64,000 nucleotides of DNA from Chloroflexota bacterium (GCA_022821645.1 JAJEDE010000022.1:74794-138793); one strand, 5' to 3'; shown: positions 1-64,000, counted from the stretch's first letter. Numbers and translations: made by a program. The notes: generated by a model from the letters alone, not told the origin.

Positions 1-1254
1 ACCGAGCGCGGCGTTGGCGGTCTCGACCTTGTCGGCGACCAGGCAGACCAGGTCGCCTTGCTCGGCGCCGGCCGCGCCGGCCAGGGCGCGCAAGCCGTCG
101 TCGCCGAAGAAGCGGGCCAGGGGCGAACGGAGGGTGCCGTCGCTGTTTAGGGCCACGGTGGCGAGGCCGGCGGCGCCGTGGGCCTTGACCACGTCTTGCA
201 GCCGGTCGACTTCGCGGCGGGTGAAGGCAGCTGAGCCCGGAGCGACGACAGCCTTGATGACGCCGCCGGAATCGACGACCTGGTCGAAGACGCGGAAGCC
301 GTGACCGGTGGCGGCGTCGCTGACGTCCACCAGTTCCAGGCCAAAGCGAAGGTCGGCCTTGTCGGTGCCGTAGCGGTCCATGGCGTCGGCGTAGGTGATG
401 CGGGGGAAGGGTTCCTGCAAGAGGCGCTTGTCGGAGAGTTCGCGGGCCAGACGGAGGTAGAGCGTTTCGATGAGTTCCAGGATGTCCTCGCGCTCGACGA
501 AGGCCATCTCGATGTCGAGCTGGGTGAACTCTGCGGTGCGGTCGGCGCGCAGGTCTTCGTCGCGGTAGCAGCGGGCGAGCTGGAAGTAGCGGTCCAGCCC
601 GGCGACCATCAGCAACTGCTTGAGCTGCTGGGGCGACTGCGGGAGGGCGTAGGCCTGGCCGGGGTAGTGGCGGCTGGGCACGATGAAGTCGCGGGCGCCC
701 TCGGGCGTGCTCTTGACCAGGGTGGGGGTTTCCAGTTCCAGGAAGTCGCGCTCCCAGAGGAACTCGCGCATGACGCGGGTGATGTTGAAGCGGAGTTCGG
801 TGAGTTCGCGCATGCGCTGGCGCCGGAGGTCCAGGTAGCGGTGGGTGAGGCGGACCGACTCGTCGATGCCGCGGTCGGAGGTGATTTCGAATGGTGGGGG
901 CTGGGAGGCGGCGAGGATTTCGACGCGTTGGACATCGCCGACTTCGATTTCGCCGGTGGCCAGGTCGGGGTTGGTGGTGCCGGCGGGGCGTTCGCGGACC
1001 TGACCGGTGACGGCAAGGACGTATTCGGAGCGGGCGCGCGAGGCGGCCTCGTGGGCTTCGGCGTTGTCGTCACGGTTGATGACGACCTGGGTGATGCCGT
1101 AGCGATCGCGGAGGTCGATGAAGATCAGGCCGCCCTGATCACGGCGGCGGTTCACCCAGCCGTTGAGGACGACGGTGGAGCCGGCGTCGTCGCGCCGCAG
1201 CGCACCGCAGGTATGGGTACGACGTGACCAGGTGGATGCGGGTACGGCTGACAT
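1..1254 (-). CDS. aspS: aspartate--tRNA ligase, N-terminal 418 codons (gene continues past the left window edge)
   Basis: Absent from the ORF track because it has no stop inside the window. Hand translation of the minus strand from ATG 1254..1252 gives MSAVPASTWSRRTHTCGALRRDDAGSTVVLNGWVNRRRDQGGLIFIDLRDRYGITQVV..., the classic AspRS anticodon-binding N-terminus. No ORF boundary is listed in that frame down to position 1. The + ORF 301..1227 is its antisense shadow. Confidence 0.85.
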   Translation of the reverse strand, partial: MSAVPASTWSRRTHTCGALRRDDAGSTVVLNGWVNRRRDQGGLIFIDLRDRYGITQVVINRDDNAEAHEAASRARSEYVLAVTGQVRERPAGTTNPDLATGEIEVGDVQRVEILAASQPPPFEITSDRGIDESVRLTHRYLDLRRQRMRELTELRFNITRVMREFLWERDFLELETPTLVKSTPEGARDFIVPSRHYPGQAYALPQSPQQLKQLLMVAGLDRYFQLARCYRDEDLRADRTAEFTQLDIEMAFVEREDILELIETLYLRLARELSDKRLLQEPFPRITYADAMDRYGTDKADLRFGLELVDVSDAATGHGFRVFDQVVDSGGVIKAVVAPGSAAFTRREVDRLQDVVKAHGAAGLATVALNSDGTLRSPLARFFGDDGLRALAGAAGAEQGDLVCLVADKVETANAALG

Positions 1255-1323
1255 AGGGACCTCCGAGGTGACGAATGCGAGTGGCGCTGGCAAAAGTGGG
1301 GAGATGCGGCCGCGGGGGTGCGG

Positions 1324-1950
1324 CTAGGTATTCAGCGAGGTTGCGATCCGCTCGGCTTGGGCGCGCCAGAACTCGACCTGACGCGCGCGCGGGGCGCCTT
1401 TCAACTCCGCAGCCTCCTTGGTTTCCAGCTGCTCGAGCTCGGAGTGCCGGCCGGTCATGAGCAGGCCCAGCTTGGTGAGGGCGTAGGCGTAGTCGGGGTG
1501 AAACTGGAGCATGTAGGCAAGGATGGAGCCGGACGTGCGTTCCATGCGGGCGACGGCGGCGGAATCCGAGAGCAGCCGGGCCAGGTTGGAGAGGGGGCGC
1601 TTCCAACCGCCTCCGATGCGGATTTCGACTTCCATCGGGTCCAGCCCCTGGTTGGCAGCCATTTGGGCCCAGCGCTGCGCCAGCGTCTCAAGGTCGAGTC
1701 CTTCGATGGGCGGGGGGTGTTCAAGGGCCCGCGCCACGGCGGTCCAGTCAATCTGGACCTCAGGATACAGAACCTGGCATTCCTCCCGGACCTGCCGGGT
1801 GACGTGCGGATTGTTGCCGAGGTAGGCGAGGTAGCGTCGCCGGGGTTCGTCCTCGGTAGGTTCCGCGACAAGCCAAGCCGCCTGGACGCGGCGGACGCTG
1901 CCGTCAGGATTGCGCTGTTCCTCCGGGTGCCATCGCACCGACGCGGACAT
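1324..1950 (-). CDS. hypothetical protein (208 aa), no recognisable domain
   Basis: ORF with balanced amino-acid composition (MSASVRWHPEEQRNPDGS...). The overlapping + ORF 1318..1983 is G/V/L/R-rich, typical of an antisense shadow. It lies between infC and aspS on the same strand. Confidence 0.55.
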   Translation of the reverse strand: MSASVRWHPEEQRNPDGSVRRVQAAWLVAEPTEDEPRRRYLAYLGNNPHVTRQVREECQVLYPEVQIDWTAVARALEHPPPIEGLDLETLAQRWAQMAANQGLDPMEVEIRIGGGWKRPLSNLARLLSDSAAVARMERTSGSILAYMLQFHPDYAYALTKLGLLMTGRHSELEQLETKEAAELKGAPRARQVEFWRAQAERIATSLNT

Positions 1951-1979
1951 ACCGACTCCAGGCCGCGGGGTTGCTGCCG

Positions 1980-2543
1980 CTAGTTCTTGCCTTGCGGGGC
2001 CATGATGATGCTCAAGACGCGGCCATCCTGCTCGCGGGTGATGTCGCGCTCGATCACGCCGTAGGGTTCCAGGCTGGTCTTGACGCGTTCGAGCACGCGC
2101 AGGGCGACTTCGGGGTGGGCCAATTCGCGGCCGCGCATGCGGACCCAGGCTTTGACCTTGTTTCCCTGGCGCAGGAATTTTTCGAGCCGCTTGATCTTGA
2201 ACTGGATGTCGTGATCGCCGGTGCGGGGTCCGAAGCGGACTTCCTTGACGGTGCCGGCTTTCTGGCGCCGCTTGTTTTCGGCCTTCCGCCGATTCTGCTC
2301 GTAGCGGAACTTGCCGTAGTCAAGGATTTTAGCGACGGGGGGTTGGGAATCCGGCGCGATTTCGACGAGGTCAAGGCCCTGGTCGCGCGCCATCTCCAGC
2401 GCTAACGGGGTCGGAGTAATTCCAATCTGTTCGCCGTTCTCAGAAATCAGGCGGACTTGCCGAATGCGAATCTGTTCATTGATTCGCGGACCGCGTGCAC
2501 GCGGTCGATGGTCAGCACGGGGCAATGGTGAACGCAGGGGCAA
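1980..2543 (-). CDS. infC: translation initiation factor IF-3
   Basis: RINEQIRIRQVRLISENGEQIGI...LDLVEIAPDSQPPVAKILDYGKFRYEQ...KEVRFGPRTGDHDIQFK match the IF-3 N and C domains. The listed start at 2543 is a TTG. The true start is uncertain and may be a non-AUG codon closer to RINEQ, as is common for infC. Confidence 0.9.
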   Translation of the reverse strand: MPLRSPLPRADHRPRARGPRINEQIRIRQVRLISENGEQIGITPTPLALEMARDQGLDLVEIAPDSQPPVAKILDYGKFRYEQNRRKAENKRRQKAGTVKEVRFGPRTGDHDIQFKIKRLEKFLRQGNKVKAWVRMRGRELAHPEVALRVLERVKTSLEPYGVIERDITREQDGRVLSIIMAPQGKN

Positions 2544-2672
2544 CTCCCGAAACTGGCAGGCAACGAGCCTTACTCGTGTGTCACGCTAGCATAGGGGCAT
2601 GCACGCGACAATATCATTCAGTACAGCGGGCGGCACCCCGCCCCGACCTGATATCACCACTCGCTGGAACTC

Positions 2673-5093
2673 ATGGCGCTCGCCGTTGATCTAGGGTCGG
2701 CCGCCCTTCGCGGGGGTGTCACACGGCAAGACAGTCCCCGGATCCACACGCATCGCGAGCCCGTAGGGCGCCAGGGTCTTGGTGACCTGTATGTCCTGAT
2801 CCAAGGCGGTGACGACAGCCAGGCCGCCTCATTTGGACAGGCCGTCGCTTCGAGCTACTACTCGGACGAGTCGGAGGGGATCGCGGGCGGCCTGGTGCAA
2901 GGCGTGCGTCTGGCAGCGCAGCGGACGGCGATCGACGTGGAACTCACGGATCCGGGCCAGAGTTTCGGAGCTACAGGCGCCGTCCACGCCGGCGACCAGA
3001 TCTACCTGGCGCAGATGTTGCCGAGCCAGGTCTTTGTCCTGCGCGACGGCATCCTCAATGCGCTGCCGGACGAGTCGCCGCCTGCGGGCATGGGCGATCC
3101 GGTTCCCGAGCAGGACGTGGAGATCTTCCGCGTGGAGTTGGACCCTGGCGACGTGGTGGTGCTGGCGTCCACGGATGTGCGACGGGCCCTGACCGAGCGT
3201 GAGATCCAGGGGCTGCTGCAGGGCCGGAGCGCCCAGCGCGCCGCCCACGACCTTTGTTCATTGGTCGCACAGCGTGGGGGCGCGCATTGCGACATCCTGG
3301 TGCTTCGCGTCAGCGTGGAAGCGTCCGCGCCGGTCACGGCGCCAGCGGCCGACGATCACTGGATGTCGACAGCTTCAGGTTCCGCGGTGTCCACGAACGG
3401 CCGGGCCAGTCACCCACGAGACCAGGCAGCGGATGCACCCGCGGCTGATCGCTTCGGTTACGCGGGCGGGGGCCTGGCCGCGGAGCCGCCGCCGCGTTCC
3501 ACGATCCAGCGGCTTGTCAGTCTTCCGTTTACCTTGGCCCTGATGATCCTGGTCCTGCCGGTGGTGGCGGTGCGCGGGCTGGTGCGGATGGTGACGGGTC
3601 GCTCGGATCCCGAGCCGCCGCCCATGCGGCCGCCTCCGCCGACAGCGGCCGCGGCCCCTGCGGCGGCGGACGTTGCGGATGACGATTGGTCGAGCATCCA
3701 CTCGCTGCGCGCGTCCGGACCTCGCGGTACTGAGAGTGCGAGCGCGGGATCGCCGCAATCGGCGCCGGCCCTGAGCGCCGTTGGCCAACCGTTGCAGGGC
3801 GGCCAAGATCCCTTCCGATATCGGCCGCGGCGCTCATTGCCGGGTCCCGGAACGCTGTTGTTCGGGATCTCGCTTGTGCTCCTGATCGTGATGGCCGCGG
3901 TGTTGGTATTGCGAAACAGCGAATCGACGCCCAGTTCGCCGGACGCCGGCTCGCCGGACAGCGCGGCGGGGGGACAGGTTGGAGACGCCGTGGAAACCGC
4001 GCAGTCACCGGCGGTGGGCCCAGAGCGCGCCACCGAGCTGTTTGCCGACGCCGAGGCCCTCTACCGCGAAGCGCGGGACCGCCCGCCCGACGAAAATCGC
4101 TCGGCCACGCTGCTGATTCTTCGCGACGCCAAGGACCTGGCGAATGAGGCGCTGACCGCCGACCTGGACCGCACGCTGGCGCCCGATATCAACCGACTGC
4201 TCAGTGAGATTGGCCGTGAAGAAGATCGCCTGAACCGCGTGCGAACGGTGGTTACCAGCGCCACCATCGGCGACTTTGACAGCGCCGGCGTGGGCAGCGC
4301 GGCGGAGCAGATGGACGTTCGCGTCGACGCCAAGTACGTCATCGATGCCACGACCGGTCGCGTCGTGTCCTTCGAGACGGCCCGCCAGGGCGCCACCGTG
4401 CTCCGGAAAGGCGACGTGGTCAGCAGTATCACGGTTCAGGATCCGCTGGCGGTGGTGAACCGGGCTCTGAGCGTGCTGGTACTGGACAGTCGCTACAACC
4501 TGGTAAGTCTTCAGCCGGATCAGAATCCACGGCTGTTGCGAATCACCGGAACAGAGACGTGGCGGACGCCGGTGGCTTTTGACAACTACAACAACAATTT
4601 CTACGTCCTGGATCCGGGCGCCAATGAGATCCATAAGTACCAGGCCACCGCCGGTGGCTACGAGGTTGCGCCAAGCTCGTACGTATCGACGAGCGCGGAC
4701 GTTGACCTGAGCAGCGCGATCGACATGGCCATCGACGGCGACATCTTCGTGTTGATGTCGGACGGGACCGTCTTGCGACTCCGCGGCGGGCAGCGTGAAG
4801 CGTTTGAGATCAGCGGCCTCGACGGCACCTCGCTAAAGGCCACGCGCATTTTCACGGAGGTCGATACCAACAGCCTTTACCTGATTGATTCAGCCAACAA
4901 ACGGATCGTGGAGATCGACAAGCGGGAAGAATCGGCGGGCGAGTTCGTGCGACAGTTCAAGTACGCCGGATCGGACGATTTCTTCGCGGACATCCGGTCG
5001 ATCTGGGTGAGCGAGATCGACGGGAAGCTGATCGTGCTGGGCCGGGACTCGGTTCGGCAGTTTGTGTTGCCGACGATTCAGGACGAGGGCTAG
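2673..5093 (+). CDS. membrane protein: degenerate PP2C-like N-terminal domain, Pro/Ala-rich linker, two hydrophobic helices, C-terminal beta-propeller-like repeats
   Basis: The N-terminus resembles the PP2C fold (GATGAVHAGDQIYLAQMLPSQVFVLRDG...DPGDVVVLASTDV...CDILVLRV), but the usual GDS metal-binding motif is not conserved. Hydrophobic segments are LVSLPFTLALMILVLPVVAV and LLFGISLVLLIVMAAVLVL. The C-terminus has repeated blade-like units (NNFYVLDPGANEIHKY, GDIFVLMSDGTVLRL, NSLYLIDSANKRIVEI, GKLIVLGRDSVRQF). Confidence 0.65.
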   Translation: MALAVDLGSAALRGGVTRQDSPRIHTHREPVGRQGLGDLYVLIQGGDDSQAASFGQAVASSYYSDESEGIAGGLVQGVRLAAQRTAIDVELTDPGQSFGATGAVHAGDQIYLAQMLPSQVFVLRDGILNALPDESPPAGMGDPVPEQDVEIFRVELDPGDVVVLASTDVRRALTEREIQGLLQGRSAQRAAHDLCSLVAQRGGAHCDILVLRVSVEASAPVTAPAADDHWMSTASGSAVSTNGRASHPRDQAADAPAADRFGYAGGGLAAEPPPRSTIQRLVSLPFTLALMILVLPVVAVRGLVRMVTGRSDPEPPPMRPPPPTAAAAPAAADVADDDWSSIHSLRASGPRGTESASAGSPQSAPALSAVGQPLQGGQDPFRYRPRRSLPGPGTLLFGISLVLLIVMAAVLVLRNSESTPSSPDAGSPDSAAGGQVGDAVETAQSPAVGPERATELFADAEALYREARDRPPDENRSATLLILRDAKDLANEALTADLDRTLAPDINRLLSEIGREEDRLNRVRTVVTSATIGDFDSAGVGSAAEQMDVRVDAKYVIDATTGRVVSFETARQGATVLRKGDVVSSITVQDPLAVVNRALSVLVLDSRYNLVSLQPDQNPRLLRITGTETWRTPVAFDNYNNNFYVLDPGANEIHKYQATAGGYEVAPSSYVSTSADVDLSSAIDMAIDGDIFVLMSDGTVLRLRGGQREAFEISGLDGTSLKATRIFTEVDTNSLYLIDSANKRIVEIDKREESAGEFVRQFKYAGSDDFFADIRSIWVSEIDGKLIVLGRDSVRQFVLPTIQDEG

Positions 5094-5224
5094 ATCCCGC
5101 TCCCGGCCACTCGATCAAACGAGTCGACGCGGCCGGTCACGAGCGTGCGCTTATGGGCAGCCAGGCTGCATGGATGCCCGAAGTCGGGCGCGAACCGTCA
5201 TAAACGCCGTAGCCGCTGTTGGGT

Positions 5225-5298
5225 TGGAGCGGGGAACGGGAATCGAACCCGCGTTTTAGGCTTGGGAAGCCCATGTTGTACCACTCAACTATCCCCGC
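5225..5298 (-). tRNA. tRNA-Gly (anticodon CCC), 74 nt with encoded CCA
   Basis: The reverse complement reads GCGGGGA-TA-GTTG-AGTGGTA-CAAC-A-TGGGC-TTCCCAA-GCCTA-AAAC-GCGGG-TTCGATT-CCCGT-TCCCCGC-T-CCA. This folds as a full cloverleaf with a 7-bp acceptor stem, a TTCGATT T-loop and anticodon CCC. Confidence 0.9.
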
Positions 5299-5455
5299 CG
5301 ACCGCCGGCTCGCGCGGCGCCACTAATGTGACGCTGCCGGCGCAAGCCGTCAATTTGCCGGTGCGAGCGGAATACCGTTCGACACCGGTCGGCTATATTG
5401 CCGCACCTTCTCCAAGCGGCACACCCGGGCCGCGCCGCCCCGCCTGAGAGCCGGC

Positions 5456-6403
5456 ATGCAAGACATTCGCACGGTTGCGAACCGGATCATCGACAACGTG
5501 GCCACGGTCATCGTGGGCAAGCGCGATGCCATCGAGCTTGTGGCGGTGGCGATGCTTGCGGACGGGCACATCCTGATCGAGGACGTGCCGGGCGTGGGCA
5601 AAACCACGCTGGCCAAGGCCATCGCGCGCTCGGTCGGGCTGATATTCAAGCGCGTCCAGTTCACGCCGGACCTGCTGCCGAGCGACGTGACCGGGGTGAC
5701 GATATTCAACCAGAAGACGCGAGAGTTCGAGTTTCGCGAAGGGCCGGTGATGGCCCAGATCGTCCTGGCGGACGAAGTCAACCGCGCCACGCCCAAGACC
5801 CAATCGGCGCTGCTGGAGGCGATGGAGGAACGCCAGATCACGGTTGACGGCGAGACGTACGCGCTGCCGGAGCCGTTCCTGGTGCTGGCAACCCAGAACC
5901 CAATCGAATACGAAGGCACATTTCCCCTGCCGGAGGCACAGCTGGACCGCTTTCTGATGCGGGTCAACCTTGGCTATCCCGACCGTGTGGACGAGTTGCA
6001 GGTGCTGGCGGCGCAACAGCGCGAACGGCCTATCGACGACATTCAGCAGGTTGTGACGCTGGAGGAAGTGTTCGCCGCGCAAGAAGCGGTGAAAGACGTG
6101 TATGTGGACCCGCTGGTGTCGAACTACATCGTGGACATCAGCCGCGCGACGCGTGAGCACAACGACGTGTACCTGGGCGCGAGTCCGCGCGGCAGCCTGG
6201 GCCTGTTTCGCGCCGGACAAGCGCTGGCCGCCGTCGCCGGACGCGACTACGTGGTTCCGGACGACGTGAAGCGGCTGGCGGAGGCGGTGCTGTCGCACCG
6301 GGTGATTGTGAGCCCGGCCGCGCGCATTCGCAGCGTGGACACGCGCGCGATCGTGGCGGGCATCCTCGACTTCGTTCCGGTGCCGGGCGCGTCAGCCGCC
6401 TGA
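5456..6403 (+). CDS. MoxR-family AAA+ ATPase (copy 1)
   Basis: Walker A is [12 protein letters not shown] and Walker B is [23 protein letters not shown]. The MoxR signature [23 protein letters not shown] is present. Confidence 0.9.
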
Positions 6404-6406
6404 CCG

Positions 6407-7018
6407 ATGACGGGCGAGATCCAGGAGATCGCCCTGGTCGCCCGCCGTATCGAGTCGTGGGACTGGTGTGGCGTGGCAGCCACCGAGGTTGGCCTGGTAA
6501 GCGCCACGCTGGCGCATTCCTCCGAGGCAGCGTGCGTGGACGAGTTGCGCGCGGGGTCGACAGCGGCGCGTCACCGCTCGCGGGGCGCGCAGCGGTTGCA
6601 TACGCGCCGCCTGGCCGAGCCTTCGGTTGCCGCCGCCGGCTGGAGCGCGCCCCAGATCGCCGGCAACGGGCTGGAGCAGCTGTGGGAATACCTGATGACC
6701 GGCCGGCAGCGCCTGGATGTCCCGCTGGACCGACGCGCCGGCACCGGGTTTCAGCAGCGGACCTGGGGCATTTTGCGGGAGATACCGTTTGGGGAGGTCC
6801 AGAGCTATCGCTGGGTTGCCGGGGAACTCGCGCAGCCGCGGGCTACGCGGGCCGTGGGCACGGCGATTGGCGCCAACAACCTCCTGGTGTTCATTCCGTG
6901 CCACCGCGTCGTGGCCGCTCGCGGGCTGGGGGGATATTCGCGGGGGCTGGACGTGAAGCGGCGGTTGCTGGCCCACGAGCGCTCGTGGCCGCGGACGGCG
7001 CCGCTGTTCGCGGGTTGA
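6407..7018 (+). CDS. ogt: methylated-DNA--protein-cysteine methyltransferase
   Basis: The active-site motif IPCHRVV is preceded by FGEVQSYRWVAGELAQPRATRAVGTAIGANN. The gene starts 4 nt after the MoxR stop. Confidence 0.85.
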   Translation: MTGEIQEIALVARRIESWDWCGVAATEVGLVSATLAHSSEAACVDELRAGSTAARHRSRGAQRLHTRRLAEPSVAAAGWSAPQIAGNGLEQLWEYLMTGRQRLDVPLDRRAGTGFQQRTWGILREIPFGEVQSYRWVAGELAQPRATRAVGTAIGANNLLVFIPCHRVVAARGLGGYSRGLDVKRRLLAHERSWPRTAPLFAG

Positions 7019-7051
7019 AGCCCGGGATTCCGTCCGCCGACTGAATGACGG

Positions 7052-7906
7052 CTAGGACAGTTCGGAAGCGTCCAGGCCGATATCGACGGCGCGGGCCGAG
7101 TGGGTGAGCGAGCCGACGGAGATGTCGTGGACACCGGTTTCGGCGTAGGCGCGCACGTTGCCCAGGTTGACGAGGCCGCTAACTTCCAGGCGGGCGTTCC
7201 CCGCGGCTCGATTCACGGCCGTGCGGACCTGGGCCGGGGTCATGTTGTCGAGCAGGATGAACTCAGCGCCGGCGGCTAGCGCCTCGTCCAGCTGGTCGAG
7301 CGTGTCCACTTCGATCTGAACACGAACGCCGTTCCGGCCGGCCGTTTGCGCGGCGCGCAGGGCAAACGAAACGCCGCCGGCCGCGGCGATGTGGTTGTCC
7401 TTGATGAGGATGGCGTCGAAGAGACCGAAGCGGTGATTGACGCCGCCGCCCATGGCGACGGCGTACTTGTCCAGGGCGCGAAGGCCGGGGACGGTCTTGC
7501 GGGTGTCGAGGATGCAGGCGCCGGTTCCCGCAACCTGGTCGACGAATGTTCGGGTGAGCGTGGCGATGCCGCTGAGGCGCTGGAGGAAGTTGAGGGCGGT
7601 GCGTTCGCCGGTGAGGGCCAGGCGGGCGTTCGTGTCGATGTTGCCCGCGATTTCACCTAGCCGGAGGTGGGCGCCTTCCAGGACGGCGTCGTCGAGCGCC
7701 TCGGGGTCGCCGAGCTGGCGGTAGACCTCCTGAACGACCGGCATCCCGGCCAGCGTGAGCGGTTCGCGGGCGGTGAGGGCGGCGCGGAAGCGTGCGCGCT
7801 CCGGGACGACAGCCTGGCTGGTGAGATCGCCGGCGCCGATGTCTTCGGCAAGGGCGCGGGAAACCGCCTGGACGATGGCCTCTTGTGGCGGCGTGGCGGG
7901 CTTCAT
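7052..7906 (-). CDS. nadC: nicotinate-nucleotide pyrophosphorylase (quinolinate phosphoribosyltransferase)
   Basis: AEDIGAGDLTS..., ERTALNFLQRLSGIAT and ILDTRKTVPGLR...KYAV..GGG.NHRFGL are typical NadC motifs. I placed the start at the internal ATG 7906 (MKPATPP...), which overlaps the upstream ORF stop as ATGA. The longer 314-aa form in the track is probably an over-extension. Confidence 0.85.
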   Translation of the reverse strand: MKPATPPQEAIVQAVSRALAEDIGAGDLTSQAVVPERARFRAALTAREPLTLAGMPVVQEVYRQLGDPEALDDAVLEGAHLRLGEIAGNIDTNARLALTGERTALNFLQRLSGIATLTRTFVDQVAGTGACILDTRKTVPGLRALDKYAVAMGGGVNHRFGLFDAILIKDNHIAAAGGVSFALRAAQTAGRNGVRVQIEVDTLDQLDEALAAGAEFILLDNMTPAQVRTAVNRAAGNARLEVSGLVNLGNVRAYAETGVHDISVGSLTHSARAVDIGLDASELS

Positions 7907-8259
7907 GCGGAGCCGGTGACCCCGCGAAAGCGGATGCGCAGGTTGGCGTAGTCCACGTCGCAGGGCCAGGCGCCGTTGTAGCGGTAAAGCTGGCAACGCA
8001 GGACGCCCAGGTCATCGATGTGGACGCAGGCCTGAAAGCCCTCCGGGTAGGTCATGCTGATGTACTGGCCGCGGGCGCCGTCCGTCTGGGCGTTGATGTC
8101 GTAGTCGCCGTCGACGGGCGGTTCCACGTACCAGTCACCCTTTGGCAGGGTGACGGCGCCTGGCTGCAGAAACGCCTCCGGGTCGCTTGCTCGCGGCTTC
8201 ATGAGTGTCTGCTGAGAACCGTGGTCGTTCTCCCCGAAATCGTACCTGCCGGCAATCAT
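7903..8259 (-). CDS. hypothetical protein (118 aa, or shorter from the internal Met)
   Basis: ORF with a non-shadow-like composition (…DWYVEPPVDGDYDINAQTDGARGQYISMTYPEGFQACVHIDDLGVLRCQLYRYNGAWPCDVDY…). Its stop overlaps the nadC start (ATGA at 7903..7906). Confidence 0.45.
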   Translation of the reverse strand: MIAGRYDFGENDHGSQQTLMKPRASDPEAFLQPGAVTLPKGDWYVEPPVDGDYDINAQTDGARGQYISMTYPEGFQACVHIDDLGVLRCQLYRYNGAWPCDVDYANLRIRFRGVTGSA

Positions 8260-8268
8260 CGTTGACGT

Positions 8269-9495
8269 ATGGACGGACAGGCATGGTTGGCAAAGGCACC
8301 GGCGCGGCTGCTCTGTGCCGTACTGGCCGCAGCCGCAGTTCTTGCCCTGGTCGCAGCCTGCCAGGCGCCCGACGACAACTCCCGGTTTTCGGTTGCCCTC
8401 GCCGCGCCGGAGGCCGTGAGCCCGCTTGGCGCCGGCTCGAACGCGACGGACCGGGTTGCACCCGCTGCCGGAGTTTCAGCGTGGGCGCCGTCCCTTGCGT
8501 CCGTGGCGTCGCGGGAAGCGTCAACGTCATTCGACGCGGACCGTCGGGCGGAGCTGAGCGTTCCGGACCTGGTGCAGCTTGCTCGACCGTCAATCGTGCA
8601 CATCGCCACCGAGTCGGCGGCACGCGACAACAGTGGCCGGACCATGCCCTCCGGCGGCGTTGGCACCGGATTCGTCATTGACGCCGAGGGTCTGATCATC
8701 ACGAACAATCACGTCGTCGCCGGTGCGCAGCAGATCGTCGTCACCACCGACACGGGCGAGCTGTTTGAAGCCAGCGTGGTCGGCCGTGATCCCCAGACCG
8801 ACCTGGCCGTGCTGCGAGTGGATGCGGACGGCCTGCGACCGCTTTCGCTCGGAAGCTCAGGGGGTCTGCGAATCGGCGAGTGGGTGGTCGCCATTGGCCA
8901 TGCGCTGGACTTGCCCGGCGGACCCACGGTTACGGTGGGCGTGGTGAGCGCGCTTGACCGAACGATCACGAATGTCGGTCCCCAGCGGTTGACGCTCAGC
9001 GACCTGATCCAGACCGATGCGTCGATAAATCCCGGCAATAGCGGCGGCCCATTGCTGAATCTCCGTGGCGAGGTGATTGGCGTGAACTCCGCTGGCGCGG
9101 GATCGGCCAATGGCATCGGATTCGCGATTGCGATCGACGGCGCTCGGCCGGTCGTCGCCGAGCTTATCGAGAGCGGACAGGTGGTGCGGGGCTTCCTGGG
9201 CATTGTTCCGGCGACGATTACCCGGGGTCTCGCGCGACAGCTTGAACTCCCCGTCAGCGAAGGAATCGTGGTTGCGCAAGTCACCGGCGGCAGTCCGGCC
9301 GACGAGGCCGGGCTTCGCCGCAGCGACATTTTGCTTGCCATCAACGAGGAAGCCGTGCCCGACGCGGGCGCGCTTGGCCGAGTTCTGGCACATTACAGCC
9401 CGGGCGATGAGATCGCGGTTCGGTTTGTCCGGCCGGATAGCGACGATCAGCCGCAGGAAACCCTGGTTAGATTGGGGCGCCGTCCCGATCAATAG
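8269..9495 (+). CDS. HtrA/DegP-like S1C serine protease with one PDZ domain; probable lipoprotein
   Basis: The catalytic triad contexts are TNNHVV, DLAVLRV and GNSGGPLLN. The C-terminal PDZ-like region is GIVVAQVTGGSPADEAGLRRSDILLAIN. The N-terminus has a hydrophobic segment ending LVAAC (lipobox-like). Confidence 0.9.
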   Translation: MDGQAWLAKAPARLLCAVLAAAAVLALVAACQAPDDNSRFSVALAAPEAVSPLGAGSNATDRVAPAAGVSAWAPSLASVASREASTSFDADRRAELSVPDLVQLARPSIVHIATESAARDNSGRTMPSGGVGTGFVIDAEGLIITNNHVVAGAQQIVVTTDTGELFEASVVGRDPQTDLAVLRVDADGLRPLSLGSSGGLRIGEWVVAIGHALDLPGGPTVTVGVVSALDRTITNVGPQRLTLSDLIQTDASINPGNSGGPLLNLRGEVIGVNSAGAGSANGIGFAIAIDGARPVVAELIESGQVVRGFLGIVPATITRGLARQLELPVSEGIVVAQVTGGSPADEAGLRRSDILLAINEEAVPDAGALGRVLAHYSPGDEIAVRFVRPDSDDQPQETLVRLGRRPDQ

Positions 9496-9513
9496 GTAGA
9501 ACGGAGCCTCGGA

Positions 9514-10479
9514 GTGGCGATTGACCCGGCCCCATTTGCCGACCTCTGGCAAACCCTTCGCACCAACGTCGGCAAGGTCATCCTGGGGAAGGACGCCGAG
9601 ATCGAGCGCATCCTGGTGGCGCTGCTGTGCCGCGGGCACGTGCTGCTGGACGATGTTCCCGGTACGGGGAAGACGATGCTGGCGAGGGCCATCGCGACTT
9701 CGCTGGGTGGCGAGTTCCGTCGCATCCAGTTCACGCCCGACCTGCTGCCGAACGATGTGACCGGGGTTTCGGTCTATAACCAGAAGTCGGGCGAGTTCGA
9801 GTTTCGGGCCGGGCCGGTGTTCGCAAACGTGCTGCTGGCCGACGAGATCAACCGCGCGACGCCGCGGACGCAGTCGGCCCTGCTGGAGGCCATGAGCGAA
9901 ACGCAGGTCAGCGCCGACGGCGTCTCGCGGCCGTTACCCACGCCTTTCATCGTGCTGGCCACGCAGAACCCAGTCGAGTTCGAAGGGACGTTTCCGCTGC
10001 CCGAGGCGCAACTGGACCGATTCATGATGCGGCTGTCACTCGGTTATCCGACGTTCGACGACGAGCGAAACGTCCTGGACGGGCAGCGGCACGGACATCC
10101 GATCGACGACCTGAAACAGGTTTCCGAGCTGCAGACGCTGGCCGACTTACAGCGCGACGTCGGCGACGTGCACGTTGACGACACGGTGATTGAGTTCTTG
10201 CTGCGATTGGTGCGGGCCACTCGCGAGCGGCCGGAAGTGGCCCTGGGCGCCAGCCCGCGGGGGTCGCTGGCCCTGCATCGGGCGGCGCAGGCCCTGGCCG
10301 CAATTCGCGGTCGGAGTTTCGTACTGCCCGACGACGTGAAGGAGTTGGCGCCTTCGATCCTGGCGCACCGGGTGCTGGTATCGGCCGAACACTCGCTCCG
10401 CGGAGTTTCTTCCGATGCCCTGGTGCGCTCGCTGATGGAGTCAACCGAGCTACGGCTGGTTGACGAGGAGGACAGCTAA
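9514..10479 (+). CDS. MoxR-family AAA+ ATPase (copy 2)
   Basis: [35 protein letters not shown] and [23 protein letters not shown] are present. It is roughly two-thirds identical to copy 1 by eye over the core. GTG start. Confidence 0.9.
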   Translation: MAIDPAPFADLWQTLRTNVGKVILGKDAEIERILVALLCRGHVLLDDVPGTGKTMLARAIATSLGGEFRRIQFTPDLLPNDVTGVSVYNQKSGEFEFRAGPVFANVLLADEINRATPRTQSALLEAMSETQVSADGVSRPLPTPFIVLATQNPVEFEGTFPLPEAQLDRFMMRLSLGYPTFDDERNVLDGQRHGHPIDDLKQVSELQTLADLQRDVGDVHVDDTVIEFLLRLVRATRERPEVALGASPRGSLALHRAAQALAAIRGRSFVLPDDVKELAPSILAHRVLVSAEHSLRGVSSDALVRSLMESTELRLVDEEDS

Positions 10480-10627
10480 CGGTCTGCGGAAGCGAGATCA
10501 GCTTGACCGGGTTGGAGGCGCGGTGGTTGAAGGGGCAGGTTCGCTCGTGCCGGCTGCGGCAATCGAAGCCGCGAGCCGCCCGCCGCGCCGTGGACGACAA
10601 GCCGACCTGGCGGCAATCGGATAGCGC

Positions 10628-11869
10628 ATGCCTAGCCTGATCATCCTGACGGTGGTGATGCTGGGGGCAGCGTTCTTTACGCGCTTTGCGTTTCTATTCC
10701 TGGCGTCGTATCTGCTGATTGCCGTATTGGTGCTGACCCACCTCTGGGTGTGGCGAATGCGGCGGGGCTTACGGGTGCGTCGGGAGTTCGCGCAGCGCGT
10801 GTTCCAGGACGAGACCGTGGCGGTAACGATTCACATTGAGAACCAGTCGCTGCTGCCCGTCCCGTGGTTGAGTGTGCGCGAGGCGCTGCCGACCCGAATC
10901 GCCACGTACGACGCCATCCGCCAGGTGGTGCGACTACGGCCCAAAGGGTCCACGACCATCGAGTACTCGTTGCCCGCGACGCGTCGCGGCTATCACCGGC
11001 TGGGGCCATTGCAGGTTCGATTTGGCGATGTGTTCGGGATTGCCAGTCAGGACCTGCTCATCGATACGGCCGAGTTCGTGATCGTGTATCCGCAGGTGAT
11101 TCCGATCGAGGCGTTCCAGATCGAGTCGAACACGCCGTTCGGAGACATGCGATCACATCAGCGGATCTATCACGATCCGATCCGGGTGGTGGGATCGCGC
11201 GACTATGAACCCGGGGACTCGCAGCGACTGATCAACTGGAAGGCAACGGCAGCCGTCGGGCACCTGATGGTGCGGAACCTGGAGCCGGCCGTGAGTCACG
11301 AAGTTCAGATCCTGGTTGACCTGGACCACGCCAGCTACAGCCGCATGTGGCGGGGACCGGCCTCGGAAATGGCGGTGACGGCAGCCGCGTCGCTGACGAC
11401 GTTCATGCTGGAGAACCGGCAGAGCGTCGGAATCATGGTGAACGGACTCGATCCCGTCTACCTGGGCGGCGTGCGCGGCCGGTCGCACGAGGAGATGCGC
11501 GATCGGATGGCCGGTCGCGTTCCGCACGTGCCGATTGGGCGGGGCCGCGGACACCTGATGTCGTGCCTGGACCTGTTGGCTCGGGTGGAGTTGCTGGCCG
11601 GGGAAAACGCAGCGCAGGCGGTAACGACGGCCAGTCGCTCGCTGCCCTGGGGGGCGACGCTGATTGTGCTGACGGGTCTGCGGTCGAACGAGCTATTGGC
11701 GAGCCTGATGGCACAGCGCAAACTGGGCCACCGAGTGATCGTCGTGTTCACCGACGGATCAGCGGCCACGCTGGCCGCCGGCGCCGCCCGGTCCGCCGGG
11801 CTCACGGCGTTTGCGATTACGGACAAGGAGCACGTGCGTGTCTGGCGAGACGACCGAGCGGCCGTTTAG
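10628..11869 (+). CDS. DUF58 domain protein (vWA-like fold), N-terminal membrane anchor
   Basis: The DUF58 hallmark VGSRDYEPGDSQRLINWKATAAVGHLMVRNLE is present, along with two N-terminal hydrophobic helices. This is the canonical partner found downstream of MoxR. Confidence 0.85.
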   Translation: MPSLIILTVVMLGAAFFTRFAFLFLASYLLIAVLVLTHLWVWRMRRGLRVRREFAQRVFQDETVAVTIHIENQSLLPVPWLSVREALPTRIATYDAIRQVVRLRPKGSTTIEYSLPATRRGYHRLGPLQVRFGDVFGIASQDLLIDTAEFVIVYPQVIPIEAFQIESNTPFGDMRSHQRIYHDPIRVVGSRDYEPGDSQRLINWKATAAVGHLMVRNLEPAVSHEVQILVDLDHASYSRMWRGPASEMAVTAAASLTTFMLENRQSVGIMVNGLDPVYLGGVRGRSHEEMRDRMAGRVPHVPIGRGRGHLMSCLDLLARVELLAGENAAQAVTTASRSLPWGATLIVLTGLRSNELLASLMAQRKLGHRVIVVFTDGSAATLAAGAARSAGLTAFAITDKEHVRVWRDDRAAV

Positions 11870-13421
11870 CCGGACGATCCTGGGCGCCATCGCGACCGTT
11901 TGCTTTGGGCTGTTTGGCGCCGGCCTGACGCTGTGGATGCAAACGATCACGGTTGGTGCGGACCGGGCCTACGTCTTCCTGGTGATCATGACCACGGTGT
12001 TTGTGGTGTCGATGGTGGTGGCGGCCTACGGAGGGCGGCACGCCGCGGGGAGCTATAGCTGGAAGCACTGGGCGGCGCTGGTCATTCCCATCTTGCTGCT
12101 GGTGCGGATTACGGCCTTCTTCGGACAGCAACCCGATGAACGCGACGGAATCCTGGGGACCGTGGGCGGGTTGCTGGACCTCACGGCGCTGATGCTGGTG
12201 GTGATCCTGGCGCTGACCTGGATGGCCGGAATGCGGGTGCTGCGGAGTATTGAACTGCTGCACCCGCAGCGATCAGAGATTCCCCCGTCCAGGCAGTCGC
12301 CGCAGTACTACGAATGGCTGAACGATCGCGGGCGCTTTGTGGACCGCTCAGCCGCGATTACCGAACTGACGCAACTGGCGGCGACGGCGGGGGGGATCCT
12401 GGTTGGGCTCACGGCGTTCAACGTGATTATCGGGACCGAGACACGGCAGGCGGGCGTGGTGCAGACGGCGCTGATCATCATGGTTCTCTATTACGTGAGC
12501 GTGCTGCTGTTGCTGAGCTACGCGAACCTGGTGCGCCGGACCTCGCAGTGGTCGCTGGAACTGGCGGCGCAGGCGCCCGGGCTGACGGGAACCTGGATTC
12601 GCTCGGCCATCTTCCTGTTGGCCGCGGCGCTGGTGGTGGCGCTGCTGATTCCGGCGGCGGACACGGATGTGTTTGTCGGGGTCGGCTTGTGGATCCTGGA
12701 CGGCATGCTCTGGGTCGCGCGCATCGTGCTGGCCATCGGTCTGCTCCTGCTGAGCCTGATCGCGCGACTGCTCGAGTTGCTGCGGCCGGAGGGCGGTGGG
12801 TTTACGGAACCTCTGCCGCCCGAGGAGTTGCTGCAGGCGGAGGGCGAGGGCATCGACTTTGGCTTGTTCCTGGCGGCGCTGATCGTGCTGCTGGTGGGCA
12901 GCTTCTCGCTGTACTGGCTGTTTCGGGCCGTGCAACGAAACTACCAGCGGGTATCGGCGCAGCGGGCCAGCCGATCGCTGCTCAGTCACATTTTGTTGGT
13001 GCTCAAGGCACTGCTGGCATCAATCCTGGGCCTGTTCGGGTGGACGCGCACGGTGGCGCAGGCGGTGGGCGCGTCGGTACGCGCGCTGGCCGGGCGGCGC
13101 AGGGCGATGCGGTCGGGTCTGGCGTCGATACGGCGCAGGGGCGAAGGGACGTTACGGCAGCAACTGCACGAAATCTACGCCGAGACGGTGGATGAGGCCG
13201 CGGCGCGGGGCGTCTTTCGCAGTCCATCGGCGACGCCGAGCGAGTACCGGGAGCGGCTGGCCGCGCGCTGTACCGGGGCGACCTCGGCGGTGGACGGTCT
13301 GACGGAGATGTACATGGCCGCCCGCTACGCGCCGGAGCTTGGACCGGACCACGGCGTGGAACAGGCGCGCCGCTTGCAGGCGGAGGTGGGCCGGGCCCTG
13401 CAGGCCCCGCCGGATGACTGA
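11838..13421 (+). CDS. polytopic membrane protein with C-terminal DUF4129-like domain
   Basis: There are many hydrophobic helices. The C-terminus TPSEYRERLAA...LTEMYMAARYAP resembles DUF4129, which is found in MoxR/DUF58/transglutaminase operons. The start is uncertain (11811 in the track; GTG 11838 chosen). The stop overlaps the rarA start. Confidence 0.65.
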   Translation: MSGETTERPFSRTILGAIATVCFGLFGAGLTLWMQTITVGADRAYVFLVIMTTVFVVSMVVAAYGGRHAAGSYSWKHWAALVIPILLLVRITAFFGQQPDERDGILGTVGGLLDLTALMLVVILALTWMAGMRVLRSIELLHPQRSEIPPSRQSPQYYEWLNDRGRFVDRSAAITELTQLAATAGGILVGLTAFNVIIGTETRQAGVVQTALIIMVLYYVSVLLLLSYANLVRRTSQWSLELAAQAPGLTGTWIRSAIFLLAAALVVALLIPAADTDVFVGVGLWILDGMLWVARIVLAIGLLLLSLIARLLELLRPEGGGFTEPLPPEELLQAEGEGIDFGLFLAALIVLLVGSFSLYWLFRAVQRNYQRVSAQRASRSLLSHILLVLKALLASILGLFGWTRTVAQAVGASVRALAGRRRAMRSGLASIRRRGEGTLRQQLHEIYAETVDEAAARGVFRSPSATPSEYRERLAARCTGATSAVDGLTEMYMAARYAPELGPDHGVEQARRLQAEVGRALQAPPDD

Positions 13422-14757
13422 GGACCTTTTCGCGCACGCCGGCGCCAGGGACCAAGCGGCGGCGATGCCCCTGGCGGCGCGGATGCGTCCGCGGTCGCTG
13501 GATGCCTTCAGCGGACACGCGGACCTAGTGGGACCCGGCGCGCCGCTGCGGATGGCTCTGGAACGCGACGAGATGTGGTCGGTGGTGTTGTGGGGATCGC
13601 CGGGCACGGGCAAGACAAGCCTGGCGCGAATTGCGGCGGCGATGACCGAGCGGCGGTTCGTGGAGCTGAGCGCGGTGTCGGCGACGGTGCGGGACGTGCG
13701 CGGGGTGATCGCGCAGGCTGCGAGCGAGCGGGACATGTACCGCAAGCGAACGCTGGTGTTCCTGGACGAGATTCACCGGTTCAACAAGGCGCAGCAGGAC
13801 GTGCTGCTGCCGGCGGTGGAGGACGGAGTGATCGCGCTGTGGGGCGCGACGACGGAGAACCCGTATTTCGAACTGAACGCGCCGCTGCTGTCGCGGATGC
13901 GGGTGCTGCGGTTGCAGCCGCTGGAGGCCGAGGACTTGCGGGCGATCGTGGAGCGGGCGCTGGACTCGGCGGATGGGTTGGGAGCGGACGCACCGGGATT
14001 TGCGGCGGAGGCCGTTGAGCAGGCGGTGGCGGCCTCGGGCGGGGATGCGCGGGTGGCGCTGAACTGGATCGAGTCGGCGGCGGCGTTTGCGCGGGAGCGA
14101 GGCCTGGACCGCGTGACCGCCGATGTCGCCACGGAGGCGGCGCTGACACGGCAGGTGCGGTACGACCGGGCGGCGGACGAGCACTACGACACGATCTCGG
14201 CGTATATCAAGAGCGTGCGCGGTTCCGACCCGGACGCGGCGCTGTTCTGGCTGGCGAAGATGCTGGAAGGGGGCGAGGCGCCGGAGTTCATTGCGCGGCG
14301 GATCGTGATCCTGGCCTCGGAGGACATCGGGAATGCGGACCCGCAGGCGCTGCCGCTGGCGACTGCCGCGGCCAGCGCGGTGGAACGGCTGGGGCTGCCG
14401 GAAGCGCGCTATGCGCTGGCGCAGGCGACGATCTACCTGGCGGCTGCGCCGAAGAGCAACGCGGCGGGGAGGGCGCTGGGCGCGGCGGAACAGGCGATTC
14501 GTCGGGGCGCAAACCTGGAGGTGCCGCTGCACCTGCGAGGGGCGGCGCATCCGGGGCTGGCGGAGGCGCATGGGCAGAGCGTGGGTTACCAGTACCCGCA
14601 TGACTACCCGGGGAACTGGGTGGCGCAGGCGTACATGCCGGGGAAGCAGAGGTTTTACGACGGGCGGGGTGGCGGGCAGGAAGGGGAGCTGTGGCGGCGA
14701 AGCCAAAAGCGCCGCGACCGACCACCTACAGCCGGTAGTGACCCGGATCGGCCCTAG
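13417..14757 (+). CDS. rarA: replication-associated recombination protein A (AAA+)
   Basis: PLAARMRPRSLDAFSGH...LWGSPGTGKTSLARIAA...FLDEIHRFNKAQQD...DEHYD.ISA.IKS.RGSDPDAAL.WLA.ML..GE are all present. I chose the start at ATG 13417 (MTEDLF), an ATGA overlap with the upstream stop. Confidence 0.9.
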   Translation, partial: TEDLFAHAGARDQAAAMPLAARMRPRSLDAFSGHADLVGPGAPLRMALERDEMWSVVLWGSPGTGKTSLARIAAAMTERRFVELSAVSATVRDVRGVIAQAASERDMYRKRTLVFLDEIHRFNKAQQDVLLPAVEDGVIALWGATTENPYFELNAPLLSRMRVLRLQPLEAEDLRAIVERALDSADGLGADAPGFAAEAVEQAVAASGGDARVALNWIESAAAFARERGLDRVTADVATEAALTRQVRYDRAADEHYDTISAYIKSVRGSDPDAALFWLAKMLEGGEAPEFIARRIVILASEDIGNADPQALPLATAAASAVERLGLPEARYALAQATIYLAAAPKSNAAGRALGAAEQAIRRGANLEVPLHLRGAAHPGLAEAHGQSVGYQYPHDYPGNWVAQAYMPGKQRFYDGRGGGQEGELWRRSQKRRDRPPTAGSDPDRP

Positions 14758-14922
14758 CGCCCGCGCCTCAGAGTTCGAACGCTCAGTTCGAGGTTGCGGG
14801 CGACCTTGCCACGGGCGGCAGGGGACCGGCCGCAGAGGTTGACACCGTGCGGTGATCGGGTTGGGCGCCCGAGACCTCAACGTGTGCGGGACAATCCGTC
14901 GACACGATCCGGGAACACGACC

Positions 14923-15297
14923 ATGTGGCTCGAAGCAGTTACAGCGAAGCTCGATCAGGGTATTGCGGAGCTTCGCGCGGGAACCTTAGAAGAGTCCACG
15001 CTCGCCGCCATTCGGGACGAACTGAGCGCCGCTGGCAACGCCCGGCAGGACCTGCTGTACCTGCAAGCGGCCGGCACGGCGTTGGACACACAGGTGATCG
15101 GCATGCGCATGGTCACCGATGGCGAGCTCTCGGACGGCGCGGACGACCCCGACGACTGGCCCTACCAAACCGTTCTGGACGCCATCCGGGACGGCTGGCG
15201 CATCATTGAGTTTCCCAACCTGGCGCTGTTGCTCGACGAGTCGCGCACGTACGCCTACGGGGCCGAGTTTGTACTCGAGAAGATTCGGAGCGCCTGA
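14923..15297 (+). CDS. hypothetical protein (124 aa)
   Basis: I chose the internal ATG 14923 (MWLEAVTAKLDQG...), because the upstream part of the track ORF is R/P-rich and looks non-coding. The stop overlaps the next gene start (TGATG). Confidence 0.45.
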   Translation: MWLEAVTAKLDQGIAELRAGTLEESTLAAIRDELSAAGNARQDLLYLQAAGTALDTQVIGMRMVTDGELSDGADDPDDWPYQTVLDAIRDGWRIIEFPNLALLLDESRTYAYGAEFVLEKIRSA

Positions 15298-16133
15298 TGG
15301 ATACCTCTCATATTGAGCCGACGCTGACGGACACCGAGGTCCTCGACTTCTGCAAGCGCGGCTATCTCCTGCTCGACGGTGTAGTGCCGGAGGAGATCAA
15401 CCGCAAGACCGTTTCCTTCGTCGACAAGAACACGTCCCTCGAGCCGACCGACATCCTGGACGAGAGCTGGTTTGTCGAAAACGTGATCCTCAATCCCGCG
15501 GCCGCCGGCGCCGTACGCTCGCTGCTGGGATCGGGATTCGAGATCCCAATACTGATGAGCAACCACCGCGTGCATATGCCGGCGCCGGCGCAAGGCTGGC
15601 ATCGTGACGGCGGGTCGCGGTACGGGCCCGCGCTGCACTACTTGCAGGTCTTCTACTACCCCGAAGCATGCACGGCTGACATGGGGCCGACGGAAGTGCT
15701 CCCCGGTTCGCACTTCCTGTTTCAGCACTCCAGCCTGATGGGGCATTACGGGAACCTGCGACACGGCGTCAAGACCGTCGCGTCCGCCGGCTCGATCTTT
15801 CTGACCGTCTATTCCATCTGGCACCGTCGTTCCGTGTCGACGGCGCGGGGGACTCGCAACCTCCTGAAGTACAACTACTGGCGCACCGCGCCGCCGACCC
15901 GCGACTGGGTGATTGAGCCGGACTTCGACTTTGCCCTGGCCGACTATGCGTTCAACCTGCGCGGGTTGCGGCAGCAGTTCCGGGACGCCGTGGATGCATC
16001 CGAGATGTTCTTCTGGCTGAGCGGCAAGTCCCGCGAGTACCAGACTATGGGCGGTCAGGGCTGGCCCATGCCCGGCCACCGCAATGCATCGCCCCGAGGC
16101 TTCCCAGGGGAGCCCACCGCAGCTACCTATTGA
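15297..16133 (+). CDS. phytanoyl-CoA dioxygenase (PhyH) family Fe(II)/2-oxoglutarate oxygenase
   Basis: The N-terminus LTDTEVLDFCKRGYLLLDGVVPEE, the HxD-type motif WHRDG and the later SIWHRR are consistent with the PhyH family. Confidence 0.7.
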   Translation: MDTSHIEPTLTDTEVLDFCKRGYLLLDGVVPEEINRKTVSFVDKNTSLEPTDILDESWFVENVILNPAAAGAVRSLLGSGFEIPILMSNHRVHMPAPAQGWHRDGGSRYGPALHYLQVFYYPEACTADMGPTEVLPGSHFLFQHSSLMGHYGNLRHGVKTVASAGSIFLTVYSIWHRRSVSTARGTRNLLKYNYWRTAPPTRDWVIEPDFDFALADYAFNLRGLRQQFRDAVDASEMFFWLSGKSREYQTMGGQGWPMPGHRNASPRGFPGEPTAATY

Positions 16134-16152
16134 GATGCGCTAGCGGAAGGCC

Positions 16153-16986
16153 TTAGGTGGACGCCGCGGGCAGATAGCCGCGGAGGTAGCGAACGCCGAG
16201 AGGGATTACCTCGATGGGGTCGTCGCGGCCTTCGTAGACCAGGCTGATCCAGCCGTTGTAGCGGACGCCGCGGATGGTCTGGAAGATGGTGTCGTAGTCC
16301 AGCGACTCTTCGCGTCCGGTGGCGATGCGGTAGAGCTTGGCGCGGACGGCGGTGGCCAGGGGCGCGGTGAGGGCGATGCTGTTCAGGTAGTCGTGGCGCT
16401 CACGCTGCTCGTCATCGGCGAAGCCGGAGGCGCCGGGGGAGCCCGCGTACTGGCCGGTGTCGAGCACATGGCCCAGGTTGGGGTGGTCCACCTGGCGGAT
16501 CAGGCGCAGGACGTCTTCGCCGTCGGGGGCAATCTGCTTGTGATTGTGGTTCTGGAGCGAGACGACGACGCCGACCTCGGCGCCAAACTCGGCGCACTCG
16601 CGCAGGGCGTCGGCGCAGCGGTCCCAGGAAGCGGCGCGGTCTTCTTCAGTGGCAGGGCTACCGCTGAACACACGAACCTGCGGCGCGCCGAACAGAGCCG
16701 CACGTTCGATCCAGGTCTTGGTGCGCTGGACGTCGGCGGCTAGTTCCTCGGCGGGACGGGCGAAGTTGTTGGAGATTGCGATGCAGGGAATATCCAACCC
16801 GCGGTCCAGGCACTCGCGCTTGACGGCAAGCAGGGAGGCCCGGTCCACCGCCGGAAAGGCAGAGTCGTGGAGATCGACGCCTTCCACGCTCAGTTCGCGA
16901 CAGGTGTCCAGGAAGCTCATCAGGTCCATCCGGCCATCGTCGAAGGCCTGACGGTAGGACAGGGTGAGGATGCTGAGCCTCAGCAT
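16153..16986 (-). CDS. sugar phosphate isomerase/epimerase (xylose isomerase-like TIM barrel)
   Basis: The LSILTLSY...FLDTCRELSVEGVDLH...NHN...GHVLDTGQ pattern is typical of the AP endonuclease 2/xylose isomerase-like TIM-barrel family. Confidence 0.75.
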   Translation of the reverse strand: MLRLSILTLSYRQAFDDGRMDLMSFLDTCRELSVEGVDLHDSAFPAVDRASLLAVKRECLDRGLDIPCIAISNNFARPAEELAADVQRTKTWIERAALFGAPQVRVFSGSPATEEDRAASWDRCADALRECAEFGAEVGVVVSLQNHNHKQIAPDGEDVLRLIRQVDHPNLGHVLDTGQYAGSPGASGFADDEQRERHDYLNSIALTAPLATAVRAKLYRIATGREESLDYDTIFQTIRGVRYNGWISLVYEGRDDPIEVIPLGVRYLRGYLPAAST

Positions 16987-17116
16987 GGGTGCGCCTCGCC
17001 GTTGGGACGGTAGGGCCTAGCGTAAGGCGGCGGGGCGGGTGGGTCGAACGGTGGATTCATCCGGCTAGGTGGTTGGCTGTCCGCCCCGCAAGCCCAGCGT
17101 GCACTGCGCAAGCCGC

Positions 17117-17488
17117 TCAGAGTGTCTCCTGGACCACAACGCGACCGCCGGCGTACACGTTCATGGACAGCCTGCATCCCAATAGCGAGCGCATTCCAAG
17201 CAGAGGGAAACTGTCCAACCGAATGACGAATACAGGCCTCGGGTTTTCGTGCCACAACACCCTGGCCGTAAAGACGTCAACGTCGTGTACGAATCCGTCG
17301 GCCATAGTTACCGCTCGCTGCCCGCTGTATTTGAGACCAAGCCGATCGATGACATCCGATGGCAAGGTCAAGTGACCGTTGAATCCGGTATCCAAGATGA
17401 ACTCGAAGCTGTGCGCGATGTCGTGATCGTCGAGAATCGGAACATTGATTACGGGCTCCAGGCGTTGGTTTATCCGCCCGCGAATCAT
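17117..17488 (-). CDS. retropepsin-like (clan AA) aspartic protease, small single-domain type
   Basis: FILDTGFNGHLTLP contains the D-T/S-G active-site motif in the usual context. It is 123 aa and shares a 4-nt overlap with the upstream small ORF. Confidence 0.7.
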   Translation of the reverse strand: MIRGRINQRLEPVINVPILDDHDIAHSFEFILDTGFNGHLTLPSDVIDRLGLKYSGQRAVTMADGFVHDVDVFTARVLWHENPRPVFVIRLDSFPLLGMRSLLGCRLSMNVYAGGRVVVQETL

Positions 17489-17778
17489 TCAGTACGAGCC
17501 AGAATCCCGCCCTGTAGGTTGTATGCCGCCGGAAAGCCAACACGCTCCGCCCAGGTGATGGCATCCGGGCGCCGCTCCATCAGCCGCATCGTTGCCGTCA
17601 CGTCGTCGGAATCGACCTCAAAGTCCCCGCTGTGAATGTCGATCACGACAAAATCGCCCTTCGCCGTCCCGCGGGTCAGGTCGCGGATCTTCGTGAGGTA
17701 CAACTCCTTGCCCCGCGATGCCACTCTTTCCCTCCCTGTAGCCAACAGGGGCTCTCCTTTCGCCGAGTGTCCACTCAA
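17485..17778 (-). CDS. small protein partner of the retropepsin-like protease (97 aa or shorter)
   Basis: ORF ...LYLTKIRDLTRGTAKGDFVVIDIHSGDFEVDSDDVTATMRLMERRPDAITWAERVGFPAAY is translationally coupled (ATGA-type overlap at 17485..17488) to the protease gene. Confidence 0.5.
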   Translation of the reverse strand: MSGHSAKGEPLLATGRERVASRGKELYLTKIRDLTRGTAKGDFVVIDIHSGDFEVDSDDVTATMRLMERRPDAITWAERVGFPAAYNLQGGILARTE

Positions 17779-17899
17779 GCCCGGTACAGCGTCTCAAGCG
17801 CACGAAGGCTGGACCGCTCGACAACTCTAGCAGTGCACCGTCTCACGGGGCCTCGCAGCCAGGCCGTTGCACATTGGAGCCGGACAGGAAATGCCTCGG

Positions 17900-18925
17900 T
17901 CAGGTTCTGTCAGACGTGAGACTGAGGACGCGCTGGATCTGGGCGCCGAGGCCGTCGGCCATCGCGGCGAAGCCGGCGTCGTTGGGGTGGACGTGGTCGG
18001 CCAGCAGGTCGCCCTGGCCGGGGCCGATGAGGCCGTGGCCTTCCAGCAGGATGAGGTTGGCGTCGCCGAAGCTCTGGCGGCGGTAGACGACTTCGCGAAT
18101 GACGCGGCGGTATTCTTCCAACTTTGCGCCGCCGCGGGTGGTCTGCTCGAACTCGCAAGTGTGGAAGAGGGGCGTGACCATGAGGATGGGCACCTCAGGC
18201 TGATGCCAGCGGAGGATGGCCAGGAAGGTGTCGTAGGTGCGTTCGAAGGCGCGCGGCTCTTCGAAGCTGGAGCCGAAGGTGTTGACGCCGTAGGCCAGCA
18301 CGATGACGTCAGCTCGCAGCGAGGCGGCGATCTCGGCCATGGCCGGTTCGCCGCGGGCGGAGCCTCCGACGCCCAGGTTGACGAAGTCCACACCGAGGCG
18401 GCGAGCAATGCGGGCCGGATAGGTCGTGCCCGGCCGCACTGTGGTGCTGCCGTGGGTGATGGAATCGCCGTAGAAGAGCAGCCGCGGACCATCCAGCGGC
18501 GGAGGCGGCCGTACGCAGGCGTCTTGGGCCACGCCGACGCCCGCGAACCTGACTTCGCCGTAGGGCGGCATGTAGAGTTCGACGCAACAGTCGCGTGCCG
18601 GCCCGTCGTACACCACGCCCTCGGCAGCGCCCAGGCCCTGGGAGCGGAGCTGGCCGTAGAACTCGCCGTTATGGTAGAGGTCGATTTCAGCGTTGGCCCG
18701 GTTGGTCTGCTGGGACAACCACTCGGCGCGAACGGCGATGGTAGGGCTGTCGGTGCGGAAGGCGACGCGCACGCCGGAAGCGGCGCAAAGACGCATCCAA
18801 GTATCGGCGGGCAGGCGTTCACGCCAACTGAGGGGCACACGATGAAGCAAGGCGCGGCGTTCGCCGACGAGGCCGCGGTACTCCAGTTCAGGCGCCAGGG
18901 CGTCCAGCCAGCGCATGGCGGTCAT
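17900..18925 (-). CDS. SGNH/GDSL-family hydrolase
   Basis: Block I is LLFYGDSITHG and block V is DHVHPND. I placed the start at ATG 18925 (MTAMRWLD), because the longer 422-aa form is P/S/R-rich upstream. Confidence 0.75.
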   Translation of the reverse strand: MTAMRWLDALAPELEYRGLVGERRALLHRVPLSWRERLPADTWMRLCAASGVRVAFRTDSPTIAVRAEWLSQQTNRANAEIDLYHNGEFYGQLRSQGLGAAEGVVYDGPARDCCVELYMPPYGEVRFAGVGVAQDACVRPPPPLDGPRLLFYGDSITHGSTTVRPGTTYPARIARRLGVDFVNLGVGGSARGEPAMAEIAASLRADVIVLAYGVNTFGSSFEEPRAFERTYDTFLAILRWHQPEVPILMVTPLFHTCEFEQTTRGGAKLEEYRRVIREVVYRRQSFGDANLILLEGHGLIGPGQGDLLADHVHPNDAGFAAMADGLGAQIQRVLSLTSDRT

Positions 18926-19010
18926 GCTACGCAGCCCGGCGGACGCTTCAGTGCCGTGCGCCGAAGCACCTCGACCGCCGGTCGGTGAAGGCTTGCGCGT
19001 GGATTCTGTC

Positions 19011-20150
19011 TCAGCGGTCGGCTCCTGCCTGTCGCTGCCACTCCGCCAGGGGGTTGGCGCGGGTCTGCATGGGGAACGGGACGCGGGCCCCGGTGCGGTG
19101 GCCTTCGAGGATGGCCATGACCATTTCCAAGGCTGCCGTGGCCTGGCGGGCACTGGAGACCGGTTCACCGTCGCTCTCGATGCATTGGATTATGTCAACT
19201 GCTGCATGTCGATTGAGGGCGTCCAGCAACTGGGCATCGCTGGCGGGCCGGCCGTCCGGGTAGGTGAGGTCTGATACGTCGACCGGTTCCCAGGCGAGCG
19301 TTGAGTCTCCCGGCAAGTTCGCGGGCGCGGGATAGTGGAGGATCGTGCGGCCCGCGTCTCGAACCGAGATGCCGCCTTCCGTGCCCCATAGCTCGTAGCC
19401 GAACCAGGGGGACGGGCCGCCGCTGGGGCGCGTGTAGGTGTCGAAGCGCGCGATGGCGCCGGATTCGAAGGCGAAGTAGCCGGTGAGGGCATCGCCGGCC
19501 ATTTGGCCGAGACCCTCGGGACCGTCGAACACGTCGTCGACGGTGACGTCGCGTCCGTCGACCTGCATGTGGCCGGTGGCCCAGGCCACGTCGCCGGCAA
19601 TGTAGCGGAGCGCATCGAGTACGTGGGTGCCGAGGACGCGCAGGTCGTGGGTGCCGCCGCGCTGGTCGCACTTGCCGACGGCGTGCATGTAGCGGAGGGC
19701 GCCGATGGCGCCCGACTGGACGAGTTCAGCCACACGATGGGTGCCGGGGCGGTAGCGGTTCTGGTGGGCCACGGCGATCTTTGTGCCGGCGGCGTCGGCC
19801 GCCTCGTTAACGGCATCAGCTTCGTCAAGGCTGGCGGTGATGGGCTTCTCGATGTAGATGCCCCTGGCGCCGGACTCGATGACGTCGAGCAGCCAGCGGC
19901 CGTGGTGCTTGAAGTGGTGGGGGCAAATGGCGACGAGGTCGGGCGATTCGGCCGCGAGCATGTCGCGGTAGTCGTCGTATTGCCTGGGGTTGCCAATTTC
20001 GGCGGCGCGCTCGGCTCTGGGTTCCGCAACCGGGTCGGCCAGCGCTGCCAGCTCGACGTTTGGAATTTCATAGAACGCCTGGTGGATGGCGTGGCCATAG
20101 GCGCGTTCGAGGGTGGAATCGGCAATAGCGGCGGCGCGGTAGGTCGGCAT
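19011..20150 (-). CDS. Gfo/Idh/MocA family oxidoreductase
   Basis: The N-terminal Rossmann region ends DYRDMLAAESPDLVAICPHH, followed by IYIEKPI (the EKP motif). Confidence 0.85.
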   Translation of the reverse strand: MPTYRAAAIADSTLERAYGHAIHQAFYEIPNVELAALADPVAEPRAERAAEIGNPRQYDDYRDMLAAESPDLVAICPHHFKHHGRWLLDVIESGARGIYIEKPITASLDEADAVNEAADAAGTKIAVAHQNRYRPGTHRVAELVQSGAIGALRYMHAVGKCDQRGGTHDLRVLGTHVLDALRYIAGDVAWATGHMQVDGRDVTVDDVFDGPEGLGQMAGDALTGYFAFESGAIARFDTYTRPSGGPSPWFGYELWGTEGGISVRDAGRTILHYPAPANLPGDSTLAWEPVDVSDLTYPDGRPASDAQLLDALNRHAAVDIIQCIESDGEPVSSARQATAALEMVMAILEGHRTGARVPFPMQTRANPLAEWQRQAGADR

Positions 20151-20281
20151 TTCAAACTCCCGACGGCAGCACGGCTGGCATGCGCATCATGCCTGAGCGT
20201 CGGCGCCTGACGCCCGGGACATCTGGGATTCTCGACAGGCCGTAAGATCGGACGACGGCTTTCCATTCAGGGCACGCGCCT

Positions 20282-21421
20282 ATGGCTCGGGTCGCTCTCA
20301 TCCAGACCAATCCCGAGAGCGTGCTGGACGATGTGGGACGGGCCATGGACGCGGCCGGTTACAAGGCAGCGCTGGATGGCGGGGCCGAGACGGCGCTGAA
20401 GGTCAACGTGTCATGGCACCACTGGTACCCGGCCTGCTCCACCACGCCCTGGCAGTTGGACGGTGTGATCCGGAAGCTGCGAGCCGATGCCTACGCTTCC
20501 GATTCGCTGTTCGCCGCGCATAACCGAACAGTGACCGTGAGCGCGCGCGTGGGTGAGCGCCGGAACAAGCATTTGCCGGTGGTGACGGCGCACGGCATCC
20601 GCAACATTCATCTATACGAGGACGACGCCTGGGTTCGGTATGAACCGCGCGGGAGGTTGCGGACGCTGCACGAGGTATATCCGGAAGGCGTGCGGATTCC
20701 GCGGCGGCTGATCGGGGCAAACATCATTCACCTGCCGACGGTGAAGACGCACGTTTTCACGACGATCACGGGCGCGATGAAGAACGCGTTTGGCGGGTTG
20801 CTCTTCGAGAAACGGCACTACTGCCACGCGACGATTCACGAAACGCTGGTGGACCTGTTGATGATCCAGAAAGAGATTCACCCGGGCGTCTTCGCGGTCA
20901 TGGACGGCACGTTGGTGGGTGAAGGTCCGGGACCGCGCTGCATGAAGGTGCAGGAGCGGAACCTGATGCTGGCGGGCGCCGACCAGGTGGCGATGGACGC
21001 CACTAGTGCGCGCCTGATGGGGCTGGATCCGTTCGAGATTCCGTTCCTGCGGATGGCGCATGAGGACGGGCTGGGGACGGCGGATGCCCGTGAGATCGAG
21101 GTGGTGGGCGCCGATATCGACGAGGTGCGCTGGCAGGTGGCGGCCCGCCAGGACACGTTCGCCAGTCGCGGCCAGAAGGCAATCTACTGGGGACCGCTGA
21201 AGCGGCTGGAGAAGATGCTGCTGCGGACGGTGATCGCGCCCTGGTCGTACGCGGCGTCGCGCCTGTATCACGACGTGTACTGGTACAACGCGATCGGACG
21301 CGGTCGGGTTCGCGAGGCGCTGCGAGGGCCGTGGGGCGAGCTGTTTCAGCGGTATCCGTCGGATGCCGGGCGGGAGTTGCCGGTGCCGATTAAGGATCGG
21401 ACGGCAGCCGTTCGCTCGTAG
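20282..21421 (+). CDS. DUF362 domain protein
   Basis: MARVALIQTNPES...ALKVNVSWHHWYP...HLPTVKTHVFTTITGAMKNAFGGLL is a typical DUF362 pattern. Confidence 0.7.
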   Translation: MARVALIQTNPESVLDDVGRAMDAAGYKAALDGGAETALKVNVSWHHWYPACSTTPWQLDGVIRKLRADAYASDSLFAAHNRTVTVSARVGERRNKHLPVVTAHGIRNIHLYEDDAWVRYEPRGRLRTLHEVYPEGVRIPRRLIGANIIHLPTVKTHVFTTITGAMKNAFGGLLFEKRHYCHATIHETLVDLLMIQKEIHPGVFAVMDGTLVGEGPGPRCMKVQERNLMLAGADQVAMDATSARLMGLDPFEIPFLRMAHEDGLGTADAREIEVVGADIDEVRWQVAARQDTFASRGQKAIYWGPLKRLEKMLLRTVIAPWSYAASRLYHDVYWYNAIGRGRVREALRGPWGELFQRYPSDAGRELPVPIKDRTAAVRS

Positions 21422-21454
21422 TCGCCGCCGCGCCGTCCCAGACTGGAGCTTCGA

Positions 21455-22573
21455 TCAGTCGGCTTGCGGTACCTGTCGAACGACGCCGCTGGCCTCCATG
21501 CGCGCAAGCGCCTGGGCCGCCCAGTCTTCGCTCTCGGAAACGTCGGTGATCCAGGCCAGGTAGTCGCGGATGATCTCGTGGAGCGTTCCGGTCGGTCGCC
21601 AGCCCAGGGCGCGGATTCGAGTCGTGTCGGACCAGACGTGCCGGGTGTCGCCCAGGCGATAACGTCCGTTCACGTCCGGCCGGGCAACGACGCCCATAGC
21701 CGAAAGCACGGCGTTCGCGTATTCGAGCACCGTGGTTACCTTGCCGCTGCCGACGTTGAAGGCCCGTCCAACGGCATCCGGGTGCTCAAGCACGCGTTCG
21801 ACCGCGGATACCGCGTCTCGAATGTGGGTGTAGTCGCGTCGCTGGCGGCCGTCCTCATAGACGACGGGACGGCGGCCATGCCGGATGTGGCCGACGAAGG
21901 CGCGCAGCACGCCGGAGTAGGCGTTGGCCGGGCTCTGGCGCGGTCCCTGGATGATGCTGAAACGGAGGGCCGAGGTGGGGATGCCGTGCCGGGCGCCGAG
22001 GGTGAGCGCGTAGGACTCGGTGGCCAGCTTGGAAATGCCGTAGGCGTTGGTGGGCGCCGGGTGTTCTTCCGACGATGCAATCGGCTCGAGCGGCATGCCG
22101 CAGACGGAACAACGGGGCTCCCAGGCACCACGGGCCAGTTGCTCGAGCGAGCGAGGCGGCGGGTACTGTCGCCCATGGTCAGGGCACTCGTAGGCGCCCT
22201 CGCCGTACACGGCCTGCGAGCTGGCCACGACAACCCGCTGGACCGGCTGACGACGCTCGACCAGCAGCTCGTAGAGCAAGGCGGTGCCGGCGTCGTTGAC
22301 GAGGGCGAAGCGGCTGAAGTCGGCCTGATAGTCCTGGTACGCGGCGAGGTGTACGACGGCGTCGGCGCCTTCGAGGGCCATCAGCCAGTCGTCGCGTTCG
22401 GTCACGTCGCCTCGCACGCGCCGCACACCGGGCGGGATGTCCGGCCACGTCCGGCCCGGGTGGACACGCGAGACCAGGCTGTCCAGGACGGCAACGGTGT
22501 GACCGCCGCGCAGCAGGGCGTCAACGACGTGGGATCCGATGAATCCAGCGCCACCGGTTACGAGGACGTGCAT
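21455..22573 (-). CDS. NAD-dependent epimerase/dehydratase (extended SDR) with a Cys/His-containing insertion
   Basis: VLVTGGAGFIGSH is followed by the catalytic YGISK. An insertion YECPDHGRQYPPPRSLEQLARGAWEPRCSVCGMPLEP sits between them. Confidence 0.85.
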   Translation of the reverse strand: MHVLVTGGAGFIGSHVVDALLRGGHTVAVLDSLVSRVHPGRTWPDIPPGVRRVRGDVTERDDWLMALEGADAVVHLAAYQDYQADFSRFALVNDAGTALLYELLVERRQPVQRVVVASSQAVYGEGAYECPDHGRQYPPPRSLEQLARGAWEPRCSVCGMPLEPIASSEEHPAPTNAYGISKLATESYALTLGARHGIPTSALRFSIIQGPRQSPANAYSGVLRAFVGHIRHGRRPVVYEDGRQRRDYTHIRDAVSAVERVLEHPDAVGRAFNVGSGKVTTVLEYANAVLSAMGVVARPDVNGRYRLGDTRHVWSDTTRIRALGWRPTGTLHEIIRDYLAWITDVSESEDWAAQALARMEASGVVRQVPQAD

Positions 22574-22604
22574 GGTTCAGCGGCTCACGAGCAGACCGGG
22601 GCGC

Positions 22605-23582
22605 CTAGCGGTGAATGTTGAACACGACGCGGGCGCCGCCAGGATCGAACGCAATCGGAAGTTCACGCAGCGGCTGGAGCGCCCGGCGGACGTCGTCCTG
22701 CCGCGATGGCGGGACAAAGAAGACGAGGAACCCACCGCCGCCCGCTCCGGCGATCTTGCCGCCCAGGGCGCCGGCGGCGAGCGCCCGCGAGTACAGCTCG
22801 TCAATGGCGGAGTCCGAAACGCCCTCGGCCAGCGCCTTTTTCAAGCGCCACGCCGTATCGAGCAACCGACCGAAGTCGTCAAGTCGACCGGCCATGAGCA
22901 GGTCACGCGCCTCGTGGGCGCAGGCTCGCAGGCGGTCGAGGTCGGTTCGCGACTGTTCGATTCGCCGCTGCTGGTGGACGAGGATCGCGGACGATGACCT
23001 GGTTCGACCCGTAAAGAACACCAGCAGTCGATCCTGGAGCCGATGCAGCGTGGCCGGACCGGCGCGGACAGACTCCACGTCAATGGCATCGGAGGGATGA
23101 AAGTCAATGGCTCGCAGACCGCCAAAGGCCGATATGTACTGATCCTGTTTGCCGATCGGGCGTTCCAGGATGTCCAACTCAATGCGGCAGGCCTGCTCCG
23201 CAAGGGTGCGGGAGTCGACCAGCCGCCCGTGGTAGGTGTGCAGGGCATGCAGCAGGCCGACGGTAATGGCGGAGGAGGATCCCAGCCCGGTTCCCGTGCT
23301 GGGCACGTCGGCCAACGTGGTGATCTCAACGCCACGTTTCACACCGGCGATTCGCATCGCCTCGCGGACGAGGTCATGCCGGATTTCGTCGACCGATTGG
23401 ACGATTTCCTTGATGGAGTAGTTGATGTAGATGTCGTCGTCGAAACGCTCCTTGACAATGACGTAGACGTACTTGTCGATTGCGGTGGTAAGCACGGCGC
23501 CGCCGTCGGCGCGGTAGTAGTCGGGAAAGTCGGTTCCACCGCCGAAAAAGCTGAGCCGGAGCGGTGTCTGGGTGACGATCAC
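22605..23582 (-). CDS. GHMP-family sugar kinase, HddA-like (D-glycero-D-manno-heptose 7-phosphate kinase-like)
   Basis: IVTQTPLRLSFFGGGTDFPDYY is present together with GHMP motif 2 (PSTGTGLGSSSA). GTG start. It is adjacent to a GmhA-like SIS gene. Confidence 0.75.
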   Translation of the reverse strand: MIVTQTPLRLSFFGGGTDFPDYYRADGGAVLTTAIDKYVYVIVKERFDDDIYINYSIKEIVQSVDEIRHDLVREAMRIAGVKRGVEITTLADVPSTGTGLGSSSAITVGLLHALHTYHGRLVDSRTLAEQACRIELDILERPIGKQDQYISAFGGLRAIDFHPSDAIDVESVRAGPATLHRLQDRLLVFFTGRTRSSSAILVHQQRRIEQSRTDLDRLRACAHEARDLLMAGRLDDFGRLLDTAWRLKKALAEGVSDSAIDELYSRALAAGALGGKIAGAGGGGFLVFFVPPSRQDDVRRALQPLRELPIAFDPGGARVVFNIHR

Positions 23583-23635
23583 GGACTGCTACCGAGGAAG
23601 CGAAGGACCGCTCAATGCGACCGACGCAACAGCAG

Positions 23636-24214
23636 TCACCGATCCGAAGCGCCGGCGAGGACGGCCGCCAGGTGGACGGTGACGGCGTGGCAGACGATGT
23701 GGTGTAGATCTTCGGCAACCTGGACGGACTCATCGTGGATGGGAACGACGACTTCGGCGCGACGCGCCAGCGTGGAAGCCAGCGGCGCAAGTGCCAGGCT
23801 GCGAACTCCTCCGTCCCGGGCAGCCGCGACGGCCGCGACAAGATTGGGCGACTCACCGCTCGTGCTCATCGCAACGAAGAGGTCGTCGCGTCGCGCGAGA
23901 TTGCGGAGCTGTTCGGCAAAGACGCTTTCGTAGGAGCAGTCGTTTGCCCAGGCGGTCAGCAGTCCGACGTTGTCAGTCAGCGCTACCGCGCGGACTCCTC
24001 GCGATCCGGGAGCCTTCGCACGGGTGGTCTTGGATAGGTCAGTCGCAAAGTGGGACGCCGTTGCGGCGCTGCCGCCGTTGCCGGCGATGAAGACCGTCCG
24101 ATCCGCGGCCCAGGCGGCTTCCACAGCGGAAGCCAGGGGCTCAATCGCCGCAGACGATAGGGCAGCAACCTGACCGCCGAGGGCACGCAGGTGAGCGCTC
24201 AAGAGGTCAGACAT
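23636..24214 (-). CDS. gmhA: SIS-domain protein, GmhA-like phosphoheptose isomerase
   Basis: FIAGNGGSAATASHFATD and FVAMSTSGESPN are GmhA-type SIS motifs. Confidence 0.75.
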   Translation of the reverse strand: MSDLLSAHLRALGGQVAALSSAAIEPLASAVEAAWAADRTVFIAGNGGSAATASHFATDLSKTTRAKAPGSRGVRAVALTDNVGLLTAWANDCSYESVFAEQLRNLARRDDLFVAMSTSGESPNLVAAVAAARDGGVRSLALAPLASTLARRAEVVVPIHDESVQVAEDLHHIVCHAVTVHLAAVLAGASDR

Positions 24215-24254
24215 GGCGGTCAGGCCGTCAGTGCTCGCACGATCCCGCCAGGCA

Positions 24255-24623
24255 CTAGAGGTCGATTGAATTGTGAAAGCATGAGCGAACGCCGAGGTGG
24301 CATGTGGGGCCCGCGGGGTTGACCTTCACGAGCAGGGCGTCGCGGTCGCAGTCGGCAACGAGGTCGACGACCCGCAGGTAGTTCCCCGAGGTGGAACCCT
24401 TGTTCCAGAGTTCCTGGCGGCTACGGCTGAAGAACCAGACCGTGCCGGACTCCAGGGTCTTCGCGAAGGAGTCGCGATTCATGTAGCCAAGCATGAGGAT
24501 GTCGCCGGTGGCGTCGTCCTGGCAGATGGCCGGAATCAAACCAGCGGCGTCGTACTTGAGTTCGACGTTAACGGTGGTTTCAGTGGCGGTGTTCATCCGT
24601 GGCGTTTCCTGAGCAGCGGCCAT
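24255..24623 (-). CDS. hisI: phosphoribosyl-AMP cyclohydrolase
   Basis: GLIPAICQD..TG.ILMLGYMNRDSF.KT...G.VWFFSRSRQELW.KG.TSGN...V....DCD.DALL..V.P.GP.CH.G..SCF is present. This is monofunctional HisI (122 aa). Confidence 0.9.
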   Translation of the reverse strand: MAAAQETPRMNTATETTVNVELKYDAAGLIPAICQDDATGDILMLGYMNRDSFAKTLESGTVWFFSRSRQELWNKGSTSGNYLRVVDLVADCDRDALLVKVNPAGPTCHLGVRSCFHNSIDL

Positions 24624-24740
24624 CAGGCAGCCGCTAGCTGTTTCCGATCGAACGTGGGTGAGTGGCCATGATACGAGCCGTAGTGCGCCCGCCGTCAGGC
24701 CGCCGATCCGCGTAACCGCCGTGCCTGTGGGCGCGGCGCG

Positions 24741-26120
24741 TCAGACCAGCACGTCGCGGGGATTGTTTGCGACGCCGTTAACCCGGTATTCAAAGTGAAG
24801 GTGCGGACCGGTGGTCCAGCCGGTAAGGCCGACATAGCCGATTACCTGGCCGCGGCTGACGAATTGGCCCGGCGACACCGGCGGCGGCGTGGTCCAGTCG
24901 TCAAGGTGAGCGTAGAGGGTCTCCTCGTTCTGGTTATGGGCGATCACCACGATCATCCCGTAGGAGGCCTGGCGGTTGCCCGGCACCACGTAGTCGGCCA
25001 CGAGCACGATCCCGTCGTTGGCGGCCACGACCGGCACAAGCATGTCCCCGGCGATATCGATGCCGATGTGGGGGCACTGGCCGAACGTGCAGCCGCCGAA
25101 CTCGGTAGTGATGAGGCCCCAGAGGGGCCAGGTGTAAACGCCGGCCACAGAAGTTCCCTGAGTCGCCGCGACCTGGCGGGCAAGTTCTTTCGCTTGCTCC
25201 TGCGCCTGTTGTAGGGCCAGGATTCGCTCAAGTTGGGCAATTTCACGCTGCTGGATGTCACGCAGCACCAGGATGCGGTCCCCGACAAGATTGGCTTCAG
25301 CCTTGAACGCTACGACGTTGGCGTCATACTCCGTCTGCTCCTGCTGAATGCCGAAGATGAGGTTCCGCTGTTCTTCGGAGCGACGTTGAAGCTCCGCTTG
25401 AATCGTGGCCGCCTCCTGCCGCAGTTCATCCATGTGCTGGAGTCGCGCCGCCAGGTCGGCCGTGCGCAACTGCACGGTCTGGCGACTGAGACGGAGTGTC
25501 TCGATCTCTTCAAGATCCTGAGCCAATGCCCGCTCCAGCGACGTCGCACGGTCAAGCGCCTCGGAGAATGAGGTCGACGAGAGCACCGTTTCGAGCGTAG
25601 ATGTGCGACCAGCCTTGTAGAGCGACCGGACGCGAGCGCCGAGATTGTCGGTCTCGCGGGCCAGAGCCCGGTTGAGGTTGGCGATAGATGCGTTGATGTC
25701 GTAGACCTCGAGCTCCACGGTTTCGAGCTGTCGGTTCACATCCCGCAGGCGATCGACCGCCGTGAAGCGCTGTCGGTCAATGACGGCCAGTTGCTGCTGA
25801 AGCGCGCCTTCGCGAGCCTGGGCAGCCGCCAATAGCGTTTGCTCTTCCTGGGCCAGGCGTTCGAGTTCCGCCTTTTCGCGCTCGGCCTCCTCAATTTCCT
25901 CTTCGGTCACCGCGCGGGCGATGAGTGGAGTGGCGCCCGCGACCGCAGCGCCCGCTATAGCCGCGCGCAAGAAGCCGCGCCGCGACGCCACGCGCAGGCC
26001 GGGGACGTCGAAGAGGACGGCGTCACAGCGACCAGCGCACTGACAGCCAGGGCCGTGATAGGGCGCACCGGCGCCTGACTCTTGATCGATTGCGGTCAGA
26101 GCGTCGGCTCCCGCAGCCAC
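24741..26120 (-). CDS. M23-family metallopeptidase with long coiled-coil (EnvC-like) and Tat-type signal
   Basis: The C-terminus carries HIGIDIAG and GWTTGPHLHFEY. The central region is heptad-rich. SRRGFLRAAIAGAAVAGA is a twin-arginine signal, and an alternative GTG start lies at 25991 just before it. Confidence 0.85.
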   Translation of the reverse strand: MAAGADALTAIDQESGAGAPYHGPGCQCAGRCDAVLFDVPGLRVASRRGFLRAAIAGAAVAGATPLIARAVTEEEIEEAEREKAELERLAQEEQTLLAAAQAREGALQQQLAVIDRQRFTAVDRLRDVNRQLETVELEVYDINASIANLNRALARETDNLGARVRSLYKAGRTSTLETVLSSTSFSEALDRATSLERALAQDLEEIETLRLSRQTVQLRTADLAARLQHMDELRQEAATIQAELQRRSEEQRNLIFGIQQEQTEYDANVVAFKAEANLVGDRILVLRDIQQREIAQLERILALQQAQEQAKELARQVAATQGTSVAGVYTWPLWGLITTEFGGCTFGQCPHIGIDIAGDMLVPVVAANDGIVLVADYVVPGNRQASYGMIVVIAHNQNEETLYAHLDDWTTPPPVSPGQFVSRGQVIGYVGLTGWTTGPHLHFEYRVNGVANNPRDVLV

Positions 26121-26241
26121 AACTCAATACCCATTGAGTGTGCCACGAAAACCGGGCCTCCCGGACAGGATTCGCGCACTTTCCTGACATGTGCTGCGGA
26201 TGTTTCGATCCGACGGCCGCCGAACCAGCGGGGCTCCGACA

Positions 26242-27360
26242 TCACGGCAACGTCAGGAACATCCGGTCAGACAATGGCGGAAATGGCGCGGTCGGCAGGG
26301 CCTGGTACCAGTAGGCAACGGAGCAGATGTCGTCCTGGCGGGCCATGAACAGCTTGCCCTTGCCGTCGAAGTCCTGGTCGGGGTGGAAGCCGAGGTCCTG
26401 GATGGTGACGCGGAGGTCGCTCTGGAACCGAATCGGGTCCAGGACGTGGAAGCGATACATGGCGTGGCGGTGCTTGTTACGCATGTGGCCGTCGGGCTTG
26501 ATGACCTGGTGCATGCCGAGGAACGGGGTGGTGTAGGTGCGGTATTCGCCGTTCACGCGCCAGTCGTACGACCCGCCGACGTAGTCCTCGGTGCCGGTGC
26601 CGCAAATGGTGGGAAATTCCCCATCGCCATCGATGAAGAACTTGATCTCGCCCTCGCCCCACCAGCGGTCGTCCAGCACGCCCCAGCCAAGTGACGTGCC
26701 GACGTAGTGGCCGCGGCCGCGGATGCCATCGACGATGGTGTGCTCCTCGGCGTACGGCACCGGGTTGGCGCGGCGGAATTGGGCGTGGAAGTAGGCGGCG
26801 TCGTCGGGAATGTCGGTGAGGGTGTAGTTGACTTGGTAGAAGCAGCGCTGCGCCTGAGCCGGATGCTGGTTCTCGAGCGTGATGCGGCAGTGGCGCCGAA
26901 ACGGCATCTGCCAGAAGCAGTTGAGACCGCAGCCGGGATTGACGGCGATGGGGAGGGCGCTGACCTGGGCGAACTGATCTTTCAGGTCACCCTCCCGGGT
27001 CGCCCAGGGCACGGCGAAGAAGTCGGGCAGCGGGACCTCGACAGCCGGTTGCTCCTGGTCGTCCCAGTACATGCGCAGGATGAGGTTGCGGGAGACGGAG
27101 CCGGTGATCCAGATGCTCTGGATGGCGCCGGGGCCCCGGATGTCGGCCATTTCCAGGGTTTCGCCCGGCTCCACCGAGACGGCGGGGCGGCACTTCCAGC
27201 CGCGGCCCAGGTGACGGGAAGGGCCGTTGGGGTCGGCCTCGGCCCTGGCGCCGCCGCCGCGTTCGCCGCGGGGATTCTCGGCGGAGATGGAACGGGATTG
27301 GGCCGACGAGAGGCGGGAGAGGTTGCCAAGGTGGAGATCGAGACCGTTGAAGGCGGGCAT
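26242..27360 (-). CDS. DUF2961 / glycoside hydrolase family 172-like protein
   Basis: NLSRLSSAQSRSISAENPRGERGGG...EPGETLEMADIRGPGAIQSIWIT is the characteristic DUF2961 N-terminus. Confidence 0.75.
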   Translation of the reverse strand: MPAFNGLDLHLGNLSRLSSAQSRSISAENPRGERGGGARAEADPNGPSRHLGRGWKCRPAVSVEPGETLEMADIRGPGAIQSIWITGSVSRNLILRMYWDDQEQPAVEVPLPDFFAVPWATREGDLKDQFAQVSALPIAVNPGCGLNCFWQMPFRRHCRITLENQHPAQAQRCFYQVNYTLTDIPDDAAYFHAQFRRANPVPYAEEHTIVDGIRGRGHYVGTSLGWGVLDDRWWGEGEIKFFIDGDGEFPTICGTGTEDYVGGSYDWRVNGEYRTYTTPFLGMHQVIKPDGHMRNKHRHAMYRFHVLDPIRFQSDLRVTIQDLGFHPDQDFDGKGKLFMARQDDICSVAYWYQALPTAPFPPLSDRMFLTLP

Positions 27361-27516
27361 GGTGGGGGTTCCTCGTGGGGTAGGTGGCGGTGCCTATTGT
27401 GAGGCAGCCGAGCTTTGGACTGCGAGCGCCACACCTCGCAGATGCGAGAGAGGCTGGACCTCACATTCGCCCGAACTGAAACGGAGATTCGGCGCGGACC
27501 GACCCGCTGATCGATC

Positions 27517-27688
27517 CGTTATTCAGTTTTCGGGCCAAAGTCATAATAGTGGGCTTCGTTATTTCAATTTGCGTAATAAGGGACTGACCGGCTTCGCCCA
27601 ATGTCCGAGGATCCGACGGCTCGGTTATTATGATTTCAGGCGAAAGTCGTAATAGTCCGGCGCGTTATTTCGCGTTGCGCAACACGGG
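27517..27688. repeat. imperfect tandem direct repeat (two ~66-nt units, 106-bp period) carrying four CGTTATT/GGTTATT boxes in AT-rich intergenic DNA
   Basis: Unit 1 (27517..27582) is CGTTATTCAGTTTTCGGGCCAAAGTCATAATAGTGGGCTTCGTTATTTCAATTTGCGTAATAAGG. Unit 2 (27623..27688) is GGTTATTATGATTTCAGGCGAAAGTCGTAATAGTCCGGCGCGTTATTTCGCGTTGCGCAACACGG. They are about 70% identical by hand alignment. The boxes lie at 27517, 27557, 27623 and 27663 (spacings 40/66/40). Confidence 0.7.
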
Positions 27689-27703
27689 GCAGGCCATCAG
27701 GAC

Positions 27704-28873
27704 ATGAAACGCGGTCTAACCGGCAATTACGACGGCATGATCGCCACCGGTGAGCGGATCGAGGCTTTCGTGCCAATGCCTCTGCCCCCGGAGCCGCCGC
27801 TAGCGATTGAAGGGACGCTACAGCAGGCCCTGGAACGCGCACTGCTTGCCCTTGGACGCCTTGACAGCATCTCGATGCTGCTGCCTGACCCCGACCTGTT
27901 CATCTACAGCTACGTCCGCAAGGAGGCCGTGCTCTCGTCGCAGATCGAGGGCACACAGTCTTCGCTTTCGGATCTGCTGCTGTTCGAACTGGAGCAGGCC
28001 CCTGGCGTGCCACAGGACGACCTGGACCTGGTGGAGGTTTCCAACTATGTCGCGGCTCTCGATCACGGCATTGCGCGGCTGCGTGGAGACTTCCCGCTCT
28101 CGAACCGGTTGATCCGGGAGATTCACGGCGTATTGCTCGCGCGCGGGCGCGGCAGCGACAAGGATCCCGGCGAGTTCCGGCGCTCGCAGAATTGGATTGG
28201 CGGGACGCGTCCGAGCAACGCCGCATTCGTGCCGCCGCCGCATACCGCCGTTCCCGATTGCATGTCGGGACTCGAGCGATTCCTGCACGCCGACGACGAT
28301 GGCCTGCCGCTGCTGGTGCGGGCCGGACTGGCGCACGTCCAATTCGAGACCATTCATCCCTTCCTGGACGGCAACGGGCGCGTTGGGCGACTCCTGATTA
28401 CTTTCCTGCTGCACCATGGCGGAGTCCTGCGTGAGCCTCTGCTCTATCTCAGCCTGTACTTCAAACAGCACCGTTCGACCTACTACGACCTGCTGGATCG
28501 AGTCAGGCGCGAAGGCGACTGGGAAGCCTGGATGGCGTTTTTCCTGGAAGGGGTCAGCCAGGTGTCCACGGACGCAGTCGCCACCGTGGAACGGCTGGAA
28601 CGAATGTTCCGCGCCGACCGTGCGGCAATTGAAGCTACCGGTCGCCGAGCAAGTACGGCCCTCCGAGTGCACGAAGTATTCAAGGCACGGCCCGTCCAAT
28701 CGCTGGCTAGCGCGGCCGAGTCAGCAGGCCTCTCGTTCTCAGGCGTTTCGTCGGCGGTGCGGCTCCTTGTCGACCTTGGAATTGCGCGCGAACTGACGGG
28801 GAGGCGCCGCAACCGGCTGTTTGCCTACGACCGATACCTGGCTGAACTGCTTGAGGGGACGGAACCGCTTTAG
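27704..28873 (+). CDS. Fic-family protein (class II, internal inhibitory helix; C-terminal winged-helix-like domain)
   Basis: The Fic motif is HPFLDGNGRVGR. The N-terminal inhibitory motif SxxxEG is present as SSQIEGT. The C-terminus (...LSFSGVSSAVRLLVDLGIARELTGRRRNRLFAY) is HTH-like. Confidence 0.9.
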   Translation: MKRGLTGNYDGMIATGERIEAFVPMPLPPEPPLAIEGTLQQALERALLALGRLDSISMLLPDPDLFIYSYVRKEAVLSSQIEGTQSSLSDLLLFELEQAPGVPQDDLDLVEVSNYVAALDHGIARLRGDFPLSNRLIREIHGVLLARGRGSDKDPGEFRRSQNWIGGTRPSNAAFVPPPHTAVPDCMSGLERFLHADDDGLPLLVRAGLAHVQFETIHPFLDGNGRVGRLLITFLLHHGGVLREPLLYLSLYFKQHRSTYYDLLDRVRREGDWEAWMAFFLEGVSQVSTDAVATVERLERMFRADRAAIEATGRRASTALRVHEVFKARPVQSLASAAESAGLSFSGVSSAVRLLVDLGIARELTGRRRNRLFAYDRYLAELLEGTEPL

Positions 28874-29011
28874 GTCAGGACTTCGGGATCATCCACTCCA
28901 GAGTCCACCGGACAGGCGCAGGGCAGCAGCCGATCGTCGTTGGGCACGGGCAGCCCCGCCAGCGTGCGCGAGAATGCGGCCTACGGTGCCGTAGCAGCGA
29001 AAGCCGCGCCA

Positions 29012-30457
29012 ATGTCCACCAACCAGCGCCCGAATGTAATTGTGATCGTCAGCGACACATACCGGCCCGACCACATTGCGGCGAACGGGCATCCGGACGT
29101 GGTCACGCCGGAGTTGGACGACTGGCTGGGGCGAAGCGTGACGTTTGAGCAGGCCACGGTGTCCAGTTTTCCGACGATTCCGATGCGGACGGACTGGTTC
29201 ACGGGTCGGTTCGGTCACCCGCGGCATGGCTGGCGGAACCTGGATCCAGCGGCGGTGACGCTGCCGGAGGTGCTGGGGGCGACCGGGTATCGGACGCAGC
29301 TGATCGCGGATACCACGCACCTGATGAACTCGCACTTTTTCCATCGGTTCGACCGCCATCACTTCAACCGCGGGCATGAGGGCGACGGCAAGTTCCTGCG
29401 GTTGAACGATCCGATCGAGCACGTGGTGGAGGATCCGCGCAAGACGCGGGTGGAGTTTGGGAACCACGCCTACATGCCGGTTCTGCCCGACATCCACGCG
29501 CACACCAACTACTGGCGGCGTTACGAGGACCAGTCGCAGCCGATGCGGATGGCGGACGACGTGTGCCGGTTCCTCGAGGACTGCTACGCAAGCCCGCAGC
29601 CGTTCATGCTGTGGGTGGACTGCTTTGACGTGCATGAGCCGTGGTTTCCGCCGCGTTACCTGCTGGACCTCTACGACCCGACCTACGAAGGGGAGCCGAT
29701 AGCCCAGCCGAACTACCGCGAGGCGAGTGTGTATACGCCCGAAGAACTGCGAAACATGCAGGCCCGCTACAAGGCGATGTGCACGCTGCTGAGCAAGGCG
29801 GTGGGGCGGATGCTGCGGACGGTCGAGGACGCCGGACTGCTGGATAACTCCATCGTGGTGTTCATGTCCGACCACGGGATGTACCTGGGCGAGCGGGGCC
29901 GTACCGGCAAGTCGGGCATCCAGGCCGATGCGCGGAGCGTGTTCCCTTTCCACTGCGAGATCAACCGGATCTGCTGGTCGATGCACGTGCCGCCGTCACT
30001 GGGCCGGACTACTGCCGCGCCGGGATCGCGGCTGGCGGGCCTGGTGCAGGCGCCGGACCTGATGCCGACGGTGCTGGAGTTGTGCGGCATCCCGGCGCCT
30101 GACGACGTGGATCTGGAAGGGAGCAGCCTGGTCCCGCTGCTGGAGGGCGACGTGGATGGGCCGCGTCCGCTGGCGATCACCGCAACGACGACCAACGTCG
30201 ACGGCGGCTGGGTGCACACGCGCGCACCGGCGGTGACCGACGGCGAGTGGAAGTTGCTGGTGGACGAAGGCGACGGGGACGGCGGACCCGAGCTGTACCG
30301 CATCGCCGACGATCCAGGCGAGTCGGTGAACCTGATTGCCGAGGCTCGGGACGAGGCGCAGCGGATTCACGCGAAGATGCTGGAATGGCTGTCGGCGCAT
30401 GATGCGACGCCGGCAGCCTTGGAGCGGCTGAGCGCCGAGCGCGTCGGTCTGGACTGA
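29012..30457 (+). CDS. sulfatase-fold (alkaline phosphatase superfamily) hydrolase with Thr at the nucleophile position
   Basis: PNVIVIVSDTYRPD is present. The signature region is FPTIPMRTDWFTGR, which aligns to C/S-x-P-x-R-x-x-[LIVMFW]2-[TAR]-G with T in place of C/S. The later MSDHG is also present. I chose the start at ATG 29012 (MSTNQRPN). Confidence 0.75.
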   Translation: MSTNQRPNVIVIVSDTYRPDHIAANGHPDVVTPELDDWLGRSVTFEQATVSSFPTIPMRTDWFTGRFGHPRHGWRNLDPAAVTLPEVLGATGYRTQLIADTTHLMNSHFFHRFDRHHFNRGHEGDGKFLRLNDPIEHVVEDPRKTRVEFGNHAYMPVLPDIHAHTNYWRRYEDQSQPMRMADDVCRFLEDCYASPQPFMLWVDCFDVHEPWFPPRYLLDLYDPTYEGEPIAQPNYREASVYTPEELRNMQARYKAMCTLLSKAVGRMLRTVEDAGLLDNSIVVFMSDHGMYLGERGRTGKSGIQADARSVFPFHCEINRICWSMHVPPSLGRTTAAPGSRLAGLVQAPDLMPTVLELCGIPAPDDVDLEGSSLVPLLEGDVDGPRPLAITATTTNVDGGWVHTRAPAVTDGEWKLLVDEGDGDGGPELYRIADDPGESVNLIAEARDEAQRIHAKMLEWLSAHDATPAALERLSAERVGLD

Positions 30458-30590
30458 GCTGCTCACGGAGCGGTTCTCATAACGCACGTGCGGGTGTGCA
30501 GGCCACCGGGAGACGCGGCGTGGGCTTTGCCCGCGGGGCAGAATGGCGGGATGCATCCACGACATCTCGCGCACCGATGAGACCAGACCC

Positions 30591-31529
30591 ATGCACGCGC
30601 TGATTACCGGCGGCGCCGGCAGCATCGGATCGCGGCTGGCCGCCGCGCTGATCGAGCGGGGCGACCGCGTGACGGTCGTGGACGTGCGGGCGGAGCCGGT
30701 GGCACCGTCGGCGACGTTCGATCGCGCGGACGTACGCGTGGGGGAAACGCAGGCGGCGGGATTCATCGATGGGATCGTTGCGGAAACGCGGCCGGACGCG
30801 ATCTTTCACTTGGCGTCGCTGCTTTCGGGAAGTTCAGAGACCGACTCGGAGCTGGCCTGGCGGGTGAACCTGGACGGCATCCGCAACGTGCTGGAGGCGG
30901 CGCGAATCCATGGCGTGGAACGGGTGCTGTTTCCCAGTTCGGTGGCCACATTTGGCATGGGCGTCGGCGATACGGTGACCGACGACAGCCCGCAGTGGCC
31001 GGCGGGGCTCTATGGCGTGACGAAGGTGCTCGGCGAGCGGCTGGGGGTGTATTACTTTCAGCGCTTCGGCGTGGACTTTCGATGTGTCCGGCTCTCGGCC
31101 ATGGTGGCGCCCACGGCGCCGGCGGCGGGCGCGGCCAGCGCGTTCGTCTGCGAGCTCTACATCGGCGCAGTACGCCAGGGCGGCTATACATTCAAGGTCT
31201 ATCCCCACAGCCGCATCCCGTTGGTCTGGGTGGAGGACGTGGTTGGATCGATGCTGCAGTTGCACGACGCGCCGGCCAGCCAACTCAGCCGCCGCGTCTA
31301 CCAGGTGATGGGCTCGAACCCGACGGTCCAGGAAATGGCCGACGCGGTGCAGCGGCGAATGCCGGACGTGAAGCTCCGTTTCGACCCGGACCCCGTACCC
31401 GCCGGCGTGGTGGACAGCTGGGCCTCCAGCATGGACGACACCAGCGCCCGCACCGACTGGGGCTGGGCGCCCAGGTTTGACCTGGACGGCATGACGGACG
31501 CGGTGCTGGCGGAGCTACGGGCCGGATAG
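30591..31529 (+). CDS. NAD-dependent epimerase/dehydratase family protein (threonine dehydrogenase-like SDR)
   Basis: MHALITGGAGSIGS is followed by the catalytic YGVTK. I chose the start at ATG 30591. Confidence 0.8.
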   Translation: MHALITGGAGSIGSRLAAALIERGDRVTVVDVRAEPVAPSATFDRADVRVGETQAAGFIDGIVAETRPDAIFHLASLLSGSSETDSELAWRVNLDGIRNVLEAARIHGVERVLFPSSVATFGMGVGDTVTDDSPQWPAGLYGVTKVLGERLGVYYFQRFGVDFRCVRLSAMVAPTAPAAGAASAFVCELYIGAVRQGGYTFKVYPHSRIPLVWVEDVVGSMLQLHDAPASQLSRRVYQVMGSNPTVQEMADAVQRRMPDVKLRFDPDPVPAGVVDSWASSMDDTSARTDWGWAPRFDLDGMTDAVLAELRAG

Positions 31530-31581
31530 CCAAGACGCTAGCGCCCGCGACTCCTCGAAGGAAACCTCGTTCGGGCCCCCG

Positions 31582-32436
31582 TCAGCCGATGGGCTGAAAC
31601 TTGTAGAGGGCGTCGTCGCGTTGGACTTCGCCCATGTAGATGGCGCCTTCGGGGTCGACCCAGATGCCGTGGGGGGCGCTGAAGGTGGCGCCGCCGTCGC
31701 CGGGGTCTTCCCAGGAGGTGATGGTCTGGCCGCTGAGGTCCAGTAGCGAGACTCGGCCGCCGACTTCGGCGAGGTAGATGACGCCCGCATCCTCGTCGAT
31801 GTAGAAGTCGGAGGGCTGGCGGAAGCCGGTCCACTCATCCATGTAGACGCCGTCGGGATCGAAGATCTGGATGCGGTGGTTTTCGCGGTCGGCCACCAGG
31901 ATGCGGTCGTCGCTGAGGGCCCAAATGCCGTGCGGGAGGTCGAATTGGCCGGGACCTGTGCCCGGCTCGCCCCAGCTGTTGAGCAACTGACCGCTGGGCG
32001 CGAAGCGGTGGCAGCGAGTGTCGCCATAGCCATCCGAGACGTAGATGGAGCCGTCGGCGCCGAGGTGGGTGTTGGTCGGGTGGTTGAAATGGCCGCCATC
32101 GGCGCTGGTGAAGTTGGGGTAGCCGATGCGGCGCACGACGCGGCCTTCGGTGGTGGTGACCCAGACGACCTGGGCGTAACGGTCGGTCAGCCAGAGGTGC
32201 TCGTTTTCGTCCAGGTAGACGCCGTGGGCGTGGTTGAGAAGGTCGTCGCCCCAGGTATCGACGATCCGGCCTTCGGCATCGAACACGATCATGGGGTGGG
32301 TGCCGCGGCAGAAGCAGTAGACGCGGCCGCGGCTGTCCACGGCCACGCTGCCGATCCAGCCCAGAAAAACGTCGGCCGGCAACTGCGGCCAGCCTTGCAC
32401 GCGCTCGTAGCGATGCGATCCACTTCCTACCGGCAT
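31582..32436 (-). CDS. NHL-repeat six-bladed beta-propeller protein (peptidylamidoglycolate lyase-like)
   Basis: Repeated blade motifs are present: VAVDSRGRVYCF, GVYLDENEHLWLTD, GADGSIYVSDGYG, ILVADRENHRIQIFDPDG and VIYLAEV. Confidence 0.7.
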   Translation of the reverse strand: MPVGSGSHRYERVQGWPQLPADVFLGWIGSVAVDSRGRVYCFCRGTHPMIVFDAEGRIVDTWGDDLLNHAHGVYLDENEHLWLTDRYAQVVWVTTTEGRVVRRIGYPNFTSADGGHFNHPTNTHLGADGSIYVSDGYGDTRCHRFAPSGQLLNSWGEPGTGPGQFDLPHGIWALSDDRILVADRENHRIQIFDPDGVYMDEWTGFRQPSDFYIDEDAGVIYLAEVGGRVSLLDLSGQTITSWEDPGDGGATFSAPHGIWVDPEGAIYMGEVQRDDALYKFQPIG

Positions 32437-32552
32437 CGGCCTGCCCTTCCGCGTGAACCTGTTACGCGCCCATCGTAGTCGGCGGCGGCGCGCTGCGCTT
32501 GTGGCGGGTTTTTCACGGACGGGCGGACCAGCGTCCGCTTAGACTCCCCGTC

Positions 32553-33527
32553 ATGGCGACCTTGGCAACCAGCGGCGCACCTGTGCGGGCCAGTGGCCTG
32601 TGGAAGCGGTTTGGGGCGCTGGACGTGGTGCGGGACGTCTCGCTGGAGATCGCGCCGGGCGAGGTGGTGGGCTTTGTGGGGCCCAACGGCGCGGGCAAGA
32701 GCACCACCATCCGCATGATGCTGGACATCTTTGCGCCGGACCGCGGCACGGTGGAGGTGTTTGGCGCGCCGATCGACGACGCGGCGCGAAGGCGGATCGG
32801 ATACCTGCCGGAGGAGCGCGGGCTGTATCCGGGTCTGCGGATTCCGCCGATCCTGAAGTACATGGCGGAGTTGAAGGGGGTGCCGTCCCACGAAGCACCC
32901 GGGCTGGCGGACGCGGCGCTGGAGCGGCTGGGCCTGACGGAACACCGCGCCAAGAAGGTGGGCGAACTGAGCCGCGGGTTGCGGCAGTTGCTGCAGTTTA
33001 CGGCGACGATTCAGCACAAGCCGGACTTCCTGGTGCTGGACGAACCGTTCTCGGGCCTGGACCCGGTGAACGTGCGGCTGATGAAGAACACGGTGGCCGA
33101 CCTGCGCGCCGACGGAGTGGCCGTGCTGTTCTCGACCCACCAGATGACGGACGTGGAGGAACTCTGCGACCGGGTGCTGATGATCAACCACGGCGAGATC
33201 GTGCTGAACGGCGGCGTGCGGGAGATTCGACGCCAGCACGCAAGCGATCGGCTGCTGCTGGAGTGCGCGTCGGACATGCCGTACGCCTTGTGTCTGCCGG
33301 GCGTGGCGGCGGCGGAGATGCACGGCGATGGCTGGCGCATCAGCCTGACCGAGGCGGGGTCGGCCGAGGGCGTATTGCGAGCGCTGCTGGACGCGGGCAT
33401 CCAGATCGAGCGGTTCGAACGCGAGGCGCCGACCCTGGAAGAGATCTTCCTGCGGATCGTCGGCGGCTCGGACGGCACCGCCGACGGGGCCGGGATCTCT
33501 GATGCGGAGGCGCAGGTCGATGGGTAG
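32553..33527 (+). CDS. ABC transporter ATP-binding protein (NatA-like, ABC-2 type)
   Basis: Walker A is GPNGAGKST, the signature is LSRGLRQ and Walker B is FLVLDEPFSGLD. I chose the start at ATG 32553. There is an 8-nt overlap with the downstream permease start. Confidence 0.9.
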   Translation: MATLATSGAPVRASGLWKRFGALDVVRDVSLEIAPGEVVGFVGPNGAGKSTTIRMMLDIFAPDRGTVEVFGAPIDDAARRRIGYLPEERGLYPGLRIPPILKYMAELKGVPSHEAPGLADAALERLGLTEHRAKKVGELSRGLRQLLQFTATIQHKPDFLVLDEPFSGLDPVNVRLMKNTVADLRADGVAVLFSTHQMTDVEELCDRVLMINHGEIVLNGGVREIRRQHASDRLLLECASDMPYALCLPGVAAAEMHGDGWRISLTEAGSAEGVLRALLDAGIQIERFEREAPTLEEIFLRIVGGSDGTADGAGISDAEAQVDG

Positions 33528-34163
33528 CGTCCGGATCGTCACCCGGCACGAGTTTCGGACGGCCGTCACCCGGCTGTCGTTCATCATCACGACAGCGGCC
33601 GTGCCGGTCCTGGTGGCGCTGGCGGTGGCCGGCTTCGCGATCTTCACGCTGGTGACGCGAGGCGACGGGGATACGGAAAGCGCGCCGGGCATTGAGCGAA
33701 GCGATGAACTGCCGCGCCTGGGATACGTGGACATGACTGCTGGACCGGCGCTGTTTGACGGTCACCGCGAGCAGGCGGGGGCGCTGTTCGTGCCGGTGTC
33801 GGACCGGCCGACCGGAGTTGCGGCGCTGAGGGACGAGGAGATCGAGGCGCTGTTTGAGTTCCCGCCGGACTTTGTCGAGACGGGCCGCGTGGTACGGGTG
33901 AGGTTCGCTGATGACGGCGGCGGCGTCTTCGACCCTGATGACCCTTCGTATAGCGGGGCGTTACGCGGGTTCGTGCTGTCGAATCTGTTTGCGGGCGAGG
34001 TGTCGGGCACGTTGGCCGAGCGGCTGCAGGTTCCTTACCGGCTGGCAACGGAGGAAGTGCAGGCGGATGGCGGCGAGGCGGACGCGGGCGAAACTGAGTT
34101 CGACATCGGCCGGGCGGTGTTCTTCGCGGTGGTCGGCATTTCGCTGCTGTTTTCGCTTTTTTT
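33520..34163 (+). pseudogene. NatB-like ABC-2 permease, 5' fragment (interrupted by IS insertion)
   Basis: MGSVRIVTRHEFRTAVTRLSFIITTAAVPVLV...FFAVVGISLLFSLF runs directly into the left inverted repeat. The track ORF 33502..34290 reads on into IS sequence and then terminates. Confidence 0.85.
34156..34163. repeat. target-site duplication, left copy (CTTTTTTT)
   Basis: The 8 bp immediately outside IRL are identical to 36486..36493 immediately outside IRR. Confidence 0.85.
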
Positions 34164-34190
34164 GGGAATTATCGGCTTGACGATCCTAGA
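34164..34190. repeat. left terminal inverted repeat (IRL)
   Basis: IRL is GGGAATTATCGGCTTGACGATCCTAGA. The reverse complement of 36459..36485 is GGGAATTATCGGCAAGGCGATCCTAGA. Confidence 0.85.
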
Positions 34191-34237
34191 TATGCTGCGA
34201 TACACTCTACGTATCGCAGTTGAGAAGGGGATCGAAC

Positions 34238-35155
34238 GTGAGCCTGATTCAGTTCACGCAGAAGTACGCGACGCCCGAGGCGTGCCTTGAGCACCTGAAA
34301 GCCGTCCGCTGGAAGAACGGCGCCTACTGCCCGCACTGTGGGAGCAAGCGCAAGATTTACCACTACTCCGACGGCCGCCGTCACCGCTGCGCGGATTGCA
34401 AGCGCGTCTTTCGACTGATTACGGGCACCATCTTCTCGAACAGCCCGATCAAGCTCCTGCCCAAGTGGTTCGCGGCCATCCACCTGGTCACCGAACTCCG
34501 CAAGGGCATATCCGCGCTGCAACTCTCGCGCGAGCTTGAAGTGGCCTACGAGACCGCGTGGCACATGCACGCGCGGATTCAGAACGCGGCCAGCCTGGTA
34601 GACACCGGAATGCTCACCGGCCAGGTTGAGATCGATGAGACCTATATCGGCGGCAAAGAGTCCAACAAGCACGCGGACAAGCGAACCGAGGGCACGCAAG
34701 GCGCGGGATCGGCCAAGACCAAAGCCGTCGCGTTCGGCATGGTTGAGCGCGGCGGCAAGGTGCGAGCGTTCCACGTCCAGTCCGCAGCGAGCCGCCACGT
34801 CACCCCGCACGTTATCCGCAACATCGCGCTCGGCTCCGACATCAGCGCGGACGAACACCGCGCCTACAGCACGCTCGACGGCTTCTACGCGATTGCCCGC
34901 ATCAACCACGGGCGCGGCGAGTACCGGCGCGGCGCAACGTCCACGAACGCGATTGAGAGTTTCTGGGCCCTGGTCAAGCGGTGCTTCGTCGGTACGCACC
35001 ACTGGTGGAGCCGCAAGCACACCCAGCGATACCTGGACGGCTGCGCGTTCCGCCTGAATGTGCGAGAGTTCGCTCCCCTGAGCCGCGTAGACACGTTGCT
35101 AGCCGCTGGCATGGCACCGGACGCGCAGCTCCCCTACAAGGCGCTGGTGGCGTAA
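34238..35155 (+). CDS. IS1595-family (ISXO2-like) DDE transposase
   Basis: The N-terminal zinc ribbon is CPHCGS...HRCADCKRVF. The core has VEIDETYIGGK, ISADEHRAY and NAIESFWALVKR, typical of the IS1595 transposase domain. GTG 34238 (VSLIQF...) is preferred over the track start 34220. The stop TAA overlaps the dam ATG. Confidence 0.8.
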   Translation: MSLIQFTQKYATPEACLEHLKAVRWKNGAYCPHCGSKRKIYHYSDGRRHRCADCKRVFRLITGTIFSNSPIKLLPKWFAAIHLVTELRKGISALQLSRELEVAYETAWHMHARIQNAASLVDTGMLTGQVEIDETYIGGKESNKHADKRTEGTQGAGSAKTKAVAFGMVERGGKVRAFHVQSAASRHVTPHVIRNIALGSDISADEHRAYSTLDGFYAIARINHGRGEYRRGATSTNAIESFWALVKRCFVGTHHWWSRKHTQRYLDGCAFRLNVREFAPLSRVDTLLAAGMAPDAQLPYKALVA

Positions 35156-36009
35156 TGGCTGACCTGAACAGCATCCTAAGCGTGACACCCCGCCCGTATC
35201 TCCCGCCCGCCCGCGCTCACCCGTTCGTCAAGTGGGCCGGCGGCAAGCGAGCCTTGATCCCCGAGATTGCCGCGCGGTTGCCGGACGCGCTGGGCACCTA
35301 CTGGGAGCCGTTCACCGGCGGCGGCGCGGTGTTCTTTGCCCTGGACGGGCTGACCACGGCGGCGCGGCTCTCCGACATCAACTCGGAGTTGATCATCACC
35401 TACGCGGTCGTCCGCAACCATCCCGAACGGCTGATTGACGCGCTGCGCGTCCACGAGGGCCAGCACAAGCGATCCGGCTACTACGTAAGCGTCCGCAAGC
35501 AGCGCGACGCGCAGGATGCCGTCGAAGTCGCCGCGCGGTTCATCTATCTCAACAAGACCTGTTTCAACGGCCTGTATCGCGTCAACAAGTCCGGCCAGTT
35601 CAACGTGCCCAAGGGCCGGTACAAGAACCCGAAGATCTGCGACGCTGACAACATCCAGAACGCGAGCGAGGTGCTCCGCAAGGCGCGGCTGCGCTACGGC
35701 GGCTTCGATGAGATTGACCCGAACGGCGGCGACTTCGTGTACTGCGATCCGCCGTATGACGGCGCAAGCGTGGCCTACGCGCCGCATGGCTTCGACGATG
35801 ATGATCAGCAGGCCCTACGCGACGCGGCGGCGCGCTGGGCGCGCCAGGGCGTCAACGTGATGCTCTCCAACGCGGATACGCCCCTGATCCGTTCGCTCTA
35901 CCGGCGCGCGCCGTTCACGCTTCACGAGGTGCAAGCGCCGCGCTCGATAAGCTGCGACGGCAACGGGCGCGGCAAGGTGGGCGAGCTGATCATCACCACG
36001 TATGGCTAG
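35155..36009 (+). CDS. Dam-type (D12 class) N6-adenine DNA methyltransferase
   Basis: FVKWAGGKR, the SAM-binding motif EPFTGGGAVFF and the catalytic motif VYCDPPY are present. I placed the start at ATG 35155 (MADLNS), overlapping the transposase TAA (TAATG). The longer track ORF 34981 is an out-of-context extension. Confidence 0.85.
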   Translation: MADLNSILSVTPRPYLPPARAHPFVKWAGGKRALIPEIAARLPDALGTYWEPFTGGGAVFFALDGLTTAARLSDINSELIITYAVVRNHPERLIDALRVHEGQHKRSGYYVSVRKQRDAQDAVEVAARFIYLNKTCFNGLYRVNKSGQFNVPKGRYKNPKICDADNIQNASEVLRKARLRYGGFDEIDPNGGDFVYCDPPYDGASVAYAPHGFDDDDQQALRDAAARWARQGVNVMLSNADTPLIRSLYRRAPFTLHEVQAPRSISCDGNGRGKVGELIITTYG

Positions 36010-36463
36010 TGCCCGCACCGGCAACCGGACGGGCCGCAGCCTAGAGCGGTCGGTTGCCGAGATCATCGAGATTGCCGGGTATCGGCTTGTCGAACGGTCC
36101 ACGCTGTTCTGGGCCATGCGGGAAGTCGCGCAGCCCATCTATGCCGCGCAAGTCGAGACCGGCCACGACATCTACGGCAAGCGGCGGCGCGTGGACTTCG
36201 TGCTCTATCACCCGCAACGCTGGCCGGGGTGTCTGGTCATTCAGTGCAAGTGGCAAGCGTCGCGCGGGAGCGTGGATGAGAAGTACCCGTACGAGGTGCT
36301 GAACATCCAAATGGGCGAGTACCCGACGATCATCGTCCTGGACGGGAGCGGCTACTCACCGGGCTCTGCGACGTGGCTACGCGGCCAGCAGGGGAAGAAC
36401 CAGCTACGCCACGTTCACGACCTGGGGCAGTTCCAGCGGTTCGCTAGCCGTGGCTCTCTCTAG
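36002..36463 (+). CDS. small PD-(D/E)XK-like (Mrr/Hjc-like) putative restriction endonuclease, 153 aa
   Basis: GRSLERSVAEIIEIAGYRLVER...KRRRVDFVLYHP...CLVIQCKWQ fits the G..E(R)..(helix)...D...(E/Q)xK nuclease-core layout. There is an 8-nt overlap with the dam stop (ATGGCTAG). Its own TAG lies inside IRR. Confidence 0.55.
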   Translation: MASARTGNRTGRSLERSVAEIIEIAGYRLVERSTLFWAMREVAQPIYAAQVETGHDIYGKRRRVDFVLYHPQRWPGCLVIQCKWQASRGSVDEKYPYEVLNIQMGEYPTIIVLDGSGYSPGSATWLRGQQGKNQLRHVHDLGQFQRFASRGSL

Positions 36464-36485
36464 GATCGCCTTGCCGATAATTCCC
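36459..36485. repeat. right terminal inverted repeat (IRR)
   Basis: TCTAGGATCGCCTTGCCGATAATTCCC is the reverse complement of IRL apart from 3 mismatches. Confidence 0.85.
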
Positions 36486-36493
36486 CTTTTTTT
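36486..36493. repeat. target-site duplication, right copy (CTTTTTTT)
   Basis: Identical to 34156..34163. Confidence 0.85.
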
Positions 36494-37136
36494 CAGCTCG
36501 GGCTACCTGCTGAACGCGCTGGTAGAAGAGAAGGAAAACCGGGTGATGGAGGTGTTGCTGTCGTCGGTCAAGCCCGACGCGCTACTGCTGGGCAAGTTCT
36601 TCGGCTTGGGCGCCGCGGGGCTTATACAGATGGCGGCGTGGTTGGCATCCATGGGCGTGGGGGTGCTGGTGATCGGGCTGATCGTGGACATTCCCGCCGA
36701 CCTGCTGGTGGTTCCTTCGGTAGGCGACCTTGCCGTGGCGGCGGCGTATTTCCTGCTGGGCTACTCGCTGTTTGCGTCGCTGATGGCCGCAGTGGGAGCG
36801 GTTTCGACCTCGCTGCGGGAGGCAAACCAGATATCGGCCATCGTCATCATTCCGGCCTTCATCCCAGTCTGGCTGAACTTCATCCTGTTCTCGGAGCCCG
36901 AAGGCACGGTGGCGCGAGTGCTGACGTACATCCCGTTCACGGCGCCGGTTACCGGACTGATTCGCCTCGCAATCGACGCGATGGGGCCATTGGAGACGTT
37001 GGGCGCGCTACTGGTGCTTGCGCTGTGCGCCGCCGGTGCGCTGCTGCTGGCCATGCGGCTGTTCCGGGCTTACCTGCTGATGTATGGCAAGCGGCCGACG
37101 CTGAAGGACATGGCGCGGAGCGTGGTGTCGGGATAG
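36486..37136 (+). pseudogene. NatB-like ABC-2 permease, 3' fragment
   Basis: (LF)FSSGYLLNALVEEKENRVMEVLLSSVKPDALLLGKFFG... is the conserved ABC-2 core followed by five hydrophobic helices. It is in frame with the 5' fragment once 34164..36493 is removed. The track ORF 36450..37136 starts at a GTG inside the IS. Confidence 0.85.
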
Positions 37137-37199
37137 CCGACGCCGGTCCAGCGAGGATCAGGGGCTTCGAGCGAAACAGGTCGCCGCGGACGTTTTGGG

Positions 37200-37487
37200 C
37201 TATGGCGCGGCCGTTCCCTGGTCGATCGCCTCGAGGCGTTCCAGGATCCACATGCGCGCCAGGGTCGTGGGGCCGATGCCCTTCCTCTGGGCTGTCGCCC
37301 GCAGGGTCTCAAGGGTCTCGGGCGTAAAGCGCACGGTGATGCCCTGGGAGAGGTTCCTGGCAAAGCGGACGTTGACCGGCTCGAACTCGTCCTCGAAGTC
37401 GGTCGTGTCATGGGTGTCCCAGAACCTGGCCTCTTCTTCGCGGCTGTTGAACGTCGGAATCCGAGGCTTCTTTCTTGTCTCACTCAC
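37200..37487 (-). CDS. brnA: BrnA-type antitoxin (CopG/RHH-like C-terminus)
   Basis: FNSREEEARFWDTHDTTDFEDEFEPV...ITVRFTPETLETLRATAQRKGIGPTTLARMWILERL matches the BrnA pattern. There is a 4-nt overlap with brnT. Confidence 0.75.
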   Translation of the reverse strand: MSETRKKPRIPTFNSREEEARFWDTHDTTDFEDEFEPVNVRFARNLSQGITVRFTPETLETLRATAQRKGIGPTTLARMWILERLEAIDQGTAAP

Positions 37488-37768
37488 TCCTTCACTCCCC
37501 TCTGCGAATCCCGGTACGTCCGCCGCTCACGAAGGCTGGCCGGCCGCGCCGTTACCGGGTAGTAGACCTCAACCTGCACCGGAGCCAAGATCACCGTCAG
37601 TATCCGCCCTGTCGCCGTCTGGCCGATCACACGAAGGCGGCCCCGGCAGGTACGGCTCGCATGGGTAAGTCCCTGGCACGTCTCTTCGACTTCGTTGGGT
37701 GTGACCTTGTGTCGCGCGATGTGGGCTACGTTCCACGTGTCCCAGACGAGTTCCCGTACAAACACCAT
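37484..37768 (-). CDS. brnT: BrnT-type toxin (DUF497 ribonuclease family)
   Basis: LVWDTWNVAHIARHKVTPNEVEE...GRLRVIGQTATGRILTVIL...YPVTARPASLRERRTY matches the DUF497 pattern (WD..N..H...H.V...E.EE...R....G....GR.L.V......TAR.A...ER..Y). The toxin-first order is as described for BrnTA. Confidence 0.75.
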   Translation of the reverse strand: MVFVRELVWDTWNVAHIARHKVTPNEVEETCQGLTHASRTCRGRLRVIGQTATGRILTVILAPVQVEVYYPVTARPASLRERRTYRDSQRGVKE

Positions 37769-37774
37769 AGAACA

Positions 37775-37795
37775 TTGTAACCGTTTGCGTTACAA
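37775..37795. promoter_or_regulatory. inverted repeat TTGTAAC-N7-GTTACAA immediately upstream of brnT (candidate TA operator)
   Basis: This is a perfect 7-bp-arm palindrome, beginning 7 bp upstream of the brnT ATG (37768), in comparatively AT-rich DNA. Confidence 0.45.
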
Positions 37796-37934
37796 AGCAA
37801 TTGCTCCGGCATCAGATGCTCAGGGTGTCCCTTGCTCAGCTCAAGGCCGTTTTGCTGACAGCCTGGGGCGCGGGATTCGGGTTGGGGCTAAGCTGCGGAT
37901 GGCACCTTGACGGCCGGCTGCGGAGAACTGACGC

Positions 37935-39773
37935 ATGACGATTACGACGTTTCTGGGTGATCGCAGCGTGGGGATGCGGACGGGGTTTACGACGCGGCCG
38001 GTGGTGATGGGGACGCGGGGGGTGGTGACCTCGGGGCATTACCTGGCGACGGCGGCCGGGTTCCGGATGATGGAGCAGGGCGGCAACGCCATCGACGCCG
38101 CGGCGGCGATGTGCTTCTGCCTGAACCTGCTGGAGCCGCAGAGCAACGGGCTGGCGGGCGAGGTGCCGACGCTGATCTACTCGGCCAGGGAACGCAAAGC
38201 CTACGAGTTGAGCGGCATGGGCTGGTCGGCCCAGGCATTCACGATCGACTGGTGTCGAGAGCATGGAATCGACCTGGTGCCCGGCGACGGGTATCTGCCG
38301 GCCTGCGTGCCCGCCGTGGTGGGCACCTGGGCGGCGGCGCTGGCGCGCTTTGGGACCATGAGTTTCAGCGAGGTCGTGCAGCCGGCCATCGAGTTGGCCG
38401 AGAACGGCTACCCCGTCTACGACAGCCTGCACAACAGCCTGGCCAGCAACGTGGACAAGTTCACCGAGGTGTATCCGAGCACCGGCGAGGTGTATTTGCC
38501 GGGCGGGAAGGCGCCTGCGGTAGGTGAGCTTCATCGAAACCCCGACTGGGCCGAGACGCTGCGTGTCCTGTGCCGAGCGGAAAAAGCGGCCGCCGGACGG
38601 GGACGCATCGCCGGCATCGAGGCCGCGCGCGATGCGTTCTACAAGGGCGAGATCGTCGAGCGAATCCTGGACTTCATCAGCACGCCGCTCGAAGACGCGA
38701 GCAGTTCCGCTCACGCGGGGCTGTTGAGCTACGAGGACTTCGCGGAGTGGGAAGCAGAGTTCAATGAGCCGCCGAGCGTCAACTACCACGGCCTGGACGT
38801 GCATAAATGCTCCAGTTGGACGCAGGGGCCGGTGTTCCTGCAGCAGTTGACGCTGCTTGAGGGGTTCGACCTGGCGGCGATGGGCCACAACTCGGCGGAC
38901 TACCTGCACACGCTGATCGAGTGCGCCAAGCTGGCCTTTGCCGACCGTGAGGCGCACTACGGCGACCCGAAGTTTGACGACGTGCCGTTCGACCGGCTGC
39001 TCTCGACGACCTACGCGGAAGAGCGCCGGACGTTAGTCGGTGAGCAAGCGTCGTTGGAGATGCGGCCGGGGGACGTGGGCGGCGGCTTTCCGGCCTATGC
39101 CACCGTAGACGTGGCCGAGGACAACCGGCGGGCGTTGCAGGTGGCGGCCCGTGAGGTGCGGGACCTGGGGCTGGGGCACGCGCACGTGGGCGACACGACG
39201 CACCTGGACGCGGTAGATCACGAGGGCAACATGGTGGCAGCCACGCCCAGCGGCGGCTGGCTGGGTACCTCGCCGGTGATCCGCGGGCTGGGCTTTCCAC
39301 TGGGCACGCGCGGGCAGATGTTCTACCTGAATCCGGCGCGGCCCAACGCGCTGGCGCCGCGCAAGCGGCCGCGGGCCACGCTGACGCCGTCGCTGGTGAC
39401 GCGGAACGGCGAGCCGCTCATGGTGTTCGGCACGCCGGGCGGGGACGGGCAGGACCAGTGGACGCTGCAGTTCTTCCTGAACCACGTGCACTTCGGCATG
39501 AACCTGCAGGAAGCGCTGGACGCGCCGACGGTGCACTCGGTGCATTTCCCGTCGTCGTTCTATCCGCGCGAGGCGTATCCGGGGCGGCTGGTAGCCGAAG
39601 GACGGATCGACCGAGCAGTTCTGGCGGAACTCGAACAGCGCGGTCACGAAGTGGAAATCACAACCGATTGGTCGAACGGCAAGCCAATGGGCATCCGGTA
39701 CGGCGGGCCGGACGGCGTAATCTCGGGCGCCGTTTCACCGAAGGGAATCATTGGGCACGCGCTGGGGTGGTGA
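37935..39773 (+). CDS. ggt: gamma-glutamyltransferase family protein
   Basis: VVTSGHYLATAAG...GGNAIDAAAA is present. The autoprocessing/nucleophile site is VGDTTHLDAVDHEGNMVAATPSGG, followed by FGTPGGDGQ. Confidence 0.85.
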   Translation: MTITTFLGDRSVGMRTGFTTRPVVMGTRGVVTSGHYLATAAGFRMMEQGGNAIDAAAAMCFCLNLLEPQSNGLAGEVPTLIYSARERKAYELSGMGWSAQAFTIDWCREHGIDLVPGDGYLPACVPAVVGTWAAALARFGTMSFSEVVQPAIELAENGYPVYDSLHNSLASNVDKFTEVYPSTGEVYLPGGKAPAVGELHRNPDWAETLRVLCRAEKAAAGRGRIAGIEAARDAFYKGEIVERILDFISTPLEDASSSAHAGLLSYEDFAEWEAEFNEPPSVNYHGLDVHKCSSWTQGPVFLQQLTLLEGFDLAAMGHNSADYLHTLIECAKLAFADREAHYGDPKFDDVPFDRLLSTTYAEERRTLVGEQASLEMRPGDVGGGFPAYATVDVAEDNRRALQVAAREVRDLGLGHAHVGDTTHLDAVDHEGNMVAATPSGGWLGTSPVIRGLGFPLGTRGQMFYLNPARPNALAPRKRPRATLTPSLVTRNGEPLMVFGTPGGDGQDQWTLQFFLNHVHFGMNLQEALDAPTVHSVHFPSSFYPREAYPGRLVAEGRIDRAVLAELEQRGHEVEITTDWSNGKPMGIRYGGPDGVISGAVSPKGIIGHALGW

Positions 39774-39925
39774 GGCCACATCAGGTTGAAGCCCGCGTCC
39801 GTCGATCAGCAGCGAACGATTGATTTGCACAGGATCTGCATACGGACTGCACGTCCGCTCGACAGGTGACTGCCAAGCTCCGAAAATAGATTTAATCCGG
39901 CACGTGTTGGGAGGCCGACCGGGGT

Positions 39926-40672
39926 ATGAGCGGAGCCATGGTGGCAGAGGCGACAGCAGAAGCTGTCGTTGATGTCACGTATCCCGACGCCGGACATCAA
40001 CCGCAGCAGCGGCCAGGTCTGAAACTCCGCCCAGCGAAGCCCAGCGACAGGCAATCCGCCGGTCACCTGTTGCGCGAGGCATTGACGCCTGAACTGGCGG
40101 ACGCCGTATTCGGTCTCGGCGTCAAGGGCGGCGCCACCGGCTACCTGGAGCGGCTCTTTGGTCGCGCCGGCACGCTGTGGAGCCATGACCTGGCGACATT
40201 GGCCGAGATTGACGGGCAGGTCGTCGGGCTCGTATCGCACGCGCCCTGGACGGAGTTGGCCCGACGCTACCGGGCAACGCTCTGGGCTTATCTGCGTGCG
40301 TACGGACCCCTACGAGTCTTCAAGCTGCTGCCGCGGTTACGCGCCCTGATTCGAGCGAGCCCGCCGGTACCGCCAGACCACTGGTTCGTTCCGTACCTGG
40401 CGGTGTCCCGTGAGCACCGGGGCAACGGCGTAGCCAAGGCCTTGCTCGCCAGCGTGCATCGGCGCGCGGACCGCAACACCTCGGCCTGCAGTCTCTATGT
40501 GCTGGCTGAGAATCGGGCCGCTCGCGAGTTCTATCGGCAAGCCGGCTATGTGGATGGCCCGTGGGAAGAATCCACCCGGCTCCGACGCCTGGCGGGCACG
40601 CGGGGACGTATGCGCATGGACCGGCGGATTGCTGGCGTATCCGGCAGTCCGACCGATTCCTCGGCGGCGTAA
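39926..40672 (+). CDS. GNAT-family N-acetyltransferase
   Basis: The acetyl-CoA binding motif region is YLAVSREHRGNGVAKALL, followed by the C-terminal ENRAAREFYRQAGY. Confidence 0.75.
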   Translation: MSGAMVAEATAEAVVDVTYPDAGHQPQQRPGLKLRPAKPSDRQSAGHLLREALTPELADAVFGLGVKGGATGYLERLFGRAGTLWSHDLATLAEIDGQVVGLVSHAPWTELARRYRATLWAYLRAYGPLRVFKLLPRLRALIRASPPVPPDHWFVPYLAVSREHRGNGVAKALLASVHRRADRNTSACSLYVLAENRAAREFYRQAGYVDGPWEESTRLRRLAGTRGRMRMDRRIAGVSGSPTDSSAA

Positions 40673-40817
40673 CCGCCAACAGCCGGTTCGCGCGCTAACT
40701 GGACCGAAGGCCTCGAATCGCCCGCCACATCTCGCCTTCGACTGGCACGTTGATTGCGACGAGTTCAAGCTCGCGCCGAGGCTTGGATTCGTCGTAGCGC
40801 CGGATAGTCGTCGCGCT

Positions 40818-42026
40818 CTACCACTGGCCGGATTCTTCGGCGTACACATGGTCAGGCATCTTGTAGCTGATGCCGGCCTCGTCGAATACGGAAACCTCAA
40901 GCAATGACGTGAGATTCGTGTAGTTGGCTTGTCGCATGTGTTTCTGAAAGAGCCGACCCAAGGTGCGCTCGATCCGGCCCTGCATGCGGAACCAGGGCAG
41001 CACGCCGACCGTTGGGCTGCGCGGATACTTCAGCTTGTTGGCGAGTTCCTTGCCGATGAGCGCACGGGAAACCCGATATACGTACTTGGCCAGGTGGCGG
41101 CGCTCCTCAGGGTCGGTCAGGCCGATCAGCAGCGGGGCGGAGTTAATCAGTGAGTTCGCCATGGCGATCGACTCAAAGTCAGGCTCCGGCTCGCACATGC
41201 CGCCGATCTTGAAGATATGCAGCGCCTCCGCTTCATCGCGATACAGGATCGACTCGGGGATCCCCATCAGATAGCCGCCGTAGCGCCACACCTGCATGAA
41301 GCTCGCGCGCTCTTCGTCGTCGTAAACGGCGCCGAGGCTCTTCATGTGCTTCAGCAGACGTGCGGAGAACGCGGTGATGGCAAAGCCGAGATGCGCGGAA
41401 CTGACGGGCGTGCCGAGTTCGTCAAAGTCCCAGTCGCCCGAGTTGGCAATCAGGCGCCGAACCTGGGCGTGGACCATGCGAACCCTGACCGATAGCTTCC
41501 AACCGTCGCCGCCCCGATCCATGCCGCCGGGAACGAACATCTCGAGCATGTGTCGGTTGTTTTGCTTCAGGCGCCGCACGCCCTGTTCGCGCAACCGACC
41601 GGTCGTAAAGAACGACTTGCTGATATTGGTCGAGAACCCTTCGACCAGCGTCCCTCCGACAAACGCCCCAAGGATGATCCTGGAATTCCGATGAAACATG
41701 CGCATCCCGGGGATGAGCGCCGCTTCGTCGACCCAGTCGGGAGGGGTCTTCAATTCCTCGAAGAAATCCCGGACTTCGCGCGGCGCTTCCTTGAGGGCCC
41801 TCTCGTCGTCCAGGTCGTCCATTACCCTCTGAATGATCCGCCAGGAATCGCGAGGCCCGATTTCTTCAAGGACCGCCATCATCGCGTCGGCCACCGGGTC
41901 GCCGACGCGCGCGTGGGCTACGTAATTCGAGGCTGTTTTCGGATCGAGAGCACGAGCCCTGGCGTAGCCAGCGCGGTAACAGGTCGGCAGGTCCAGCCCG
42001 TCGGCCCGCGACGGCTCAGGCTCCAT
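40818..42026 (-). CDS. DUF2236 / MpaB-like oxygenase family protein
   Basis: The length and pattern (...GMRMFHRNSRIILGAFVGGTLVEGFST...VRVRMVHAQVRRL...) resemble the MpaB/rubber-oxygenase-like family. This call is less certain than the others. Confidence 0.5.
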   Translation of the reverse strand: MEPEPSRADGLDLPTCYRAGYARARALDPKTASNYVAHARVGDPVADAMMAVLEEIGPRDSWRIIQRVMDDLDDERALKEAPREVRDFFEELKTPPDWVDEAALIPGMRMFHRNSRIILGAFVGGTLVEGFSTNISKSFFTTGRLREQGVRRLKQNNRHMLEMFVPGGMDRGGDGWKLSVRVRMVHAQVRRLIANSGDWDFDELGTPVSSAHLGFAITAFSARLLKHMKSLGAVYDDEERASFMQVWRYGGYLMGIPESILYRDEAEALHIFKIGGMCEPEPDFESIAMANSLINSAPLLIGLTDPEERRHLAKYVYRVSRALIGKELANKLKYPRSPTVGVLPWFRMQGRIERTLGRLFQKHMRQANYTNLTSLLEVSVFDEAGISYKMPDHVYAEESGQW

Positions 42027-42035
42027 TCTGCGAAC

Positions 42036-44222
42036 CTATTCGTCCTCCGCGGGCTCGACACGCACGTCGGGAAGCCAGCTGAGGAACGACGGTAAATACC
42101 AGTTGCGCTTGCCCAGAACCTCCATGCTGGCCGGAACCAGGACGGATCGAACGAGCGTTGCGTCGAGGAATACGGCCACGGCGAGCCCGAATCCAACCTG
42201 CTGGTTGATGATGGTCTCGCCGAGAGCAAAGCCGCCAAAGACGGCGACCATTATCAGGGCCGCCCCGGTGATGATCCCGGCCGTCGAGCGCAGCCCGTAG
42301 GCCACGGCCTCGGCGTTGTCTCCCGTGTGGTCGTAACGTTCCCGGATGCGGCTCAGCAGGAACACGTGGTAGTCCATCGAGAGTCCGAACAAGATGGAAA
42401 ACAGGAAGAGCGGGATCCAGGCATCCACGACCTCCGCGTGGCGGAATCCCAGCAAGTCCGTCGCCACCCCCCTCTGGAAAACGAGGACCAGCAAACCGTA
42501 GGAAGCGCCCACGGAAAGCAGGTTCATGATGACGGCCTTGATGGGGATGACGATGGATCTGAAGACCAACATCAGGACGATGAAGCTAAAGCCGAGCACG
42601 AACAGGAAAACGAACGGCGTGTAGATCTCGACTATCTCGAACACGTCAGCCGTTATGGCCGTCACACCGCCAACCAGGACATTCGCGGAGACGCCTTCAA
42701 ATGCCGCGGGGATGTACTCATCGCGAAGGGTCACGACCGTGTCCACCGCGGCCTGGCTGCTGGGCTCCCCTCCGATCACCAGTGTCAGAAGTGCCAGGTC
42801 TCCCGCGTCGTTGACGGTGGGCACCGGAGGAAAGGGAAACCTGGGGTCGTTGCTGAGCGAGGCCTGCAGGCGTTGCACTGCACCCTGGACCTCGGGACTG
42901 TTGACATTGCCGTCAACCACAACCTCGACGGGATTGACGATGCCGAAGGAGAAGTTCTCTTCCAGGACGAAGAAGGCGTCGCGTGACTGCGAGCCCTCGG
43001 GGAAGGCATCGACACCGCTGAGGCCGGTCTTGATGTCGAAGTAGAAGATCGTCGCCACGATCATGGGAATGGCGATGGCGAGAATGCTGATGACCGGGTA
43101 GCGCATCACTTTCTGCGTGATGAACTCCCAGAACCCTTTCTTGGAGTGGTCGGGGCTGGTCACTTTGAACCGGCCGAGCAGCGGCACGGGCAGCAGATTG
43201 ACTTTGGGTCCAAGGAGCGCCAGCACGGCGGGGAGCAGCGTCAGCGTGGCCGCCAACGCCACGGCCACCACCAGGATGGCGCCGATGGCCAGCGACTGGA
43301 AGAACGGGAACGGAACGATCAGCATTCCGCAGATGGCGATGATCACGGTCACGCCGCTGAAAAGGACCGTGCGGCCGGCGGTCGATCCCGCGCGTTCGGT
43401 CGCCTCGAACTTGCCGAGGCCGCGCTCCATCTCCTCGCGAAAGCGGGAGATGATGAGCAGCGAATAGTCAATGCCGACGGCCAGGCCAATCATCGTGACC
43501 ATCAGCGTCACGAAGAACACCAACTGAAAGGCCTGGCCAATAACGGCAACGATGCCCAGCGCAACGACGATGGCGACAATGGCTAATCCGACTGGGGCCA
43601 GGGCGGCGACCACGGTGCCGAAGAGCGCCAGCAGGATGAGCAAGGCCACCGGGATCCCGATGCGCTCGCCTTGCTCCAGGTCGTGCAACGCCAACTCGTT
43701 CTGCTCAACGGAAATGCTGGCGGTGCCGCTGGTGAGGACGCGGAATCCATCCGTTCCGTCCGCCGCTTTGACAATGTCCAGGATGTGTTCGGCGTGCCCT
43801 TCGGCCTCGTTGAGGTCGCCCACGAGCCTGAAGGGCATGACCGTGGTCTTGCGGTCCGGGGACACTTGCCGATCGTCACCGGTGAGGTAGTAGTTCAAAC
43901 CGGCGGACACCGCGTCCGGACCGAGGGCAACGACCTGTGCAAATACAGCTTCGACTTTGGCCTTGAACGCGGGATCGTCGACGGTCAGGTTTTCCGACTG
44001 AACGATGACGATCTCCGTTATCGGTTCAGGGCCACGGAGTCTGTCTTCCAGCAACTGCGCGGCTTGCTGCGATCTGGCACCGGATCCCAGCCGCAATTCA
44101 GTTGTCGTGGCGCTGTCGAGCAACGCCTGGCTGAGGCCGGCCGCAACAACCGCGACCACGAGCCAGATCGCCATCGTGACGAGCGGCCGCCGGGCGCTTA
44201 TGCGGGCCAGATATCCAGTCAA
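42036..44222 (-). CDS. MMPL-family (RND superfamily) membrane transporter
   Basis: It has a 728-aa two-fold repeat architecture: a TM helix plus a periplasmic domain plus five TM helices, twice. LGLAVGIDYSLLIISRFREE and FGLSMDYHVFLLSRIRE are MMPL hallmarks. TTG start with GGAGGG upstream. Confidence 0.85.
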   Translation of the reverse strand: MTGYLARISARRPLVTMAIWLVVAVVAAGLSQALLDSATTTELRLGSGARSQQAAQLLEDRLRGPEPITEIVIVQSENLTVDDPAFKAKVEAVFAQVVALGPDAVSAGLNYYLTGDDRQVSPDRKTTVMPFRLVGDLNEAEGHAEHILDIVKAADGTDGFRVLTSGTASISVEQNELALHDLEQGERIGIPVALLILLALFGTVVAALAPVGLAIVAIVVALGIVAVIGQAFQLVFFVTLMVTMIGLAVGIDYSLLIISRFREEMERGLGKFEATERAGSTAGRTVLFSGVTVIIAICGMLIVPFPFFQSLAIGAILVVAVALAATLTLLPAVLALLGPKVNLLPVPLLGRFKVTSPDHSKKGFWEFITQKVMRYPVISILAIAIPMIVATIFYFDIKTGLSGVDAFPEGSQSRDAFFVLEENFSFGIVNPVEVVVDGNVNSPEVQGAVQRLQASLSNDPRFPFPPVPTVNDAGDLALLTLVIGGEPSSQAAVDTVVTLRDEYIPAAFEGVSANVLVGGVTAITADVFEIVEIYTPFVFLFVLGFSFIVLMLVFRSIVIPIKAVIMNLLSVGASYGLLVLVFQRGVATDLLGFRHAEVVDAWIPLFLFSILFGLSMDYHVFLLSRIRERYDHTGDNAEAVAYGLRSTAGIITGAALIMVAVFGGFALGETIINQQVGFGLAVAVFLDATLVRSVLVPASMEVLGKRNWYLPSFLSWLPDVRVEPAEDE

Positions 44223-44556
44223 GGATTAATTCCCTCCATGCAGCAACCCGTGATGAAAAGCCTGTTGGGGGTTCGGTATCGCTCGACGGACTTCAACGGT
44301 TGCCAATCCGCCTGAGCGGCACGACCGGAGGAGGCTGCGTCCACGTTGACCCTCATCCGCCCGGGTTGGAGAGGAGACTGGCGGCAATATACAGCCCCAA
44401 GAACCATAGTTCACGATACGGCAGGTAGCCCTCGGAACCTCAGACATCGTAAGTACCTGACCGAAACGACCAACGTGTGAGGTTATCAGCGCGCAAGCGC
44501 CGCTACGGATTCCGCCGGGAATCTCCGGACCGCCGACAGCTGCCAGACGCCAATCA

Positions 44557-45354
44557 CTAGGTATAGAGCCCGATGACGCCGCGGCGCGCGGCCGCGCGAT
44601 CGGCTCGGCGGAACATGACGATGCCGCCAAGCACCGCAAGAATCGCGCTGCCCCCAGCGACGGCAAGGTCGACGGCCAGCGGCGCGATGGTTGGCGTGCC
44701 GAGAATCAGGTGCCGCAGGGCGTCGAGCACATACGTGTGCGGAAACGCGTAGCTCAGCCAGCGGACGGACCACGGCAGGATGGTGATGGGGAATACCGTG
44801 CCGGCCAGCGCCAGGAGGAGACCGCTCACAATTGCGTCGGCGGCCCACGAGCGCGTGGCCAGGAACACGCTGCCGAACACGAGGCCGAGGCCCCAGAACG
44901 TTGCAAGACCAAGAAGCAACGGAACGACGGCTAGCGCGGAGACAGGCTGCGTGGACGGACCAAAAAACAGCAGTGCCAAAACAATGATGATGGCGCCCTC
45001 GACCACCGCATCCGCCAGCGCCGCCAGAGACGCACCCAAGCAGAGGGCCCAGCGTGGGGCGGGCGTCGACCACAGGGCCGGCAGGATTCCGACGCGGTTT
45101 GAATTCGAGAGATAGTAGATGGTGGCCGCCATGGGCCGGGTGGCCGCGTTGATGACCACGAGCCCAACAGCGGCGAAGGTGACGAAGTCGCGGCCACCGC
45201 CGCTGGCCGCGAACCCCTCGGCACCGTAGGCCCGGCTCATCAAGAAAATAGGCGCAAGGAACAGGAACGTTGTAACCATGCGAGCAGCCCACACGATCCG
45301 AAAGCGGTTGTGCTCGCGCCACATCTGGATGAACGCGGCCAAAACCACCGAACC
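44557..45354 (-). CDS. ABC-2 type transporter permease (second permease of exporter)
   Basis: It has six hydrophobic helices and lies in ABC-2 context. The start is uncertain (GTG 45354/45345 or ATG 45324). The track's 326-aa form overlaps the upstream gene and is over-extended. Confidence 0.7.
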   Translation of the reverse strand, partial: GSVVLAAFIQMWREHNRFRIVWAARMVTTFLFLAPIFLMSRAYGAEGFAASGGGRDFVTFAAVGLVVINAATRPMAATIYYLSNSNRVGILPALWSTPAPRWALCLGASLAALADAVVEGAIIIVLALLFFGPSTQPVSALAVVPLLLGLATFWGLGLVFGSVFLATRSWAADAIVSGLLLALAGTVFPITILPWSVRWLSYAFPHTYVLDALRHLILGTPTIAPLAVDLAVAGGSAILAVLGGIVMFRRADRAAARRGVIGLYT

Positions 45355-45376
45355 CACACGACCAGCCCGCTGAACC

Positions 45377-46231
45377 TTAGAAGGACTCAAGATGCCCTCG
45401 CTGTCGGGCGTCGCGGTCGAATCGTGCGAACAGCCACATCCCGCAGACACCGAAGACAAGACCAAGACCGAGCAACGCCGCGACCGACGCCCACGCGGCC
45501 GCGGCGTCGTTGAAGACGAGCGTGGCTCGGAGCCCACGGATCATCCAGGTCGGGGGAAGCAGTTGGCCGACCATCTGGGCCCAATCAGGGAGCACGGTCG
45601 TGGGATAGGCGGGGCCGGCCAAGATACCCATGCCCATCAGAAGCGCCTGCACGAGGATCATGCCGGCGCGCGCACGCAGGACGACCGCAGCCCAAATGAG
45701 ACCGAAGGACCCGACGGCGAAGGTCGACGCGACAAGAACGGCGAGCAACGGAAATGGATCAAGGCTGACCGGGAACCTGAGGATGGCCCAGGCAACGGCG
45801 AAGGCGATGAGTGTCCGCGCCATACCAACGAACATTCCAGAGGCGCCCAAGCCGGCAACGCGAGCCAGCAAGCTCGTCGGAGTCAACCAGATCGAGCCCA
45901 GCGTGCCTGAAAGGCGCTGGGCCTCAAGGACGAATCCGACGTTCGCTCCGGTCTGCGTCGACCAGATCATGGCCGTCGCACCGATCGCGACGTAGGCCAT
46001 GTAGTTGTCGGTACCGGCAAGATCAACGAACGTCTTAATGTGCATGGCATCGGGCCCAACCAGCGCAACGGCCGCGAGCGCCATGGGAAGCACGGCAAGG
46101 GTCGCCAGCCAAGCGCTGCTGACCAGGAAGAACGGCTCGCGCTGCTTCATCCGCCAGCTCAGGCTGGTCAGTTGCAGGGTCGCCGCGGCGTTCGTCCACG
46201 CCAGTCGGACGGCGAGCCTAGACCGGCTCAA
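45377..46231 (-). CDS. ABC-2 type transporter permease (first permease)
   Basis: This is a polytopic membrane protein directly downstream of, and overlapping, the DrrA-like ATPase gene. Confidence 0.75.
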   Translation of the reverse strand: MSRSRLAVRLAWTNAAATLQLTSLSWRMKQREPFFLVSSAWLATLAVLPMALAAVALVGPDAMHIKTFVDLAGTDNYMAYVAIGATAMIWSTQTGANVGFVLEAQRLSGTLGSIWLTPTSLLARVAGLGASGMFVGMARTLIAFAVAWAILRFPVSLDPFPLLAVLVASTFAVGSFGLIWAAVVLRARAGMILVQALLMGMGILAGPAYPTTVLPDWAQMVGQLLPPTWMIRGLRATLVFNDAAAAWASVAALLGLGLVFGVCGMWLFARFDRDARQRGHLESF

Positions 46232-47243
46232 ACGGTCCCTCGAGACGGCTGCCGGTCAGCTCGATGTAGGCGTCTTCCAGGGTGGCTTCGCGCAGGCGCG
46301 ACTGGACAATCTCCGCGCCCGCCGCCGCCGCGCGTTGCGTGATGTCCTCCGCCGATCGCCAGCCGCCGGGTGCTCGCACCGCGACCTGAACGGCACCATC
46401 GCTCTCGACCTCCCCCCACCAAAGGGCGGCGTCTCCGATCGCGGTGCGCGCCGCGGACGTATTGCCGCGCAGCATCAGTTCCAGGCGCGGCTCCACGCCG
46501 GCGCGGCTGATGAGGTCCGCCGGTCGATCTTCGGCAATGAGGCGGCCTTGATCGATGATCCCGACGCGATCGCAGACCTCATCGGCTTCGTGCATGTTGT
46601 GGGTCGTCAGAAGGATCGCCTTTCCCTCCTGACGGAGTTCATCGACGAATCCGCGGGTCGCGCGCGCCGCGGCCGGGTCAAGGGCGGCGGTCGGCTCGTC
46701 CAGGAGCAGCACCGGCGGGTCGTGCATCAGGGTGCGGGCGAGATTGAGCCGCTGCTTCATGCCGGTGCTGTAGGACTCGACGAGTTCATCCGTGCGATCG
46801 GCGAGGCCGAGCCGTTCCATGAGTTCATCGGTGCGCCGGCGAATCGCGTTGCCGTCCATAAAGACGAGACGCCCGAACATCTGCAGGTTCTCGCGGCCGG
46901 TAAGCCGCCAGAAGACACCGCGCTCACCCGCAAACATCACGCCGATGCGCGTGCGCACCTCGGTGCCGTCGCGAACCGTATCGTGCCCGCAGATGCGGGC
47001 GCTGCCGGACGTCGGTTCGAGCAGCGTCGAGAGCATGCGAGCCATGGTCGTCTTGCCGGCACCGTTGGGACCCAGCAGTCCGTAAACCTCGCCGGCTTCG
47101 ACTGAGAGCGACACGTTGTCGACCGCGACGATGAGTTCGTCTGGTGCTTCCGTCGGCCGCCGACGCAGCAGATCCCAGGGCCGGCGCGGCGGCCGGCGGC
47201 GCTCGAAGTGCTTGGTGAGTTGGACCGCTTCTATCAGCGGCAT
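46218..47243 (-). CDS. ABC transporter ATP-binding protein (DrrA-like, ABC-2 exporter)
   Basis: Walker A is GPNGAGKTT, the signature is YSTGMKQRL and Walker B is [14 protein letters not shown]-terminal extension domain is present. Confidence 0.9.
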
Positions 47244-47372
47244 CGAGACTCCACCACGAGCCCGGTGTCAAACGAGGAAGTCGCCTTACAGACACCAGCC
47301 GGGACGTCGGCGCCCGTTGGATACGGCATCAAGACGGAGAACTTCGGAACTTCGATGACTCGCCTCCAAACC

Positions 47373-47448
47373 TGGTGGGCCGGGTGGGTCTCGAACCCAC
47401 GACCTTCGGATTAAAAGTCCGCTGCTCTGCCAACTGAGCTACCAGCCC
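47373..47448 (-). tRNA. tRNA-Lys (anticodon UUU), 76 nt with encoded CCA
   Basis: The reverse complement reads GGGCTGG-TA-GCTC-AGTTGGCA-GAGC-A-GCGGA-CTTTTAA-TCCGA-AGGTC-GTGGG-TTCGAGA-CCCAC-CCGGCCC-A-CCA, a complete cloverleaf. Confidence 0.9.
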
Positions 47449-47544
47449 ATCTGAGCTTACCGAGCAGGACCAAATCGGCCGTCGTCGCGGGCGCCAGCCG
47501 GGCGCCGATAATGCAGGCAAACCAGCGTGAGTGCGGAGGTAGCG

Positions 47545-48276
47545 ATGGGCGTATTGGACGGCAGGGTCGCAATTGTGACGGGATCGAATCGCGGCATCGG
47601 CCGCGGGATCGCGCGTGGCTTTGCGCGCGAAGGGGCCAGGTTGGCGCTGGCCGCGCGCGATGCCGCGCTGCTGGACGACGCGGCCGATGAGTTTCGCAGC
47701 CTGGGCGCCGATGTTGTGGCCATTCCGACCGACGTGACTGACGAAGCGGCGGTTGACGCGCTGATCGAGCAGACGCTTGAACAGCTCGGCCCGCTGGACG
47801 TGCTGGTGAACAACGCGGGGATCGCCGAACACGCCCCGCTGGTGGACATGACGCTGGACGCCTGGCAGCGAACCGTCGACGTGAATCTGACCGGGCCGTT
47901 TCTGTGCGCGAGGGCCGCGCTGCGGGTGATGGCAGCGGCCGGACGCGGCCGCATCATCAACGTGGCCAGCATCTCGTCGCAGCGCGTGCGACCGGGATCG
48001 GCCTCGTATAGCGCCACCAAGTTCGGCCTATGGGGCCTGACCCAGGTGATTGCCCTGGAGGGCCGCGATCACGGCGTGTCGTGCAGCTGCCTCAACCCCG
48101 GCAACACCTGGGTGGAGCGGCGAACCGGCACGCAGCGACGCGAGGACGAGGAACCGATGATGACGGTGGACGAACTCGCCACCGCCGCCGTCACCATGGC
48201 CGCCATGCCGGACCACGTGAACATGCTGGAAGCGACGGTGCTGCCGGTGGGGCAGCCCTTCATCGGCCGGGGATAG
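47545..48276 (+). CDS. SDR-family oxidoreductase (classical short-chain dehydrogenase)
   Basis: VAIVTGSNRGIGRGIA, NNAG and the catalytic S...YSATK are present. ATG 47545 is preceded by GGAGG (47535..47539), so it is preferred over GTG 47527. Confidence 0.85.
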   Translation: MGVLDGRVAIVTGSNRGIGRGIARGFAREGARLALAARDAALLDDAADEFRSLGADVVAIPTDVTDEAAVDALIEQTLEQLGPLDVLVNNAGIAEHAPLVDMTLDAWQRTVDVNLTGPFLCARAALRVMAAAGRGRIINVASISSQRVRPGSASYSATKFGLWGLTQVIALEGRDHGVSCSCLNPGNTWVERRTGTQRREDEEPMMTVDELATAAVTMAAMPDHVNMLEATVLPVGQPFIGRG

Positions 48277-48324
48277 CTCGTCGGCGGCTAGGGCGGGCAG
48301 CACCCGGTGCGGCGCAGGTGCGAA

Positions 48325-48340
48325 TGTTTCACGTGAAACA
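48325..48340. promoter_or_regulatory. parS: parS centromere-like site (ParB/Spo0J binding), perfect palindrome TGTTTCACGTGAAACA
   Basis: The 16-bp perfect palindrome is identical to the widely conserved chromosomal parS consensus tGTTtCAcGTGAAAca. It lies in the gap between convergent genes. Confidence 0.75.
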
Positions 48341-48418
48341 CTGTTTGTGTACAGCGCTTGGCCCTGGGCCTGACTACTAGTCCCCTGTCGCCGCTGGCGT
48401 CCTGTTGCCGCTTGGCGA

Positions 48419-49348
48419 TCAAGAATCTCCGGCGCGGAAGCGCTGGAACTCGCCGGCGATGTCGGCGTCGTTGTGATCGCCGTCGTGGATGACGAAGCGG
48501 ACGGTCTGGTCCCAGGGCTGTTCGGCGGAGATTTCGACGGCCTGCATGCGCATGGTGCTGATGCAGAGGGAGCCGTAGTCGCGAACGAACCAGGGGGCGC
48601 CGTCGAACGAGGCATCAGGGAGGACGCCGACACCGGCAATCTTGTCGAAGGCCATCGGGCCGTGGGCGTCGACCCAGTCGGCGGCCTGGTCGAAGATCTC
48701 GGCCTCGTTGGTGCGGCCTTCGGAGTCCCTGATGACGCCGTCGTGGGTGACGTGCAGGCGGTCAGCGAGGCGGACGCCGAAGTAGCTGTGCTTGGTCGGG
48801 CCGATGGTGACGCTGCCGGGTGACTTGGCGGAGCCGGCGACGGGCTTTCCGGGGAGTGGGGTGCCGTCGGCCAGGCGTCCGGCGGGAGCGGACGGGCCGC
48901 CGCCGGGGACGAGTTGCGATCGAACGGTGAGGAGGTTGGAGATGTCGCCGGGCTGGATGTCGGTGGTGCGGGTTTCGACCAGCATGAGGCGGCCGTCCGG
49001 GTCGCTCCAGTCGGGAGCGCCGCGCCACTCAAGGGTCTGGGTGACGCGCAGGAGGTTGGACTCCAGTTGTTCCCAGGAGGCATCGATCTCGCGGATGGCG
49101 CCGGCGGTGCGGCCGCCGTAGGCGCGTTCGATGTAGAAGTTGTAGCCGCCGACTTCCTCGGCGGCGATCCAGATGGAGCGGTGGTGGGGGTGGTCGACGG
49201 GGGTCTCGTCGGTGACGGCCTGGCCGGCGGGGGTGTAGACCGGGTACAGGTAGTTGCGGGTGTGGCCCTGATTGAACGCGGTAATGAAGCGTCCGCCCCA
49301 ACTCACCATTCGGCGGGACTGCAAAACGTCGATCTTGAACGCGCTCAT
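48419..49348 (-). CDS. DUF6807 (PmoA-like) family protein
   Basis: YLYPVYTPAGQAVTDETPVDHPHHRSIWIAAEEVGGYNFY is the family hallmark (HPHHR.IW). I chose the start at ATG 49348 (MSAFKID). Confidence 0.7.
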   Translation of the reverse strand: MSAFKIDVLQSRRMVSWGGRFITAFNQGHTRNYLYPVYTPAGQAVTDETPVDHPHHRSIWIAAEEVGGYNFYIERAYGGRTAGAIREIDASWEQLESNLLRVTQTLEWRGAPDWSDPDGRLMLVETRTTDIQPGDISNLLTVRSQLVPGGGPSAPAGRLADGTPLPGKPVAGSAKSPGSVTIGPTKHSYFGVRLADRLHVTHDGVIRDSEGRTNEAEIFDQAADWVDAHGPMAFDKIAGVGVLPDASFDGAPWFVRDYGSLCISTMRMQAVEISAEQPWDQTVRFVIHDGDHNDADIAGEFQRFRAGDS

Positions 49349-49485
49349 GGCCAGGATCCTTGGGGCACGGCGGATTGAGCGGCCATTATGCGGCGCGGGC
49401 GGGGGAGGGGCATTGGGCACAAGCGCCAGTGGGCGAGGACGGGTAGCTTTAGGCGCGAATTGATCGGCTTCAGCGGAATACGCGA

Positions 49486-51117
49486 GTGCCTGTGAAGATT
49501 AATTACGACCTGCAGACGCTCCGTGGCGATTTATTCGGCGGGGTGACGGCAGCGGTGGTCGGGCTGCCGGTGGCGCTGGCATTTGGAGTGGCGTCGGGGC
49601 TGGGGGCAGTTGCCGGGCTGTATGGGGCCATCGCGGTGGGGTTCTTCGCGGCGGTGTTCGGGGGGACGCGGTCGCAGATCTCGGGTCCCACCGGACCTAT
49701 GGCGGTTGCGATGGCGGTCATCGTGACAACGCACGCGGAGAGCCTGGCCGAGGCGTTCACGATCGCGGTGATGGCGGGGCTGATCCAGATTGCGCTGGGG
49801 GTGCTGCGAATCGGCCGGTTCGTGGGGTACACGCCGTATTCGGTTATCTCGGGCTTCATGTCGGGGGTGGGAATCATCATCATCCTGGTGCAGACCTTGC
49901 CGTTCCTGGGGACGGAGGTAGCCGCGGGCGGGCCGTTGGGAGCGGTTCAGGCCTGGCCGACGGCCGTACGGGACATCAACTTCGGCGCCGTGGCTATTGC
50001 CGGCGTGACGTTGGCGGTAGGGATTCTCTGGCCGAGCCGGCTGCGGAAGTTTCTGCCGCCCACGCTGGCGGCGCTGATCGCCGGGACCTTGCTGGGGGTG
50101 CTGTGGCTGACAGACACGCCGGTGATCGGCGAAGTGCCGACGGGCCTGCCGAGCCTCAGGTTCCCCGAGCTTGGGCCGGACGTGCTGGTTCGCGCCGTGC
50201 AGCCGGCCATCATCATCGCGCTGCTGGGCTCCATCGACAGCCTGCTGACGTCGCTGGTGGCCGACTCGATGACGCGGACGCGGCACAACCCGAACCGGGA
50301 GTTGATGGGGCAGGGCATCGGCAACGTGGCGGCGGGGTTGATCGGCGGGCTGCCGGGGGCCGGCGCGACGCTGGGGACGGTGGTGAACCTGCGGGCGGGC
50401 GGGCGGACCCCGGTTTCCGGCGCGCTGCGGGCGGCCATCCTGCTGGCGCTGGTGCTGGGCCTGGGGCGCTACGTGGAGGCGATTCCGCACGCGGCGCTGG
50501 CCGGGATCCTGATGAAGGTCGGCTGGGACATCATCGACTGGCGGTTCCTGACGCGTATCCACCGGGTACAGCGGGAACACCTGCTGGTGATGCTGATCAC
50601 GCTGGGACTGACGGTGTTCCTGGACCTGATCACGGCGGTGGCGATCGGCCTGATCGCGGCGGGGATGGCCAGCGCACGGCAGTTCGAGCGACTGCAGATG
50701 GACAGCGTGGTCTCGGTGCCGCTGCTGGACCGGAGCTTCTTTGGATCCCAGGACGACGATGACACGGTGGACGCGTTCTCGGCGCGGGCGGGACTGGTGG
50801 CGCTGCGGGGCAGCTTTACCGTGGCGTCGGCCAACAAGCTGATCAGCACGATCAGCGTGGACATCCGCGATCACGAAGTGGTGATCCTGGACTTTTCCGA
50901 CACCGTCTTCATGGACGACAGCGCGGCACTGGTGGTGGAGCAGCTGATCGATAGCGCCATCGCCGAAAACACGGAAGTGATCGTGATGGGCCTGGAGGGA
51001 CGGCCGGCGATCACCCTGCAGGCGCTTAATGCGCTGCGGAAGGTTCCCGACGACCGATATGTCAAGACCATAGACGAGGCGCAGGGAGTGGCGCGGCGGT
51101 TGCTGAAGGACGAGTGA
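49486..51117 (+). CDS. SulP-family anion permease with C-terminal STAS domain
   Basis: LRGDLFGGVTAAVVGLPVALAFGVASG is the SulP N-terminus. There are many TM helices. The C-terminus VVILDFSDTVFMDDSAALVVEQL is STAS-like. GTG start. Confidence 0.85.
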   Translation: MPVKINYDLQTLRGDLFGGVTAAVVGLPVALAFGVASGLGAVAGLYGAIAVGFFAAVFGGTRSQISGPTGPMAVAMAVIVTTHAESLAEAFTIAVMAGLIQIALGVLRIGRFVGYTPYSVISGFMSGVGIIIILVQTLPFLGTEVAAGGPLGAVQAWPTAVRDINFGAVAIAGVTLAVGILWPSRLRKFLPPTLAALIAGTLLGVLWLTDTPVIGEVPTGLPSLRFPELGPDVLVRAVQPAIIIALLGSIDSLLTSLVADSMTRTRHNPNRELMGQGIGNVAAGLIGGLPGAGATLGTVVNLRAGGRTPVSGALRAAILLALVLGLGRYVEAIPHAALAGILMKVGWDIIDWRFLTRIHRVQREHLLVMLITLGLTVFLDLITAVAIGLIAAGMASARQFERLQMDSVVSVPLLDRSFFGSQDDDDTVDAFSARAGLVALRGSFTVASANKLISTISVDIRDHEVVILDFSDTVFMDDSAALVVEQLIDSAIAENTEVIVMGLEGRPAITLQALNALRKVPDDRYVKTIDEAQGVARRLLKDE

Positions 51118-51135
51118 GGCAGTAGCCGGCGCGGG

Positions 51136-51633
51136 TCAGGCGGCGATGACCTCAACCAGGCGGCCGGTGGCGCAGTCGTAGATGAAGCCGCGGATGCGGT
51201 CGCGGTGGGGGAGGAAGGGACTGGCCTGGAGGCGGGCGATGGAGTCGCGGACGTCCTGCTCGAGGTTGCTGAAGGGTTCGAAGGAGAACGGTGGGCGAAG
51301 GCCGGTGTCGGCTTCGATGGCGTCTTTCAGGTCGTCATCGCGGAACGTCTGCATGCCGCAGTCGGTGTGGTGGATCAGCATGATTTCGAGGGTGCCGAGC
51401 AGGCGCTGGGAAATGACGAGGGAGCGAATGACGTCCTCGGTGACGACGCCGCCGGCGTTGCGGATGACGTGCGCATCGCCTGGTTCGAGCCCGAGCACGC
51501 TGAAGACGTCAATACGCGCGTCCATGCAGACCACAACGGCAAGTTTGCGGGCCGGCGCGGCGTGGTCGGCGTCGGGAGTAAGGCCGGCGGCGTAACGGGC
51601 GTTGTTCGAAAGAACGTCATCGACCGCGGGCAC
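51136..51633 (-). CDS. beta-class carbonic anhydrase
   Basis: Zinc ligand contexts are CMDAR and HHTDCG, with IRNAGG between them. The GTG start has GGAGG 5 nt upstream. It lies 11 bp downstream of metK on the same strand. Confidence 0.85.
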   Translation of the reverse strand: MPAVDDVLSNNARYAAGLTPDADHAAPARKLAVVVCMDARIDVFSVLGLEPGDAHVIRNAGGVVTEDVIRSLVISQRLLGTLEIMLIHHTDCGMQTFRDDDLKDAIEADTGLRPPFSFEPFSNLEQDVRDSIARLQASPFLPHRDRIRGFIYDCATGRLVEVIAA

Positions 51634-51644
51634 ACAAACCTCCG

Positions 51645-52877
<1,233 letters not shown>

Positions 52878-52926
52878 AGTGCTCTCCCATGATGTCGCCG
52901 AGTGTGTTTGCCGTGCGGCGGCCTGG

Positions 52927-54198
52927 CTACGTGCCTTCCTGCCAGCCGGACAGGTAGGCGGCCTGCTCGGCGGTAAGGGTGTCGATTCCCACGCCCATCG
53001 CCTCGAGCTTGACCGAGGCGACCTGGCGGTCAATTTCAGCGGAGACATCGTAAACATTCGGGGCCATGTCGTGCGCGTTCCTGGCCAGAAGTTCGAGTGC
53101 CAGGGCCTGGTTGGCGAAACTCATGTCCATGACACTGGCCGGGTGCCCTTCGGCGGAGGCCAGGTTGATCAGCCGGCCCTGCGCCAGGAGAAAGATGCGG
53201 CGGCCGCCTGACAGGCGGTACTCCTCCACGAAGGGCCGTGCCTCGGTTACGTCCTCGGCCATGTCCTCCAGCGCCTCGATGTTGATTTCGATGTCGAAGT
53301 GGCCGGAATTGGCCAGGATGGCGCCGTCTTTCATGACCTCGAAGTGTGAGCGGTCGATGACGTGCTTGTCGCCGGTGACGGTGATGAACACGTCGCCAAC
53401 GGCGGCGGCTTCCTGCATGGGCATGACGCGGTAGCCGTCCATGACGGCTTCGAGCGCGCGGACCGGATCGACCTCGGTGACGATGAGGTGCGCACCCATG
53501 CCGGCGGCGCGGCTGGCGAGGCCGCGACCGCACCAGCCATAGCCACCGACAACGACCGTGCGTCCGGCCAGGAGCAGGTTGGTCGCGCGCACGACACCAT
53601 CCAGGGTGGACTGCCCGGTGCCATAGCGGTTGTCGAACATGTGCTTGGTCATGGCCTCGTTGACGGCCACGATGGGGTACTTGAGCACGCCCTCTTCGGC
53701 CATGGCGCGAAGACGAATCACGCCGGTGGTGGTTTCCTCGGTGCCGCCCATGACGCCATCGATAACGTCGGTGCGATCGGTGTGGAGCGTGGACACGAGG
53801 TCGGCGCCGTCGTCGGTGGTGAGATGGGGCCGGCTATTGAGCACGGACTCGATGTGGTCGTAGTAGATCTCGGAGTCCTCGCCGTTGATGGCGTAGGTGG
53901 AGGCGCCGTAAACCTCGACGAGGGCGGCGGCCACGTCGTCCTGGGTACTCAGGGGGTTGGAGGCGCAGAGGGAGGTCTCGGCGCCGCCGGCCTGGAGGGT
54001 GCGGACGAGGTTGGCGGTTTCGGCGGTTACATGCAGGCACGCGCCGATGCGGAGGCCGTCGAGGGGCCGCTCTTGTTCGAAGCGCCGGCGGATGCTCTCC
54101 AGCACGGGCATGGACCGGTCGGCCCACTCGACACGGCGGACGCCGTCAGCGGCAAGGGAAGCGTCCGCGATATCGGACTGGTTATCGGCCGTGGCCAT
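52927..54198 (-). CDS. ahcY: adenosylhomocysteinase
   Basis: MPVL...[19 protein letters not shown]...[13 protein letters not shown]...DDGADL...[11 protein letters not shown]...GHFD.EI are typical AhcY blocks. Confidence 0.9.
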
Positions 54199-54227
54199 AC
54201 GAGTTCCTCCGGGCGTTGGGCTGGCAG

Positions 54228-55148
54228 CTAGAAGGCGGCGAAGTCGCCGAATTCAACGTAGCGCGAATCGATATCGTGACGGGTGAGTTCAGCGAGGCGA
54301 TCCACGCTGAACGCCTCAACTGTAAACGACGCGGCGACGCTTCCATAGACTACGGCCCTGCGGAGGGCGGCTTCATCAGTTGAGCCGTCGGCCGCCAGGC
54401 TGCCCAGGAAGGCGCCGGCGAAGGAATCGCCCGCGCCAGTGGGGTCCACGACATCGTCCAGCGGGTAGGCGGGGGCGAAGAACCAGCCGTGGTCGCTGAC
54501 CAACGCCGCGCCGAATTCGCCGCGCTTGACTACGACGTAGGTGGGGCCGAGTTCGAGGATCCGGCGCACGGCGCGGGGGACGTTGACGTCGCCGCCGAAG
54601 AGCCGGACTTCCTCGTCGTTGAGGACCACGCAGTCGCAGCGCTCAAACACACGTGCTACCTGCTCGCGGTCGCCTTCGATCCAGAAATCCATCGAATCGA
54701 CCATCACGAAGCGCGGGTCTTGCACCTGGTCGAGTACGCGGAGCTGAATGCCTGGATCGGTGTTGCCAAGGAACACGTAGGAACCAGCCACGGTGTGCCG
54801 CGGAACTCGGGGATCAAAGTTCTCAAGCACGTGAAGCCTTACGAACGTGGTCTCGCGAATGTTCATGTCGACGGCATAGCGCCCGCCCCAGCGGAAGGTG
54901 AGGCCGTCGGCGGTGTCGAGACCGCTGAGGTCGATGTCGCGCTCAGTCAGCAGGTCGCGGTGGGCGGCCGGGAAGTCCTGGCCGACCACGCTGGACATGG
55001 TGGTGGGCGCGAAGCACCGGGAGGCCAGACTGGCGTAGGTAGCGGAGCCGCCGAGGACGCCGTGGACGCTGGCCTGGGCGGTTTCAATGTCGTCGATGCC
55101 GACCGTGCCGATGACGACGACGCGGCCGGGTCCGTTCGAATTGCTCAT
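54228..55148 (-). CDS. PfkB-family carbohydrate/nucleoside kinase (possibly adenosine kinase given context)
   Basis: The PfkB C-terminal motif is [13 protein letters not shown]. Its position between mtnP and ahcY suggests a nucleoside-salvage role, but this is inference only. Confidence 0.7.
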
Positions 55149-55158
55149 GCGCGGCGAC

Positions 55159-56037
55159 TCAGTCCGAGGCCGGGCGGTTGAGGTACTTGCCGACGAGCAG
55201 GTCGTGGCGCTCGGCGAGTTCGGGCGGAATCATGTCCGGCGCCGTGATGATGGCGGTGGCCAGGGCGTCGGCGCACTCGCAGGCGGAAGCGTCGGCGGGA
55301 ATGCACGAAACGGCGCGGCGGACGACGCGTTGGGAGAGCGAGGTGTTGGCCATGAGATTGGCGATAACCATCTCGGCGGAGACGTCTTCTTCGCTCTCGT
55401 GCCAGACGTCGTAGTCGGTGACCATGGCCAGGAGGGCGTAGCAGATCTCGGCCTCACGGGCGAGACGGGCTTCCGGCAGCGCGGTCATGCCGATGACGTC
55501 GACGCCCCAGGAGCGGAAGGTCTCGGATTCGGCGCGGGTGGAGAACTGGGGGCCTTCGATGCAGACGTAGGTTCCGCCGCGATGGACGTGGGCGCCCTCA
55601 GTTTGGGCGGCCTCGGCAAGGACAGCGGAGAGTCGGGCGGAGAAGGGTTCGCCCATGCCGACGTGCACCACCAGGCCCGGCGTGTCGAAGAAGGTCATGG
55701 GGCGCTGGCGGGTGCGGTCGATGAGCTGGTCGGGCACGACGACGTGGAGCGGTTCGATGTGCTCGCGCATGCTGCCGACGGCGCTGACGGAGATAAGCCA
55801 CTGGACGCCGAGGGATTTGAGGGCCCAGATGTTGGCGCGGGCGTTCACGGCCGTGGGCATGATGCGGTGACCGCGGCCGTGGCGCGGCAGGAAGGCCACC
55901 TCCACGCCGTCCAGGCTGCCGATGCGAATGGTGTCGCTGGGTTCACCGAAGGGCGTCGCGACGTCCTGGTCGCGGATGTCTTCCAGGCCGGGCATGTCGT
56001 AGAAGCCGCTGCCGCCGATGACTCCAATTGCAGGCAT
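55159..56037 (-). CDS. mtnP: S-methyl-5'-thioadenosine phosphorylase
   Basis: IGVIGGSGFY...FLPRHGRGHRI.P..VN.RANIWALK.LGV....VSAVGS and GPQFST.AES...R.WG.DVIGMT are present. Confidence 0.9.
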   Translation of the reverse strand: MPAIGVIGGSGFYDMPGLEDIRDQDVATPFGEPSDTIRIGSLDGVEVAFLPRHGRGHRIMPTAVNARANIWALKSLGVQWLISVSAVGSMREHIEPLHVVVPDQLIDRTRQRPMTFFDTPGLVVHVGMGEPFSARLSAVLAEAAQTEGAHVHRGGTYVCIEGPQFSTRAESETFRSWGVDVIGMTALPEARLAREAEICYALLAMVTDYDVWHESEEDVSAEMVIANLMANTSLSQRVVRRAVSCIPADASACECADALATAIITAPDMIPPELAERHDLLVGKYLNRPASD

Positions 56038-56055
56038 TCGTCCTAGCTCCGCATG

Positions 56056-57114
56056 TCAGGCGGCCGCGTCCGGGGCCGCCGCGAACCGGCGTAACGATTC
56101 GAGATAGGGCGGCCGGTGCACGCCATGCTCGGTGATGATGGCGGTGATGCGCTGGTGGGGGGTGACGTCGAAGGCCGGATTGGCGACGGGGGCGTCGGAT
56201 GGCGACCAGCGCCAGTCGCCGTAGCCGTGGACTTCCTCGGTGGCGCGTTCCTCGATTGGAATGGCGTCGCCGTTGGGGGTGTCGAAGTCGATGGTGGAGA
56301 GCGGGGCGGCCACGTAGAAGGGGAGATCGTGCGCGCCGGCCGCCACCGCGTGGCTGTAGGTGCCGATCTTATTGGCGACGTCGCCGTTGGCGGCAATGCG
56401 GTCGGCCCCGACGATGACGGCATCGATGTGGCCGCGGCGCATGCGGTCGGCGGCCATGCTGTCGGTGATGAGGGTGAAGGGCACGCCCCACTGCGCCAGT
56501 TCCCAGGTGGTGAGGCGACCGCCCTGGAGGAGTGGGCGTGTTTCGCTGACGACGACCTCGATGCCGTGGCGCTGGTTGGCGGCCTGCAGGACGCCCAGGG
56601 CGGTGCCGTAGCTGGCAGCGGTGGCGAGCGGGCCGGTGTTGCAGTGGTGAAGCACACGCTGGCCCGATGCGAAGAGGTCAGCCCCGGCTTCGGCAAGAGC
56701 GCGGTGGCGCTGTTCGTTGTCGGCGGCGATCTCGTGGGCGAGGTCCAGCAGAGACGTCCGTATGGCCCGGATGTCGTTTTCCGGCTGCTCGCGGGCGGCG
56801 GTCCGCAGGCGCTCGGCGGCCCAGGCGAGGTTGACGGCGGTGGGTCGGGTGGCGATGACCTGGTCGATGACGTGATCGAGACGCTCCAGGTAGGTCGTCT
56901 CGTCGGGCGCATCGACGCGGGTGGCGGCCAGCGCGACGGCGTAGGCGGCGGCCACGCCGAGGGCGGGAGCGCCGCGGATGGCGAGGGTGCGGATGGCTTC
57001 GTTGACCTGCTCCACGGTGGTGCAGTGCAGCACCTCCACGGCGTCCGGCAGGCGGCGCTGATCCAGGATGCGGACCGCGCCGTCACGCCACTCGATTACC
57101 GGCGGGACGGGCAT
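56056..57114 (-). CDS. mtnA: S-methyl-5-thioribose-1-phosphate isomerase
   Basis: VIEWRDGAVRILDQRRLP, IRGAPALGVAAAY, HCNTG.LAT..YGTALGV, ETRP.LQG.RLT.WEL and GADRIAANGDVANKIGTY are present. I chose the start at ATG 57114; the track's 446-aa form is over-extended. Confidence 0.9.
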   Translation of the reverse strand: MPVPPVIEWRDGAVRILDQRRLPDAVEVLHCTTVEQVNEAIRTLAIRGAPALGVAAAYAVALAATRVDAPDETTYLERLDHVIDQVIATRPTAVNLAWAAERLRTAAREQPENDIRAIRTSLLDLAHEIAADNEQRHRALAEAGADLFASGQRVLHHCNTGPLATAASYGTALGVLQAANQRHGIEVVVSETRPLLQGGRLTTWELAQWGVPFTLITDSMAADRMRRGHIDAVIVGADRIAANGDVANKIGTYSHAVAAGAHDLPFYVAAPLSTIDFDTPNGDAIPIEERATEEVHGYGDWRWSPSDAPVANPAFDVTPHQRITAIITEHGVHRPPYLESLRRFAAAPDAAA

Positions 57115-57205
57115 CGCCAAGAGGTTGCGGGCGGGCGGGTGAGTATATCGGCGCCTCTGCATCGGCCCGCGGTCAGGCAGGCCCCTGCGCGGACCCGCTC
57201 GACGG

Positions 57206-58306
57206 TCAATCCGGTCTGTAGCGGGCGAGACTGTCGCGGTTAAGCGTCCAGCCGAAGCCGGAACTTTCGGGAATGGTGACTGCGCCTTGACTGGCTTCGG
57301 GTTCGCCATTGAGTGCATCCCAGATGAGGGAGTTCCCGGGCAGCGGATCGCGACGAGGGAAGTACTCGCCAATCGGACAGTTGGCGCGCGCGGCAATCAG
57401 GTGCCAGGAGTGCAGCCAACCCTGGTGGGGCGTGACGGGGCGCTGGTGGCTGGCGGCCAGCGCGCAGATGCGCAGCGTTTCGGTCAGGCCGCCCACGCGG
57501 TTGACGTCCGGCTGCAGGTAATGGATGCCCGCGTTGATGAGCGAGAGGAAGGGGAAGCGGGTGCGTTCGGACTCGCCCGCCGCGAGCGGGACGGCGCCGT
57601 CGCGGGCCAGGGCTTCGTAGCCGGCCAGGTCGTCGATGGGGATGGGGTTTTCCAGCCAGCAGGCGTTCACCTCGGCCAGCGGCTCCAGCATGCGCCGGGC
57701 GTAGGGGAGATCCCAGCCGAAGTGAGCGTCCACCATCAAGTCGGCGTCAGGACCGATGATCGACCGGATCTCGCGCAGCACCGCCAATTCGACCTGGCGC
57801 CCCCGCTCCCCGTCAGCCGGCCCGTGCACGCTGAAGTACTTGAAGGCGCTGAACCCCTGGCGTCGCCCCTCCGTTATCTCGTCCAGCAGCGCCTGCCGAT
57901 CCGGGCGCCCGCGCAGCGATAGCGAACTGAGGTACACCGGCACCCGGCGGATGGAACCGCCGCCGATCAGGCTGACCACCGGCCGGTCTACCGACTTCCC
58001 GAGCAGATCCCACAGGGCGAGGTCGACGCCGCTCAGGGCCATGACTCCGGTGCCGCGTTGGCCCTGGCGGTTCAGCGAGTCGTAGAGACGTTCCCAGTGC
58101 GTCTCAATATCCGCCGGGTCAGCTCCCTCCATCAATGGGGCGAATTGGCGGGTGATGATCGTCTCCGCCCCGACAGGGAAGCCGCCAACAGTTCCAAGGC
58201 CAGTTAGTCCCTCGTCGGTCTCGATTTCCACGACGACGAGGGCAATGGCTTCGCGCCCCGGGTCGGGGCTGCGGAGGGGATGAGCGCGCAGGCGAGTGAT
58301 GCGCAT
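57206..58306 (-). CDS. enolase-superfamily protein (mandelate racemase/muconate lactonizing enzyme family, acid-sugar dehydratase-like)
   Basis: MRITRLRAHPL...VVVEIETDEGLTGLG is the capping domain. LMVDAHFGW, WLENPIP and LAAGE are the metal-ligand strands. Confidence 0.8.
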   Translation of the reverse strand: MRITRLRAHPLRSPDPGREAIALVVVEIETDEGLTGLGTVGGFPVGAETIITRQFAPLMEGADPADIETHWERLYDSLNRQGQRGTGVMALSGVDLALWDLLGKSVDRPVVSLIGGGSIRRVPVYLSSLSLRGRPDRQALLDEITEGRRQGFSAFKYFSVHGPADGERGRQVELAVLREIRSIIGPDADLMVDAHFGWDLPYARRMLEPLAEVNACWLENPIPIDDLAGYEALARDGAVPLAAGESERTRFPFLSLINAGIHYLQPDVNRVGGLTETLRICALAASHQRPVTPHQGWLHSWHLIAARANCPIGEYFPRRDPLPGNSLIWDALNGEPEASQGAVTIPESSGFGWTLNRDSLARYRPD

Positions 58307-58348
58307 CGCGGGACATTATGGCCGGGCGAGCGTGAGTCGCGAGTATTC

Positions 58349-58939
58349 CTATCCCGGGGCGCGCGCGATATCGCGCATGAACGCTTCATCCATCTCGTGG
58401 CGCTCGTCCGCGGCCAGCCAGAGATCGTAGGCGTAGGTAGAGCGCGGGCCGTGGAAGAGCCAGACGGAGACGCCTTCACTTTTTGCAACGTCGAGTACCG
58501 GAACAAAGTCGCCGTCTCCGGCAACGACTGCTATGTGCGTGACGATCTGCCGTCCGGCCAAGAGCGCGGCGTCGAGTCCGAGCAATAGGTCAACCTGCTT
58601 CTGCACGAACGTGGGCCTTTGGTTCTCGCGAGCGTCGACCTGGCGCAAGTGGCCTTCTCGCACCTGGAATCGCGGGAGTTGCGTTAGGGCTTTGACGAAG
58701 CGGCGATAGCCAGCGGTGCGATAGCGGTCGTCATCTGTTGGTGGATCAGGCTGGAATGGCGGGCAGGTGTAGTAGTACGTACGGAAGAGATCCAACGGCT
58801 CTGGCGTTGCCTCGACGACGACTTGGCGTACATGTTCGGCCAGCATTTGGATGTCGAGTCTGAGTCGCAGGCGGCGAAACTGCCTCGTGCGCAGTCCCTC
58901 AACGTATCCGCCGTCGACAAAGACCGCGAGCCTGGCCAA
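58349..58939 (-). CDS. NYN-domain (LabA/DUF88-like) protein
   Basis: LAVFVDGGYV...VDLLLGLDA...IAVVAGDGDFVPVL are NYN/PIN-like acidic motifs. I chose the start at TTG 58939, which has AGGAG 5 nt upstream. The track's longer form would read through a strong hairpin. Confidence 0.7.
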   Translation of the reverse strand: MARLAVFVDGGYVEGLRTRQFRRLRLRLDIQMLAEHVRQVVVEATPEPLDLFRTYYYTCPPFQPDPPTDDDRYRTAGYRRFVKALTQLPRFQVREGHLRQVDARENQRPTFVQKQVDLLLGLDAALLAGRQIVTHIAVVAGDGDFVPVLDVAKSEGVSVWLFHGPRSTYAYDLWLAADERHEMDEAFMRDIARAPG

Positions 58940-58960
58940 AGCCACTCCTGTTCGAAGACG

Positions 58961-58994
58961 AAGAAAGCCGGGGCGTTTCCGCCCCGGCTTTCTT
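58961..58994 (-). terminator. strong GC-rich hairpin (15-bp stem, 4-nt loop) with U-rich tails on both strands, 12 nt upstream of the NYN gene RBS
   Basis: AAGAAAGCCGGGGCG-TTTC-CGCCCCGGCTTTCTT forms a perfect stem. On the minus strand it is followed by UUCGUCUUCGAAC and then AGGAG. On the plus strand it is followed by GCUUCU. No annotated gene ends here on either strand. Confidence 0.4.
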
Positions 58995-59151
58995 GCTTCT
59001 AGCCTTACGTGCGCCCCGCCGAGCAAAGTCGAGCGAGTGCGAACGCAGTGTAGATATTGACGCGAGTATTGATGATAGGGGCGTCGCAGTCAATGCTTGG
59101 GTGAAGGCTCCGCAGGCTAAGATTTCGCGTCTCTCGTTTGAGATATAGCCC

Positions 59152-60126
59152 ATGCGCGAAAACGCTTGCTGTTCGCCAGAGTCGCCACGTCACGCGAACG
59201 CAAATGCCGGCGATGCGCGCGTAGCCAGCAGCGGCCGGGTCGCCCAGTCGCTCCGGCGCCGGCCAGGGATGGCGCGGATCCGTGGTGGCGAGTACCGGAT
59301 GGGGACGGAGGATCGCAGCGGGTTTCCTGCGGACGGCGAGGGGCCGGTGCGGGACGTGCGGGTGGACACGTTTCGGATCGACATCGCGGCCGTAACCAAC
59401 GCGGAGTTCGCCGAGTTCATCACGGCCAGCGGGTACCGGACCGAGGCAGAGACGTTCGGGTGGAGCTATGTGTTTCACATGCTGGCGTCCGAGGAGATCA
59501 AGCGTCGGACGCCGCAGCGGCCGGATACCACGCCGTGGTGGGTACCGGTGAGCGGCGCGTATTGGGCGGCGCCGGAGGGGCCAGCCTCGGACGTCGACGA
59601 CCGCATGGATCATCCGGTGATTCACGTCTCGTGGAACGACGCGCAGGCCTACTGTGAGTGGGCGGGTACGCGGCTGCCGACCGAGGCGGAGTGGGAGTAC
59701 GCGGCGCGGGGCGGGCTGGACCAGCGCCGCTACCCCTGGGGCGACAAGCTGACGCCGAAGGGCGAGCACCGCTGCAATATCTGGCAGGGCACGTTCCCCG
59801 AGGTCAATTCATCGGCCGATGGCTGGATTTGCACGGCACCGGTGGACGCCTATAAGCCAAACGGGTTCGGGCTGTACAACACCTCGGGCAACGTGTGGGA
59901 GTGGTGCGCCGACTGGTTCAGTCCCAGCCATCACCTGCGGGCCGAGCGGCGAAATCCGCAGGGACCGGCCAACGGCCAGCGGCGGGTGTTGCGGGGCGGG
60001 TCGTATCTGTGTCACCGGTCGTACTGCAACCGGTACCGGGTGGCGGCGCGCAGTTCCAACACGCCGGATAGCAGCGCGGGGAACCTGGGGTTTCGGTGCG
60101 TGCGGTCGGTTCCGACGTCCGGATAA
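59152..60126 (+). CDS. formylglycine-generating enzyme (SUMF1/FGE family)
   Basis: RMGTED...FPADGEGPVR.V.V..F.ID...VTN.EF..F, HPV.HVSWNDA.AYC.WAG.RLPTEAEWEYAARGG, GNVWEW and LRGGSY.C are present. An alternative start lies at ATG 59269 (MARIRGG). Confidence 0.85.
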   Translation: MRENACCSPESPRHANANAGDARVASSGRVAQSLRRRPGMARIRGGEYRMGTEDRSGFPADGEGPVRDVRVDTFRIDIAAVTNAEFAEFITASGYRTEAETFGWSYVFHMLASEEIKRRTPQRPDTTPWWVPVSGAYWAAPEGPASDVDDRMDHPVIHVSWNDAQAYCEWAGTRLPTEAEWEYAARGGLDQRRYPWGDKLTPKGEHRCNIWQGTFPEVNSSADGWICTAPVDAYKPNGFGLYNTSGNVWEWCADWFSPSHHLRAERRNPQGPANGQRRVLRGGSYLCHRSYCNRYRVAARSSNTPDSSAGNLGFRCVRSVPTSG

Positions 60127-60144
60127 CGCCATGCTGACGACACG

Positions 60145-62082
60145 ATGAACTCAGCCGCCGTACTGGATCTGTCGAAGTCTCCACACGCGGTGGTTCGGCC
60201 AGTACCACCCGGGCGGGTGGAGGTGGCGGATGGGTTCTGGGCGGAGCGGATGCGGTCCATGCGTGGGCATGGGCTGGCGCGGCAGTTCGAGCAGTGCGAG
60301 GTGACGGGGCGGCTGCGCAATTTCGAGCGAGCGGCGGGACGCCTGGAAGGCAAGTTTGAGGGCCGGTATTACAACGACTCAGACGTCTACAAGTGGCTGG
60401 AAGCGGCGAGCTATGCGCTGGGGCGAGCGCCTTCGGCCGAATTGCAGGGTTGCATGGATCGAGTGATCGACTTGATTCGAGCCGCGCAGCGCCCGGACGG
60501 CTACATCAATACCTACTTCAGTGGATCCCAGGCGTCGTGGCGGTATCGAAACCTGACCGACGAGCACGAGTTGTATTGCATGGGTCACCTGATCCAGGCG
60601 GGGGTGGCGCACCGGCGGTCGACGGGCTCGGACCGGCTGTTCGAGGTCGTGGTGCGGGCGGCGGATCACATCTGCGAGACGTTTGGGCCGGAGGGGCGGC
60701 CGGAGCCGGACGGGCATCCGGGGATCGAGCTGGCCCTGGTGGAGCTGGCGCGGGAGACGGGGAACGACAAGTACCTGAAGCAGGCAGTGTTCTTCCTGGA
60801 CCAGCGGGGCTCGGACCCGCCGCACCTGAACGGACTGCACGTCCTCCAGGACCACGCGCCGGTACGGGAACAGCGCGACGCCGACGGGCACTCGGTGCGG
60901 CTGACGTACCTGGCGGCGGCGATGGCGGATGCGGCCATGGACACAGGTGAAGCAGAGCTGCTGGCGGCCTCGGTCTGTTTGTGGGAGAGCGCATATCTAC
61001 GCCGCGCTTACGTGACCGGTGGGTTGGGGTCGCGATACCAGGGGGAGGCGTTTGGGGCGGATTACGAGCTGCCGAATGACCGCGCGTATGCGGAGACGTG
61101 CGCGGCGGTGGGTGGGATCTTCTGGAATGCGCGGCTGCTGGCAGCCACCGGGGAGGCGAGGTACGGGGACTGGCTGGAAACCGCGCTGTATAACGGCGCG
61201 CTGGTTGGGGTATCGCCGGACGGCGGGGCGTATTTCTACGCCAACCCGCTGGCGGCCGATCCGCAACCCACGCCGGACGACCAGGGCGGCGTCCATAGCG
61301 ACGGCGCGCAGCCGACGATAGGCGGTCACCAGCGGCAGCCGTGGTACGACACGGCCTGCTGTCCGCCCAACATCGCGCGGCTGCTGTTGAGCCTGCCGGG
61401 ATACGCCTACGGGGTGTCGGCGGGCGCGCTTTGGGTGCATCAATACTTGCCGGGGCGGGTGGAGGCGGCGCTGCCGGACGGCGCCTCCATCACGCTGCGG
61501 GTTGTTACGCGGTACCCGTGGGATGGGGACGTGGAGCTAGTCGTGGAGGAGGCGCCGGACCGGCCGGTGGAGTTGCGGGTGCGGGTTCCCTCGTGGGCCG
61601 ATGGCGCGAGTCTTGAGGTGGATGGAGTTCGTGAGCCTGTCGAGCCGGGGTCGTATGCGGGAATCCGGCGGGTCTGGCCGGCGGAAACGGCCGTGCGCCT
61701 GCGGTTGCCGATGGATGTTCGGCTGGTGGCCAGCCACTCGAGGGTCCAAGCCAATAGGGGGCGAGTGGCTATCGCTCGGGGGCCGTTGGTCTATTGCATT
61801 GAGGCCGCGGATCACCACGAGTCGAATGTGGACGCGCTGGTGTTGGGCCCGGATTCAGACTTGCAGGCGAGCGACGAGCCTGACTTGCTGGGCGGGCTGA
61901 CGACGATTCGAGGTTCAGCCGGCGTTGCGGTGAAGCGCGAGTCCGACGAACTGTATTCGCGGTTTGATGGAGGGAAGCCAGAGCCGTCCGGTTCGACGGC
62001 CCTGACCGCGATTCCGTACTTTGCCTGGGCCAACCGGGCGCCCGGGGGGATGCGCGTGTGGATTCCGTACGTTGACAGTTGA
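60145..62082 (+). CDS. glycoside hydrolase family 127 (DUF1680, beta-L-arabinofuranosidase-like)
   Basis: The N-terminus has ...RLRNFERAAG...YYNDSDVYKWLEAASYAL.... HELYCMGHLIQAG and the C-terminal beta-sandwich region are consistent with the GH127 layout. Confidence 0.75.
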   Translation: MNSAAVLDLSKSPHAVVRPVPPGRVEVADGFWAERMRSMRGHGLARQFEQCEVTGRLRNFERAAGRLEGKFEGRYYNDSDVYKWLEAASYALGRAPSAELQGCMDRVIDLIRAAQRPDGYINTYFSGSQASWRYRNLTDEHELYCMGHLIQAGVAHRRSTGSDRLFEVVVRAADHICETFGPEGRPEPDGHPGIELALVELARETGNDKYLKQAVFFLDQRGSDPPHLNGLHVLQDHAPVREQRDADGHSVRLTYLAAAMADAAMDTGEAELLAASVCLWESAYLRRAYVTGGLGSRYQGEAFGADYELPNDRAYAETCAAVGGIFWNARLLAATGEARYGDWLETALYNGALVGVSPDGGAYFYANPLAADPQPTPDDQGGVHSDGAQPTIGGHQRQPWYDTACCPPNIARLLLSLPGYAYGVSAGALWVHQYLPGRVEAALPDGASITLRVVTRYPWDGDVELVVEEAPDRPVELRVRVPSWADGASLEVDGVREPVEPGSYAGIRRVWPAETAVRLRLPMDVRLVASHSRVQANRGRVAIARGPLVYCIEAADHHESNVDALVLGPDSDLQASDEPDLLGGLTTIRGSAGVAVKRESDELYSRFDGGKPEPSGSTALTAIPYFAWANRAPGGMRVWIPYVDS

Positions 62083-62092
62083 AAACGACCTC

Positions 62093-63121
62093 GTGCAGGC
62101 GGACCTGTTCACCAGCGGCACGCTCGGGTACCACACATTCCGAATCCCGGCGCTGGTGGTCACGACCCAGGACACGCTGCTGGCGATAGCCGAGGGGCGG
62201 CGCAACTCGCAGCACGACACGGGCGACATCGACCTGGTCCTGCGACGCAGCCGCGACAACGGCGAAACGTTCGACGACATGCGGGTAGCGGTTGCGGGCG
62301 AAGGCAACGTGGCGGGGAATCCGGCGCCGGTGGTGGACGAGGAGACGGGGACGATCTGGCTGTGGTTCTGCCGCAACAATGCCGATGGCCCGGAGACCCT
62401 GATTTGCGCGGGAAAGGCGCCGCGCACGGTGTGGCTGACCAGCAGCGACGACGACGGTGAGACATGGGCCGAGCCGAGGGAGATGACCGGCGTCGTCAAG
62501 CTGCCGGGGTGGACGTGGTACGGCACGGGGCCGGGGCATGGGTTGCAGCTGGCCTCGGGGCGCTTGCTCATTCCCTCCTACCACGTCATCGGACGTCACT
62601 TTGACCGGGCCACGGATCCGTATATCTCGCACGCGATTCTGAGCGACGATCACGGGGAAACCTGGCGACTCGGGGGTGCGGCGCAGCCGGGCACGAACGA
62701 GTGCATGGCCGTTCAGCTAGCCGACGGGCGCGTGTACCTGAACGAGCGCAACTACCTGGGCGAGCACCGGCGGGCCTTTGCGATGAGCCATGACGAGGGC
62801 GAGAGCTTTGACGCCTTTGGCTGGCACGACGAAGTGATCGACCCGATCTGCCAGGCGGCCGTGCTGGGCGTGGGCGGCGACCGGCTGGTGTTCAGCAACG
62901 CGGCCAGCCGGGCGCGTGAGCGGCTGACGGTGCGAACGAGTGCGGACGGTGGGCAGACCTGGTCGCGCGGTCGCGTATTGCACGAGGGGCGAGCGGCCTA
63001 CTCGGACCTCTGCGAGCTGCCCGACGGGACGCTGGGTTGTCTCTACGAAGCAGGGAGCGAAGGCGAGTATGAGCAGCTTCGCTGGGCCAGGTTCAGTCCC
63101 GATTGGCTGCGCTCCGGCTAG
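62093..63121 (+). CDS. exo-alpha-sialidase (GH33, BNR/Asp-box beta-propeller)
   Basis: The FRIP motif (YHTFRIPALV) is present with four Asp boxes (SRDNGETF, SSDDDGETW, SDDHGETW, SADGGQTW). The start is uncertain (TTG 62072 or GTG 62093). The track ORF start 62021 overlaps the GH127 gene. Confidence 0.8.
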   Translation: MQADLFTSGTLGYHTFRIPALVVTTQDTLLAIAEGRRNSQHDTGDIDLVLRRSRDNGETFDDMRVAVAGEGNVAGNPAPVVDEETGTIWLWFCRNNADGPETLICAGKAPRTVWLTSSDDDGETWAEPREMTGVVKLPGWTWYGTGPGHGLQLASGRLLIPSYHVIGRHFDRATDPYISHAILSDDHGETWRLGGAAQPGTNECMAVQLADGRVYLNERNYLGEHRRAFAMSHDEGESFDAFGWHDEVIDPICQAAVLGVGGDRLVFSNAASRARERLTVRTSADGGQTWSRGRVLHEGRAAYSDLCELPDGTLGCLYEAGSEGEYEQLRWARFSPDWLRSG

Positions 63122-63247
63122 CCTTCGCGCTCGCGTTCGCGAGCAGGCTCCGCCAGACTGCTTGTATGTTCTCGAACAGACAGGGCATTTCGGAACTGCG
63201 CGCCCACGAGGCACGGGTGGTCGTTTGAAATCACACAGCGAGTCGTA

Positions 63248-63766
63248 ATGGGAGTTCCCAGGCCGATTCGGCGCTCGAGCCGGCGTGCCGTTTTGGCCGG
63301 CGGCGTGCTGTCGTTTGGCGCGCTGCTGTTCGGACCGGCCTGCGAGACCGTCGACGGTCAGGCCGTCGCCGTCTACCTGACCGAATTGAACGAACTTCGC
63401 GACAGCACGGCCGGTGACGACGCGCTGCTGGGCGAGCGGTTCAACTCGCTGATCGCCAGCGGCTCGCGCGACGCCGGAGCTTACCTGGCGATCTATCGCG
63501 AGTTACGGGCCTCCAACGCAGAGGTGCTGGAGGAACTGGGGCAGATTCAACCGCCGAAGGGACTGGAACGCCATCACGAAGACTTCGTGGAGGGGCTGAG
63601 CGATTTGGTGACGGCGCTGGATGAGGTAATCAGGATGATCGAGGAGGGCGAGGTGATCGAGGCCAACCGACTCTTTCAACGCTCCGTCACACGATCCCAG
63701 GCCAAGCAGACGGGCGCCATGCTGCAGATCCGGCGTGTCGCCCGCAGCGCGCGCGTGCGCGTCTGA
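63248..63766 (+). CDS. hypothetical secreted/lipoprotein-like helical protein (172 aa)
   Basis: It has an N-terminal basic plus hydrophobic segment ending ...LLFGPAC. The remainder is helix-prone. No recognisable domain. Confidence 0.5.
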   Translation: MGVPRPIRRSSRRAVLAGGVLSFGALLFGPACETVDGQAVAVYLTELNELRDSTAGDDALLGERFNSLIASGSRDAGAYLAIYRELRASNAEVLEELGQIQPPKGLERHHEDFVEGLSDLVTALDEVIRMIEEGEVIEANRLFQRSVTRSQAKQTGAMLQIRRVARSARVRV

Positions 63767-63769
63767 CCC

Positions 63770-64000
63770 ATGGCATCCAAAAACGCCACCCCGCGCCTCG
63801 TCAGCCTGGGCGAGGTGATGATCGAACTCTCGGGCCCAGCGCCGCTGGCCGAGGCCTCAGCGCTCGAACGGTCGTATTCGGGCGATGCGCTGAACGTGGC
63901 GGTTGCGGTTCATCGCCTGGGGGTGCCCAGCGCGATCGTCACGCGACTGGGCGAGGATCCGTTCGGCGACTACCTGTCCGACCAATTTCGGGGTCTCGGC
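63770..64000 (+). CDS. PfkB-family sugar kinase, KdgK-like, N-terminal 77 codons (continues past the right edge)
   Basis: Hand translation from ATG 63770 gives MASKNATPRLVSLGEVMIELSGPAPLAEASALERSYSGDALNVAVAVHRLGVPSAIVTRLGEDPFGDYL..., a typical 2-dehydro-3-deoxygluconokinase-type N-terminus. Confidence 0.7.
   Translation, partial: MASKNATPRLVSLGEVMIELSGPAPLAEASALERSYSGDALNVAVAVHRLGVPSAIVTRLGEDPFGDYLSDQFRGLG

Follow-up and report, generated by a model that had tools for sequence, protein, structure and literature searches.

An IS1595-family tIS predicted to carry a type II restriction-modification pair in a Chloroflexota bacterium

An insertion in an ABC-2 permease gene

The window analysed here was a 64-kb stretch of DNA from a Chloroflexota bacterium. 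It contained an ABC transporter ATPase gene followed by the two halves of an ABC-2 permease gene. Between the halves lay three overlapping genes, encoding a transposase, a DNA methylase and a small putative nuclease, which were enclosed by terminal inverted repeats (IRL and IRR) and flanked by a direct duplication of 8 bp (Table 1).

Table 1. Features of the element and of its insertion site (positions counted from the first base of the window)
Feature	Position	Strand	Evidence and remarks
ABC transporter ATPase gene, 5' of permease	32499..33527	+	PF00005 and DrrA1-3_C
ABC-2 permease gene, 5' half	33520..34163	+	Joined ORF, Pfam, empty-site orthologue
Left 8-bp target-site duplication	34156..34163	.	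CTTTTTTT; same as 36486-36493
IRL	34164..34190	+	GGGAATTATCGGCTTGACGATCCTAGA; 24/27 match to IRR; fits family consensus; GATC at 34182-34185; holds -35 box
Predicted sigma-70-type promoter	34177..34206	+	-35 TTGACG (within IRL), 18-nt spacer, -10 TACACT
IS1595-family transposase, 305 aa	34238..35155	+	GTG start; PF12760 E 7.6e-13, PF12762 E 7.8e-38, NF033547 E 2e-48
Dam/DpnM-like N6-adenine DNA methyltransferase, 284 aa	35155..36009	+	PF02086 E 2.7e-57, TIGR00571 E 2.9e-78
PD-(D/E)XK nuclease, putative restriction endonuclease, 153 aa	36002..36463	+	PF20472 (PDDEXK_11) E 2.6e-31
IRR	36459..36485	-	24/27 match to IRL; GATC at 36464-36467
Right 8-bp target-site duplication	36486..36493	.	CTTTTTTT; same as 34156-34163
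ABC-2 permease gene, 3' half	36494..37136	+	Joined ORF, Pfam, empty-site orthologue

A preliminary description of this DNA had reported inverted repeats and an 8-bp duplication, and computation reproduced both: IRL and the reverse complement of IRR agreed at 24 of 27 positions, and CTTTTTTT was present on both sides of the element. This 8-mer occurred nowhere else in the window on either strand, and the chance of such a match at a fixed place was ~1e-6, given the base composition. As had also been claimed, removal of the element restored an intact permease gene of 1287 nt (428 aa), whose product covered positions 2-346 of the 347-position Pfam profile ABC2_membrane_3 in one end-to-end alignment.

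The empty site was found in contig L094, which matched the window at ~95% DNA identity on both flanks over >12 kb. It lacked the element with all three genes, and the site read TTTTCG-CTGTTCTT-CAGCTC, with a single 8-mer, CTGTTCTT. The ATPase-permease gene order was the same in this relative, and the permease there was not naturally split: the orthologue P0241 was uninterrupted, was 428 aa long and shared 93% identity with the restored protein. The element was inserted into the permease gene after the split from the ~95%-identical relative, and a two-gene transporter operon is split by the insertion. Both permease halves were still open reading frames, and the dN/dS of the joined gene against the L094 relative (0.16) was similar to that of the neighbouring genes, with no relaxed constraint. 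Because of the empty site in a 95%-identical relative, the open halves and the dN/dS like that of the neighbours, the insertion was considered recent, as previously proposed.

The transposase, the operon and assignment to the IS1595 family

The assignment of the transposase to the IS1595 family held above the curated profile cut-offs (NF033547: 165 bits vs 75), and PF12762 (DDE_Tnp_IS1595) was covered from position 1 to 153 of 153. The CxxC...CxxC zinc ribbon (Zn_ribbon_IS1595; C31, C34, C51, and C54) and the DDE-domain residues D133, D205, E240, and K247 were invariant across 12 family members. The three overlapping genes and their domains stood as first described, apart from the transposase length, which was 305 rather than 306 aa, counted from a GTG start supported by alignment with relatives. 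The element ends read GGGAATTAT, and a lysine lay at +7 after E240. These features were consistent with the ISNwi1 subgroup of ISfinder, which we take to include passenger genes and to be marked by the end motif GGnnatTAT and a DDE-K signature.

The IS1595 family is defined by a C-terminal DDE_Tnp_IS1595 domain, with an N-terminal zinc finger in all groups but IS1016 (PMC8101967). The domain, the zinc finger, the terminal inverted repeats and the 8-bp duplication were all present here. Unlike a classical IS with its lone transposase gene, this element held two passenger genes inside its repeats, which therefore placed it in the category of transporter IS (tIS) rather than of plain IS. A tIS combines an IS-like structure with passenger genes that are not involved in transposition (10.1101/2021.05.26.445724, PMC11891212), and the element had one transposase, inverted repeats, a duplication and passenger genes. 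Its passenger genes presumably play no part in transposition, since relatives transpose with other cargo.

The three genes were tightly packed. The methylase ATG overlapped the transposase stop (TAATG), the nuclease start overlapped the methylase stop (ATGGCTAG), and the TAG stop of the nuclease fell within IRR. The promoter in Table 1 was the only promoter-like site in 34000-36700. A -35 box in IRL, a spacer of mostly 17 nt and a TATAAT-like -10 box recurred in 31 of 36 distinct IRL regions of the family and in none of 36 IRR controls. Thus, as predicted from sequence, one promoter with its -35 box TTGACG within IRL would drive a single operon of transposase, methylase and nuclease genes with coupled translation.

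The element ends of relatives were located by a consensus-anchored repeat search, and 37 distinct repeat pairs shared the conserved consensus GGGAATTATATACTTGACGATCC. Where the loci held secondary, distant IS1595 copies, repeats sought de novo around these were mostly not detected. The most conserved block of the 37 pairs comprised GATC at repeat positions 19-22, found in 36/37 IRL and 35/37 IRR, and the terminal GGG. In IRL this GATC overlapped the -35 box. The window copy and several relatives had a second GATC, which followed the ribosome-binding site and preceded the start codon.

Distribution of the lineage

Units with these three genes in this order, with these repeats and with AT-rich 8-bp duplications were found in Chloroflexota, Acidobacteriota, and Pseudomonadota. 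Among 80 nuclease-bearing genome loci, 39 had the full three-gene unit in order, 11 had a truncated transposase, and 19 had the methylase-nuclease pair with no transposase. In plasmid collections, one distant methylase-nuclease pair was found, on an Alicyclobacillus plasmid, and no annotated element copy; in phage collections, neither the pair nor an element copy was detected. Many of the host MAGs belonged to sponge-associated taxa.

The 2.3-kb block in relatives came with both repeats and duplication. Where both repeats were found (42 loci), 31 loci had a perfect 8-bp duplication; all of these differed, and the distinct ones were 86% A+T. Across the relatives overall, there were 35 perfect 8-bp duplications (34 distinct). 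One Nitrosomonadaceae genome contained five intact copies, and three other genomes contained two each; copies within one genome were 99.5-100% identical and were located at different sites. Copies from Paracoccaceae and Arenicellales shared 93-95% identity.

The pairwise distances of the three proteins were correlated (r = 0.83-0.90; none of 999 permutations was as high), and dN/dS was 0.02-0.3 for the transposase, methylase and nuclease genes. The three genes have been kept together and have co-diverged, each under purifying selection. Other relatives in the same IS subgroup carried different R-M or methylase cargo (C5-methylase/HNH, N6_N4-methylase), and related IS1595 elements with other cargo and without this nuclease also showed perfect duplications. 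Element variants of 2.5-2.6 kb carried a fourth ORF. Pfam gave nothing significant for these fourth ORFs or for the cargo of locus L089, and only a sub-threshold HNH match for a 227-aa gene in L090.

IS1595-family tIS were treated by Siguier, Gagnevin and Chandler (2009), as cited in PMC11891212, PMC8101967, and 10.1101/2021.05.26.445724; the passengers named in these citing papers comprise regulators of transcription, methyltransferases, and genes for resistance. The present element resembled such tIS in its zinc-ribbon and DDE_Tnp_IS1595 transposase, its inverted repeats, its 8-bp duplication and the position of the passengers within the repeats. Unlike the passengers named there, its cargo was a complete methylase-plus-nuclease pair, and unlike in described tIS, this cargo was structurally integrated, with a stop codon in IRR and a predicted promoter in IRL, and co-diverged with the transposase across three phyla. 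The lineage was not described in the literature searched on PF20472 and on IS1595 elements with R-M or passenger genes, and ISfinder and the 2009 IS1595 paper may still contain it.

Transposon-like R-M units with imperfect inverted repeats have been recognized by empty-site comparison (Furuta, Abe and Kobayashi 2010; PMC2853133). The unit in Neisseria gonorrhoeae has 26-bp inverted repeats, an 8-bp duplication and an ORF with a transposase motif (PMC2853133), and the present element was like it in having R-M genes between imperfect inverted repeats, an 8-bp duplication and an empty site. However, in the Neisseria unit the type IIG gene is truncated and the transposase 'likely inactivated', the authors could not name its mover, and such units were single cases (PMC2853133), whereas the element described here had an intact transposase, a predicted two-gene type II pair and evident recent multi-copy transposition. 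In view of these published units with 8-bp duplications, of the passenger-bearing IS1595 tIS and of the large lineage, the earlier remark that an IS with an R-M-like pair is unusual was overstated.

Function of the cargo and the role of GATC

The Dam-type identity of the methylase was borne out by its D12/Dam profile matches (TIGR00571: 263 bits vs cut-off 115) and its FxGxG and DPPY motifs, and PADLOC MTase_II also matched (E 2e-84). Its closest solved relative was DpnM (2dpm, E 8e-59), followed by E. coli Dam. Both of these are GATC enzymes. Residues K9, N120, L122, R124, P134, R137, and Y138 were conserved, and we take them to align to the GATC contacts of Dam. The methylase would probably make G(m6A)TC.

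The PD-(D/E)XK-like nature of the 153-aa protein was likewise confirmed by its match to PDDEXK_11. Residues E15, D65, Q81, and K83 were invariant, weak matches to the DpnII core were found in 23 of 32 members, and there was a weak similarity to Mrr_cat. The AlphaFold model had a pLDDT of 87, and restriction enzymes topped its Foldseek matches in the PDB, at a level (best E 9e-3, TM-score <=0.53) that supports the fold class only. A sequence search against the PDB gave no match, the PADLOC restriction-enzyme models did not match the nuclease, and PADLOC did not recognize the transposase either. The pair thus resembled DpnII/MboI-type systems and Dam in its full-length methylase, and the DpnII family weakly in the nuclease core. 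Unlike DpnII, the nuclease had 153 aa against a Pfam profile of 278 positions, of which only positions 144-217 were matched, it belonged to a separate Pfam family, and it had no match among the PADLOC models.

As in type II R-M systems, a methylase with catalytic and AdoMet-binding motifs adjoined a nuclease with a catalytic motif. One cluster encoded a fused methylase-nuclease protein, and in Poribacteria the neighbours of the nuclease were a different DNA methylase and a nuclease of the MutH/Sau3AI family. We consider it quite probable that this IS1595-family tIS (34164-36485) mobilizes a type II R-M pair, probably specific for GATC. The nuclease would then be the cognate restriction enzyme, cutting unmethylated GATC; with these predicted specificities, the element would give its host a restriction barrier and would itself gain post-segregational stabilisation, while the IS would provide the R-M pair with mobility within and between genomes. 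From the domains and gene order, we infer a defence/addiction module. The addiction argument is weaker for any single copy because of multi-copy carriage.

Other explanations were weighed against an R-M tIS. It is next to impossible that the transposase merely adjoins a methylase-nuclease pair and that the repeats and duplication are coincidental; nothing was found in favour of this, as the repeats enclosed all three genes, with the nuclease stop inside IRR, and dozens of independent whole-unit insertions each had a duplication of their own; separate but adjacent units were refuted by the L094 site, empty of all three genes, and by the duplications of the relatives. The restriction-enzyme-like fold of the nuclease, and its constant company with the transposase in the three-gene lineage, would also suit an accessory protein of transposition comparable to Tn7 TnsA, cutting the second strand at the element ends instead of foreign DNA. 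This role is very improbable: related IS1595 elements move with passengers of quite another kind and without such a nuclease, the nuclease stands beside the methylase without a transposase at 19 loci and on the plasmid, and the conserved GATC lies 19-22 nt inside the ends, away from the cleavage positions. This role was rejected. It also seems improbable, though less remote, that the cargo does not restrict at all and consists of an orphan-like Dam methylase with an epigenetic or anti-restriction role and a PD-(D/E)XK toxin, repair or MutH/Vsr-type nicking enzyme. The nuclease was unannotated in every source, it lacked PADLOC and PDB sequence matches, its fold matches were weak, and orphan methylases were carried by related tIS (e.g., L162). 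In addition, the window had an observed/expected ratio of 0.92 for GATC and the pooled host flanks one of 0.87, like those of other palindromes; GATC was thus not specifically avoided, and there was therefore no genomic footprint of restriction, although as a footprint test the ratio was uninformative. However, the nuclease was anciently and tightly tied to the methylase (methylase-then-nuclease order and overlapping genes, with or without a transposase, and the fusion protein), its catalytic core resembled the DpnII and Mrr restriction enzymes and not the MutH or Vsr Pfam families, and it was under strong purifying selection.

Host Dam regulates the transposition of IS10/Tn10 and IS50/Tn5. 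As in these elements, GATC lay inside the terminal transposase-binding repeats and overlapped the transposase promoter, as predicted here from sequence. The methylase is the host's in IS10/IS50, whereas this element would supply its own; moreover, its GATC overlapped the -35 and not the -10 box, and loci L089 and L109 were counter-examples. There is some chance, although a minor one, that the main role of the passenger methylase is in the element itself, where it would mark GATC in both repeats and at the -35 box. Transposase binding and/or expression would then be gated, the active state being hemimethylated DNA just replicated or unmethylated DNA just transferred, and the nuclease would only enforce retention. 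The position of GATC in nearly all repeats, its overlap with a promoter conserved in 31/36 IRL regions and the second GATC before the start codon all suit such control. In 22 more distant relatives the outer repeat (~first 18 nt) was shared, TCCC, TCGC or similar replaced GATC, and all but one (L109) had no Dam gene. However, the association of GATC with Dam amounted to about one evolutionary event because it was confined to a single clade; L109 had Dam methylase and nuclease cargo with repeats lacking GATC, L089 had GATC repeats with no Dam cargo, and GATC may simply belong to the transposase binding site. A broader proposal is unlikely but can be stated: a self-contained methylation-gated transposon, in which the element's own Dam-type methylase would mark the repeat GATCs and restrict expression and transposition to newly replicated or transferred DNA in any host, with or without Dam, while the nuclease would penalise loss. 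Together with its C5-methylase/HNH and N6_N4-methylase sisters, the subgroup would then be a dedicated vehicle that spreads R-M and epigenetic modules across phyla between bacteria living together. The element lends itself to a simple test of the idea that a transposon can bring along a Dam-style transposition switch of its own.

The mobility of R-M systems is known, and its route is rarely clear. The probable R-M tIS provides a clean case, with the genes for an intact transposase, a methylase and a nuclease in one 2.3-kb unit, which is demonstrably transposing now because of the empty-site allele, the many independent insertions and the genomes with near-identical copies. At 153 aa, the nuclease would rank among the smallest type II enzymes, which counts against the R-M reading; it is also a compact, testable candidate for a restriction enzyme of such small size. 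Type II R-M genes are enriched in sponge microbiomes (PMC9531527), and the element family could explain part of this enrichment. Two copies in one genome had exchanged flanks; a chromosomal inversion is therefore implied, and the copies act as recombination substrates.

Insertion site and interrupted permease

The element had been described, in the preliminary description, as a recent and possibly still active insertion in an ABC-2 permease gene. The identical 8-mer noted there on both flanks was found again, and its two copies are the only occurrences in the 64-kb window; by base composition, the chance of a match to it at a fixed position is ~1e-6. The inverted repeats, compared as the left end against the reverse complement of the right, agreed at 24 of 27 positions, as claimed. 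Deletion of the element likewise restored the permease as a 1287-nt ORF of 428 aa, and the restored product aligned in one stretch to the Pfam ABC2_membrane_3 profile (positions 2–346 of 347). The permease was uninterrupted in relatives. Its closest orthologue, also of 428 aa, was 93% identical, and dozens of further uninterrupted orthologues were 75–85% identical, some of which are named as Chloroflexota by their source.

The empty site, for which a search had been proposed, was found in L094, the contig of a relative that encodes this closest orthologue; there the 2.3-kb block is absent and the gene order unchanged. On either side of the site, L094 and the window were ~95% identical in DNA for more than 12 kb. 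The empty site reads TTTTCG-CTGTTCTT-CAGCTC, with one 8-mer and two synonymous differences from the window. Compared with L094, the split permease had a dN/dS of 0.16, similar to that of the neighboring genes (0.09–0.36), and both halves were still open. This indicated that the insertion is recent relative to a dS of ~0.2. The element is thus real and recently inserted, given the empty site and the unrelaxed split gene, and it is probably active.

Directly downstream of the split permease there was a pair of CopG-antitoxin and BrnT-like toxin genes, which is native to the locus because L094 has the pair too. L094 contained an extra 2.7 kb (L094:1404-4075, against about 31524-31582 in the window) with a 721-aa LRR/Tricorn-like gene not in the window. 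Gene calling split its gamma-glutamyltranspeptidase into two ORFs of 406 and 220 aa (L094:8085-9924), against one intact ORF in the window.

Genes and putative promoter of the element

Features of the element and its surroundings (window coordinates)
Feature	Position	Length	Remarks
Permease, left half	33520-34163		
8-bp duplication, left copy	34156-34163	8 nt	CTTTTTTT
Left inverted repeat (IRL)	34164-34190	27 nt	
-35 box	34177-34182		TTGACG, within IRL
Transposase	34238-35155	305 aa	Zn_ribbon_IS1595 and full-length DDE_Tnp_IS1595
D12/Dam methyltransferase	35155-36009	284 aa	TIGR00571
PDDEXK_11 protein (nuclease)	36002-36463	153 aa	E 2.6e-31
Right inverted repeat (IRR)	36459-36485	27 nt	
8-bp duplication, right copy	36486-36493	8 nt	CTTTTTTT
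Permease, right half	36494-37136		
CopG-antitoxin/BrnT-like toxin pair	37200-37768		minus strand
Gamma-glutamyltranspeptidase	37935-39773	612 aa	intact

The three gene assignments made earlier all stood in profile searches. The IS1595-family transposase matched NF033547 with 165 bits (cut-off 75), the Dam-type methylase matched TIGR00571 with 263 bits (cut-off 115), and the PD-(D/E)XK-like protein matched PDDEXK_11. Four zinc-ribbon cysteines and residues D133, D205, E240, and K247 of the transposase were invariant across the family, as were E15, D65, Q81, and K83 of the nuclease. The AlphaFold model of the nuclease was confident (pLDDT 87). Its fold matches were weak (best E 9e-3), and the top ones were the type II restriction enzymes BstEII, MspJI, MunI, and BsoBI. 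Among 32 members of the nuclease family, weak matches were obtained to the DpnII-family catalytic core (23 members) and Mrr_cat (12 members). A sequence search of the PDB and a PADLOC run gave no match for the nuclease.

The sole promoter-like site in the region comprised the -35 box within IRL, an 18-nt spacer and a -10 box, TACACT. The same layout was present in 31 of 36 distinct IRL regions of the family and in none of 36 IRR controls; the family spacer was mostly 17 nt, and the -10 box was often a perfect TATAAT. The genes overlapped at TAATG and ATGGCTAG. The promoter-like site and these overlaps suggest a single translationally coupled operon, from which the methylase would be produced ahead of the nuclease.

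The stop codon of the nuclease gene fell within IRR in the short form of the element, including the window copy. Longer variants of 2.5–2.6 kb (L012, L076, L042, L043, L054, L049, L050, and L057; also L002:6459-6674) contained a fourth small ORF (~63–87 aa) between the nuclease gene and IRR, which was absent from the window copy. These ORFs fell into three or more types with no relation to one another, of which two were cysteine-rich, and none had a significant match in a Pfam search.

Distribution and evolution of the family

Extra copies elsewhere, another search that had been recommended, were found. Scanning the nuclease profile against one genome per species gave 80 loci, 39 of which held all three genes (transposase, methylase, and nuclease) in that order. 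The transposase was truncated in 11 more; 19 had the methylase and nuclease without transposase, eight the nuclease alone, and three lay at contig edges. Hosts of the full unit belonged to Chloroflexota, Acidobacteriota, and Alpha- and Gammaproteobacteria. The ends were conserved across the family (consensus GGGAATTATATACTTGACGATCC). A perfect 8-bp duplication was present in 31 of the 42 loci having both ends, with more cases beyond those 42, and the distinct duplications (n = 34) were 86% A+T, GC-rich hosts included.

Copies within a genome were 99.5–100% identical and located at different sites. Five intact copies were found in one Nitrosomonadaceae chromosome, and two each in one Dehalococcoidia, one Marinacidobacterales, and one gammaproteobacterial genome. 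Copies from Paracoccaceae and Arenicellales shared 93–95% identity, which implied transfer between classes. The three proteins co-diverged (Mantel r = 0.83–0.90; 0 of 999 permutations as high), each gene was under purifying selection (dN/dS 0.02–0.3), and the GC content of the element followed that of the host from 0.40 to 0.67. This indicated that the cargo is an old and integral part of the element.

The two Marinacidobacterales copies (L017 and L018; CBDFHB010000002.1, about 4.32 and 0.86 Mb, opposite orientation) were 100% identical, and their flanks were reciprocally swapped, TTCTGTTA/CTAATTAA against CTAATTAA/TTCTGTTA, which points to a ~3.5-Mb chromosomal inversion via recombination between the copies. 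Two Nitrosomonadaceae copies (L031 and L034) had one flank, AACGCTTT, in common. In loci L006-L009, a truncated transposase formed an in-frame fusion with a hydantoinase_B fragment, and the methylase and nuclease were both intact, suggesting that the cargo was retained after transposase loss. Two hydantoinase genes enclosed the closest full relative (L001:916-10092; transposase 75% identical, duplication TAGGATTA), which had a second IS1595 copy and a type IIG-like N6_Mtase/Eco57I gene (999 aa) as neighbors. The full three-gene element was also present on IMG/VR contigs classified as viral (L095-L097 and L100-L102), with TAAACAAT as the perfect duplication in L097 and L100. These contigs may be prophages or misclassified, and they could be a route of transfer between hosts.

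Cargo function and GATC ends

Among solved structures, the methylase was closest to DpnM (E 8e-59) and next closest to E. coli Dam. Both are GATC enzymes, and the residues aligned to the GATC contacts of Dam in the Dam-DNA structure were conserved. On sequence grounds, it is fairly likely that the cargo is a restriction-modification system and, if so, specificity for GATC is about equally likely. In favor of this reading, the methylase-then-nuclease pair was kept with and without the transposase, and a cultured Alicyclobacillus had it on a plasmid. Protein P0363 (432 aa) joined D12 methyltransferase and PDDEXK_11 nuclease domains in one chain, which may be a true fusion or may result from a frameshift where the two genes overlap. 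In Poribacteria (L067:6001-8141), the genes after the PDDEXK_11 nuclease encoded an N6_N4 DNA methylase and a nuclease of the MutH/Sau3AI family, and both a Dam-type methylase and a transposase were absent. The PDDEXK_11 nuclease here has another setting that resembles restriction-modification. The nuclease family was also large, comprising at E ≤ 1e-10 460 clusters of 50% identity, almost all of them ~150 aa long. However, the similarity of the nuclease to known restriction enzymes was weak, and no GATC avoidance was seen in the window and host flanks.

The element belongs to an already known kind. Restriction-modification units with inverted repeats and 8-bp duplications have been described, one of which has an ORF with a transposase motif (Furuta et al., 2010; PMC2853133), and that study cites the 2009 IS1595 paper (Siguier, Gagnevin and Chandler) among reports of IS-flanked restriction-modification or methylase genes. 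A literature search, with ISfinder, REBASE, and the 2009 paper outside its scope, did not turn up an account of this lineage. The interest is at the level of the lineage, which spans three phyla, has an integrated architecture, and conserves GATC at its ends.

GATC occupied repeat positions 19–22 in 36 of 37 IRL and 35 of 37 IRR, overlapping the -35 box. A scan of viral contigs gave 22 more distant relatives (transposase 36–42% identical, perfect 8-bp duplications), which had roughly the outermost 18 nt of the repeat in common, with TCCC, TCGC or similar in place of GATC. This pattern suggests that the Dam methylase encoded by the element is linked to its ends, but such a link, which rests on about one clade, seems improbable. 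Host Dam is linked to the ends of IS10 and IS50, whereas here the methylase would be that of the element itself. Two counter-examples were found. L109 (L109:4916-7584), of a second, divergent IS1595 lineage (transposase 41% identical), carried a Dam methylase, a PDDEXK_11 nuclease and an 84-aa ORF between repeats without GATC (GGTAACTATATAC...; duplication CTTATTTT). L089 (L089:3320-6926), a 3.6-kb element with a transposase 49% identical to that of the window, had GATC-type repeats (GGGGATTATACGCTAGGTGATCC; duplication AAAAATTT) and neither methylase nor nuclease; its small coiled-coil or membrane-like ORFs had no match in a family search.

The distant relatives were all 1.6–4.4 kb and thus carry passengers too. 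This IS1595 subgroup resembles a general vehicle for modules of DNA modification. In elements on IMG/VR contigs that shared this outer repeat and had perfect 8-bp duplications, the cargo was a C5 methylase and an HNH endonuclease (L126), an N6_N4 methylase and a 226-aa protein (L129), a lone N6_N4 methylase (L162), KilA-N and P63C proteins (L128), a P63C-type protein (L150 and L172) or DUF1828 (L175). The P63C assignment was confirmed by Pfam in L128 and L150 and was based on a shared motif only in L172.
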